This document shows positions 1 to 64,000 of a stretch of 64,000 nt of DNA, piece by piece. The notes under the pieces were generated by a model, which did no database searches, had not been told where the DNA came from, and saw only the letters and a program-made list of their open reading frames with translations. The translations under genes and the position numbers were made by a program. Position 1 is the first letter of the stretch; every line of letters starts with the position of its first letter. This DNA is from Adineta vaga (Eukaryota; Animalia; Rotifera), in the NCBI GenBank assembly GCA_021613535.1, contig CP075495.1, forward strand, positions 4,712,001-4,776,000. Direction: 5' to 3'.

Positions 1-285
1 ATTTGGTTCAGTACCTTCATTTAGTTTTGGGGCAGGTGCAGCAGCTCCTACAAGTAATACTCCATTCCAGTTTTCTGCAAATCCAGGACCAGCAACGTCC
101 AACACATTTTCTACTAGTTTTTCAGCAGTTGCACAACCTTCGGCATCTGAAAATAAGTAAGAAGAATCTTGGAAAAAAATATAAATTACTATTTATCTAT
201 TCTACTTTTTAGTCCTTTCAGTGTCGCAGATGACTCTACAAATAGACGTCCTGTTATTAAAGCTAAACGTCGAGCTAAACCATAG
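1..285 (+). CDS. 3' end of an FG-repeat nucleoporin (Nup153/Nup1-like), truncated by the window
   Basis: Reads FGSVPSFSFGAGAAAPTSNTPFQFS..., then an intron (~157-212), then PFSVADDSTNRRPVIKAKRRAKP*. FG/FxFG motifs and a basic C-terminal tail are typical of Nup153/Nup1. Confidence 0.6.
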
Positions 286-624
286 AAATCTCGTTCGTTT
301 GTAGTCAAACATATTAGAACAATATTATTCATAGTCGCGCTTTTTTCTGTCTTTCTGTGTGTATGTGTGTGTAATGCCTGTGTATGTGTGTTTTTTTGTT
401 GTTCTTTGTTTCTCTCTCTTGTGCGTGATATGAAAAAAAAGAAATGTAGTAGTTTGTTCGAGAGCAACGAAGAGAACAGAAAAAAAAGCGATAGGATTTA
501 AAAGAGAAATAATATATGAAAAAAAAGTAACAAGACTCATGTGTGAATGTATTGCGCAAGCAAATTGAAAAATATATATAACTATTACACAATTCTCTTG
601 TAGATTTCATTTATTCATTTTAAC

Positions 625-1169
625 ATGGTCAAAGTTCGAAAAGGTACTAAGCCACCACCGGATGGATGGTAAGTTTTTGTACTATTTTATAAATGAACAT
701 ATTATCTTTTGATTCTTTTCTTACAGGGATTTAATTGAACCAACATTGGATGAAATTGAAGCAAAAATGCGTGAAGCAGAATTAGCACCGCATGATGGTA
801 AACGAAAAGTAGAAACATTATGGCCCATATTTAAAATTCATCATCAAAAATCTCGTTATCTCTATGATCTTTATTATAAACGTAAAACAATCAGTAAAGA
901 ATTATATGATTATTGTATAAAACAATCGATTGGAGACAAAAATTTAATTGGTAAGAACGAAAAATATTTATTGGAGATTTTATTTTTTAAATTTTGTTTT
1001 AGCTCAATGGAAAAAACAAGGTTATGAAAATCTTTGTTGTCTTCGTTGTATTCAACCACGCGATACAAATTTCAATAAAAAATGTATATGCCGTGTACCG
1101 AAGGAAAAACTCGAAGAAGGAAAAGTGGTTGAATGTGTTCATTGTGGATGCCGTGGATGTTCCGGTTAA
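625..1169 (+). CDS. BUD31: BUD31/G10 spliceosomal protein (3 exons)
   Basis: [15 protein letters not shown]|[18 protein letters not shown]...[14 protein letters not shown]...[12 protein letters not shown]...CICRVP...[12 protein letters not shown], the G10 signature. Confidence 0.97.
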
Positions 1170-2293
1170 ATAGCAATCTTTTCTTCTGTTTTTATGACTG
1201 TTTCTTAGAACGGCATAAATAGTTTGTCATTTCTTTGATTGCTCTTTTTTTTCTTGTTTTCTGTTTACTGTACAAAAAAAAGACGAAGAAATATCAGAAA
1301 AAATATCAATAAAAAGTTTCTTTTTTCAGATCTGAATGTATGTATATATATATATATATTATTAGGTGTTAAATGCACGATTATTGTGTCATTTAATCCA
1401 TAAAGATAGACATGGATGATAAGTAAATGTTTACAATCATCATCGATTATTCTAAACACTGTAAAACAAAACAGTCCATATACGTAAGATAACTCCTAGA
1501 TATATCATACGTTTTATTACTTCAATGAAAATCTCATTATTCTAGAGATGTCTTTGATATCGTATGGAATAATACACTTATATATTATAAGCCGATTTCT
1601 TTTCTGAACGTCAGGCTATTTATATCACTGAAAGAACATGATAGATAAGAACTTATCGAAGAATGGTTTATTATTCTCTTAGTTTAGTCGTATTATTGAT
1701 AAATTGAAAATGAATTCTTTTGAATATCTTTGAAGATAGATATTCTATATGAAACTGGCAGCATTGGCATCGAAAATAGGAGAGCATGAAAATGAACAAG
1801 AGCCGCCAGAATCAACGCACAGTCTTCCATGCATGTAGAGTCATCTGTTATAAGTCTCTATATTAATTTATGATTATAAAATTGAATTTTATCAGTATTT
1901 TCTATATGTAGTAAACGAATTACTATACCGATTTCCGATTACTAATGAAAATAACTAACTTTTAGATTTCTAAGATATGCAAAAGCCTACTAATTCACAT
2001 AAACAGCTGCGTTCGGTAAATCACCATTTGTTTTTCTCTTCTTGCATGACTTACACTTTTTTCTTTCTTTTAACTCTCACTCATCCGAGCATCCGTCAGA
2101 TTTTTTTTTCATCAGCATGAATATTTCTATGCGCTTCACAGCATTTTCTCCATCCGTTTTTTCTCTCTCACTCTCTCATCGTTTTATCTCTTATTTTTCA
2201 AACCATCGTTGAATTTGTCATCTGAGCATGAACACATCATTTTCTTCTTTTTTTCTTTTTAGAATAAACAACATCTCGAGTTTTATCATCAGA

Positions 2294-3189
2294 ATGCCTC
2301 CAACGACATCAGGAAAACCTCATGTCATTGTTCTAAGTGGACCAAGCGGGTAAGATTAGTTACAAAATAACGAAAAAGAAAACTTTAAAGTTATTCTTTA
2401 CTATTTTAGATCAGGCAAAAGTACATTGATTACGAAACTATTTGAAGAATATCCAACAGCATTCGCATTTAGTATATCTCGTATGTGTTGATTTGAAAAA
2501 AATATTATTTCTATCCTCCATTTGTGTAGATACAACAAGATCTCCTCGTTCTGGTGAACAGAATGGCCGCGGTATATAAGATAGTCTTTTTAATTGCGAA
2601 ATGATTGTCATTCGATTTTTATAGAGTACCATTTTGTATCTCGATCTGACATGGAAAGTATGCTTAAGCGTGGTGAATTTCTTGAATCAACGGAATTCTC
2701 AGGAAATCTTTATGGAACAAGGTTATAACAAATAAAGAATCAACTTTAATAATCTAAATGATCTACTGTAATTTTAGTAAAAAAGCAGTTGAAGATGTTA
2801 TACAAACAGGTCGCATATGTTTACTTGATGTTGACAAACAGGGTGTAAAAAATATTCGAAATACCGATCTTAGTGCTATATTTATCTACATTAGTCCACC
2901 GAGTTATGAAATTCTCGAGCAACGTTTACGCGGACGAAAAACAGACAGTGAAGCGGCTATCGAAAAACGTTTAACAGAAGCAAAAGAATCCATGGAATTC
3001 AGTAAAGAACCCGGCGTCTATGATCGTGTTATATTGAATGATCAACTTGACGTTGCTTATCAATCTATAAAAGATATTCTGCGCGAGGTGAGAGAGGATA
3101 AAACAAAAGGTTTCTAATGAAATCAAATCTATTTTTAGGATATCGAAGCTGTTTTGGAACAACAAAAAGCAACCAATGCTAGCAAATAA
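2294..3189 (+). CDS. GUK1: Guanylate kinase (multi-exon)
   Basis: P-loop VLSGPSGSGKST, then TTRSPRSGEQNG, GNLYGT, ICLLDVDKQGV and LEQRLRGRKTDS across short introns. Confidence 0.95.
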
Positions 3190-3448
3190 ATATCTCATAG
3201 AATATCTCTATCAACAATAAACAGTGAATAACATTATCCTATTTCATTCTTCATTGTCTAGTTTTTTAACTCTTTAAAAAAAACACATTTATTGAGAATT
3301 TTCTTATACTTAATATAGATATCAAACTGAACATATAAAGTTGATGTCAAAATCTATTTTATATGATTTCAGAAAACTGAATGAAAAATAAAAACTTGAC
3401 TTGAATATTTTTGTTTGTTGATCTTTGATAAAAATACAATTCTTCTAG

Positions 3449-4020
3449 ATGACGAATCAAGGAGAACAAATCCGTCTTGCTCAAGGTGGTGTACATGATA
3501 ATCATGATTTTGTTTTGAAATATTTAGAGGAAATTGAAGCACTAGCTGAAAATGTTCTTGCTGAACGACGAGAAATAATCGAATTAAATAAACGACGTGA
3601 TAAATTACGTGAAGCTAGTCGGTATGTTGATGTATTAACCATTCTTTCTATGGATCTTTGATATATTCATAGAGCTATTCATAAACAAACGCCAAATATC
3701 AAAACCAATTGGATGTGTTTAAACAATAATTTTCTTGCTATACCAACAAAAGATTGTAAACGTTTAATTGATCGAGGTAAGAGCCATAACAGAAGAGTTT
3801 TTGTTTATGATTAGTTTATCTGTGTTGTTATTATTTTTCTTTTCATTTAGATTTTGATCAAATCAATTTAGAAATCAATCAAGCAGAAAAAAAACTAAAA
3901 GAAAATATTAAAAAACTATATGATGCAGAAAAAAAGCCTGAAATTCGTGGTTTTAATTTGAAATCTCTATCACGTGAAGAACGTCAGGAATTTGATCAAT
4001 TGTTAGAACCATACATTTGA
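3449..4020 (+). CDS. PDRG1: p53 and DNA damage-regulated protein 1 (prefoldin-like), 3 exons
   Basis: LKYLEEIEALAENVLAERREIIELNKRRDKLREA...WMCLNNNF...KPEIRGFNLKSLSREE matches the PDRG1 pattern. Confidence 0.85.
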
Positions 4021-4083
4021 TATTTATATATATATATATATTTATAATAAAATAAAAAGTAAAGAAAATAATTGATGTTCATA

Positions 4084-5383
4084 CTAATGAGCAGATGATC
4101 GTCGTGGTGGTAACTGAAATCCTTGGTATGTTTGTACTGCTTGTCTATAATTTTGTCGATTAATTTGTAAGTCAATATTTTTATGTATAACAGAATCTGT
4201 TGGTCGTGTCTTAGGATATTTATTTGGATAATAAGTTTTGCCTTGTTTATTCACGACATTTTTCACTTGAGTAAACATTGAATTAACTGCATATGGGTCT
4301 TTTTCACTACGTTTTGGAAATTTATCAAAGCATCCATCTTTGTTACCACCAAGCTGAATAAAAACGAATTTTTCTTCGAAACAATCGAAAATTCAAACAT
4401 ACCGATTTGCCTGGTGAACTATATTTAAAGGGTTTCTTATCAGCTGGAGCTGATTTTGATCGTTCTTTAGGTTCACCACGGCTTTTCATACCTTTACCAT
4501 CGCCACCAAATGGATTACGATCAAAATACTCTTTTGGATGCATATTTAATTTAAATACACCAGCTTTCATAGCTGTTTTATGATGAGTATAGTCTTTCTA
4601 TAAAAAAATGAAGAAGAAACCAAATGCAATGATTTCTACAAGTCATACTCGTTGAGCTTCTAATGGTGCATCATAGTTATCTGTTTTTTCTTTGTATGCA
4701 TAAGGTGGATCTTTATCGATACCTAAATTTGGATAACTAAAGAAAGAGAAAAGGAATTGAAAATCTACTCAGAGAAAAATATGACTTACCCATAACCTGT
4801 TCCTTTTTTCGATGGATTTACTTTAAAATTTGATTTTTCTGCTGGTTGTTTTTCTGTTTCACGATATTTTGCTTTAGTTGGATCTAGATCCTCCACAGGA
4901 CCACCTATTGTTCCAAAGAATGAACCGAGACCTTCGCTAAAATGGATTATTTTGATCAGATATTAAAACACATGCATCTATAATTATCAATTAAAATTCA
5001 CATACGGATCTCTTGCTCGATACATGCTAACGAATGGTTTACTAACAATATTCTTCTTTTTTTCTTCCATACGTGCTCGTCGACGCATTGATACAGGATC
5101 AATATAAATTCCAGGTAAGGTTTTAAATTCATTATCAAAATATCCAGCCATCGATCCAGTTGATCTTGGCTTCGAACTTTTACTCATCATTTGTTTATTT
5201 TTATATGCAACTTCATTAAAATTAACTTTTAAAACACAAATATTTATATGTAGATATATCAACATTTTATTATATGTTAATTAACTTACAACGAGATGCT
5301 TCCGTATATGGATCTTTGATAGTCACATATTCCATCTCTTTAAATAGACCTACACGGTCCATATCGGTCTTACCACTTGCCAT
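4084..5383 (-). CDS. CFAP96: UPF0602 / C4orf47 (CFAP96) cilia-associated protein
   Basis: N-terminus MASGKTDMDRVGLFKEMEYVTIKDPY, then FNEVAYKNKQM, AGYFDNEF, GLGSFFGTIGG and NPSKKGTGYGYPNL; multi-exon. Confidence 0.88.
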
Positions 5384-5746
5384 TGTTAGATTTCAAAGAT
5401 GCACAAACGCGTTCTTGAAAAAACAATTTATTTTATATTATACGTCACACAATTTTGAAAAGAAAAGGCAACGCATTGCCATTATTATAGTTTCTGTCAG
5501 GACAACGATAACATAGTAACAATTTTTTTTTGCATAGTGTTTCTTTTCCTCTTTACATAGAGCGCGCTATGAATCGAGAAAATGTATCATTTTATTTTAC
5601 TTTCAAATAGAGAATAGCGAGAGATTTTTTACGAGAAAGTAATCAGATACTGTTTTTAGAATGATATTTATTGATTTTTCTTGATCACAACAAACTAAAA
5701 GAAACAAATTACAACGTGTAAAAAAAAGAGAAGAGTTCTGATATAT

Positions 5747-7186
5747 TTATTCGTGTTTATGAATTGGCGGTTTGAAAGCTGAATGTGAACCACTGCCAAT
5801 AATTGATGGATTTTGACTATTAATTTCAAACGGAAATCGTCTCGGAATAATCGGCAATGGTAAACGAAAAGAACTTGGTACAAATAATGGTGAGCGAAAA
5901 AATTGTAACCAATCTGTTGAATTAAGTGCAACAAGAGACAATGGATTGGATGCTGGTAATGGTGGTGGAAAAGGAAAATAATGAGATGTTGCGAGAGATA
6001 AAGGAGGTGGGGGTGGAGGAGGAAGAAACATATTCATATCAGATAAGTGTTCATCGGCTGTTGTTGATGATACAACATTATGTGTTGGTAATCGTTTTTC
6101 TTTTGTTTTTGTTTTTGATACTTTAGCTGGTGGTGGAGTTGGTAACATAACTTCTTCTTCTTCTTCTTCATCCTCTCCTTCTATGTCTACTTCTTTTTTA
6201 TCTTCATGTTTTTCTGCATCATCTTCTTCAGTTTCTTCTTTATCTTCATCATTCATTTCTTCATTTTGATCATTATTGTCATTTGTAGAATCATTGTTAT
6301 TGTTACTATTCATTGTCGATGTCTTTGATCTACCAGTCGAAATTGTTGTTGCTGATGTTGTACGTTTTCTATTACCACCATTAAACATAGCTTTGACATC
6401 TTCCCATGCATCTCGTAGATCTTCACTTTGTGTTGGATTATGTAAACGTAAATGACGACGCCATGCATTAAAATTTGGACTATCGGGTTGTACATAAGTA
6501 ACATTGGGTAAACGATGCGAATGAAATATAAATTTATTTGGAGAAAGAAAACTATCGCAATATGAACATCTATATGATAAGCATAGTAGATAAACATACA
6601 ATTGAAAATATATGTTTTACCTAATACATTTTGCTCGTGAACTGTTGTATCGTATTGGAATAAAGAGACCACGACATCCCCATGCACAATGATGATAGAC
6701 TTCAAAAACAAAATTTTCTGGTAAATTTAACGGTTTAGTTGATTCAAGAAAAGAATTAACTAAACGTTCAGCTTCTCGACGAGTTATCATACCACAACGT
6801 CTGGATGAACTTGGCATAGCACCTTGAAAATAAAATCACATTTTTTTCTACAGTTTATCTACATACATCATATGTTCTTACCTGCTCGTCGAAGTAATTC
6901 TAATTGAACAGGTGTACATTGAACACAAGTTATACCTAATGCTAAAAAAAAGGTCATCAACTATAACTCAAAGACGATAAACATCAGATAAAATCATACC
7001 AACACGTCGATTATGTATTTCATTATAACTAAAATCTTTCAATAAATCATTTGATATCTGTGCCAAACATAATCGTTCTTTTCCATCCGTAATTAAACTT
7101 ACAATAGGTGCACCACGTATAGTGCATGTTGATACATAACTGTTATCATGATGCCGACTTTCATTCATAGTTAAATTTTCTTCCAT
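5747..7186 (-). CDS. SKOR: Ski family transcriptional corepressor (SKOR/Fussel/CORL)
   Basis: Ski/Sno domain ERLCLAQISNDLLKDFSYNEIHNRRVALGITCVQCTPVQLELLRRAGAMPSSSRRCGMITRREAERL; SAND/SMAD-binding domain CAWGCRGLFIPIRYNSSRAKCI...FLSPNKFIFHSH...NFNAWRRHL. Confidence 0.93.
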
Positions 7187-8758
7187 GTCTAAAAGATAGA
7201 AGATGAGTTGTTATTTTTTTGTATTGGATATTTTTCTATCGGCAGATGCTAAACTGTTTTACAGTCAACTGAACTTCTCTGATGTGCCACTTGAATTTCT
7301 GATGAGAAAAAAGACAAGAAGAAAAAGATATATATATATATAGTTTTGTAGCATATGAACCATATAATCCTCGATAAAAAGTGATTAGTGACATAATGAA
7401 ATCGTTTTCGGAATTGAAGAGAAAAAGAAAATTAGCAAATGGGTATATGCATTCTTAAAAAGATCATCATCATCGATTGAAAAAAAGACAAGTGAATGTC
7501 TTTGATTATGCCGTCGTGAACACTTGAAATGATGAGAGAACGAGTAGGAAAAAAAAACAAAAATTGATTTATTTTAAACTCGACTAACTTTCTATCCTTT
7601 TTTTCTTTAATAAAACTTAGTCTAGTAATTATTCTCAATCCGTTGACATTCATTTTCTTTTCTTTCTTCCTTCGGAGAAAAATTCTTCGATTGGCTATTG
7701 AGATTTGTTTTATAACCAATGAGAACACATCCGGATGGATAAATGAGATGAAAAAAGGATACTTTCTTTGCCTTCTCTTTACATTTGAGACATTCCATCA
7801 TCATTATTTCATTTGACACTTTGTCTTTATTCTAAACAAAAATTGAAGGTGTATATCTATATATATGCTTCCATTTACATTCATCATCGGATGTATTATA
7901 GTGATCATAATTTTCTATTTAAATGACATACACTTTATTTCAAACGTTCTATCGTCAAGATGTGTCGATTTAATTGATGCATCACTTCATCTATTGAGAC
8001 AATTTTCTTTTTGCTACACTCAAATTTTATTCACGCGAATAAGAGAAAGTTAAGAAAAACATACGAAGGCAATAAAGCAAAAAAGAAGATAGACAAAAAT
8101 TATGTTCAAACTATTTTTTCCTCACATTGATTGTTGTCTGCTGAAAGAACGACACAAATGACAAATCAATGAAGAGGAAAAAATATGATATAATTCGTAT
8201 CATATTATTAACGATTGTTTGATCTAGTTAATTCTATGATTGCTGGTTTGATCGTAAAATTTTTGAACGGAAAGCTCGTTAATATCATGTTTTTATTAGT
8301 TTATACTAACAACAATGAGTTATTACCTATTGTACTCATAATCTACATCTGATAAGCTAAGTTATTGCTCTTGTCTTCTTTCCAATCATTTCTTTTTTGT
8401 TTGACATCAGCGAACATGCAAAACTTAATTCTTTAAAGTTGTAAGTTTAACCCATTGTCGAACTGAATTGATCAAAGATTTTATGTCTATTTAAGTTATG
8501 TTTTACTGCTGTGCATCATCGATATTGTCTTTTAAACTTAGTCCGTGTGCAAAATGGAATGCAAGTGGTATTGAGGGTGTAGGTGTGTGATTTATATCGA
8601 ACGCTTCTGAAACAACACACATATCCTTCAATTTCTCACTCACTTTCTGGTGTCGTATGCATTTATTCCACCTCCATCCAACTATCATTGCAGAAATCCT
8701 CACCCACTCAGTGTTAGCATTAGTAATGACTCACACTAAAGCCACTAAGATTTAGATG

Positions 8759-8832
8759 GTTCTTCTAGCCTAATTAGCTTAGTACACCTGTCCGAATAGC
8801 AGAAAGTGTGGATTCGAGTACCACGAAGATCA
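8759..8832 (+). pseudogene. Degenerate tRNA-like sequence (tRNA pseudogene or tRNA-derived SINE head)
   Basis: Acceptor stem GTTCTTC/GAAGATC (6 of 7 pairs), A-box-like TAGCCTAATT, anticodon arm CCTGT-CCGAATA-GCAGA, T-arm GTGGA-TTCGAGT-ACCAC. The stems carry several mismatches. Confidence 0.5.
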
Positions 8833-9187
8833 TCTCTGGCTCATATATGAAGCTAACATATATAAATCATTATTTAATATAACTGAAAGTCTATATATAC
8901 GTGAAATGATACAATCAAATCAATCAATCTTTGTTTTAAATTGTTTTTCATTAAATCAAACTTGTCATTTATTAATCTCGAGTTCTAATTCACGTTCTAT
9001 TCAACTTATCTTGATACATCATCACCAGTATTTCACGACATACCAGTGAATAGTCTTGATTTCAATTTGACAATTATTACAGATTCTGGCTATAGTCTTT
9101 CATTAAGTTTATCTTCGAACCAATCGGTGATTATGGATATTTGAACTTTGAATTTATCCATTTCTATTAAATGCAGCTGATTATCCA

Positions 9188-9262
9188 CTAGAGGGTGTGG
9201 GTGTGGGTGAGTGCTCCTTCTTCTCTCATGCACACCCTCACAGCCACACCCTTCTTTCCCGT
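9188..9262. repeat. Short dispersed element with (TGTGGG)-like repeats in inverted arrangement
   Basis: gagggtgtgggtgtgggtg...cacaccctcacagccacaccc; a diverged inverted copy at ~9548-9612 and similar tracts at ~8573 and ~60348. Confidence 0.5.
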
Positions 9263-9648
9263 GACTAAAGTTTAAGGTCTAAAACTGAAATTCGTCCATC
9301 ATTCTAATCTCAATAATTTCTTACATGCACAGAAAAAGTTTGAACCACGTCCATTAAGTTCTAATATAGTTAACGCTCTAAACATTCAATAAACCACAAA
9401 TAACACACTCTATGAAAAATGTAACGTTCGAATTATTGATATAAAATTTACGATAGATGTGCTTCAGTTTGATAGAAATTTAGTTAATATATTCCTTGTA
9501 GCTTGGGTGAACGAAACTTTAAAACAATGGTACCTATAGGTACCCTTGGGAAAGAAAGGGTTAAGGGTGTGGATGTAGATCATGGCAATACTAACAGCCA
9601 CACCCATACCTCTTATGACGATATGAATAGTTCTAATTAAATTCATAT

Positions 9649-10836
9649 TTATTTATTCATCTGTTCAATAGTTTTTTGAATCCAATCATAATATGCACTG
9701 ATTAGTACATAAACACCCGGATAACCTTCCGGTGCATATTCACAACCATAACTCATAAGACCCATTAAAATCCATCGATTAACATCATATTTTTGTTTAT
9801 CGAAAGCACCACTTCCATAATCACCTTGACATAAATCACGACGAGAATGTTCGGTACCAATACAAAGTTGCTTTTTAGTATTATATGTCTTATAAAGATT
9901 AGGACAGTTGTCCTTGACATTTAAGATTGTTTGTCGTAGTTCATCAGTTTCGGAAACAGACCATGTTGTGTTTGGTACAGTACGCCAACCAGCAACAATC
10001 AATCCTTTTGATTTTTCGATTTGCCTACTTGATCGTGTCAAGCAAGCTGGCTTAACATGATCAGAAAATGTTTCAAGACGTTCATGAAGTCGAATAATAC
10101 CAATGTCATTCTGTGATGTTACACTATTATAATCAGAATGAAAGATGAATCGATCGATAGAAACACGTTGTGTTATATTCGATAGACGATGTGCACCGAG
10201 AACAACGGAATATGAAATAGGAATAAGACTTTGTTGAAAGCAACCCGCTGTCGTTAGAACATGTTGATTATCAATTAAATTTCCAGAACATATATGTCGT
10301 TCATCAAATTGAATTGAAACATGCCATGGTAATGAATGAGGACGTACTTCATTACCACCAACGGTTTGATTTTCATCTGGAGAATAGATCGAAATACCAC
10401 ATGGATTATATTCCAGACAAAAACGTATCTAATCGATGAGAAATTTTAGATATTTAATTTAAAGAAAACAAAACATAACGTTCTTTACTTCGTAATCAAC
10501 ACATTGTTTTCCACCGACAGCATGACATATCAATCCATCCTTGATTGTCGTGTAGTGTGTCATTAATATTGTTTCATTTGTTAATTTTTGATAAGATGCT
10601 TGACGTATTTCAAATGAACCTGTCCATCGAGTTAATTCAAATGTCTTGGGATATTTGGCTTGAATAAGTCCCAAACGTTCGATATCGTTACCATTTGAAT
10701 GAGATTCCCATGGATGATATTCATTAAACCATTCACTAGTATAATTACATTGACTATCAGTTAAAGAAAACGAAACGAATAGAATTAAAAGAGTATACAT
10801 GATATACATAAAGTATGTTTGACAATAAATGGCCAT
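9649..10836 (-). CDS. Secreted WxxW (mucin-2-type) domain plus a catalytically dead trypsin-like protease homolog (2 exons)
   Basis: Signal-like hydrophobic N-terminus; WFNEYHP...GNDIE...GLIC...CVDYEIRFC; then VGGNEVRPHSLPWHVSI, HICSGNLI, VLTTAGC, NDIGII, LCQGDYGSG, GLMSYG and PGVY. Confidence 0.88.
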
Positions 10837-11362
10837 TTTGCCGATGAAAAAGAACAAATATATATATATATGAAAGCATATATATCTGATTACTTCTTTA
10901 TATGATCAATTACTAATCGTTAAGATGACATACTTAAGAAAATAGCAAATACACAAAAAAAAACGAAAGTTTGAAAAAGGATAATTAGATATAAAGTTAA
11001 TTTTGAAAGAAATGAGTAAGAGGAATTCAAAACAATTTATAAGACTACGTCGCGTAATATTAAAATCTGAACTATCAAGCTTTACATAATAAAAGATTAA
11101 AAAAATTGATATTTTCTGATCGTTTAGATTAATGCATTAGAATCCTATCGTTCGTTTTTTCTAAAACTAAAACATATTCTAATTTAAAACAATATATATC
11201 GTTTCATTTTTAACACTATTAACGTCATTTGAATAGATTGACTACAACGTTCTACCAACCATTATATACAGAATTTAATTCTGTATTCGTTACAGTCAAC
11301 TAGATAGTCACCATAGAGCTATGAATGAATATTAGCAAGAAAAAAATCGAATCCATTCTTAA

Positions 11363-13719
11363 CCCTTTCCAGCCGGATGTTGCCATTTGGCAACATTTTA
11401 CTAATATCACCATAGAATTTATCTTGAAGTGATGAGATATAGTTCCTTAAGTGATTTTATAATTAATTATATGCATTATAGGGCAAACCTGTGCCTTGTT
11501 AAGAAAGGAGAAAGCTGTTATCGAAAAGAGGGATGAATTATCTCTCCAAGACTCAAAACAACCTTCGAGTCAAAATAATCTGTTTTTCATTTGTTCGATA
11601 ATTTAATGTGAGAAGTAACTAGTGGTTAATTTTCTTCTCCAGGTCTATTATCTATTGCACCAGTAAGATGAAATAATAAGTATATCTGAAGAACACCGTG
11701 CAAGAATGTTGCCTTTAAGGCAGCATCCGGCCGTGAAGGTACAAAAAGTTGGAAAAAGTTAATTGCTTTTTCTCAATGAAATTCCTATCATTTGCTGTTG
11801 GTTTTAATTCAGACTGTCCAACGAAAGCATACTTTATTCGTCTGTCTACTTCTTACAGCCATAAGATGGTATATATTCTGATAATACTCAACAGCTTACC
11901 AAAATAACGGAAATATCACCTATTTTTCCTAGGGAAGTTCACGAATCTAATGAGATTCTAACAAGATTCGTAATTCCCTTTTCTGAAAGAAAGGGTTTAT
12001 GACGTTTAAATACGATGGTAAAATGCTTAAAGTTTGTCTGTCTATCCAAGCCAATCAGAATTCAGCATGCGCTAAACCCATGAAAAGTCACTATAGTTGT
12101 TAAACAAGGTTTGACTAACGGGTAGTTGGGACCGAACAATGCGAATCTGACGCTACTTTATTGATATTAATTTCCGAGAAAGTTTTACCAAACGGTTACT
12201 GATGTCTAGAAATCTGAATAAAAGACTAATTTTATCCAGAATTTCTTTCTCTGAAAGAAAGTGTTATACGGAGTATAGCAATGCTTAAAATTTGTCGGTT
12301 TATTCCAGCCAAACTAGCATCTGTAAGTTTTGATGATAAGGTGTTTTCGTGAGTTCCGTTTATTAATGAACAAGAACAAGAGAGATAGAAACACACGTAT
12401 ATAGATAAGATATAGAGAGAAGAGAGAGAAGAACTAGATGGCACACTGTGTACGAAATACGAAAGAGAACAAGATACACGCAAGTATATATACGTATATG
12501 TACCGGATGATTCCTTCATATATGTGATGATATGAATAGGGAAGACTTCAATATACATATTTCGGAAGTGTCCATACTAACAGTATCATACATACATTCA
12601 CTTACGTTGTATATACACGTTTGTTTTTTTCCTATTATATTAGGTAATGAATGCAAAGGAAAGACAAACTGTGTAGTGTAGGGCATGGAAAAAAAACACA
12701 TGGATGAAAGACATTAATTCACATCCGACTTAAAAGCATGCGTATCCAGTTCCACGGCTCGTCGATTCACTTAAATGAAAATTACTCGAAAAAAAACCAA
12801 TCAATTGTCTTGAATATAAAGATATGAAGAAGCTTGCTTTCTACATACACAACAAAAACTTCAATACATTTCAGCATTAATCTCCATTGTGAGTATATTT
12901 GATTATCTTTATATGCATTGGTCCATTTAACGTGACACTTCTGGCGTAAGTATTTGTTTCAGAATTTGAAGTGAACGTTTATAACACGTTATAGAGCAAG
13001 CTTGAAAGCGTAAGAAAATATATCTTATTATTCGAAGAATTGCTCCTGTGAATCTCTAAAATGCATACATGAAGCATTAATTCCAAAGCTGTACGGTAGA
13101 ATGTATTCTGTCTTACTTTGAAACTACCCTTGCTCCTTAATGTCAAGCTCTGAATCCCTCTGTAAAATGTTGTGAAGAGTACAACTATATTGATTCGGAG
13201 AAAACGTACAACTTCGGGGCTGAATTTTCTTTGGAAGCATGCAACGATGTGTTTTCTTTATTTCAGAAAAAAATAAGCGAACCCGTTGGATCCGCGCTAC
13301 TTGCGTTTTATAATAGTCGGAATAGGAATACTATGATGTACTGTAAATCTTGTTAGAATCTCATTGGATTCGTGAACTTCCCTAGGAAAAATAGGTGATA
13401 TTTCTGTTATTTTGGTAAGCTGTTGAGTATTATCAGAATATATACCATCTTAAGGTTGTAAGAAGTAGACAGACGAATAAAGTATGCTTTCGTTGGACAG
13501 TCTGAATTAAAACCAACAGCAAATGATAGGAATTTCATTGAGAAAAGCAATTGACTTTTTGCAACTTTTTGTACCTTCACAGCCGGATGTTGGCATTCGG
13601 CTCGATTTTAGTTCTTTAAGCTCCATAATGGAATTGGGTAACCTCCACACCTAAAAGACAAAGAATATAGAGAAGTCGAATTTTTTCCATGCTATCTTCT
13701 GATAGCCGGTTAGAAAGAG
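11363..13719. mobile_element. Non-autonomous TTAA-flanked (piggyBac-like) element with long internal inverted repeats
   Basis: TTAA|CCCTTTCCAGCCGG (TTAA at 11359-11362) and CCGGTTAGAAAGAG|TTAA (TTAA at 13720-13723); near-identical ~245 bp inverted repeat at 11721-11968 / 13346-13592; no transposase ORF. Confidence 0.6.
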
Positions 13720-14815
13720 TTAACTTTCTATACGCAAAAAGTTCTCATTTTCAACGTGTCAGTGGAGAAGTTCGGAACTGGTGACAACACTATTGAAAAA
13801 AAATAAACCCGAATCTAGTTTTTATAAAACTATTGAAGGTACAAAAAAGACAAATATGGTTTTTGCTTTTTTTCTATTTTTACTTAGGTTCAGCGTAAAT
13901 GTGTAACAGAAATCAGTTTCAAAATCTGTCGATTATGAGTTCATCAAAGTCAGGCGTATTTGAATGATAAATTTTGAAATTTCACAAGAAAAGAAGATAT
14001 TTATCAGAACTTTGCTGATAAAACCGTCAGCAGACGGTAGCATATAAAGAATTTATATTCATTTGATAACTAAATTCAATAATCGTATACGTACTTCTTC
14101 ACAGGAGCCTTGAGATATAATCAAAATCAAAATAGTCTTTCTATCTTATTTTGAGTAAATCAAATGTTTATGAAATCAATATCTCGTAGGAAATTTACCT
14201 GTTATAGTGAGCTCCAGAGGAATAAAAAAAGAGACATTATAAAATGTTTTTGATAATATTGTAAAAAGACTTAAGTTTTGTATTGATATGAATAGTGATA
14301 CTTTTGAGCACTATATGTAGGAACCTTTAGTATCAAATAAAACTTTGAACATTCCTCTTCCGCTTAAAAAACAATTATTTCATTTTTTTTTGTCAACGGC
14401 TTTTCGAACATCATGCATATCAAAATACGCTAGCGACATACTTGTTTTATGCCTTTTCTATAAGGTTCTCGTTTCCTACATCATTCTGTAGGAAATATCC
14501 TATATGTCGTCTCAGCCATGCTCATTCGGATCTAAAATCTAGAAGAGGATAGTTGAATTGAGTTTTGACTAGTAATAGAATTTTCTTGGTATTTTTGTTT
14601 GAAGAAGTAGAGAGATTAATCATGATACTTAATCTTTACAACTGAGTAGATAGAATATTTGTTAAATGAGCACGATGTAAATAATAAATGTGAGGTATAC
14701 ATTACCGCTTGTGATTTTTCCATTGCAGTTTTCATACTAGATATGTTCATGGAATCATTTCAGATATAAATATGGCACAAACTTTTTCTAATGATATTAC
14801 CGAACAAGGACTCAC

Positions 14816-14956
14816 CGACAGTTGAGCCTGCGACAGTTGAGCCCCGACAGTTGAGCCTCGACAGTTGAGCCCACCGACAGTTGAGCTCACGACTGTTGAG
14901 CCCACGACAGTTGAGCCCATCGACAGTTGAGCCCCGACAGTCGAGCCTTATATATA
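14816..14956 (+). repeat. Left TIR tandem array (9 x CGACAGTTGAGCC)
   Basis: Read directly; units separated by 1-3 nt variable linkers. Confidence 0.95.
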
Positions 14957-15200
14957 TTTTTTTTTGACCAAGCTAAGTTATGAATTGTTTGTACATTACT
15001 CACTACAATTTGATAATACATCACGTAACGATATGTATAAGTTATTAGCGGTTTTCCTCACTCCGTATACCAGCGACTCTTTTGTAAAGAATAAAAAAGA
15101 ATTCTTGATATTTGATTAGTTAGTAACTGAGCGAAAAACCATATATATATGTGAACAAAGCAAACGCGTACAGTTATTCTTCATATATTTTTCCTCAAGT

Positions 15201-16813
15201 ATGTCGATTATACAGTCATCACGTGGTAAAGATCAACTTTTATTTGATGGTTTCTGCTATCGAAGAGTTAATACAAGCCAAGATAAGTGGCGATGTGTTC
15301 GTAATAACTGTGCTGGTCGAATATCTTCTAAAAATGATCAATTTATCCATTTGACCGATCACAACCATGCACCTAATCCAGATGAATTACTATGTAAACA
15401 ATTCAAATCAACCATTGATAAACGTGCTGAAACATCAAATGAACCACCAAGAAAAATAATTCATGAGGCATTATTAGATGTTCATCCAGGTGATGCATCA
15501 GCCGTACAAAATTACAGGACAGCACAACGTGCAGTTCAACGGAAACGAAAGAAAAATGATATGCCATTACCAACACCATTGTCATTTGAAAATATCATTA
15601 TTCCTGAAGAATTAAAATTAACTAATACCGGTGATAAATTTTTGTTGTATGATAATGGAAAAAATGATAACAGAATTATTATTTTGTCCTCGAGTAAAGA
15701 TTTAAGTCGACTCCAGGATTCAGATCATTGGCATATGGATGGGACCTTTAAGGTTAGTTTAATACAATTTTTGAATAGCTAAACAGCGTGTTATATTAAG
15801 TAAACTTTTTCATAGATCGCACCAAAACTTTTTCATCAACTATATTCAATTCATGGTCATTTTCACGGTCGTTCATTACCGTTCTTGTATGCATATCTTC
15901 CTGGTAAAGGTGAACCTATCTATAAAGAATTTTTGGACGTGATATTAAAAAATATTACTAAACATCCGAAGTCAATAACTATTGACTTCGAAGGTGCTGT
16001 TATAAATGTTATTAAACAAAAACTTCCATCAACGAAAACAAGTGCGTGTTTTTTCCATTTCAAGCAAAATCTATGGAGAAAAATTCGGGTATGTTTCACT
16101 TGACTGAAATATGAATTAAATTAAGTTCTATATTCAAATAATCTTGTTTTTTTCGGTTAGGATATTGGTTTAGTACAATTATTTCTCCATGATCGTGAAG
16201 TTAGGCATCAATTAAAAAATTTTGCTTGCCTAGCATTTGTACCAGAAGAACGAGTTAGTGAAGAATTTGAAAAGCTTGCAGAAGAATCACCAGAGTCAAT
16301 AAATGGTTTGTATCAAATATATTTAACAATAAAAATACTATTTCTTTTTTATTGTATACGTAGAATTTATTGATTACTTGGAGGACAATTATATCGGTCG
16401 CAAAGGTCGCAATAACCGTCGTCGTTCACCTCGATTTCCGATTTCATTCTGGAATTGCTTCGGTCGTCTTGATTCACAACTTCCACGCACCAATAACCCG
16501 CAAGAGGGGTGGCACAATGCTCTGCAAGTAACATCTTACTTTTCTATCAAATCCTCTATTAATTATTTATTTAATTTTAATGCAGAGTTCTTGTCGTAAA
16601 CATCCGACTATATATCAATCAATTCATGATCTAAAAACTGAACAACACGCTACTCTTATATTTGCTGAACAAGCTGAAGCTGGAACTTCAAAAATTGTTA
16701 GGCGTGCTATATATGAAGAAATTGATGAACGTCTTCAAAATCTAGTTGCTAATTATAACGTATATCCTCAGGCCGAATATTTCAAAAGAGCCAGAGCTTT
16801 ATTTAATTTTTAA
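15201..16813 (+). CDS. MULE transposase with N-terminal FLYWCH zinc finger (5 exons)
   Basis: FLYWCH: LLFDGFCY...WRC...C...HNH. Catalytic motifs WHMDGTFK, TIDFE, CFFH, RTNNPQEGWH and HPTIY. All four introns (15753-15815, 16089-16160, ~16305-16363, ~16528-16585) keep the frame. Confidence 0.95.
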
Positions 16814-16861
16814 CATTTTTCAAATAAATTTTTCTAATATAAAAATTTTTCATTTTTATCA

Positions 16862-17003
16862 TATATAAAAGGCTCAACTGTCGCAGGCTCAACTATCGAT
16901 GGGCTCAACAGTCGTGGGCTCAACAGTCGTGAGCTCAACTGTCGGTGGGCTCAACTGTCGAGGCTCAACTGTCGGGGCTCAACTGTCGCAGGCTCAACTG
17001 TCG
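16862..17003 (-). repeat. Right TIR tandem array (9 x CGACAGTTGAGCC, inverted)
   Basis: Reverse complement of the left array with the same order of unit variants and a few substitutions. Confidence 0.95.
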
Positions 17004-19300
17004 TGCTACCCCGAACAAGATGAAAACGGTAAGTACTATATGTTATAATGGTCAGAAATCTTAATTGAGAATAAAAAGAGGAAATTTATCATTGACGAAT
17101 TTTTTAACGATTGTATAACTGCTTAACTATTTCGATTTAAAATTTAATTCTTTTGATCACATTTTAGATTTTCTGGTCGAAGAAAATGATAAAGAAATTC
17201 AGCAATCCAACAACGATGAGATTAATATATCTATTGGTCCCCCTCTCATTCTAGTGGATGCTAATAGTAATGATACTATTATTGAGAATGCCAACTCACA
17301 AATTGCGGTCCACGTCAATGTTGGTATGTACTTTTTCTTTACTATTCAAGTATTATGTCACCTCACTACGGCGAAGTTCACCTTAAAATGAGTCAATGGA
17401 AAATTTATCGTTGAAAATGTAGCAACATCTTATTAAAAAAAGCAAAGAAATTGTTGATGAATCTGTTTTTCAAATGATAACATTGAGCAACTAAAACATT
17501 TTCACGACGTAGAAAACCATAAATATATGCCGATGACTATATTACAGTATCAAATGATAATTATTAGTTTAGTTCTCTATTATCTAATATCATTTCAGAT
17601 CCCATACAATCACTGAAACAAACATTTGGACGTTGCCTTCGATGTAAAAAGTGTGATATCACCACGATACACGTTGACTGTGGTCATCTACATTGTTGTA
17701 ATTTATGTATGAATGTATGTCGAGAATGTTCTTTTGGGCAATGTCAGTTACAAAATCCAAATCATCTTAAAATTTATCTGGGTAAGATAAATCAAGTTTA
17801 TATCTTTGTAATCATGTCAAGTGACTGAGCACTGAGACTGCTTTTGTATGTTATAAACTTTCTATTTAGATAATCATTATAATACACTATAATCGTTTAT
17901 TGAAAATATTTTTCGATTTCAGGTCATGAGGATGAAACGCCAATGAATACACTTCCGATTCCAGGTAAATTACCAAATAAATGACCAATCAGTGATATTT
18001 TACTAGTGTCATTCACTGTATCTTTTAACGATTTTGGGCAGTAGAAATCAGTATACATTGTATGCCAGGATAGAAATGTCATGATCCCGCTAAATACTGT
18101 AGATGTACCTGCTTGCTTTCTTATTCTTTGTGCAGAAAGTATATGTCGAATTAAATCTTCTACAAAATGTATTCTTGGTTTCTGAACACTGATTTTATTG
18201 ATCTGACCTGCTGCTATTGTTACTTATAGCTAATAAATCGAGTTAGCCTTCTATTTTATGCCTACTACTTCAGATACAATCATAGTACGCTTTTTACTTA
18301 TAGTATCAAAGATAATTCTATTGAAAAGTTTCTTTAGATAATCATCAGTATGATGAATATGAACCTTTTTTCTTGTAATTTCAGTGGTGAATGGTGTTGA
18401 TGCTATGCCTGTTGATGCTACGTAAGATCAAAGTATGTATTTCTCTTTCTATCTCATTTGCATACTTCGAAGACTTAAAGATTGAAATAATGAAATACTA
18501 CTTTCATCTACAATTTTTCTAAGAAAATCTTACGCTTTAAAATCATACTTTATTGTCGTTCGTTTTTAGAGGCAATTCATACATTAGACCGTTCTTTAGT
18601 GTGTCGCGACCGTCCTGTACAACGCTTCCTTATTGCTTTTGGCAGTGAGACATGGTATAAATGTGGCCACGGAGTTTGCAATGATTGCTATGGCAGATTG
18701 GCAGGTTCAGAACATACTTTTGAATGTCCCTTCTGCCGCGCTGAAGTAAAAACGTTTGTAATTCCGGTTTTGTGAAATAACCCAATGTATTCTTTTACTT
18801 ACATTGCTTCATTTATTCACGTTCAACTTTTTGTTGGTTTTTTTATTTGATACGTGATGTGGCTCGCTTTGTTTTGTTCGTGAATTAAAATATTAAAATA
18901 TTAAAAAGCATTTGTCTGTGAAACATCTGTATCAGCACATTTTACTGTGTGAATTAAAAGAACGATATTATACGTATATAAAATCACTATTGAATACAAG
19001 ACGTTGTTCATCTACTATTCATAAGAACCATCTGCTAATTTCCTTTCGATACAATGTTATCGATTGAGTAAATTATACTTTCAAGAGAATTCTTTTTTTA
19101 CTACATTAGTACCGTTCAAATTCAAAAATCTAATATTGATTTTCAGATCTATCTATGATATTTAATATTTCGAGTTTATCTTTATATAGATATGTATGTA
19201 GTTGAAACACGCGTAAAATTATAAATACACACAAAAAGAAATCTTTATAAATAGCTCACAAATATGTGAGACAAATAAACAAGGAGAGAAAATGTTTTCT

Positions 19301-22300
19301 TCAACTATATTCAAATCCAGCTGCAGCTTGAATAGCATATAAAAGTTTTTCTTTGAGCATATTTTCATCGTTATATTCAGGTAATTTCAAGAGATTTATG
19401 CACGTATTTGATGTTGGTAAACGATCAATTTCGGAACCAGCAGACTGTATACAGAATTCAGGATATAATTCCTAAAAGAGAAAGTAATTGTTATAACTAT
19501 GCACAAACCATTTTCTATCGTTTCTTTTTCCATTAAAAACTATCCTATTATTAAATAATATTTACCTTAAATCCAAATAATGGTGGTCTCGAACAACTTG
19601 TTGTAAATTTTAACAATTTTCTTTTTTGATCTTCCGTAAATTCATGAACACATCTCCAAAAAGCTTGAATGACTGGATGTTCTTTATTGTATGGTGCTAA
19701 AATCAAACAATACATTTTTATTCTTAAGAAAATCAAATTTTTCTAACCTCTATATTGAGAATGATTTCTCCAATCATTAACATCAATTTCTCCGGGTGCA
19801 CCTGATATTAATATTCTTAATTCATTTGCATCAAACATTCTTAACCATTCGAGATTAATAACATCACCAAGACCTTGACGAAATTTAAAAACTTGTTCAT
19901 TGATTTGTTTATTTAATTTATAACTAGCAACAAGATGAATATATTCAATTCGATTTTCATCTGTTACAGCAATATTTCTTCCATTTGGTTTTAATTCCGT
20001 GACCTAGAAATTAGTTGAAAAGTTTACTTTTTCATTTGATTATCAAATCTTAATAATTTACTTCTGTTTGACCAATTTCACTATTCACAATTGTAAAATC
20101 TAGTCCAAGATCTTCGACATTTCCATCATAATTTTTCAAATAAAGTAAATTTCTATACATTTCGGGATCGAGTGAAGCTAAATGATGAATATCAACTTTT
20201 CCTGATGAACGTGACAGAATTTTCTGTAAGAAAAATGTAGCAAATGGTAATTCAGCAAGAAATTTTTCATAAATTGCCTAAAAGAAAGATGAATTAGAAA
20301 AATAAAACATACGATTCATTTCACAAGATATTTTTTTTACTTTGCCCAAGATTCGACCAAGAAAATAATAATGTGGACCAAAATTTTCATCGATAAAAGC
20401 AATATTTGGATTTGGATAGAGAAAACCATCACTAGTTATTTTAAACAAACCACGTATTGGATTGAATGATGATTTAAGTAATTCATTCATAAATTCGCGA
20501 AATAAACCACCACCATCAACACCTGCTTCATCAAGACCAACGGCATTTATGAAACTAACACGAATTTTACGGCGAAGATTCGGTTCTACATAGGAAAATA
20601 CATATCAATGATTGATGATAAAAAGTCAAAGAAAAATTTGTTTACCATTTTGAGGACTAAGTTTTTCAAAAGCATCTTCATAAATATAATCTCGACGAAT
20701 ACGAACATTAATAGTCGAACCAGATTGTAGAAATTCTGCACCTTGCTGTTGTTCGCTTTTATTTTGTTGAATTAATAAATTGAGAACCTTGACAAGAAAT
20801 AAATTTCTTCTCTTTTTCTTTAACAAGTAACATTTGAACTTACTTGAACTCGTGTATCAAATGGTATAACAAATGGAATTTGTTGAAGAATAGTTAATAG
20901 ACGAAGTTCAGTAACAGAAAAGGTAAATGCATCTGGTGCTAAAAGACGAACATTTCAAAGATGAGTCGAAGTAAAACAAAACGATCAAATTACCGCGATC
21001 ACGACTGAAATATGTTTCTGATGAAAGAAGTAACGGATCTGATAGACCCCGAGCAAATGGTAATATGTATGTCTAAATAAAACCAATAAGTAGCTGAAGT
21101 TTCAATTTTTGTTGAACTTTTCATCATACCTTCTCAGGATGTAATTGAAATTGATTTGTTAACCAATTTTCTGGTGGACAAAATTGTCTTCGAACATCTC
21201 TCGATCGAAGTTGTTGTAATAATTGTACAATAATCTAAATATGAACAGTACATTCATCCTATTCAAAATCTTCATATTTCGTCTACTTTGAAAACAATTG
21301 AAAATTTGGTCGCTTTTTGTCTTGCTATTTCAACTTGTTTATTTGCTCGATTGACTTTTAACATCGATTCATCAGTTTCAATTGTATTTGTTGTTACATT
21401 CGTTGATGGATTAGTTATTTGTTTGTCAGGATACATAAATCTTACAATACCCATACATACATCGCGTAAGATTCTAACCATCTGAGAAATTTCGGTGGTA
21501 TGAAAAGCAGTATCTGGTGGTCCACGGAAGAATTCATCATCATGTAATGGTACTAATGACATACTATATAATGAACAGAATGTTACAAGTAATGGTTCGA
21601 TACGATCAATATCAACATCTTTTAATAATGAACTGGCACATGATATATGTGATAGAAGAAGAACATGTTCTCTTTAGAAAAACAAAAGAAAAGCAAAGAA
21701 ATTTGAATCGATTTTGTCAATGAGTAGAAAACAAAATTTACCGATAGTCAGTTTCATATGTCAATGTTCGACAAACATGCCATAAATGACGAAGAAATGC
21801 CGTTGAAGTGCTTAAACTTAGTAGAAAACTAGAATAAAAACGTTTTGAAAAAAAACTCTGAATAGTAAGTTTCCAAATTTACTTTGATCGAAGTATGGAT
21901 TCATTTCGATGAAATATTAAACTATGTGCTATAGTAGCTAAATTCGCAATGTATTCATTATCATCATCATTTAATGTTTGATTTTGTCTATCTGCTAATT
22001 TCACCAAATAATTTGTAATTGAACGTTTATTTAATATTGTTAAACAATCTCCTATTAATTCACCATCAGGCTCATCCTAAAGAGAAATAAGATCTATTTT
22101 TCCTTTCAATGTTCGTGATAGAATAACTTACTGTATCAATATCCATTTGTTCATATCGATCGTGTTCATCTGTATCTTGATCATGTCTTGGTAAATTATT
22201 ATAATTTGTGGTTATTAAACCGTTACTAAAATATCGAATGATCGCAGCAATTCGTTTTGTTAACGATGCGGGTAATTCATCAATTCGACTGTCGATAATA

Positions 22301-23666
22301 AGTAGAATGGCATGTAATTGATATAATTTCCAATTTTGATACAATGCTGAATCAATTGGAAATGTTGGGTGAAAATCTACTAATTCAATATAACGTCGAG
22401 AAGGAAAATTTGGTCGATGAACAAGTGTTGGAATAATAATTAATGGTAATGCAGGAAGATCCGATCGAGAAACTAATTCATTTCGAAGTGTAATTAATGC
22501 TTCATCTCTAACAACTGAATCGAGTGATTGAGATTCAATTGGTCGAGCAATTAATTCCACAATTGGTTCAATAGCTGGTATGCGACTGGTTTTACTAACA
22601 TTGGATGGAACTTTCGATTGAATAACAGAACACATTTGTGTATAATAACCTATAAAATTATATTGAGAAAAGTATTTCGAAGTCAAGCATCATTATTCAT
22701 GAAATGCTTACCATTTCGAATGATATTTCTTAGAAAATAGCTGGTTAACATTTGTATATTTTGAGGAGATGAAGATAAATTGTCATTAATGTAACTTTTA
22801 ACATCAGTAAACCATTCAATAAAACGTGTTGGTAATCGTATAGATTCAAAAGACGAAAGACATCTGAATAGAATTTCATAGAATTAAACAAAATCTTCGA
22901 TGAAATTCACTAGTTGCTTTACCTAACTGTATATTTTAATAATTTAGCAATTGCAATTTTTAATGGTGGATTATCATAAGCAAGTTTTTCGATAATTGCT
23001 TGACGATGTTTCCAACATGATTCAATCAATAACATCTTTTGTAAAACGAAACGAAATCAAAAAAATTATAGATAGATCAAATGAAAGTGACATACCATAA
23101 GATTAGCATCTGTACTTGGTTGAAAACCAAATTTAACTAAGTTAGCAACATGTATGAGATTTTCTTCATTGAAATTTGTTGATTGCAGTTGAGTTATCAG
23201 TTTTGTAATATGTGCACGAGCTAAATTTGTCTGAAAAAGAAAAATACATTTTTAGTAGCTGCAAGATGTAATATCATGAAAGTGACAACATCAGTAATGA
23301 ACGGGAAAAGTATTTTTTCAAGACAATGTACAAGAAATACTCACTAGTTCTTTTTGTGCACTTATTCTTCGATAGAAACTTTGAATTTTAATCGCAGCAA
23401 ATAATTGTCGTCGATTAAGCTAAAATATCAAATAAGCTATACATGAATAATTTTCAATAGCTCGACAATTTTACATCTCGTTTTTGTCGTTCTTGTTCTG
23501 CTCGTTTAATAAAATCATCGAGATTTTTCTTAGAAAAAAAAACAGAAAGTCAAATTTTATTCTTCAAATTTATCTACGATTTTTCCCTTCATACCGAATT
23601 CGATGTTCGACTGTAATCCTGTGCTGGTTGTGATTTATGATTGCCAACGAATAAAAAAGAATGCAT
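19301..23666 (-). CDS. UBE3C: HECT E3 ubiquitin ligase UBE3C (many exons)
   Basis: N-terminal IQ motif [11 protein letters not shown]; [65 protein letters not shown] and C-terminal AAGFEYS*. Confidence 0.92.
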
Positions 23667-23758
23667 CTGAAAAAGAACCATCCAAGATCTATTTTATATC
23701 ATTGATTTCAATATATGTATGTGAATATATATATAAATATGCCCTAATAAAATAACGA

Positions 23759-25285
23759 TTAAATAGTAACAACTGTTGTACAAGAAACTTTAGCAACATT
23801 ATTAGCAAAATACGGATTTGTAGGAAGAATTTTTATAGGTAAATCCCAAGTCATGCTTTCGACTTCAATTGAATTTGGTGTTGACCATGTGGTACTTGCT
23901 GATGGATCACTATTTTCTGGTAAAAAACTACGCGTTGCTTTCGATGTTACAAATTCGAAATGTAATTTCCATCGTAGTGAAACTGAAAAAAAAGAATAAT
24001 TCGATGAAATTTGTGAAGAAAAACTTCATAATACTTTACCAAGATCCATTGAAAATGTTGGTGTACACGATAATGGAATTGAAAGTGATAGGTGTGTTTG
24101 TAATGTTGATAAACAAAATTCTGCTTGTTTCGTATACGATGTTATATTAGATAATAGACTTGATTTTCGACGATAATTTGGATTTAATATTTCTTCACTT
24201 TGTAATGTAACTGTATATTGTATACATGGAATATCAGTATTATCAAAATCGATTGTACCGAGAATATCTTCTCCTAGTTTAAAATTACTTTTAAATAATG
24301 TTAAACGACATACACGACCACGATTATTGCTAATATTGTACACATCTAATGATCGACAGAGAATATAAATATCTTGAAGAAAGAAATCATAATACTTTGA
24401 TGTGTTCGAGATGTAAGTATTTGTAAAGCATCTAAAGCTGTTGTTAATGAATCAATTTCAGTTCGACTGGAACATACAAATGGATTGTCTACTTTAATAC
24501 CCGTTTGAGATGAAGCAATTGCAGCTTTATCTTGTCGAATATATTTATCTAAATCTATAAAATATGTTTTGAAAATTAGTCTGTTAAATAATTTGATCAA
24601 TCAAAGTATATATGAGATACCTGGTATGACTAATACTCGAAATGGAACTCGAATAAGTGTTGTTGGACAATTCACTCGTTGTGTACCGATGGTTAATTTA
24701 TACGAATATTTAACATAATTTCCACGAAATGTAGGAGGTACATGCGTAGATATTGTTTCATGATAAGAAACTGAAGAAAAAAAACATGTTGTTTGATAGA
24801 TTCAATGGCAGACAGTATATATGTACATACATGTTCGTGTTTCACCTGGATGCAACTTCAAATCACAAAATAGTACACATGGTTTAGATGTATAAACCGT
24901 TTGACCAGTTTCACCTTTGGTTGCAATTAGAGCAGTCGAATCTAATGGAACAACATCAACATTCGTGGCCGTTGAATCATTCGATTTTGTATTAGTTGTT
25001 TGATGTTGGTGGTGTTGTTGTTGTTGTTGTAAATTCACTTTTTGATCATTAACATAACGTTGACAATGCAATTGTACACTTGCCCACGAAATCTTCTCGA
25101 AGTTTCCACTAAATTACAGAAATTGATAAGAAAACATTAAATATATAGTTTCTTTTTTCTATCAACTTATGGTTTGTTGAATTCTGTTCATTAGTTGATT
25201 TGTTTATAAATTGTATTTGACAATGGAGAGTCTCACCAGCAATGAAAACTGGACCACGTATAATTTCTGCGATTACTTCAATCAT
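23759..25285 (-). CDS. RGP1: RGP1, RAB6A GEF complex subunit
   Basis: [20 protein letters not shown]..., [46 protein letters not shown] and [17 protein letters not shown]. Confidence 0.92.
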
Positions 25286-25817
25286 TTCATTAATACTAAC
25301 TCTGGTAAAGTCGGGTAGGTTCGATAGGAAAAATGAATGACGTGACGATGCTTTTTATAATATTATTGAGTCAGTTTACTCATTCATGATTGGTACAAAA
25401 TCAGCTGATGATGATAATAGTCTAGTTTATTAGAAGCTAGCGCCATCTTCTTCAAATAATTCAAAATATGAAAACTATATGCAATACATGTCTTTTCTAA
25501 TCTTTATAGATCGAAATAATTCTTTCACATTTGAAAACGACTTAATCTTCAATTAATTAATCTCTGTCGGTATCAAGCAGAAACAACAACGTGCCATTCG
25601 ATTAACATATCAAAATTCTATTTTTTTAAAATGATTTATTCTTCGTCAATAATAAAAAAAAGCAGACAAAAAAATGGATAGCATCCGTGATGCATAAAGA
25701 AAAAGCTAAAGATACAAGAGTATACATCGAAATTTTAAAAGAAACGTAAGCGAAACGAAAAGAAAAGAAAACAAATGTTTGAATTAATCAACATACTGTC
25801 TTTCATTACATATATGC

Positions 25818-25851
<34 letters not shown>

Positions 25852-25951
25852 GGAATGTTCTCAAATCATCTTACTACTGCTCACTGATATGATTTGCTTT
25901 GTTTGTTTGTTTTCTTGCACATATTATATACATAAAATTATTAGCACAATA

Positions 25952-28640
25952 TTAGTTGTAGCAGCCTCTTAATATCTGATTGAAAAGAAAAGGATTTGTT
26001 CTTAAGAAATCGAATCAACAATTTCTTTTTTCATATCATTCCATTCTTCTTCAATAGAAACGAAACTTCTTTGTAATAATTCCATTTGTTGCATTAATGA
26101 ATTTTGCATTGCAACAGTAACAGCAAATTGTTGACGAAATACAGATAAACGTTGTTCGAATTTTTGATGAATTGCAATCTAAAACAAATGCAAAGAAAAT
26201 AAATATTTTTCTTTTGATTATATAAGTAAAATTTTACATCTTTATTGATATTTATATTTCTTAACGAGGTGATTTGTTTTGATGAATTATTATTTATCAT
26301 TGAGAGATTTGGATTGGAATTTGTTGATGATGCTTCATGAATTGATAATGACGATGAAGAAGCTGGAATTGAATTAAAAATCTTTTTTCGATATTTTTTA
26401 ATAATATTTTGATATTTTTTATTAGCAGATAGATTTGTTTGTTGTTGTTGTTGTTCATTGGAATGAATTGGAAAGGAATGATTTATGGATGGTTTTTCTA
26501 CATTATTTATTGATGTACGAGTACGTGCTAAACGTAAAAATGGTAAACGTTCTTGTTTCGAAGATAAATGATGTTTTTTTATTAAATGATCTGTTAAATT
26601 CAATACCCATGTATTGCAACGTGGACATAATAAACGTTTTTTACCATCAACCGATAAACTATTTGAACCTTGCTGCTCATTTGGTGATGAACTTGTTGTT
26701 AAAATTGATTGATGATGTTGATGATGATTATCTAGATCTGTCTCAACAGGTGAGTATTCGTTTGATTGAATTTGTTGATTATTTGTATTGATACTAATTG
26801 GAGTTTGTTGAGGACTTTTATTGAGATTTCTTGGTGAACTACTACTAACAGTTGGAATTGAAGATGAGCTATTATTATTATTATTATTATAGTTCGTTCG
26901 ATCTGAATATGCAAGTAATGTTAAACTTTCTTCTCGATTAAGATTATGTGTAACTGTAAGATGATGTGAAAGTCGAGAGAAATTTTGTTCGCCACATATC
27001 GGACATGTTTTTACTCGACGATTTGCTGTTGATTGAGCATTGAGAATCCTAAGAAAGAAGATATTGACGAAATAGTTGAAAGAGAGAAAACAAGATGAAG
27101 AAGAAGAATCAACATACGTTTTTACTGGTTCATCATCGATGGTAGCTGGTTGTTCACTATCCGATGAATCGAATGTTCGATTCACAAATACACAAACAGG
27201 TTCAGATTTAACTGAAGTCCATTGATCCGTTTCATTTGCATTTGATAATTTTTCTATAGAAACGAAAATAAATCAAAATGATTATTAGACAATTTTCAGC
27301 TTACCATTACTAGTAGGCTGAAGAGAAGGAGCATTGGATGATTGATCAATTAATGATTTTGTTTCATTTTGATCGATTTCGGATAACTAAAATAAAGCAT
27401 AAATTTGTTTTTCATATTGAATCAAATGAATATCGTTTGTTTACCTCATCATCTTCATTTTCACTACCAAATGTTCGATAACCATTCTCATTACATTGCT
27501 CTAAAAAACAAACAAATCGTGTTTTTTTTCTCAAAAAGAACTTTTCTTTACCTTTGGTATTCCATGATACTCCTTCATTATCATTTGAATCTTCTTCATT
27601 ATTACTTGGTTTGCATAACATAAAACGTTGAAAATCATCCAAATTTTGTAATGACGCATTATTTTTCACAATACCAACATCTGTATTATCATCATCATCA
27701 TCAACAATATCTTCTTCTTCATCCTCATCCAATTCATCATCAATATACATTCCTTCGCCTGTACCTTCATCCGATGAAAATTGCATTAATTCATTTTGAT
27801 CATTGATCATTGTTTCACTCAATTCATCGTTTTCACCATCTCCATCATCACCTGCACGTTTAGCACGTTTACCCAATCGTATACTATTCGTTAGTATACG
27901 TGATATTGATGCTTTACTTAAGACACGAGTTGATGTACGTTGTAAACGCATTTGTATTTGACCAATCGTTATCAAAGGATGACGACGTTTCATTTCTCGT
28001 ATCATTTCCGCTTCATCTTCTGTAATAAAACGAAGTCGTGTTCCAGCACGTTGTTTTGCTGAAACACGTCCTTCATCAATAAACGTTCGAAGAATACTAC
28101 GAGCTAAATAATAAAAACAAAAATAAGATATTATTTGAATAGAAATTAAGAAGATACACGCCTTCATTTTGAGTCTATCTATACATATACCGAAAAGGTA
28201 TTTGGAACTATGACATTTTTGTTCTTTCGTATATTTTTTCACAATAATTTTATCTGGTTTGTTGCATATAAATAATTTTTCTACCTTCGCTTTTTGTTTC
28301 AACGATAAAAATTATACAGGTGAGCTCATTGAGTGCGTACTACATGAAGCAATTGCGTGTATCTAACGTTTTTTCGCCTTTCACACGTCATATACAATAA
28401 TTGTAAACGTATATATAGTTATAGTCAAAGCTTTCGTACTCATTCTATCTATTTAATCGAAACGTTTATATTTTTACCTGTTGAGCGTTTAATATTGAGT
28501 TTCTTAGCCAATGCTATAAAATCTTCGCCTTTCTTATAAGCTTCAATTAATTGTCGTCGGTCAGTATCACTCACACGAACATAACGACCACGACGTTGAT
28601 CAACTAATTGTTGTTGTTGTTGCATTTCCAATAGATTCAT
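25952..28640 (-). CDS. Putative transcription factor: Tc1/paired-like bipartite HTH, acidic region, two C2H2-like zinc fingers and a C-terminal coiled coil
   Basis: VSDTDRRQLIEAYKKGEDFIALAKKLNIKRST|ARSILRTFIDEGRV..QRAG...ITIGQIQMRL..VLSKASISRIL; CPICGEQNFSRLSHHLTVTH and CPRCNTWVLNLTDHLIKKH. The last exon is uncertain (stop at ~26002 or ~25952). Confidence 0.65.
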
Positions 28641-31640
28641 ATTTAATATCGAATAATATCAAAGCAGTACATATAAATGAGAAGATCTTATTGAAGAGGA
28701 ATGATTTTCTGAAAAGGAAAAAGAAAGTTAAAAAAAAGTGATCAAATGAAAATCATCATTGTGAAACAGCTGTTTTCCGCAGCTGGTGTATCCCGTCAGA
28801 CTAACTCGGAATTTATGACAAAGAAAAAAACGTAGTCGTAGTAGTAGTTGTGGTATGAGTGATCAATGAATAAAGGGAATAGAATGTTCAAAAAGTAAGA
28901 AAGAATAAGAAAAAAATCTGACGCACATAATAGTATGTACAAAAAAAATGTGATTTTATCTTCCATTGAAAGATTTCCCAACTAATGTGTAGATAAAAAA
29001 AGGAAAAAAAATTGTATTTATTCATGTTAACCTTTTCGTGCTTATAGAAGATGAAATGTGCGTAGGCCAAGAAAAAGAACACAAAAGATAGCGTTGTTGA
29101 GTGTCTTAACTCTAAAATATTCGTTCTGTTTCTTCGTTTGCTTGTCTGTGTCTACATTGAAATTTTCATTGCTCGAAAATTTACATCGTGTTCTTTCTTT
29201 TCTTCTCCTCTTCTCTTCGAATATTTACTTTATACTTTCGTTCAATGAATACAGAAGAGATTCATCGATGTAGTAAAAATTCATTTTTCCCGTTTGTTCT
29301 CTTTCTTCTCCATTTCATTCATCATAGCACGGATAGAAAAGACGAGGAATTTTCATCTCTACCTGTACGATAGAATAATAGGCTTCTCTTTCTCCCTCTC
29401 TTTTCGAGACGTATGCATATATATATGCTTTATATTTCAATTGAATAGAATCGTTACTTATTGAAAGAAAAATAGAGAAGACAACTGATGTATATGATCG
29501 GATAGAGAATCTAACAATGAAAATTCTAATGGACGTGATTGAAGTAGAATAACAGTACAAATTTAAAAGAAAGAAATGAAAAGAAAAGTAAAATGTATCA
29601 GGTTTTTTTCTCATTCTTAGAATTTTTTTGATTAACTTTAAAGTTGCAAACGATAGAGAAATACAATGTGTTTTTTTTCATACTGAAGATCTCAAGATGT
29701 TTTCTATCATTCATTCAAATAAAACAGCTTCACCACTATTACCTACCTTATCTATAAACAATATCATTGATTTATTTCGTACTCACCAAATAAGTAAAAG
29801 TAAATGAGTACACACTATACTCACAAAAGAATCTCTAGCCCATTGTCATTTGCTATATCTTTGTGCATTTAAATGCGTACCTGTTCCTTTTTTCTTGTTC
29901 TCTGAATAAGTGAGAAAGATGCTTATATATATATATATGTATATATTGTGAAGCGAAAGAAAGAAGAATAGGAATCTCAAAGACGGAACACCACACATTC
30001 GTTTTCTCGTTCTTTCGCTTACTTAGACGAATGAAAGAGAAGAGCAAAGCAAGAATACACATGCATACACAAATACATCAAGAAAAAAAAAGAAATGCTA
30101 CGGTGAAACACTTCTAGCCATCATTACTCGACTAACAAACGGCTGTGCGTCGACGAGAAAAAACGAAATAAAGAAAGAACGTGAAATTGACGACGAAAAT
30201 ACTTCGCTTACTGACATGCCTATTTACCGAAGAGCAGATATGACCAAGGTGTTTTCTTTTTTTTTCCTTGTTCCTCTTTTCACAGAACGCATATAAAAGC
30301 TAAATAGAAAGCCTATTTGCTTTATATTTTATTCGTATTCGTACTTCTTTTTTTTTCTTCACTTATGCACCACAACGATTCATCATTATTGCAAAGATGA
30401 AATGTTCTTTCGTGTTGTCCTGTCTTCCTTTTTCTTTCCTATCAATAATGATTTGTATTTGAGTAAATGTTAGCAATTTTATTTTTGTCTATACACAGAG
30501 ATGTATATACATTTTCATGTTTTATTTTTCGAATAATTATAATAATGATGATGAAAAAATAGCCCTCCGGAAAGTGAAAAAAGAACAGGAATAGAAAAGA
30601 TTGGTATGTTACTGTGAAAATGAATTTATAATATATGGGAGAATCGTACAGCATATTTGTTTTCCTGCTCTTCTGATAGATTGAAACGAACGTTCTCATC
30701 AATTAACTGTGCGAAATATGTAGACTAAGCAAAGTAAAGTGTACTATGCAAACAATGATTCAAGTGTTTATGTGTCGAAAGGGAAAATAAGATATGGGTA
30801 TAAGTGATTAAAGTAAAGAAAGTATTGTTTTCCAAAAAATAAATTCATAGTATTCAATAGAATATATGAACAATAAAATATCTATCAATATTCTCAATCA
30901 ATCGTATTGACCGGAAATGAAAATCTGATTGTTTTTCTTTTGTTTGCTCATAGTCTAATTGGACAATGTAGAATGTATTTGTTTTAATGAATCGTTTTCT
31001 TGAGAACAATAAGAACATTTGAAAATAAGTAACTACAGGTATTATGGAAATGAAATTTTGTCAATTATTATTTAGTTTACATCTAGTTAATCGTTTCGTT
31101 GGTACCATATATAGGTGAAATATGTGGAAGACAATCAATCATTGTATAATTAAAACAATTGCTAAATTCACCTATATTCTTATCATATGTCGCTAGATCG
31201 TTCTCGAAAATGATTTCATCACTATGAAGTTTCTATTAATCTTTCAAAATTTGAATTCTATAGTTGACTTATCGTAAAATAATAAAATAGACAGTAATAT
31301 AATCCTGTATATTGTTAAAAAAAAATCAAGATTCTTATTTTCGATATTGTTATTGAACAAATGGACGTAATACTCGAAGAGTTTATATTTCATCTGTTGT
31401 TTTTTTAGTCTATATTCTCAGACTTTTCGCTCTTGATAAGCCAATTATTCTTCATTACTTTTGAAATATCATACCCTTTTGATAAAAAAAATGAAGCAAA
31501 GAAATTTCCTTCTCATAGAAAATATTAAATAAATGAGAGCAGAAATAATAATTTAATCATTTTCTTCCAATCAGATATTTTTTCATCGAACAACTTTGTC
31601 TATAGAAAGAAGTATTATTGTTCGCACTGAATCAAATTGA

Positions 31641-33062
31641 ATGAATATGGAAGATTCAAATGTTGAATTGAATGATCTACCTAATGAAGCACTTGTGATT
31701 ATTTTGAGAAAATTGAACAATTTTGATATACATTATTCTTTAAAAGATGTTAATCAACGACTAAATCAAATTATTCGAGAATCAGTTTTTACAAATCGTT
31801 TAAGTTTTATTAAAAAGTCTTCAGAAAATTTTATTGATCGATTTTGTTTACAAATTTTACCTCGAATTCATTCTAAGATCAAATGGTTAGATGTTGAATC
31901 AACATCAATGAGAAGTATTTTACGTGCTTTTGATTATCCTAACTTACATATTCTTGGACTCTATAATATTGATGAAGAATCAGCTCGAAGTCTTGTTATA
32001 GGTAAGTAAATTGTAATTCAGTTACTGTTGATAGATTTCTGTGTTATTTGTTTATTATTTAGATCAAACTCTTTCAACTGATATATTTACAAATCAAATA
32101 AAAACACTTATTCTAACATGTATTCGAGATGAAGATTATGTCAAGATGTTATCATCAGTAGCAAATATATTCGAATGTATCTTTCCAATCTTTACGAAAC
32201 TAATTGATTTAATATTACATGAATTATCGTATAGAAATTGTGTTCGATTAAATTTCAATGATTCATTAATTCTTAATTTTCGTTCAAAAATGCTTTTAAA
32301 TTTGAAAGCAAGTTCGTTTTAGAGAAAATCTCTTTATAAAACAACAGTTGTTCTTTTTTTAAAGTGATTTACCAAATTTAAAGTATTTTTCTTTATCATG
32401 TAGTTTAGAAACAATTCATTACAATGAAACAATTGTTCCACTTCTCTCTCGAATGTCAAATTTTAAACAACTCTACTTATATATAGAGTCAAAGTCGACA
32501 GTGCTAAAACGTTTATTGATGAAAATTATCTGAAGAAAACTATTTTCAATTCTATGAAAACATAGCATCGATTCGAATCTTCTATTACTTCACATAGATC
32601 TTGTCTGATACAATTGAATTTACCATCAAAGAAAGATATTCAACGAACATTCATTGATTTTCCAACTAAGAATATTATTTCTTATGTTGATTATTTTCCA
32701 AAAAGTCACAGAGGTCAATGTCATATTTATTCATATCCATCTCAAATGAAAAACCACAAAATCGTAAAGAATCAAATGAAAATTTATCTCGTATTGAATA
32801 TTCTTCTCTTCATGAAATTTATATTGACAAAGTTCACGATAATTATATAGAAGAATTTTTATTCGATACGAAGACGTATCTATCAAACAACATCGAGCTT
32901 TTTGCCACATATGAATCTTTAGAACGAGTAACAAATAATTTTACACGAGAAAGTATACGAATCAATTGTGCAAAAATTGATAAATTATATTTTGTTGATG
33001 AATCAAAACATTTAAATTCTTTAAAAGAGTATTTTCCTAATGTCAAAATATTTTCGAAATAA
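31641..33062 (+). pseudogene. F-box/LRR-like expanded-family gene, apparently frameshifted
   Basis: F-box-like LNDLPNEALVIILRKL; family motifs DRFCLQILPRIH, VPLLSRMSN and SYVDYF...GQCHIYSYP; frame breaks around 32480-32600 and ~32750. Confidence 0.7.
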
Positions 33063-33358
33063 ATACCTTTTTAAAATACAAATAGAAATCATAAAATTAT
33101 CTTTGTCTTTTTAAATGACATCGAATTTTTAATCAAGTTCTTTTTGTTGAAAGAAAATTCCTAAAATGTCGTGTTTTTAAACTCTTAAAAAAGAAAAATT
33201 ATATTAATTTTGTATACCAACTGAATAACTCGGAATGCTGAACAAACTTAATAATATTTCAAGATCCTGCTTTCAACAAAAAGTTTTCTTTCTTGTAAAT
33301 TACTGATTTTTAACCTACCCCAACGAAGGGGACCGATGGCTGACCGTGCCGATATATA

Positions 33359-33903
33359 CAGGGTGTTACATAACCTTTTTCTCCCCCCTACAAGACCTAA
33401 ACGACAGATAATATCAAAAAGTATTTATACTAAATTAAAGTCCGTCAAAAGCTGCATCTATGATTGCAATTAGATCAAATATTGCTTTAGCGATTATTAA
33501 AATATCTCATACAGCATATTAAAATGTCATGAATTACATGATATAAAATCGAACAAAGAACTATTTTGTCTCTTTTTCAATGAATGTTCAAATGTAACAG
33601 AGCAAGTGCGGGCGTTGAATAACGTGTTTATTCTGAAGCAACAAACACTCACTATTCACAATTAATATTTGAAAGAAAAAACAGAAGAAAACTATGCGAT
33701 ATATGCAGGGAGAGGTAAGAAGAGAATGAATAGAAAATTGTATTATTTCCTATGAGATATTTTAATAATCGCTAAAGCAATATTTGATCTAATTGCACTC
33801 CTAGATGCAGTTTTTGACGGGCTTTAATTTAGTATAAATACTTTTTGATATTATCTGTCGTTTAGGTCTTGTAGGGGTGAGAAAAAGGTTATGTAACACC
33901 CCG
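33359..33903. mobile_element. Tc1/mariner-type MITE with ~153 bp TIRs
   Basis: TA|CAGGGTGTTACATAACC...GGTTATGTAACACCCCG|TA; TIRs 33359-33511 and 33751-33903 are near identical; no ORF. Confidence 0.92.
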
Positions 33904-34800
33904 TATATTTGCCAATATGATGTCTACTTTTATATTGATTCATTATGTCCTCTATCGTAACTTATATTCGTTGTAATTTTTTGGTTTCATCAATTAATAA
34001 CTGGTGTATTCGTTGCGTTGCATCAATGACACATCGTCTTGTCAATTACTAAAGTCATAAATCATTTTATTTAGAATAATATTAGTTTTTTGAGAATTTA
34101 ATGTACTTTTCATAGATTCTGAATTTGAAATAGTCAAAAACGAAAGTTTTATTCTAATCAGTTATCAATATCTATATATATATATATATAGATATTCATT
34201 TTCTAACAATCGTTATTGATAGTTATCTAGACATAGCTTTTCAATCACATGATTAAATCAAATATCAATCGAACAAATTCAATCAATATTTTATGTCTAT
34301 AATTGCATATTGAATTGAAAATAATGTTACTGAAGTATTTTCCTTTTTTGTCCTGTCTATCAATTTTTGTTTTTCTTCGTAACTATGTATAAAAATTTCT
34401 TTAAATAACGTTTGCCGAAGTGTATATTCTTGCCTCCGCTTTCGTTCGTTGACGTTAATGATTGTAAATTGCATTTTTGAAGTTAGAAGAGAATAATAAA
34501 AACGATCGTAACATGGAAACAAAAAGCCTATTGACCTCATTTGCTTTTTTACTGAAAGATGTGATAATATACTTGAAAAAAAAAACTTTTCTTTTTCAAT
34601 TTCTTTACAAAATCAAAATTTTCAAGACAATGTTTTTTTGTTGATTTGAATAAATCATGTCAAGTCTATTTTTTGAATACATGTTTTCAATAGTAATCTT
34701 CGTCGTATATGTTATATATTATAAATATAAACAAAATGATAATAATTTCTATAAAAACTCATATATATTTTTTGCAGAAAAGGAAAATAAACAGATACAA

Positions 34801-35437
34801 TTATTCAATAAATCCACAATCAACACGTGGTGTTACATGGCTAAGATCCATTCTATCATCACGAATTGCGACGTCTCCACCTGCAGGTTTATAATCCATA
34901 TTCATCATTGAGCCAACTTTTGAATCAGCATTCCATTGAACTTTTTCTGATCGTATAGCAACACGTGATGGCATAGCAGACCAATTTGCATTAGACAAAG
35001 AATCGACTTTTGATTGTGCCTGCCAATGTACTGGTTCATCTCGTATTGATATTTGACCACCAGTAGGTCGATAATCAAGATTATCAAATGATCCAACTTT
35101 CGATTGTGCATGCCAATGTACAGGTTCATCGCGTATTGATATTTGGCCACCACTAGGTCGATAGTCGAGATTATCTAATGATCTAATTTTTGATGATACA
35201 TCATATCGATAGTTAGCATCTTCGGATCGAATTTCAATATGATTACGTTTTGGTGACCACCAAAGTTTACGAGACTAAACAATACTATATAAAGATTTTG
35301 TTTTTACAAATGTAGATAAGTCTTACCTTTCGATCACTCTCACGAGAAGTTTTCTTCTTATAACGAGGAGTTACTGTATCATTCAATAAAGCAGCTTGAC
35401 CATTGGGTGGCATTTTGATTGTAGTTGTCGTATTCAT
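34801..35437 (-). CDS. Tau/MAP2-type microtubule-binding repeat protein (start uncertain)
   Basis: ~30-aa repeats SKIRSLDNLDYRPSGG, SKVGSFDNLDYRPTGG, SKVDSLSNANWSAMPS and SKVGSMMNMDYKPAGG. The frame stays open upstream of the first ATG. Confidence 0.85.
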
Positions 35438-36420
35438 TGTTTTTGGAACGTATTGTTTTTTCTTTCCAGTTGTTGGAGGAGTTGAATCTTTATTTAAACT
35501 AAAACCATACGTTGCCGGATTACCTTGTCTTTCGTAATGTCGAAATACAGCATTAGAAGGATGTGTTAGAGGTGGTAAATGATCGTATTCTATTGAGCTT
35601 GAGGATTTATCAGATAGAGATGTTCCTTTACGATGTACATGATGTTTTAAATAAGTTGGACCTCTTGATGACGCAACAACAACAGCTGAATTTGGCTGTT
35701 CTTGAAGCGCTCTATTTATTAACTGACGTGTTTGATGCGCCGTTTTGACGTTTAGATGGACTGACGAATGGTAAAAAAAGACTTCGAATAACAGACACCG
35801 TTGTCGAATCGGTGATGAACGATAATGCCATCAAACAGAACGGTTGCTGCTGCTGTTGTTGTTGTTGTTGTTTACATAGGTAAAAAGGCAGTCAACGCAA
35901 TGTTGTTATTCTTAGGTGTAAGTAAAACACGAAGAGAGAAAATGAGAGAAAGAAGAAAAAAAGAACGGAACCAAGAACAATCGATCGATGGAGAAAAAAG
36001 TGAGAAGAAAAAAAAAAGCTTTATTTCAATTAAAGAAAATTGCAATTTAACATGATCGTTTTTTCAAAAAGAAATCAACCAAATAACCTTCTTTGATGTT
36101 TATCTAACTGTTACTAACTACAACAATCAAAACTGAGTTTTATATTCACGTTTACTTTTTTGCTCATTCTTTATATATAAAAATTTATTATGTATAGATA
36201 GTAAATATGTCATTAATGATAGTTAAAATTTAACATAAATATTGAAATAAAATAGAAATTATGATTATCGAATGACATTTGTTTTTTGAAATATTAGATA
36301 ATCGATAAATATGGTTCGATTCGATGAGAAACGAAACATATGTGCATATGTATATGTCGAGAGAATCATGATTATAATATTAAAAAAAAAGAAAACTTCT
36401 TCCTATTCAACTCTATCAAA

Positions 36421-37010
36421 ATGCATCCAATTTATATCGTATTATTCTTCAGTTTCATTCTTTCGTCATTAGCCACCACAATACAAGATCAAATTGATCA
36501 ATTATTGAAAAGTGATCAAGAAAATATTGTTAAAACTCTTCTTTCATCATCGTCATCATTGTCAAGAAATGCTATAGCAACAGTCGATGTTAATTGGTGT
36601 TGTCGAATTGATCCTGGTGTTGAAGCATCATCACGCACGCGACAAACAACATTTTATGTATATAAAAAATAAGCTTAATGATTAAATCAACATTTTGCTT
36701 TTTTTTCTTCTGCTATTCGTAGGTAGTTAAACATGGACGTCATAAATGTGGTTATGACGGATGTGGTTTTCTTGGATGGAGTCGTTGTACACGTTATTGT
36801 GACGAAACATGGGCAGAAATGCAAAATGGTGTTGAAACGTATTTAGTTTATGAGCAACGTATTTGTCCTAACGAGCAATTAACATGTTGTGCACAACATA
36901 TCTATGTTCTTGGTCATTGTTTTTCCTATACAGAAATTTATAACAATCAACAATTATTGGCACAATTGAATGAATTAGGAATTGTTATTCCAGGTCCTTC
37001 TGTCGGTTAA
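36421..37010 (+). CDS. Small secreted cysteine-rich protein (EMI-domain-like), 2 exons
   Basis: Signal peptide MHPIYIVLFFSFILSSLA; WCC...KCGYDGCGFLGWSRCTRYC...ICP...TCCAQHIYVLGHC. Confidence 0.65.
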
Positions 37011-37053
37011 AGAAAAAAAAAGATTCTAAAAATTTGATTTTCCATCTTTTTAA

Positions 37054-38639
37054 TTAATTATACAATAATATCAAAGAAAGAAAAACTAATATGTATGAAA
37101 TTGATAATGATTGCACAGAATTTGTAGCAAATACAGAAAGAATTCGAACGGGTCGAGATGAATAAGGAAGATATGCTATTTGAGGAATAATAATTGTTAA
37201 GTTTAAGGGAACAAATAGATCTTGAATCATGATTTGTTGACGATGAATCTCATAACCACGATGAAAAACCTGAAAGAGATTCCTTATCGTACACATTACT
37301 ACATTTATTCTATGAGAATTAATTACCTTTAAAGTATAAACTCCAGGTAATAATATTCTCCAAAATTCTCCTAATGGTGTCACATTAACAACTGATCGTC
37401 GATCATCAATCATAACTTGTGTTAATGGAATTGGTTGAAAATATTCATTAAGTATCAAACCTTTCACTCCTAAAAAAAGTAAATTCTTCTTTGGTTAGAA
37501 AAAAAACAAAATCTTTTGACTTCAACCTCGTTGTGCTTGAAATAAAAGTTCAATCATTGCATCACGATTATAATTCCAATAATTCATTAATAAATTTTCA
37601 TTGGGATATTTACAACATGATACTTCCATTGTCATTTCAATTGTACCATAATTTAAATAACCATAATCTTGCATACTACCAGTAATTTCATACCAATCAG
37701 CACCACGTACAGTTGCTCCAACTGTATCACTTCCTACATCACAATATTGATTTGTTTCAATAATTCGATTGACATAAGATCTTGCCAATAGTTGGTAAAT
37801 ATCATCATCGGAACTAATCGACTGTTTTCCGACATCTAAAAATTCGAAGTATTCGATTGTTTTTTTTAAGTATTATAAATCGAAATTTTTTGCTTACAAT
37901 AACGATCATAAGGAGTATTAATAATAAATGCACCACCATGATAATTAGCGGAAAGAACAAATGGAACTAAATCCATCCAAGACATTACAGCACTTGTTTC
38001 GAAAGCTCGAATTGGTGATGAAAGTGGAGTACCCAAATAATCAGGAAAATTTCGATTCAAATCAATACCATTTAATGTAAATCTAAAATCGAATGAACAA
38101 GATAAACTTTTTCTTGTGAATATTTCATTTTTCTTTCTTGCCTTCCATTTGTTGTTGAACAATCACCATATTGTGATAATTCTAAACCATCAGGATTCAT
38201 CGATGGCATTATCCATATTCGTGAACGATTGATTAATTTAATCACTTGATTATCATTCGATGTGAGAAGATATTCAACTAAAGACAATAATAATTCTAAA
38301 CCAACAACTTCATTTCCATGCATATTTCCAATATATTTCACTTCAGGACGTAATAGAACATGTTGATTAGGAGCATAAGCACTTATTGCTATTGCCCATA
38401 ACGATCGTCCTTGAGAAAAGAAGAAGTCAATTGAAAAAGAAACAACGAGATATTTTCTTATTTAATTTACCTCCTTCCGTCTTGCCTATTTCATATACAA
38501 TTGCTTTCGTTGGAAAATGAGCAGCTATATTATGAAGAAAATTAGTAACTTGAGAATAATTATGATATCGGAAATCATAGGCATGGATATGATTGAATAG
38601 AAAATAGAATCCAAAGAGTAATATTAGATGAATTTGCAT
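37054..38639 (-). CDS. M14B metallocarboxypeptidase, carboxypeptidase M-like (probable GPI anchor)
   Basis: Signal peptide; KYIGNMHGNE, MPSMNPDG, DLNRNFP, SANYHGG, GADWY..GSMQDY and EVSCCKYP; transthyretin-like tail GEFWRILLPG; hydrophobic C-terminus. Confidence 0.92.
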
Positions 38640-39531
38640 GTTTACCTATAAAACATTCAATCAAATGAATTCCAATGGAAAATAATCCTACCGTAACGAA
38701 TCGATGTGTAATTGTCAATGAATGTTCATAATGTGTATCGATTTCGTCAATGTCTGACTAATTTAGCGACGGAAAAATTGCATATTATTCTTTCATTTTT
38801 GTTATTTCAGGAGAGAAGAAAAGGACAGAGAGGAAAATATATCATTTAAGGCAATGTCAGAGGTTACGTACTTCATTCGTTCAATGAATTGCATCGATTC
38901 ATCTTATTTTTTTCTTCTCCTCTTTCTTCTATTTGCTTACGACATGGATAGAAAAAGACAAATATATATATTATATATATATCTGCAAACTGACACAATC
39001 GATGGCTGTGTTGAAAGAATGAAAGATTATCAATTGTATTGATGACTATAAAAGTAAAAGTAGACTTTTTCTTTCGGAGGAATACAAAAAAAGTATTGTA
39101 ATTCGAATGACATAGAATGACGGACGTATTTGATTAAAACCAGATATTAAGTTGCATTTAAAAAAGAAGAATCTCCATCAAAAGTATGATAGTACAACAA
39201 GGCTAGTATACAAATCAAGTTTGTTTACATTTCAAAAAGTAGCTCAATATAAATCTGACATATTCTATCATCAATCATTGATGTACTAATTACTAATATA
39301 GATTTGACATTAATGAAAAAATATTGATCAGAAAAATGTTAGATGTAACTTTTATCTTGGATATGTATTTACCTAAATGATACAAATATTTTGCCAGATA
39401 AGACATTAGAAATGTGCAAACAGAATACTCTTATCAGATTTTTTACTCTCTCTCTCTCCGCTGGTACTCGACTTATATACTCTACCTTCTACGAGACGAC
39501 AATTATTTATAAAAAAAATAAATATACATCC

Positions 39532-41420
39532 ATGGCGATACGACAGATTTTTTTCCTATTGACATTATGTATTATTTCAAGTAAGTAAAATTTCATTTGA
39601 AAAGCAAAATATCCATAGAGCTATCTTAATTAATCAAGGCCATGGAGTACTTCGCTTTGCTAATTATTTCCAAGATAACATGGTTTTACAGCGGGCACCA
39701 CAACGTGCTGTTGTTTGGGGTTATGGTGACACGAAAGCTCATACGATATTGACTATTAATAATAAAGTCTATCATACAATTAGTCGTGATGAACCAGCAA
39801 ATAAATTAGGTGAAAGTATTTGGTCAGTAACACTCGATGCTGAAACTGCTGAAGGACCATTTGAAGTAATTGTGACACAACCAATAGGAAATGGATCAGT
39901 AGGAACAATTTCATTGAATAATGTTCTCTATGGTGATGTATGGCTATGTTCAGGACAATCTAATATGCAAATGGCTGTTATTAACATCTTTAATGCTTCT
40001 ACAGAAATTGCGAATGCTGTAAATTATCCAAAAATACGTTTATTTACTGCTGCGTTAAAAGAAGCACCAGCACCAATCGAAGAACTTCTTGGTATAGTAC
40101 AAAAATGGTCTGTTGGTTCACCAAGTAGTGTTGGTGGTCCATCGTATCAATATGCATCTGCAGTTTGTTGGCTTTATGGTCGGATGATACATGTCGCACT
40201 AAACAATCGACCCATTGGTCTTATTGCTACATCATGGGGTGGTACTCCTATTGAGTTCTGGATGCCACCACCAGCTTTACAAGAATGTGGAGTGACAAAG
40301 TTCGTATTATGAATAAAAATAAATTTGATTTCTATTTGATAATTCTATGAAATAGGAAGAAGAGAATTCCATTTGAACCCTATGGACAACCTAATTTTCA
40401 AAGATTGACTGCGACTGATTCCGAGTTATATAATGCAATGATTTATCCATTCACAAGAATGGTCATTACTGGAGCTATTTGGTATCAAGGTAAGATGATT
40501 TTATCGGATATTCTTTGTTTATTCTTACTATTATTGAATAGGTGAATCAAATGCATATAGAAATCGTGATAAATATACATGCATGTTTTCAAAGATGATT
40601 CAATATTGGCGACAAGTATGGAATACACGCACAAGTGGTATTAGTGATCCTAACTTTCCATTTGGATTTGTTCAAGTATGTGATAAAAAAATTATTTTTT
40701 CGAAAAGAAAACAAACTCTAACGATATTTAGTTATCCACAAATGAAAGAACTGGTAATGTTGTCGGTGGTTTTCCATGGATTCGATGGTATCAAACATTT
40801 GGTGTTGGTCATGTACCAAATAATGTTGTTCCAAATGTATTTATGGCAACAGCTATGGATCTACGAGATGATGATGGAGAGTAATTATAGAAAAAAAAAA
40901 GTTTAAATTTTAACTGAAAAATTTGATTATTTGTTTAACTTTAGTATTCATCCACGCACAAAAGAAGATGTTGGTTATCGTTTATCTCGTGCTGGTCTTG
41001 CTGTATTTTACAAACAAAATGTTGAATTCTTAGGACCTATCGTATCAAATGCTGTTGTCACCAGTGGTAGTACAAATATTGATATAACCTATTCGAATGT
41101 AACAGGCATTGAATTACGAAGTTCAGCTGGATTTGAAGTAAATCAAAATCTACTATTTTTCTTTCTTATATTTAATCATTTCGTATTAGGTATGTTGTCA
41201 AGGAGCTGCCTGTTCCAATGATAATCAATGGTTTGCAGCACCTGCTTCAATGAAAGGTGGTCTCACAATAACTTTAACTGTTCCAAGTTCATGTGTATCA
41301 CAAACAATCTATGGTTTTCGTTATCTATGGCGTGAAACACCTTGTCCATTTAAACAAGCTGCTGTATATAGTGCAACAGATTCAAATCTACCATCTCCAC
41401 CATATTTAAAAATATTCTAA
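39532..41420 (+). CDS. SIAE: Sialate O-acetylesterase (SGNH hydrolase)
   Basis: Signal peptide; FANYFQDNMVLQRAP, GDVWLCSGQSNM, SAVCWLYG, WGGTPIEFW, WYQGESN and IHPRTKEDVGYRL. Confidence 0.92.
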
Positions 41421-41497
41421 AAGACTATCATCTTTCTTTCTTTATTAAAACAACAACAATAACAAGACAAAAATAAACATAAGAAAATCAATCTATT

Positions 41498-42330
41498 TTA
41501 TTTATTTATTATATTTAAACCATTTTGTATCGCTTTTTGTAATGGAGAATTATTTTCATATGGAGAAAATTCTAAATCAATGACTGATGAACGTTGAATA
41601 ATTGAAGAATACTTTTCATTCGTATAATCCTAGATTGATGTGTAGTTTAAAGACAATAATTACTTATACAAATGAGATCAGTGTTGTCTTACACTATTAC
41701 TATCATTGAGTTGATTGCTAATATCTAATAGAAAAACAAAACAAAGAAATAAATGAAAACTAGAAAGAATAGTAATATACTTTTTAATAATAAGGTTTCA
41801 TCATAGTCATGTGCTCCTTCATCTTCTATTCCTGAACTTTGATCCATTTCATCGTTTTGGTCATCTAAACAAAAAGTAGTATCGTATGACTACAAGGCAT
41901 GTTTTTTTCGATTTGACGAGTAGTAATGTGACTTTCTAAGCTCAAAGACGAAAACTGAATATAAGTCTTTGTTAAATTTAATGTTATAGAACTTTTAATA
42001 CAAAGAAGGAAATATGTAACATACATCCTGTTGCATTGAAATCGAGCGTATCAGGAACATTAAAGCAAGCTGGAGGTGGTAATGGTGTTTTTCGTTTATG
42101 TATTGCAGTTTTAAAAAGATCTGAAAATAGATATATGTATATTAATTACATTCTTTTACATCGATTGTTATACCTGAAGCAGGAGGAGGAGTTGGTGCTG
42201 CTGCAACAGCAGCAGTCTGTGTTGTAGAATAAACCTGGCTGAACTGTTGTTGTCGACTTAAATAATATGTCAATGGATACCGAGTTTTCAGTAATGTATT
42301 CAAGACTGATTCTTCAGTTGATTGAGCCAT
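41498..42330 (-). CDS. Hypothetical small multi-exon low-complexity protein
   Basis: MAQSTEESVLNTLLKTRYPLTYYLSRQQQ... followed by short GT-AG-bounded exons; no recognisable domain. Confidence 0.4.
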
Positions 42331-42564
42331 TACTATACTTTTCTCGAAAAATTGAATGAATGATTTGAATGTATAAGTATATCTCATTTCGAATGGAAAG
42401 CGCGTTGAAAAGATAGTGATGTCGCTACATTCTACATATGAAAATGAACTATCGATTGGTTCATAGAATTTCTTACATTGTTTAGCGGGTTCTTTGTCTT
42501 TCCATCTGCATCGTACATTGAATTCTGTTCTTCTGTTTTCACATCTCACTCTCGAAAAATAATA

Positions 42565-45500
42565 ATGAGTATAAATCTTCGTCAAAAATTAGTAAGTTAA
42601 TCGAATCTTCAAACATTTTTCTCGTTCATAAAAAAACAAAACAAACTTATTTTGTCTTATAGAGACAATTAAATAAACAGAAAGAAGAATTTAATCATGA
42701 TGATCAAAATGTCGATCTTCATAAATCAACAACATCGACAACAACACCGATTCAATTAAAAAAAACTCCTGCAAAACAACAAATTCTTCATCCAAAATCC
42801 TTAAATATAAATAATCCTGATGTAACATTAACAACTGAAGAACTTCATCGACGAGAACAAGGTTCGAATTTGTTTTTCTTTACGAAATTTCATGTCATCT
42901 TCATTTCATTTCCTTTAGAATTCAATGATGATATGCAACGTGAATGTGGTCAAGATGCTGAATGGAAAAAAATTCAACAGAATACATTTACACGATGGAT
43001 GAATGAACGTCTGAAATTAGTTCATCGACATATTGATAATCTACAAACAGATCTCAGTGATGGATTAAATTTAATCGCTTTAATTGAAATTTTAGTTAAG
43101 AAAAAATTACCACGATATAATCATCGTCCACAATTTCGTTCACAAAAATTAGAGAATGTTTCAGTTGTTCTTGATTATCTTGAAAATGTTGAGAAACGAC
43201 GTTTAGTTAATATTGATGCAACAGATATTGTTGATGGAAAAATGAAATTAATTCTTGGACTTCTATGGACATTAATTTTACATTATTCAATTAGTTTACC
43301 TGCTTGGGAATTGCCCAATGAAAAAAGAGAAACATTACAAAATGTGAAACCAAAACAAAAACTAATGACTTGGTTACAAGCAAAATTATCATCGCAACTT
43401 AATATTGCAAATTTTACTTCAGATTGGAATGATGGACGCGCTATTGGTGCTGTCATTAATTCATGTTATCCAGGTATAACATAGTTTCTATTGTCGAAGA
43501 CAGGAGGAGACAAGAAAATCTATATATTTAGGTTTATTTCCAAATTGGGCGGATCGAGATCCAAACAATGCATTGGAAAATGCTAGAGAAGCAATGGATT
43601 TAGCTGAAAAATGGCTTGGTATTCCACAGGTAATAAATATATTTTATAGTTTCAATGAAATAATATAGAATTTATAGTTAATTCAACCTCATGAAATGAT
43701 AAATCCTCAAGTTGATGAACAATCAATGATGACATATTTATCACAATATCCAAATGCTCAATTAAAACCTGGTGCACCTGTAAAACCAAAAAATCATGCG
43801 AATCAAGTTCATTGTTACGGTCTAGGTAAGAAAACTGAAAATCCAATTATTATTCTTACATACTTTTGTTCAAATCTAGGTCTTACTCAAACAGAACATA
43901 TCGTCGATAAACCAGTTATTTTTCATATTGAAACATGTGCAGCTGGTTTAGGTAAAGTTGATGCAATTGTTGTTAATCCCAGTGGTCAAACAGAAGAAGT
44001 AAGAAATAGTTTTAAAAGAAAATATATCAACATTATTTTGTATAACCATTTAGTGTACGATTGAATTTCGTGAAGATACTAATCGAACATATGATTGCGT
44101 TTTTTATCCGACTCTTAAAGGAGAATATAAAGTAAGTTGATACAAAGATTCTTCGTTGATTTTATCGTAATTATTGTTGTTTTAAAAGATTATTATTACA
44201 TTCAATGAACAAGAAGTTCCTCATTCACCTTTTCTAATCAATGTCGATGCACCAACAATACCTGAAATTATAATTAATGATGATGATGATGATGATGTTG
44301 ATTCACCAGGCAACGGAATTACACGTAAGTTGATGATTAATTTTTAAATAAAACAAAGAGTTTTGAAAATGTCCTTGTCTATTTTGATATTGAATAGCTT
44401 CTGATGGTGAACAGCCAGTCTATGAAAATTTAAAACAAACAAATGCGATTATCTATGATCGGCAAAGTTCAACAGAAGTCAAAATCACAAATTTAGATGA
44501 AGAAAATGATGATATTATCCTTCGAGAAGATCACATTTATTATGCATGTGTAAGTAATTCAATATCGTACAAAGAAAAATAAGATTTAATATCTTGTCAT
44601 TCTTTTTTTCTTAGCAAACAAATATTGCATCAATACAAGATCATCAACTTCGTCGTCAAATCTCTACGCGTTCTATATCCGATCCGACATTAAATAAACA
44701 TACATTTTTCTCTCCAATAAAACCACCACGAACATATTGTCATGATGAAAATGAAGAAGAATTGGTTTGATCTTTTTCTTACAAATCTTTTCTTTATAAA
44801 ACAATCTTTTCTTTCTTTTCATAGAATGAATCACCACTTGTATATAGTTTAACTGATTATCGTTTAAAACAGAAACGCCCTGATAGTTACGATATTCCAA
44901 TAGTAAATCAACCGAATTCCATCATTACAAGTTCAACAACATTAAATTCAACAACATCATTATCGAATGATGATAATACACAAGAAAATAAACGCTTAAC
45001 ATCAAAATGGTTAATTATCGATGAAATAAATGTGAGAAAGAAAAAGATTATTTTTTCTTTAGATTTTTCAACTAATTTGTTTTATTATTTCTAGCGTTTA
45101 ACTGATCTATCTAAACGAGAAACGTCAACATTAACACAAACATCACATGCATTAAAATGTTGTTCGAATGATCCACATGCCGCTTTATCAGATAAAAAAA
45201 TTGAATGTGAACGTGTTATTTTTATGGCTCGTATGTAATTCATGGTATTAAATTCTTCAATTAATTATATTTTTTCTTTCTATTTAGGACAAAAATTAAC
45301 ATCCTATAATAGTGAAATCAGACGTTTGGAAAATCTTGATCCAGATAGTGAATATTATTCTTCAGATATTTCACATAGTACATTGATATTGCAAGATATT
45401 CGTCTAGCTATCAAAGAAGATTATTTACGATCGTTACGAAAAGGCAAAGGTTTGTGTTTTCGAATATTATTTATTGATAATTTCATGTCTTGGTTTTTTT

Positions 45501-46750
45501 TCTAGAAACGAAATTTTATTTTTTTATGTGTGCTGTTCATTATCGATCACAAACACTTTTCTCACATATGGTTTCGTCATTTGATACTTTACAAACGAAT
45601 GGACAAGTTATTTTTTCAAATCGAATGATTATTCGAGAAGTAGAAAGTCAATTTGCAGCAACTATTGGTGTTTACTGCATGGTAGGTTAAGTTTGAGAGA
45701 AAACGCTTCATCAAGATCATCATGCGATCGAATTGATAAATAGAAAATTGACACTCTAACATTTAGGAAATTACAATGAAACATCCAATTACTGGACTTG
45801 ATCAATCACCCGTTGTTTGTTCACATCATCATGTCTCATCATCAGCAAATACGAGTCAATGTATGCAATGTGATAAACAACGATTGAATTCAACCGGTAT
45901 GACGTTCAATTTTTTGAGTAGAAGACTATATTTTTTTAAATAACTTTTAGTATCAATACCTGGTCAACATTCGAAAACAAATACCATGATCCGTGTTAGC
46001 AATTTCTTTCAAGTTGATGCAATTACTATTCGTAAAGAAGATTTGAAGACACAAGAATTTATGCTTTCTGTAAGTTTAGATGATATAATTAGTAAATTAA
46101 TAATAACTTGTCTTGTCATAGATTTCATCAGCATCAATTCCATTAAAACATAAATTATACGTTAAATTACAACGTTTATCCGAATTAAAAATTCGTAAAG
46201 CTGGTTATTTGGTATGGATCTTTTGTTCATATTATTTCATTTGATAGAGAGTCGTTGTTTTTTTACTATTTCGATATTTAGACAATCTATTGTGATATAA
46301 GTGGATCAGGTGTATGGATTCGTCGATGGTTTACTTTAACTAATGAACAAAATCTCCGTTATTGGCCATCACCTGAAGATGAAGAAAATAATATCGTGAG
46401 TTTCGAATAAATTGACATATCAATTTCATTCTTTTGTTTAAATTTTTTAGCCACCAACAGGTGAAATTGATTTACATTATTGTATTGATCAAACTATTAG
46501 TGTTTTACAACGAGAAACATGTGCTCGACCACATACATTTGAATTACGTATTGCTATTCCGATTAAAAAATCATCTGATTTTGACCAACATGAAGATCAT
46601 CCAAGTAGTTCAATCATCTCTCAACCATTTGGTAAACGAACATTATATCGATTTTGGTTAAGTGCTGATTCAAGAGAAGATCGTAATGAATGGTGTAATA
46701 TACTTAATCAAATCTTAGGTGATTTACGTGAATGGGAAGTGATTACTTAA
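42565..46750 (+). CDS. Filamin-anillin chimeric protein: CH1-CH2, one filamin Ig repeat, linker, anillin RBD/AH(C2) and PH domains
   Basis: Filamin: [15 protein letters not shown]...[13 protein letters not shown]...[13 protein letters not shown]...[10 protein letters not shown]...[14 protein letters not shown]...HSPF. Anillin: [16 protein letters not shown]...[42 protein letters not shown]...YWPSPEDE...GEIDL...[12 protein letters not shown]. Confidence 0.85.
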
Positions 46751-47149
46751 GAAACTGATCTAAATATTTCTTTTATTTTTTGGTCAATAGAAATATTATT
46801 TTTATAGATCAGTATTTCATTCATGATTAGTTTCTTTCTTTTTTATATTATAATCTATATATGCAAATCAAACGTTCGCGTGTGTTTTGTTATGTTTATT
46901 TACATGGAGATATATTAGATCTGTATAGCGACGGAATGTACTTTTTTTCCCCCCCTTGTTATCTAAAGTGTGAAACTGTTTATATGTTGTAGAAAAAGAA
47001 AAACTTGATAATTTGATGAAATTTTCTTAATTAAATAGATAGATTTTTACATATTTGAAAATAATGATAGATGAATTAAATCTTTTCTTCGCTTGTTTGC
47101 TCGTAAAAAGAAAGTTTCATAAATTTAATGACAAAAAAATAGATTTTAA

Positions 47150-48484
47150 TTAAAGCACACCAATTGTATATGTTTTTCTATAATTTAAATTGTGAAAATT
47201 AACTCCATCTTCTGTTGAAACAGCTAATACATGTGTACCAAAAAGAGTATTCGCATATGGTATTGTATTATATGGCATTATAGAATTAATTTTGCCTGTT
47301 TTTGTAATATGTAATAAACGTCCAGATTCATAATCACTAATTAACCAATCTTCACCGATGAATGAATTACAATGATATGGTCGATTTGGATTCCAAATGA
47401 CATCGAGTGTTAATGACCATAGAGAAATTAATGTTTCTGATGATCGTAATTCCATTCGTGTTGTACTTTGTGAATTGTTTTTAATCAATAGAGCAAGTTT
47501 TTCTTTATGATATCGAAGTACATCAATAGATTCATCTTTATTACATACTTTGGATTGCCATTGTTGATCGAATTTTTTCGATGATAGAAGATCTATTTTC
47601 ATAATAGATGAACCCCATTCATTAGTAGATAGAAAAAGATATTTATCCGAACAAGTACATGATAACCATTTTTGTTTTTCTAGATTTTTTATTTTTTCCA
47701 ATGACATATTAATTTCATTGAGAAGAATAACATTTTTCGGTGTAAGTAAAATAAAACATCGCAATGCAATTGACCAACACATATCATAAATTCTTTCATA
47801 ACGCCATGGTATTTGACTGAAAATAAGTAATTCTTGATTGATAAAACATAAATTTGGTGCTTGATGTATAAGAAGTATTCGATCATTACATGCAAATGCA
47901 TGATAACTACCATCTGGCCGATGAATCGTTCGATAAACTGATGAAAGAATTGATAAATCATAGACTTCTTCATTAATACCTCGAATATTAATTAGATTAT
48001 TATCTAATGTTAAAGAACGAATACGTAGATCAATAAAATTTTCTTCGATCGTTTTTATTTGTCTTTCTAAATAATCAATCATAATGGATAATTCATAAAT
48101 ATCATCATGATTAGTTTCTCGTTCATGTATAAGTTTCTTCAATTTAATTTCAACTTGAGTAATTTCATCACGTTCTTCATCAATTTTTTCAGTAAATAAT
48201 CGTACAAGTTCTTGATCTTTTTGTTCAAAATATTCATCAATCTTTCGATGAGAATCGACACGCCATTGTTGCAGTTTTTCTCGATAATTATCGACGATTT
48301 TCGATATGTCAATCGATTGTATACGATTATTTAATGATTGAATCATATCCATAAAAGGATGTACACGACTATTAGGAAAATTATTATGTTCATTCAAATG
48401 AATAACACACACATTTTGTTGACAACAATGACAGAGAGCACGTGCAGTACGACTACATAAAGTAACAGTACATATTTGAGACAT
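47150..48484 (-). CDS. Intronless 444-aa protein: B-box-like zinc finger, coiled coil and beta-propeller-like C-terminus
   Basis: CTVTLCSRTARALCHCCQQNVCVIHLNEH; helical KLQQWRVDSHRKIDEYFEQK region; beta-rich C-terminal half (DMCWS, WLSCTCS, WLISDY). Confidence 0.75.
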   Translation of the reverse strand: MSQICTVTLCSRTARALCHCCQQNVCVIHLNEHNNFPNSRVHPFMDMIQSLNNRIQSIDISKIVDNYREKLQQWRVDSHRKIDEYFEQKDQELVRLFTEKIDEERDEITQVEIKLKKLIHERETNHDDIYELSIMIDYLERQIKTIEENFIDLRIRSLTLDNNLINIRGINEEVYDLSILSSVYRTIHRPDGSYHAFACNDRILLIHQAPNLCFINQELLIFSQIPWRYERIYDMCWSIALRCFILLTPKNVILLNEINMSLEKIKNLEKQKWLSCTCSDKYLFLSTNEWGSSIMKIDLLSSKKFDQQWQSKVCNKDESIDVLRYHKEKLALLIKNNSQSTTRMELRSSETLISLWSLTLDVIWNPNRPYHCNSFIGEDWLISDYESGRLLHITKTGKINSIMPYNTIPYANTLFGTHVLAVSTEDGVNFHNLNYRKTYTIGVL

Positions 48485-49229
48485 TGGAAGATAAAGATGA
48501 ATGAATATTTGATGGAAAAAAAAACCACAGACGAGAGAATGATTTCTTTTTATGATGGACTAATAAGACACTGTTTCGCTATATTTCGAAGGACAAACAA
48601 CTGGTTACCTTGATATTTACTTGACAAAATCGAAGATTTCTTTTTCTCTAATTTATGATTTAGCGAATGACAAAAAAAGATTTTGTCAATATTGATTGTG
48701 CCTGACGAGTTTAATAGACTTTTAAAATCAACTCATAAAATTTTCGATAAGTATGTATATCGATAAAACATATCTTCTATAGTTATTAGACATGATTGTG
48801 AATAGTAATGCGAATGCATCTGTGGTAAATTCATGGAGAGTTTAAATGATTCCATAATAAGTTCTTTTTCATGAGAGAAGTAATCTTAAAAGATTATTTA
48901 TGCACTATTTCTCATCAAATGAACTCTCAGTAAGAAAGTTACGTGAAAGAATCAATAGAAAAGAAAAAGAATCTTTCACATTGATAAAACATAATATTCA
49001 TCATCGTTCTAAATCTATTCGAATCATATAGATCGAAACGTGACTTTTACATAGATTACTCATCGAACAATAGCTGAATGAGTAACATGGGACTTTCTTC
49101 TTATCTAGGTAATACTATCACAAAAGTTATTTTGAAAACAAAGACAATAAATAATACTTTTTTTTATTATACATTGACTACAAATTTTTTTATAACAAAA
49201 ATTAAAATCAATAGAAATACTAATTCGAT

Positions 49230-49903
49230 TTAAAACCATTCAAATTCATCCGTAAGTGCATCATAATAAATTTCTTCTTCGTCACTATCATCAATACATT
49301 TTCTTTTCCATCTTTGTCTTACTCGTCGAACGATATGCCGTGTTCTAGCATGTAATGTATAACAAGCACCATTCGATGAGTAATAATAAGAAGTAAAATC
49401 TGAAAACGATCGTACTGCATTTTTAAATGTTCCATTTGAAAATGGTTGAAATAGAATAGCTAATAGTTGAAAGATTCGATGAATACATGCTGATAAAATC
49501 ATCAGACGATTTGTGATTAAATGAATAGCAATTAATATTGATTTTAACATTTGTATCCATCCATGAATAACTCGAATAATTTGAACAAGTTTTTCAATAA
49601 ATAAGAAAATGCTTCGTGTCATTCGATCGATATAAGTAAAAAGTTGAAAGATAAATGTTGCTGTTAAACATAAAGAATTATATGCTTGATAAAGACTTTT
49701 AATAAAATGTCGTCGACGAGATTTCCGTTTCAATGGTTTATCAAATAGAAATGCATTATTTTTTGAATGATGTTTACTAATAAAATGTTAATTATGTAAA
49801 AACAAAACGAAGAGAATAAAACTTACGAACTAAAACGAGAAAGTAATGATTTACGATGAAAGAGATTATGTTGATGTTGTTTTTTAGTTTTTGAAAAAAT
49901 CAT
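49230..49903 (-). CDS. Hypothetical protein with hydrophobic/amphipathic helices (2 exons)
   Basis: MIFSKTKKQH...|...KRKSRRRHFIKSLY... open to ...EEEIYYDALTDEFEWF*; one short intron (~49777-49826). Confidence 0.5.
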
Positions 49904-50781
49904 ATGTTCTATACGTATTAATATTTGGATAAATAAGTGTGGGTGCGGCTAATATTCCCGAAGACATATATGAATAACAAGAAACATTGGTAACACATGG
50001 CTAATAAAGGTAGAGTAACCTGTAAACATCAAAAGACGTCATCAGATTTTATACTCCAACGCGAAAAAGAAAAAGAATGTACAAGAAATTAGGCGATGTT
50101 TTACCTATTTAAAAATGGTGCGATATTTCTACGATGTGCTAAATGCAAAACTATATTACAAGATTAAAATAGTTCTTAACTGATCGAATCAAATAACATG
50201 TATGATCGTGTTCGTTTTTTTCTCTCTTCTCCTTCTTCTAATCAAATATTTGAAGTGGAGACGAACGATATGAATACAAAAAATTCGTTCTTACGTCTTT
50301 TTTTTGACGATTTTTTTTTCATGATATGATTGTATTCGTAATGACAGAATGAAAGAAGAAAAAAACGCAATATATATGTAGACAAATGATTATCGTTGAA
50401 AATTATTAAACATGTTTGTTAACCTACGATATGTATATACATATAAGAATAAAATTCTACAAAAGTAAGTTAAGCTTCTTCTTAACTGATTAACGATATG
50501 AATTCTTATTGATTGTTATGTTAGGAGCGGGATCTTAACAATGAACGATAGATAGAGAAAATTTTGTAGAATTTTACGTGTTTTCATTGTATTGAATCAT
50601 TTGAATGAGTAAATAAATGTAACTACTGAAATTAGTAATAATTAGATATGCATTTATTAAAAGAAACATGTGATAATGAGAAGTAACGTTTCACTATATT
50701 GATGAATCATATTTGTATACTAGTTTAGTTTTGATGAGTGTATGATTTCAACATTTTATTCAAAAAAATATATTCATCAAA

Positions 50782-53625
50782 TCAAAATTTACGATCTATG
50801 GGAATAACACCAGAATAATTTGCACTTGCCAAAGGACATCCATCTCTCGTTACTCCTCCTGTACCCCACCACGCTGGAAAATATACACCATTCGATTCAA
50901 GTACAAAAAATATAAAATATCCACAAATTACAACCCCACAACTCATTGCTGCTGAGAAGATAAATGCATATTTTTTCCACCAATCATGTACATATCGATA
51001 TAGGACATAGTTAAAAATAAAACCAATGAAAAACCATGTTGGAAATTCTGCTGCCGAAGCTGGTGGAATATTGAGTGGACCCATAAGAAGAATTGGAAAA
51101 TTGATCAATGCAAACCGTTTAATACTTGGATACTTTTTCCATAAGTACCAACTGAGTATTGGTAGAAAGAAACCAAGTGGTATTGCCAAAAGAACTATGG
51201 AATATCGTGAGCCTGGTGCAAACACTCCTAATTAATGAGAAGAAAAATGCTTTTCAATGATTACGAAAAAGAAAGGTAGTTTTATTTACTAGATAAACTA
51301 AATACGATCGATGCTGTATAAGTATTTTCAACATTCAAACATTTCCAAGAAGGATTATCATTTGTACAAATATTTGCAACATTATTGAGAAGATATAATG
51401 CAGTCGAGTAATGCACTATAGAAGCAATAATGGCAGATGTAATCATCAATGCAAGTGTTACACGAGGTGATATCTTAGAGTTTAGGAAAAAATAAAATTG
51501 ATATAAAGACACAATTAGTTAGCTTTCCTACTTTCATATAATGTCCGATTTTATAGTTCGTTAAGTAGATCATAATTTGATTTTGAGATGCAGTTGAAAA
51601 TATACGAAATGCAAGAAAACCAAGTGGACGACCAGGCAAAATGAGACCACTAACAAAATCACTTAAAATGAATGTCTCTACAATACGATATACGAATGCA
51701 TTTCGCTTTTCAAAAGTGACATAAAAAGATTATCAGAAAACTTACGTATCGACATACTTGTTGTTGCTGTTATAATGCCATTTGGTAAAGTATTAATGCA
51801 GAGAAAAATAATTGTTACTGGAAAGAAATCGAAATTTTCGATATAGAAGTTTTGAAAAAAAAAACATTTTCACGTACAAAGCATCATCCCTGGTGGCATT
51901 AATTTTGTACTAGCACAAAATATAGTTGCAATCAGTAATGTCGCTATAAGTGTAGTATAGTACCTAGAAAGAATATAAAGATGTAAGTACGAATATGTCC
52001 GAAATACTTACCACCATTCAGGAACTGCTGGATAATATGACATAAGTTTCGCATGAATATCATTTTTCGCATCGGCTAGACTTGAACGATATTGTTCAAC
52101 GATCGATTTACCTACAAACATACTCAAATGGATTATTGCACGTTAGATTTCTATATTCAAAATTTCAAGTGATGACACATAACTATTTTCAAAACACCAG
52201 TACAAAAGTTTTGTTATACAAAGATAGAACATTACCATGATAAAGTATTGTATGTATGATAATTGCTGATCAAGAAGCAAACATAAAAGTCGTTGAAACA
52301 ATACTACCAGCTGTTAACTGTCCTTCACCTACAATATATCACTTAACTATAAGTCGAATAAGAAGATTTATTGATTACCATAGATTTGACGAGCTGTTTG
52401 ATTTACACGAAAATGATCATTCATTATTTTTCGAACATTATAATAATATCCATCGGCATCAAAAACTCGATTTGATACAATAGGCATTTCTTGTAAATTC
52501 CACACGTTCAAATAATAGATAATTGGTGTGACGATCCAAATTGTAGCTACAAATCCAACAAAAATATTAACATGTGCCCTATACAAAAAGTAACTTTTTC
52601 ATAATTCAAATTTTCTTAGAAATTCACCAGAATGGTACCAGTATTGGTGAATCTTGATACGATACCCAAGCATTTCAATCGAGTTGTATTGCTCCTAAAC
52701 CAAGTCCATTAGCACCAGTTATTTGTGAAAAAATAAGATTATCCGGTGCAATCATACAAAGCAATGAAAGAGCTGATAACAAAGGAAACATATAACCCGG
52801 TAACCAATACCAAAAAAATTGTAAAAGAACAACGGTCCAAAAAAATTTCGCACGTGACATCGTCCAACGAGATTTTGTACCAATTCATTCATTTGAGTCA
52901 TCGATTAATGTACGAATTAATGAACAACTCATCAATGTTTTTGGCCATATCATAGAAGCTGGCCAGATGAGAAATCTATTTAAAATACCCGATACAGTAA
53001 TTGCAATAAATTGCATAATTAATATAAATAATATTGCACTAAAATGATTCAGATAATATTTATAATAAAAACGTTGAATAGTAATCGTTTCGATTGCTTC
53101 AGATGTACGTGTACATGATGTTGCCATAATTGTAATAAGAGCATGTTCTTTATATGTAAATGAACCTGGATTGATTTTTATATTAAATATAGTAGATGGT
53201 AAAATTGTAGCCATAATTTTACCGATTAAATATGAAATTAATATAACAATGCCAACATTGACATCTAATGGTAATGTACGAAAAGCGAAAAATTGAACAG
53301 TGAATGACATAAGACATGTTAGTAATATTCCAATAAATATAGAACGAAATGTTACGCACAACATCGTTGGATCATCTGTGTTAGATATATGAGCTTCTAC
53401 TTCTTCATAAGATGACCCTTCAGTGGACTTCGAAGATATCGTATTAGTCAGTAGCAATTCATTATCATCATCCTGTAATAGAAAAACATTATAAGAAAGA
53501 AAACCTTCTCATGTTAATAGAACTACTTTATCACGCTTTTCGTAGGGTGGGTTTTTATAGATAGATTCAGTTGGTGTTTGAGATTTTTCGTCGACATTTT
53601 CGTATTCATTTCGAGTAACCAACAT
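50782..53625 (-). pseudogene. OPT-family oligopeptide transporter (fungal/plant type) with three in-frame TGA stops
   Basis: SYEEV..ISNTDDP...TFR, NPGSFTYKEHALITIM, WPASMIWP, DIHAKLMSYYPAVPEWWY, PGRP and KIGHYMKISPR; TGA at 52885-52887, 52675-52677 and 52270-52272. Confidence 0.88.
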
Positions 53626-54245
53626 GATTTCGATTAGAAAACCGACTAAACACAACTACTTAGGTTTGGATGACAATCATTCATTCATTGAAAATGCAAA
53701 TAAAAGAACACACATTCTATTGCTATAAAAATAAGAAACAAAAAAAAAGAAGGAAATGTTTCCTCAGTTTTTTATATCGTTTGTAATAAACATACTAATG
53801 TTTATCATACCACTTGTAAGTCATACGCAAATTTCACAATTACTGATGGATAATCGTACGTAAAGAATAACTATATTGAATAAATTCCTGGTAAATCTTT
53901 CGCATCTGAAGTCAACTTTGATTGCACAATTATAACCATATGTTTTTCTTAACTAATACAAATTACCCACTCGATTTGCAGCAATAGAAAAACTCCTTTT
54001 AAATACATAAATGCAATTTATGATCGGCTTCAATTTAGTTACTTTTATCTGCAAATTTCATTCGAATGCGGCAGAAAAAAATCAATTTCTATAGAGCATT
54101 GATTCGAAGAAATTTTATGAAATGATATAAATGTTATTCAATTTATTTCCACGCGCTAATTCTTCTTTCAATACATTTTTTTTCTAATCATACAATTACA
54201 CGAAATACCCTGATGTATTTATAAAACAACGAGATCATTTAGCAG

Positions 54246-57200
54246 ATGGCAAACAGAAAACAAACGAATGGTATTATTTTAATATCATCAATTATATGTT
54301 CATTCTATCGTCCTTATTACTCTCATAGATCTTAAAATATCATTAAAAAAAGTACGTCAAACGAATTGGTTTGATGGTATTCATGAACTACCTATTAATA
54401 TCGATAAAGGTTAGAGTAGAATATGCAATAGCATCACGAACTGATCATTTCTTATTTGTAGAATTGTTAGATGAATGTTCTGAAATGATTCAAAATTTTA
54501 GTAAGTATGGTTCAATGAAACATATTTATTTTCATATATTGAGTTTTGTTTTAGTTGATAACGAAAGATCATTATCGCCAAAACCAGCTCAATCAAAATC
54601 AAAATCACGAAAACAACAAGGTCTGAATTCCCTCATTTCTCATAATCTATCTATTCACACAAATTAACAATTGATTTAGCTAAGAAAAGTAAAAAATCCC
54701 AAATAAAAGCAACTACTAAACTCTCCAATCACAAATCTTCTCGTCAACGAACAAAATCAAATAAATCACAAAAAAAACTACAAAAGAAAACCATTCCACC
54801 ATTTCATCATACGCAAATCATAAGTACCAATGCACATTCTTGTTATCCATCGTAAGATCATTTCGAAACTATGATTAATCAAATCATAGAATTCACTTCA
54901 GAGTATTTCCATGCTATCGTTCGTGTGGTCCAATTCATTGCCCAAAAAATAAATTGCCCATGCCTCGAGATCTCTGGTACCGTATTGTTTATTCTCAAGC
55001 ACTTGAACAACAATTAGGTAAATAGAGATTATCATCGAAAGTGAAAATGATCTATGTATGAATACTTTCAGTTGCCTCTTCGAAAAGAAAACAAAGAGAA
55101 GGTATTGTTTTTCATCGAAGATGGAATAAAAATAAATAAATAACTTTTTCTTACGGTTCAGTTGAAGAAAACGAATCGATTGAAGATTCATCATTATTCC
55201 ATCAATCACATAGTTTGTCAAAAGAATCTTTTGCTTTGTTTATATTAAGGATTTCATAATAATTTAGAGAATAAATTAACTAGCAATAGTTTACCACTAC
55301 AGCAAACAATGAATGCAGCATTTTCATCACCAACAACTTCAGAGTTCGTTAAGTTAAACGGTATGGATTACAAATTCTTCTATCACACACAATTTCTGTC
55401 TCTTATACGAATCATTTGTAAAAAACAGAATTTCAAAATTCTGTTGATATTATAAAAGAGGACACTATTCAAACGGGTGATATAACTCAAAACAATTCTC
55501 AGAAATCGTATCGAAGTAAAATATCTCGATATAGAAATCGTGAATAATAGATTTAATTTTAGTCGATCATCCCGGATATATTTCTGAAACTTTACCATTA
55601 GAAATCGAACATAATCATGATCAATCAAGTAAACAAATTCTACTTCTAAACTAGAAACTTATTCGTATTTTAAAAAGATCTTATAGAATTAAAAGAAAAA
55701 CGTAGGATTTCAAACAAATGTTTCTTTTGATGATCATCTATAGTAGACACAACTCCATGGATGAGTATTTCGAATAAAACAACTCAATCTACAGATGAAG
55801 AACCAATCAATTATCCTAGTATGATTTGTTTGAAAATACTGAATTGATATCATCTTATGTCTGGCTAAAACTTTCCTATGTATAGAGATGAATTCCATCC
55901 CGAATCCTTCATCCACAACAATCATCATTCTAGATAATCAGCCAGCTATTGAAAAAATCAACTGTAAATTTTCTTCTTCATTAATTCAAAGTCAAATTTA
56001 ATTAATATATAGCATCATCACTTTTGCCAAAACAATCGATGAGAACTATGTCAAATGAATATTCATCAGTTACTTCTCCGATTGTGCTCGTTCATCCATT
56101 ATACAATCAATTGGTTGAATGTACAATAGAAAATTCGATCTTTATCATAAAGCAATTTTTTCGTTTTCTTTTACGATTAGATTATAATCTTCAAGATATT
56201 TCACAAATTGAACTATTCAAACGATTGAACCGTCGATTGGCACATATACGTCAAACATTGAAAGCTATGTCATCAGATGATATCGAAATAAAACTAAAAT
56301 ATAAACGTGATGGTATTGAATAGTATCGATTTTTGATAACTTCATCGAAATAATTCTAGCCCTAGTTAAAAAACGTCAAACACCAGTTCAATCATTAACA
56401 AAAGATGAAAGAATAGCTATGACTGAATGTTAGTAGATCAATTATTATTTACAAAGAAAGATATATTTTCTTTTTTTTTCGTTTGGACCTATTTTAGTGG
56501 AATTAAATGTTTATGAATATGTTCAAGGTATGAATCAACTTTTCTATTCAAAAGAATTTCATCTTATCCTAGAATCTTGTAGCTCTCGATGGTTCACTAT
56601 CAAAATATATTTCAATAAATAATATCAATGAATCAGAATGCAAACAAATCCCATCAATTTCTCGCATTTTACCTACAGGAAAAAGTGTGATTTCACTTCA
56701 ATCATCCATCACACCATCAAGGTCAACATTCAATACAAGTAAATAAATATTTTTAGAATATCTTTCTTTTTTTACATCATCGAAGATTTCGAAGTTCAAC
56801 CATCAACTGTTAGTCAATCTGCAGCTCTTCTTTCGACTACAACAACTCAATTCAGTGACAAAACAGGTGAATTCTATAGAATCAAACATTTTTCATACAG
56901 ATTTCTTTGTATTTCGTAGAAAAATGTGTTTCATGGAATCATTCACTATTATCAACTCTAATGAATAGTTAGTTTGAAATTATTTCATTCAAATTTGCAT
57001 TCTTTATTCTTAGTGTTCGAACATTCGACATCATTGCGCAAAGCTCAAATACATAAACAATGTAAGTAAAACTCATTCCAATCGATTTCTTTCCAATCAT
57101 GTGTAGTGGCTCGACGATATGAACATATATGTAACAAAGCTCCAGAATTTAATATGACACAATTACAAGCGCGTAAGTTTTCGAAGTTATTCTTCATATT

Positions 57201-57559
57201 TAGTTTAGAATTATTGTTTGTAGAAATCAATTCGAAAGCAAAAGGTTAGTAGTTAACATTCAAATTCGAGAATTTCGAATAGATGAAAGACAGAGTCTAT
57301 TAAAAATAGAAATTGATTTAGCTTTAGTACAAAATAAAAATATTCATCACCCAAATGAACATGAACGTTTACGAATAGCCGAGTGTAAGTTCTACAAAAT
57401 GATATTTTTAAGTTTACTCTTTTTTCTTAGTGGAATTATGTCTATATGAACTTGAACAAGGTAGAATATTTATTTCAATCTATCTAAATCTCATCTTTAT
57501 ACTATTATTCTATTCTAGAACAAACTCAACGAAATCAATCGAATAAAAATGAAATTTAA
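54246..57559 (+). CDS. Uncharacterised multi-exon protein (approximate model)
   Basis: ATG at 54246 (MANRKQTN|DLKISLKKVRQTNWFDGIHELP...), many short GT-AG introns, and a duplicated motif (ERIAMTE..ELNVYE / RLRIAE..ELCLYE). Confidence 0.45.
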
Positions 57560-57698
57560 CATCTGTTGTTGCATGTGATGTTGTTATTTTTTTTCTTTTT
57601 TGTTTATTAATGATCTTTTCTTGTTATTAACGGGTTTTTTTTCTTGTTCACAAAAACAAGCGAAAGAACAGTTCGAAAAAAACAAAACAATCAATTTC

Positions 57699-58190
57699 TT
57701 ATGCTGTAGCAATGGCTGTTGATTGTTCGCCTGGTACAGTTCTAATAATATCTGAATCACCTGGATCAGTTATAGCAAGAATTCCAACACGAAAATATTT
57801 GCCACAAGCTGTACCTAATTCAATATTATTTCCACCGTAATGATGTACACCAGTTTTGGCTAACATAGCATAATATTCAATTTCACTTTTTCTATACAAA
57901 CCAAATGAATTTTATTGATTCAATGAAAGAAAAGGAAACTAAACTGACCTGATTTGAGGTGTGTTGCCTGAAACAAGAATTAATTTAGCTTGACCATTTC
58001 GCAAAGCTTTCAATGTTTGACGATAACCAAGTACATATTTGCCAGATTTCATAACAAGTTGAAGACGTTGATTAATCGTCTCAGCTTGTTTTTTCTACAG
58101 ATGAGAAGAAGAAAAAACAACAATTCACAAATAAAATTTATTTCTTTCATCAATGAAACATACTCCTGCAACTTTTTTTGGTGGTGCCAT
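57699..58190 (-). CDS. RPL30: 60S ribosomal protein L30 (eL30), 3 exons
   Basis: [28 protein letters not shown]...[36 protein letters not shown]...DPGDSDII. Confidence 0.98.
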
Positions 58191-58508
58191 AATCTAAAAT
58201 AAAATAATCAATATATATTAAATAATCATCATCATGGAAAATGAAATGAAATGAAATGATAGTATATAATAAACAAAAATCCATTGGAAATGGTATTTTT
58301 CAGTCGCCATTATCATTCGATTCTTCATTCGAATAGGTTTCAGCCTCCATTGAAATTTTTCTTTTTCACGCATAGTGAGAGCGCTACTATCGCTAAAGAG
58401 ATTTCTCTCCTTCTCGTTTGCTTGTTCTTTCTGTTTTACAATCAATAACATCATGTGTAGATGTTTTCTTTTGTTTAATAATAATAATTTTGAAAGAATT
58501 TTTTCTAG

Positions 58509-60038
58509 ATGCGTTCGTCGAATGGACCATTGAAATTATTTATTGGTAATATTGGAAATAATAATAAATCAGATTTAAGTCGAGCATTCAGTAAATATGG
58601 TGAAATCTCGACAATTTATGTTGATGAGAAGAAAAATTTTGCTTTTGTGGAATTTACTTCAGCAAGCGATGGCGAACGTGCTTTACAACATATCAATAAT
58701 AAACCAGTGAATGGTTCGAGACTTCGTGTAGAATATGCAAAATCGGATAAAGTTTCACGAGATAATCGGCGACCAATTTCACGTGAACGTTCTCCAACAG
58801 CATCATTTTATAATCATTTACAGGTTTGATAACTAATAAAAAAAAAAGATTTATTCGAATGTTTTCTATTTGTTCTCAAAGGTAACTGCAAATCGTTTAC
58901 CAGTAATGGATTCGATGCGTCACAATTATTATCAAAATCATCCCATTGCTATGATGCCCGCTTCAGCTATGTCTCGTGGTCGATCGTTAACACCACCATC
59001 ATTTAAGCAGAATGCTCGTGTTTCGTCAATGTCTCATTTACGATCTCAAGATTTCTATCCACCTTATTATCCTCATCATCCAGCTGTCTATACAGATCCA
59101 GCTTATTATCGAGCATATGGTGATCCATATTTAATGCAACGTTTGCCACCACCACCAAGTGCTTTTTTTCGTTCCACATCACCATCGTCATCTTCTCGTG
59201 CTCCGCGACACATGTATCCATCATCAGATTACGATCATCCTCCTCCAGTTTCATCTCATAAACGATCATCACGTCGAAATCGGAGTCGAAGTCCACGCAG
59301 GTACAGATTTCGCATATTGTTGTCTCTCTCTCTTTTTCTGTCATCGATGATAAACAAAGAAATCGATTGCTTCATCGTTCCGCCTCTGTCATTGAAGACA
59401 AAAGAAATCTACTTCCGACAACCGACTAATCTTTCACTTTCTCTCTCACGAAAAAAACAGACAGTTATTCGATAACTTATGGATAATAATCATTTAAAAA
59501 GGTTGGTCTTTTCCAAGTGTACTATCTGTTTTGAAAAAAAGAAAAAAGAAAAAAATATTCGATCGAGAAAGAAAGCTAATTCATAATTATTTCATGTTTT
59601 TAGAAATTCACCAGCACGAAGAGACCGATCTAGTCGTGATAAAAAACGTAAACGACGAACTTCCAGTTCAGTTTCACCTAAACATCAGCGCGATCGTGGT
59701 CCACAAACACCACCAACAACACATCGAACTAAAAAACGGTAACATAAAAAACAAGAATTATTTTTTCTATCACGATTCTACTCTGTATTTTCTCCTTTTT
59801 TTCTATCTCTAGCTCTCGTTCTGATTCAAATACAGGTGCATCAATATCTGAACGAAAATCACCTTCAACGTCATCGTCTTCATCTTCTGAAGATGAAAAT
59901 AATGATGATAAACAATCAGATTCCAAACGGTAGTATTTTGTTTAAACTTATCGAATGGTATATTTTCTCTTTTTTTCTTTAAGATCACAAAACAATGGTT
60001 CAGATCGAAAACATTCGAGAAGAAAGACTCGAGAATAA
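58509..60038 (+). CDS. RRM-containing SR-like RNA-binding protein
   Basis: RNP2 LFIGNI, RNP1 KNFAFVEF and RLRVEYA, followed by Pro/Tyr-rich and RS/SP-rich regions over several exons. Confidence 0.8.
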
Positions 60039-60674
60039 ATCAATTTTTAAAATTAATAATATTACAATATTTGTTTATTTGTTTTGTTCCTTCTCTTTCT
60101 TCTTCTATATCTGTACGTGTGCTTTTCTTTTTCTGATTTTCCTACGAAACATTCGTTATGTGATGAGAACATTTCTTACTATCGAGTTGGACCTTTTTTT
60201 ACTGATCAATTTGTTTTGTTGTATGTCATACGAGTACGAGCACATGTGTCTCGTGCGTTTTCTGTTATCTTTGGTTGTGGTTGATGCTGATGTTTTTGCT
60301 CAAAAGAAAATAAAACCAATTGTGAACACATAGACAGGTACCATCTTGAGGGCGTGGGTGTGGGTGTGGATAAAGAGAAGATAAACACCTACCGTATTTA
60401 CAGAATTCATAATTCTCAGTTGTAATAACAATCTTATTAATATTTTCTGAAGAGTCAATAAAATTTATTCTAGAATTTTCTAAATTGTTTTATTTAATTC
60501 TGTTCTTTCATCACATTTGAACATAAACATGCAAGATTATTTTAGCAAATTCTTTTCGGACTCGATTTACATTGACTTTATACGTCAATTCCATTTTTCT
60601 ATTCATAGTTGACTTCGTAAAAACTTTTGAATTAACTATGAAGATTTTTATTCGAAAAATTGCTCAGTACAAAA

Positions 60675-62232
60675 TTAAACTGACAATAAAGGAAAATAAT
60701 CATAAGCCATTTTGCGGAAGACAAATTTTCCATTAAGAAGTAATTGTTTTATTTTACTACTAGTCATTCGTGTTTCATTGTTTCTGAAGTGTTTCGTCAC
60801 CATCAGTAAATCATAGTAATTCAGTTTTAATTCAGTCAAACAAGGTAAATGCATTTTTGAATGGTTAAGAAAATGTTCAATATAATAACTATCTGTATCT
60901 TGAACACCAATCTGTTGCGAGAAGAGGATATTCTTCAAATCTCCGAAATCGTGATGATATATTACAAATAGATAAATTTTGAAGAGATGGAAAAGTGTGA
61001 GCAAGTCAAAGAAAAAATTCATAGTTGAACGGTTCGTTATCATATGATTTTAAATGAGTAACAGAACTAAACACCAGATTTGAATTACTATTTGTAATAT
61101 CTTCAAGAAGATCAAATTTGAATGGAAGTGAAAAGACGCGACTTATCATTCCAAGAGGAATAGCATCGACCAAACAGAACACATTTTGATATTTTTCTTC
61201 TGTAAAGGTTTGTTGAATATCTTCATTCGATATAGAAACAATTGTAGGACACTAATGTTTTTCAGAACTAATATAAAATGTGAATGTATGAAGTCGTGAC
61301 ATATGAATAAGACTTTGATTATCCAATTCAAAACCATTCATGACAGTAGGTGTACCAATAGTTCGAATTTATAAAGTTAAATCATCCAAATTTGGTATTC
61401 GACAAAGAAGAGGTACAATTAGGTTGTTATATTGTTCAGTACGATCATCACATTTTAATAAAAAGCATTTTAAATGAAGTAGCATATTCTCTAGAGAAAT
61501 GTAGACATTATTTTTAAGACATTTTCGTTTAAAATCGTTATTACTCTGTTGTCAGATGTGGATATAAAATCAGTAATCAATTCAACTTCAACGAAAAATA
61601 TCTGCAGTAATTTAAAACGACCATCGAGTAAAATACGAACATCATTGAAATTATATACATTAATGCATGATTTGTAAGCATCGATTGATGTCGTAGAAGG
61701 CAAATTAAGGAATAACAACATTGGATGATTCTGATTGTTCATCAATATCCAAATGGTGAGATCCATTACATTTTTCACTGCAGTTAGAATCGCTGGAAAT
61801 ACAATGATGGTATATGGTTCGATTTGTATTCTATCTTTTGAATCAATAATACAAATCAAATCTGTTATTTGCTCTTTACAAATGTGTCCAAGCATCATAA
61901 GGTTCTCATAGATGAAAAATATATGCATATTTTACTGAGTAAGAGACGTACAACAGATCTTTCATTAATATCAAAAACTTTAATCTTCATAGGATTAGGA
62001 TATACGACAGTATATCAGCATATAATCGATCTAATAATAATTTTTCAGTTGGTTGTGATAGGGACGTACAATTAAGACAATTAGTAAAGATGTCTTCTTG
62101 AATTATCATGTCAAGTCGTTGGTTTTTTAAGGCCATCATAGAATAAAGAACATCGATGGTATCAAATTTTCTCAAAATGAGAATTACTATTTCACCAGGA
62201 AGATTAAAAAAGTTAATGTCGTGTTTACTCAT
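60675..62232 (-). pseudogene. F-box/LRR-like expanded-family gene, degraded
   Basis: F-box-like FFNLPGEIVILILRKFDTIDVLYS, plus LLDGRF, VPLLCRIPNL and YIEHFL...LPCLTEL, spread over several frames with stops. Confidence 0.7.
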
Positions 62233-64000
62233 ATGTAATATTATAGCACCTAAGCAATCACTTTGTTGACTAAATATTGAATAAAAAGTTCAGATGTATC
62301 CATATATCTTTTATATATATCAAGAAGAAAATTTGTGTGTCTGTTCGCTATGCATTCGGTCCCTGTAATAGCGAGCGCCACCAAACTGCCCATGACATTT
62401 CAGTGTGAACAGGGAAAAGTCGAGAGAGGATAGTTGAAATTTAACTCAATTTCGATTAACTCATTCGATCGAACTTTAGAGTATCCGCATCTATCACTGC
62501 GTTTACGCACTGATTTGATTATATTAAAAGGAAGCGAGAGCGCTTCAAGAGTAAGATACTCACCTCGGTAGAGTGTTCGTCGAACTATCATACATTATCA
62601 TGGGCGGATGTTTATTCGCGATAGATGAGATTTTAACCCGAAGTCCAAGGCTTTTTAAATCTAAACAGAAGTGGAGACAGCGTTGGAGCGGCATCTTTAA
62701 GAAAACGGGTGGATTTGGAATGGTACGTAGTATAAGTTGTTCTATCTCAGATACACACGACGGATTACGCTGTCATGATAGAAGAAAAGTTTCAACTACA
62801 ACCCTCTCTGCATCTCCAGTCATTTTTTGAGATATGCAATTCTCAGTCTGAAAGGTTATGGACTACCATTAGGTACGCCCGCTAGCATAGGTATAAAAGT
62901 GTAGTAGACCATAAAACAATATGATTGCGTGTTGCTTGCACACACGCTAAAAAAGAGCAATCATAGATTATAATTTATTTTAATTTAAAGTGACTGGCAT
63001 TACCGACTAGTGAAGTATATTCTTGTCAGTAATCTACCTACGATACGAGAGGGTTCCCAACTTCATTTCACCATGTTTCCACTTCTACTTGATTCTTTAC
63101 TTATAGTAAGAACGAAGGTAAAAGGAACTCATTCGAACATAAGATACATAATATAAAATCCATTTCCCACTCGCTAAACTCTGGTATAAAAAGGATGTAT
63201 CAAAATGAACTGAAAATTTCTATAACAAAGATGTATAGTTGATGAACATGACCTATGGATTATTCTTTCTGCTCGTCCATTCCATACATACATACATACA
63301 TACATTTTCTTTTCCATCTGCTTCTCATTTTTTCTTTCTCAATATCAAATGATTATTTATTGGGTGGCTTATACGTTGGAAAAGAAACTTTACAATTATT
63401 TCCTGATTATGTCAAATGAATATAAGCAATTACCTTAACTTACATTTCTTATCAACGAGTCAAAAGTGACAAGTGCATGTCTTTCATTTATTATTTCTTG
63501 TTATAAAACCAATCAAGAATTTATACTGTCATTTATCCAAAGTTTCATTTTCTATTTCACATTCACGGCAAGACTTAACAATAGACACATTTCCAAGAAC
63601 AAAAATTGATATGAATAATTTTCATTGCCACTTCAAGTATGTATTATGTAAAATATCAAAAGATAACTCATCAATTAGATTTTTTCGCTGTTTACTTTTC
63701 TGGTCTAATAAATTGCGAAATATATATTTGATCATTTTAATAGCATGTAGCTGTTTGTTTTTTCGATTGCCTTCTGTGAATCAATACTCGAATAATCTTG
63801 TTATTCAATCTTCATTACCTGAAAGTAATGGATCATCGATGATTTACAATTTATTCGAACAAGCTGTTATGAGTAAGTATTGTCAGATAACTCAAGAGAA
63901 AAAATACAGGATAGGTTTTCTTCCATTATTATATATTTGCAGGTAGCTCTTCAGCATCATTATTACTTATTCCTGATAATATTCATAGTTACACATCTAT

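What the first reader, a model, noticed from the sequence alone, without database searches (positions are those of the whole stretch)
42565..46750. Filamin-anillin fusion: a filamin actin-binding head on the anillin membrane/RhoA module
Seen in sequence: exons join in frame from the ATG at 42565 through a filamin-type tandem CH domain, one filamin Ig repeat and a ~200-aa low-complexity linker into the anillin C-terminal half. I traced splice phases from the ATG into the anillin homology region and found no stop. Established: anillin binds actin and myosin through an unstructured N-terminus and binds RhoA, lipids and septins through RBD-C2-PH, while filamin has ~24 Ig repeats and dimerises through the last one. 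Inference: exon shuffling made a probably monomeric linker that ties F-actin to RhoA/septin/membrane sites, for example in ring canals, syncytial tissue or the cortex. I do not know this architecture from elsewhere.
Basis: partly seen in the sequence, partly recalled or inferred. Interest (0 to 1): 0.88.

Follow-up and report, generated by a model that had tools for sequence, protein, structure and literature searches.

The report
Filamin-headed anillin of bdelloid rotifers
In two genera of bdelloid rotifers, the gene for anillin (the scaffold of the ring that pinches cells in two) has had its floppy actin-gripping region replaced by the folded actin-binding head of filamin; in Adineta vaga this is the only anillin found, so it is a natural test of what anillin needs in order to work.

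Summary
Confirmed and refined. Window 42565-46750 is one 19-exon gene (1031 aa; Adineta vaga UJR25922.1): CH-CH, one filamin Ig, then anillin RBD-C2-PH. Spliced RNA contigs from four studies cover both halves at similar depth; in two runs the halves overlap inside exon 8. Orthologous fusions occur in A. steineri and four Rotaria species. Didymodactylos carnosus (same syntenic locus) and Seison keep unfused anillin. No other of about 240 anillin-type proteins examined shows a CH domain. It is not a filamin head joined to an anillin tail. A DNA copy of filamin's 5' part, introns included, was inserted inside anillin and replaced the region carrying anillin's actin-binding-type motifs. Anillin's first 40 residues and its S635-type motif remain. 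At least one breakpoint lies inside an exon. This is the only anillin found in the genome: the homoeologous copy is gone, and the two other Pfam hits are rhotekin-like. Full filamins persist. Filamin actin-contact residues and the RhoA-binding A740/E758 equivalents are kept. The basic lipid-binding C2 loop is lost in all bdelloid anillins examined. Most likely it is the cytokinetic-ring tether, with one folded actin-binding unit instead of several short sites. Function is untested; no paper was found, and the scan had not noted it elsewhere.

The parts
42565..46750 (+). Whole gene, 19 exons, 1031 aa (A. vaga I4U23_007270 / UJR25922.1). Exons: 42565-42591, 42663-42861, 42919-43473, 43532-43629, 43678-43825, 43880-43998, 44054-44131, 44189-44324, 44398-44549, 44615-44764, 44825-45031, 45095-45230, 45288-45449, 45506-45681, 45767-45896, 45951-46069, 46122-46211, 46282-46395, 46451-46750
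42528..42564 (+). 5' untranslated part reached by the longest RNA contig (X1); contigs do not define the true start
   Evidence: record 1, 64 nt before 42663
42565..42755 (+). Anillin-derived N-terminus, aa 1-40, with intron 1 at the same place and phase as in Didymodactylos anillin
   Evidence: ungapped, p<0.001 against shuffles
42789..44248 (+). Filamin-derived insert, about aa 52-428: probable end of filamin exon 1, CH1, CH2, Ig repeat 1. All six internal introns match bdelloid filamin introns in place and phase
42972..43289 (+). CH1 domain, aa 94-199
43344..43758 (+). CH2 domain, about aa 218-320
43795..44248 (+). Single filamin Ig repeat, aa 333-428, closest to filamin repeat 1
44249..44324 (+). 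3' half of exon 8: acidic spacer of unassigned origin with a GAT (poly-Asp) microsatellite where RNA contigs break
44398..44971 (+). Retained anillin central region, aa 454-603; exon 9 matches Didymodactylos anillin exon 6; aa 505-570 are 88% identical among fusions and about 60% to Didymodactylos
44840..44863 (+). YS[IL]xxYR anillin motif, aa 560-567, inferred equivalent of human Y634/S635
   Evidence: PMC5230765; residue mapping is inference
44972..45334 (+). Rho-binding helical hairpin, aa 604-684; A642 and E660 align with human A740 and E758
45371..46184 (+). Anillin C2 domain, aa 697-885; its long loop (45767-45991) has lost the basic cluster and carries a CxxC motif
46197..46729 (+). Anillin-type PH domain, aa 890-1025
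46751..46978 (+). 3' untranslated region covered by RNA contigs

Best explanation
This is the anillin of Adineta and Rotaria, with its actin-binding part swapped. Shown: one expressed, conserved gene at the ancestral anillin locus. A DNA-level copy of the 5' part of the bdelloid filamin gene sits inside it, in place of the segment that in Didymodactylos carries two anillin actin-binding-type motifs. No other anillin was found in A. vaga. Inferred: it does anillin's core job at the cleavage furrow. The RBD binds RhoA-GTP, the C2-PH end engages septins and membrane, and the CH1-CH2 unit (with filamin's CH1-CH2 latch intact) holds one actin filament about 280 residues (Ig plus flexible linker) away. 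One chain would therefore tether F-actin to the RhoA/septin zone but not bundle filaments by itself. Direct myosin and formin binding are probably reduced or lost, and lipid binding through the C2 basic loop is probably replaced.
For: Single ORF and RNA path. 84-86% identity across A. steineri and Rotaria, 87-94% in the CH domains and 92-99% in the RBD. M14 peptidase upstream and L7Ae gene downstream shared with the unfused Didymodactylos locus. An 82-row anillin profile and three exon searches find only this locus; the C5 homoeologous block has the neighbours but no anillin. Motif [VIL][KRS]xxxx.FE occurs twice in both Didymodactylos anillins, in 26 of 72 other long anillins (about 0.05 expected each) and in 0 of 4 fusions. 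A39, W41, R96, R100, L104, V122, W142, K169 and E254 equivalents are kept (their roles from my own knowledge of the FLNa-actin structure 6D8C). The confident model of aa 600-1031 (pLDDT 86) matches anillin-RhoA 4XOI, TM 0.89 by target. Septin genes are present. The AH domain fused to another actomyosin anchor (MRLC-AH) largely rescues cytokinesis in anillin-depleted cells (10.1101/282756), so the N-terminal half is replaceable.
Against: No localisation, binding or knockdown data. Next to the Rho-binding residues, G752/E755/E756 become L/K/K in all bdelloid anillins examined, and the C2 loop has 4 K+R against a median of 10, so RhoA and lipid binding may have changed. The RNA contigs cannot assign tissue or stage. 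A very divergent second anillin could escape an exon-by-exon search. The filamin head has a long stem branch (0.39-0.49), so its properties may have shifted.
Confidence: 0.7

Rival explanations
1. Same gene, but its main selected role is as a stable cortical or intercellular-bridge anchor (germovitellarium bridges, syncytial epidermis, junctions) and not the dividing-cell ring.
For: From my own knowledge: adult bdelloids have fixed cell number and syncytial tissues, and in Drosophila both filamin and anillin sit at ring canals. Transcripts assemble in all four runs laid. The two roles are not exclusive.
Against: It is the only anillin found, and it keeps the motif inferred to match the furrow-recruitment site S635. 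No tissue data point to bridges.
Confidence: 0.15
2. The protein is an actin cross-linker after all: it dimerises or clusters (long RBD helix, N-terminal helix, CxxC loop, or on septin filaments), so several CH-CH heads bundle actin as cortexillin does in Dictyostelium.
For: Clustering of anillin is reported (PMC12402178). A long helix at aa 603-647 is predicted. A Cys/His-rich loop is shared by all five bdelloid sequences and none of 74 others.
Against: Filamin's dimerising last repeat is absent. Human anillin is monomeric at low concentration and bundles through multiple sites (PMC8319318), which are the motifs lost here. The CxxC loop is also present in the unfused Didymodactylos proteins.
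Confidence: 0.12
3. Annotation artefact: a truncated filamin copy and a separate anillin gene that are adjacent and only occasionally read through.
For: No single RNA contig spans the whole gene; all break near 44270-44400. One Rotaria Silwood-2 model (P0184) leaves the frame after exon 9.
Against: In X1 the 5' contig ends at 44297 and the 3' contig begins at about 44271, inside the same exon, at a polymorphic GAT repeat; X16 shows the same overlap through short bridging contigs. Depths of the two halves are 19.5/19.2, 4.1/4.17, 67.9/70 and 45.7/53. There is no stop after the Ig repeat. The first 40 residues are anillin's, so the filamin part lies inside the anillin gene. The same frame and intron phases are kept in three other species.
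Confidence: 0.02
4. On history only: the insertion is older than the Didymodactylos split, and Didymodactylos lost the fused copy while keeping unfused ones.
For: The fusion head is not nested in the Adineta+Rotaria filamins; it forms an unresolved three-way split with them and Didymodactylos filamin, AU p 0.48 both ways. It keeps one intron now seen only in Didymodactylos filamin. Didymodactylos assemblies are fragmented (PMC7943196).
Against: Both Didymodactylos copies are unfused and group together (98). No fused Didymodactylos protein appeared. This needs an extra loss.
Confidence: 0.25

Closest known systems
Metazoan anillin (human ANLN, PDB 4XOI/4XH3/2Y7B; Drosophila Scraps)
   Same: RBD-C2-PH C-terminal half (E 7e-43 to 4XH3; fold match to 4XOI), A740/E758 equivalents, YS[IL]xxYR motif, long flexible central region, single-copy locus orthologous to unfused Didymodactylos anillin.
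   Different: Folded CH1-CH2-Ig in place of the disordered myosin/actin-binding region; actin-binding-type motifs absent; no Anillin_N (PF16018) hit; basic C2 loop replaced by a CxxC loop (all bdelloids examined).
Filamin (FLNA/FLNB; PDB 4B7L is the same ABD+Ig1 fragment)
   Same: CH1-CH2-Ig1, E 5e-113 to 4B7L; 63-70% identical to bdelloid filamins; six shared introns.
   Different: One Ig repeat only; no rod, no mechanosensing repeats, no dimerising last repeat; lies inside another gene. Full filamins remain on C2 and C5.
Dictyostelium cortexillin I/II
   Same: Tandem CH1/CH2 actin-binding unit used at the cleavage furrow under Rho-family control (PMC13299636). Functional analogy only.
   Different: Unrelated C-terminus; a dimer that reaches Rac1 through IQGAP-like partners; no anillin domain.
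Engineered MRLC-AH and AH-alpha-catenin chimeras
   Same: Anillin's AH domain carried by a foreign actomyosin anchor supports contractility (10.1101/282756).
   Different: Laboratory constructs in cultured mammalian cells, with a myosin or junction anchor; here a natural actin anchor fixed across two genera.
Rhotekin
   Same: Shares the Pfam Anillin domain; accounts for the two other Pfam hits in the genome.
   Different: Short, HR1 directly after the start codon; not matched by the anillin profile.

Membership tests
Anillin | AH domain (Rho-binding hairpin plus C2) followed by C-terminal PH | tested here: met
Anillin | Orthology to unfused anillin (tree and synteny) | tested here: met
   clade with Didymodactylos anillins, support 100; shared neighbours and introns
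Anillin | RhoA-contact residues A740 and E758 | tested here: met
   A642 and E660; neighbouring charges reversed; binding itself untested
Anillin | Conserved YS[IL]xxYR (S635-type) motif before the AH domain | tested here: met
   aa 560-567; motif in 46 of 78 long sequences scanned, bdelloid rows included
Anillin (canonical metazoan form) | Disordered N-terminal half with multiple short actin-binding sites, myosin and formin sites | tested here: not met
   motif absent in 4 of 4 fusions, present twice in Didymodactylos; no PF16018 on P0141, though also none on unfused P0138
Anillin (canonical metazoan form) | Polybasic lipid/importin-binding loop in C2 | tested here: not met
   4 K+R against a median of 10; only 4 of 74 others have 5 or fewer
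Anillin | Localises to the furrow, binds RhoA-GTP, septins, F-actin | not testable with these tools
   needs bench work
Filamin | Filamin-type CH1-CH2 actin-binding domain | tested here: met
Filamin | Rod of many Ig repeats ending in a dimerisation repeat | tested here: not met
   one repeat only; not filed as a filamin
Classical exon shuffling (intronic recombination of a symmetric module) | Both breakpoints in introns of equal phase | tested here: not met
   3' end of filamin similarity lies inside exon 8, where filamin's exon continues into Ig2; the last 24 aa of exon 2 align with filamin exon 1 (p 0.0005-0.03 against Rotaria filamin, not significant against Didymodactylos filamin)
Retroposed copy | Loss of the donor's introns | tested here: not met
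   six filamin introns retained, one lost

The most novel reading that the evidence does not exclude
A whole animal lineage divides its cells with an anillin that cannot bundle actin or bind myosin by itself. Its only anillin uses one latch-regulated filamin head as a tether and a Cys/His loop in place of the lipid-binding loop. That would show in nature that multivalent bundling and entropic ring contraction by anillin are dispensable for animal cytokinesis, possibly in connection with syncytial anatomy or desiccation.
Probability: 0.35. Interest if true: 0.78.

Novelty: new variant of a known kind. Interest (0 to 1): 0.62.

Why it matters
Which of anillin's N-terminal activities (actin bundling, myosin binding, condensation) are needed for ring stability is open. 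Human anillin bundles and contracts actin rings as a monomer because it has several actin sites (PMC8319318), yet deleting the actin domain leaves furrow recruitment intact in fly cells (PMC3824009). Here evolution has done the swap in what appears to be the only copy of the gene and kept it under strong constraint in at least six species, with an unswapped relative at the same locus as control. The Adineta/Didymodactylos pair gives a direct rescue and reconstitution test. It is also a well-resolved case of a new domain architecture made by DNA-level insertion into a core gene, followed by loss of the unmodified homoeologue.

Tried and rejected
The spliced model was searched exon by exon by reference. 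Exons were joined only inside a script to check the reading frame. Whole-protein analyses used the database's own protein P0141.

First splice guesses at 43475 and 45684 were off by 1-2 nt and were corrected.

Full-length AlphaFold model from 6 sequences: pLDDT 33.6, uninformative, not used. ESM Atlas gave no usable hit, which shows nothing. PF16018 search of the genome was blank but its control was blank too, so it was not used as evidence.

The Pfam Anillin hits on C1 and C4 were first taken for canonical anillins. Rejected: on C1 the start codon lies directly before an HR1 repeat and the gene is short, and the anillin profile matches neither locus. The name rhotekin rests on this architecture and on my own knowledge; C4 was not read in full.

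The 44068-to-45703 joint (21 letters on the short side, non-canonical ends, loose ends on both sides) was rejected as a match from another transcript.

The origin of the 3' half of exon 8 could not be assigned. The donor's position among bdelloid filamins is unresolved. No monogonont or acanthocephalan anillin was recovered. Paper searches found no description of the fusion. Iwamoto 2018 (FLNa-actin structure) is not held, so residue roles are from memory.

Full report
1. The observation. The region holds 19 exons separated by 18 GT-AG introns of 48-85 nt. Joined in a script for a frame check, they give 1031 codons from ATG 42565 to TAA 46750 without an internal stop. Exon-by-exon Pfam scans found CH, Anillin and PH above or near cut-off and a weak Filamin hit. 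The database protein P0141, Adineta vaga UJR25922.1, lies on a contig of the same length as the window's (16,274,841) and contains every exon at the expected position. On it Pfam gives two CH stretches, Filamin 333-423, Anillin 699-812 and PH 890-1020.

2. One transcript. Contigs from four runs of four studies were laid on 42000-47300. They are spliced, hence cDNA. Fourteen introns appear as joints. No single contig spans the gene. In X1 and X16 the 5' contig runs by its length to 44297 in exon 8, and contigs entering exon 9 carry the last 54-55 nt of exon 8 (from about 44271) as a loose end. The halves thus overlap inside one exon, at a GAT repeat with allelic differences. Depths of the two halves are similar in every run (19.5/19.2, 4.1/4.17, 67.9/70, 45.7/53). 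Contigs cannot prove a single molecule, but no listed contig suggests an end after the Ig repeat or a second start.

3. Distribution. The same architecture is annotated, unnamed, in A. steineri, Rotaria sordida, R. socialis, R. magnacalcarata and R. sp. Silwood-1 and -2, at 84-86% identity for the three aligned, with matching intron positions and phases in the two read (A. steineri lacks one). Didymodactylos carnosus, sister to all other sampled bdelloids (PMC7943196), has two anillins with no CH or filamin domain. Seison anillin is also unfused. None of 127 library representatives found with the PH exon matches the head exons. None of the top 120 anillins lists a CH domain. Among the top 120 filamin-head hits of 567-1804 aa, only Adineta and Rotaria proteins carry Anillin or PH. 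These lists are partial, so an independent fusion elsewhere is not excluded.

4. How it arose. The fused gene sits where unfused Didymodactylos anillin sits, between an M14 carboxypeptidase and an L7Ae-family gene. Residues 1-40 align without gaps to Didymodactylos anillin 1-40, and intron 1 is shared. Exon 9 matches Didymodactylos exon 6, and introns 10-18 are shared. Between them lies filamin sequence. The heads form one clade (100/100) that groups with bdelloid filamins (98/96) on a long stem. All six introns inside the head match bdelloid filamin introns in place and phase; one of them is now seen only in Didymodactylos filamin. The copy was therefore DNA, not a retrocopy. Filamin similarity ends after the last strand of Ig1, inside exon 8, where filamin's exon continues into Ig2. 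At the other end, the last 24 residues of exon 2 align with the end of Rotaria filamin exon 1 right up to the shared phase-1 intron (p 0.0005-0.03; weaker evidence). So at least one and probably both breakpoints are within exons. The date is unresolved: simplest is the stem of Adineta+Rotaria, but an older origin is not rejected.

5. The only anillin found. A profile of 82 anillin C-terminal halves and three exon queries find this locus alone. The homoeologous block on C5 has the upstream and downstream neighbours within about 7 kb and no anillin trace. The two other Pfam Anillin loci (C1, C4) are rhotekin-like. Long filamin genes with many Ig repeats remain on C2 and C5. Septins are present.

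6. What was lost and kept. Lost: a motif of the type [VIL][KRS]xxxx.FE occurs twice in each Didymodactylos N-terminal half and in 26 of 72 other long anillins, against about 0.05 expected per shuffle, and in none of four fusions. I recognise it from memory as the type found in anillin's actin-binding domain; that role was not tested. Kept: the YS[IL]xxYR motif at 560-567, which I map by position to the conserved furrow-recruitment site Y634/S635 (PMC5230765). In the head, filamin A residues A39, W41, R96, R100, L104, V122, W142 and the K169/E254 pair are all conserved (mapped on bovine FLNA); the closest solved structure is filamin B ABD+Ig1, 4B7L, E 5e-113. In the tail, a confident model (pLDDT 86) matches anillin bound to RhoA (4XOI). 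A642 and E660 align with A740 and E758, which are required for RhoA binding (10.1101/282756). Changed in all five bdelloid anillins aligned, fused or not: charge reversal beside E758, and a C2 loop with 4 basic residues (median 10 elsewhere) plus a CxxC motif found in none of 74 others. These changes are older than, or independent of, the insertion.

7. Mechanism. Most likely (0.7) the protein is the cytokinetic scaffold. It is recruited by RhoA-GTP and septins through RBD-C2-PH and holds F-actin through one filamin ABD at the end of a flexible arm. All binding steps are inferred from conserved residues and homology. Replacement is plausible because the AH domain on a foreign anchor rescues cytokinesis and the fly protein still reaches the furrow without its actin domain (PMC3824009). 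The predicted difference is valency. Human anillin bundles and contracts actin as a monomer through several sites (PMC8319318), while one ABD without filamin's dimer repeat should only tether, unless the protein clusters. Rivals are a mainly structural role at bridges or cortex, cross-linking through oligomers as in cortexillin (PMC13299636), and a two-gene artefact, which the data nearly exclude.

8. Novelty. Both parts are well known, and the proteins stand unnamed in public databases. Four paper searches found no description; subscription journals are not covered. The scan's earlier notes hold nothing on anillin. I file it as a new variant of anillin: a member by orthology and C-terminal domains, failing two features of the canonical form, and not a filamin. 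Interest 0.62: the sequence case is firm and offers a direct test of an open question in cytokinesis, but it is confined to part of one class of animals and no function has been shown.

Noticed in passing
window 45767-45991 and P0128, P0138-P0140: All five bdelloid anillins aligned have lost the polybasic C2 loop and carry a CxxC motif with nearby His/Cys, absent from 74 other anillins; possibly a metal-binding loop.
   Followed up: partly
L019:6510-8260 (G000:C1 near 3.79 Mb) and G000:C4 near 10.35 Mb: Pair of short rhotekin-like genes (HR1 plus Pfam Anillin domain); the PH part of the C1 copy looks short or degenerate.
   Followed up: partly
window about 41475-42342, minus strand: Spliced, expressed gene head-to-head with the fusion, start codons about 220 nt apart; same arrangement in Rotaria and A. 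steineri; homoeologue on C5. Not identified.
   Followed up: partly
window 47150-48484, minus strand: 444-aa intronless ORF with a Cys/His-rich N-terminus and coiled region; several related copies in the C5 block and in A. steineri and Rotaria.
   Followed up: no
window 44278-44298: GAT microsatellite coding a poly-Asp run in exon 8; absent from the other three fusions aligned; allelic differences beside it break the RNA contigs.
   Followed up: partly
P0184 (Rotaria sp. Silwood-2, 812 aa): Model follows the fusion to the end of exon 9 and then runs into unrelated sequence; the Silwood-1 gene has a 1.3-kb intron there. Probably a misprediction; an alternative last exon is not excluded.
   Followed up: no
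window 25-36 kb and 47-59 kb against G000:C5:12.695-12.713 Mb: Parts of the window match the C5 homoeologous region in inverted order, while 37-48 kb matches 12.623-12.630 Mb in the same orientation: local rearrangement between homoeologues.
   Followed up: no
window 44048-44068 and 45703-45723: A deep contig from another transcript matches two 21-nt pieces here in all four runs and produces a false joint.
   Followed up: partly
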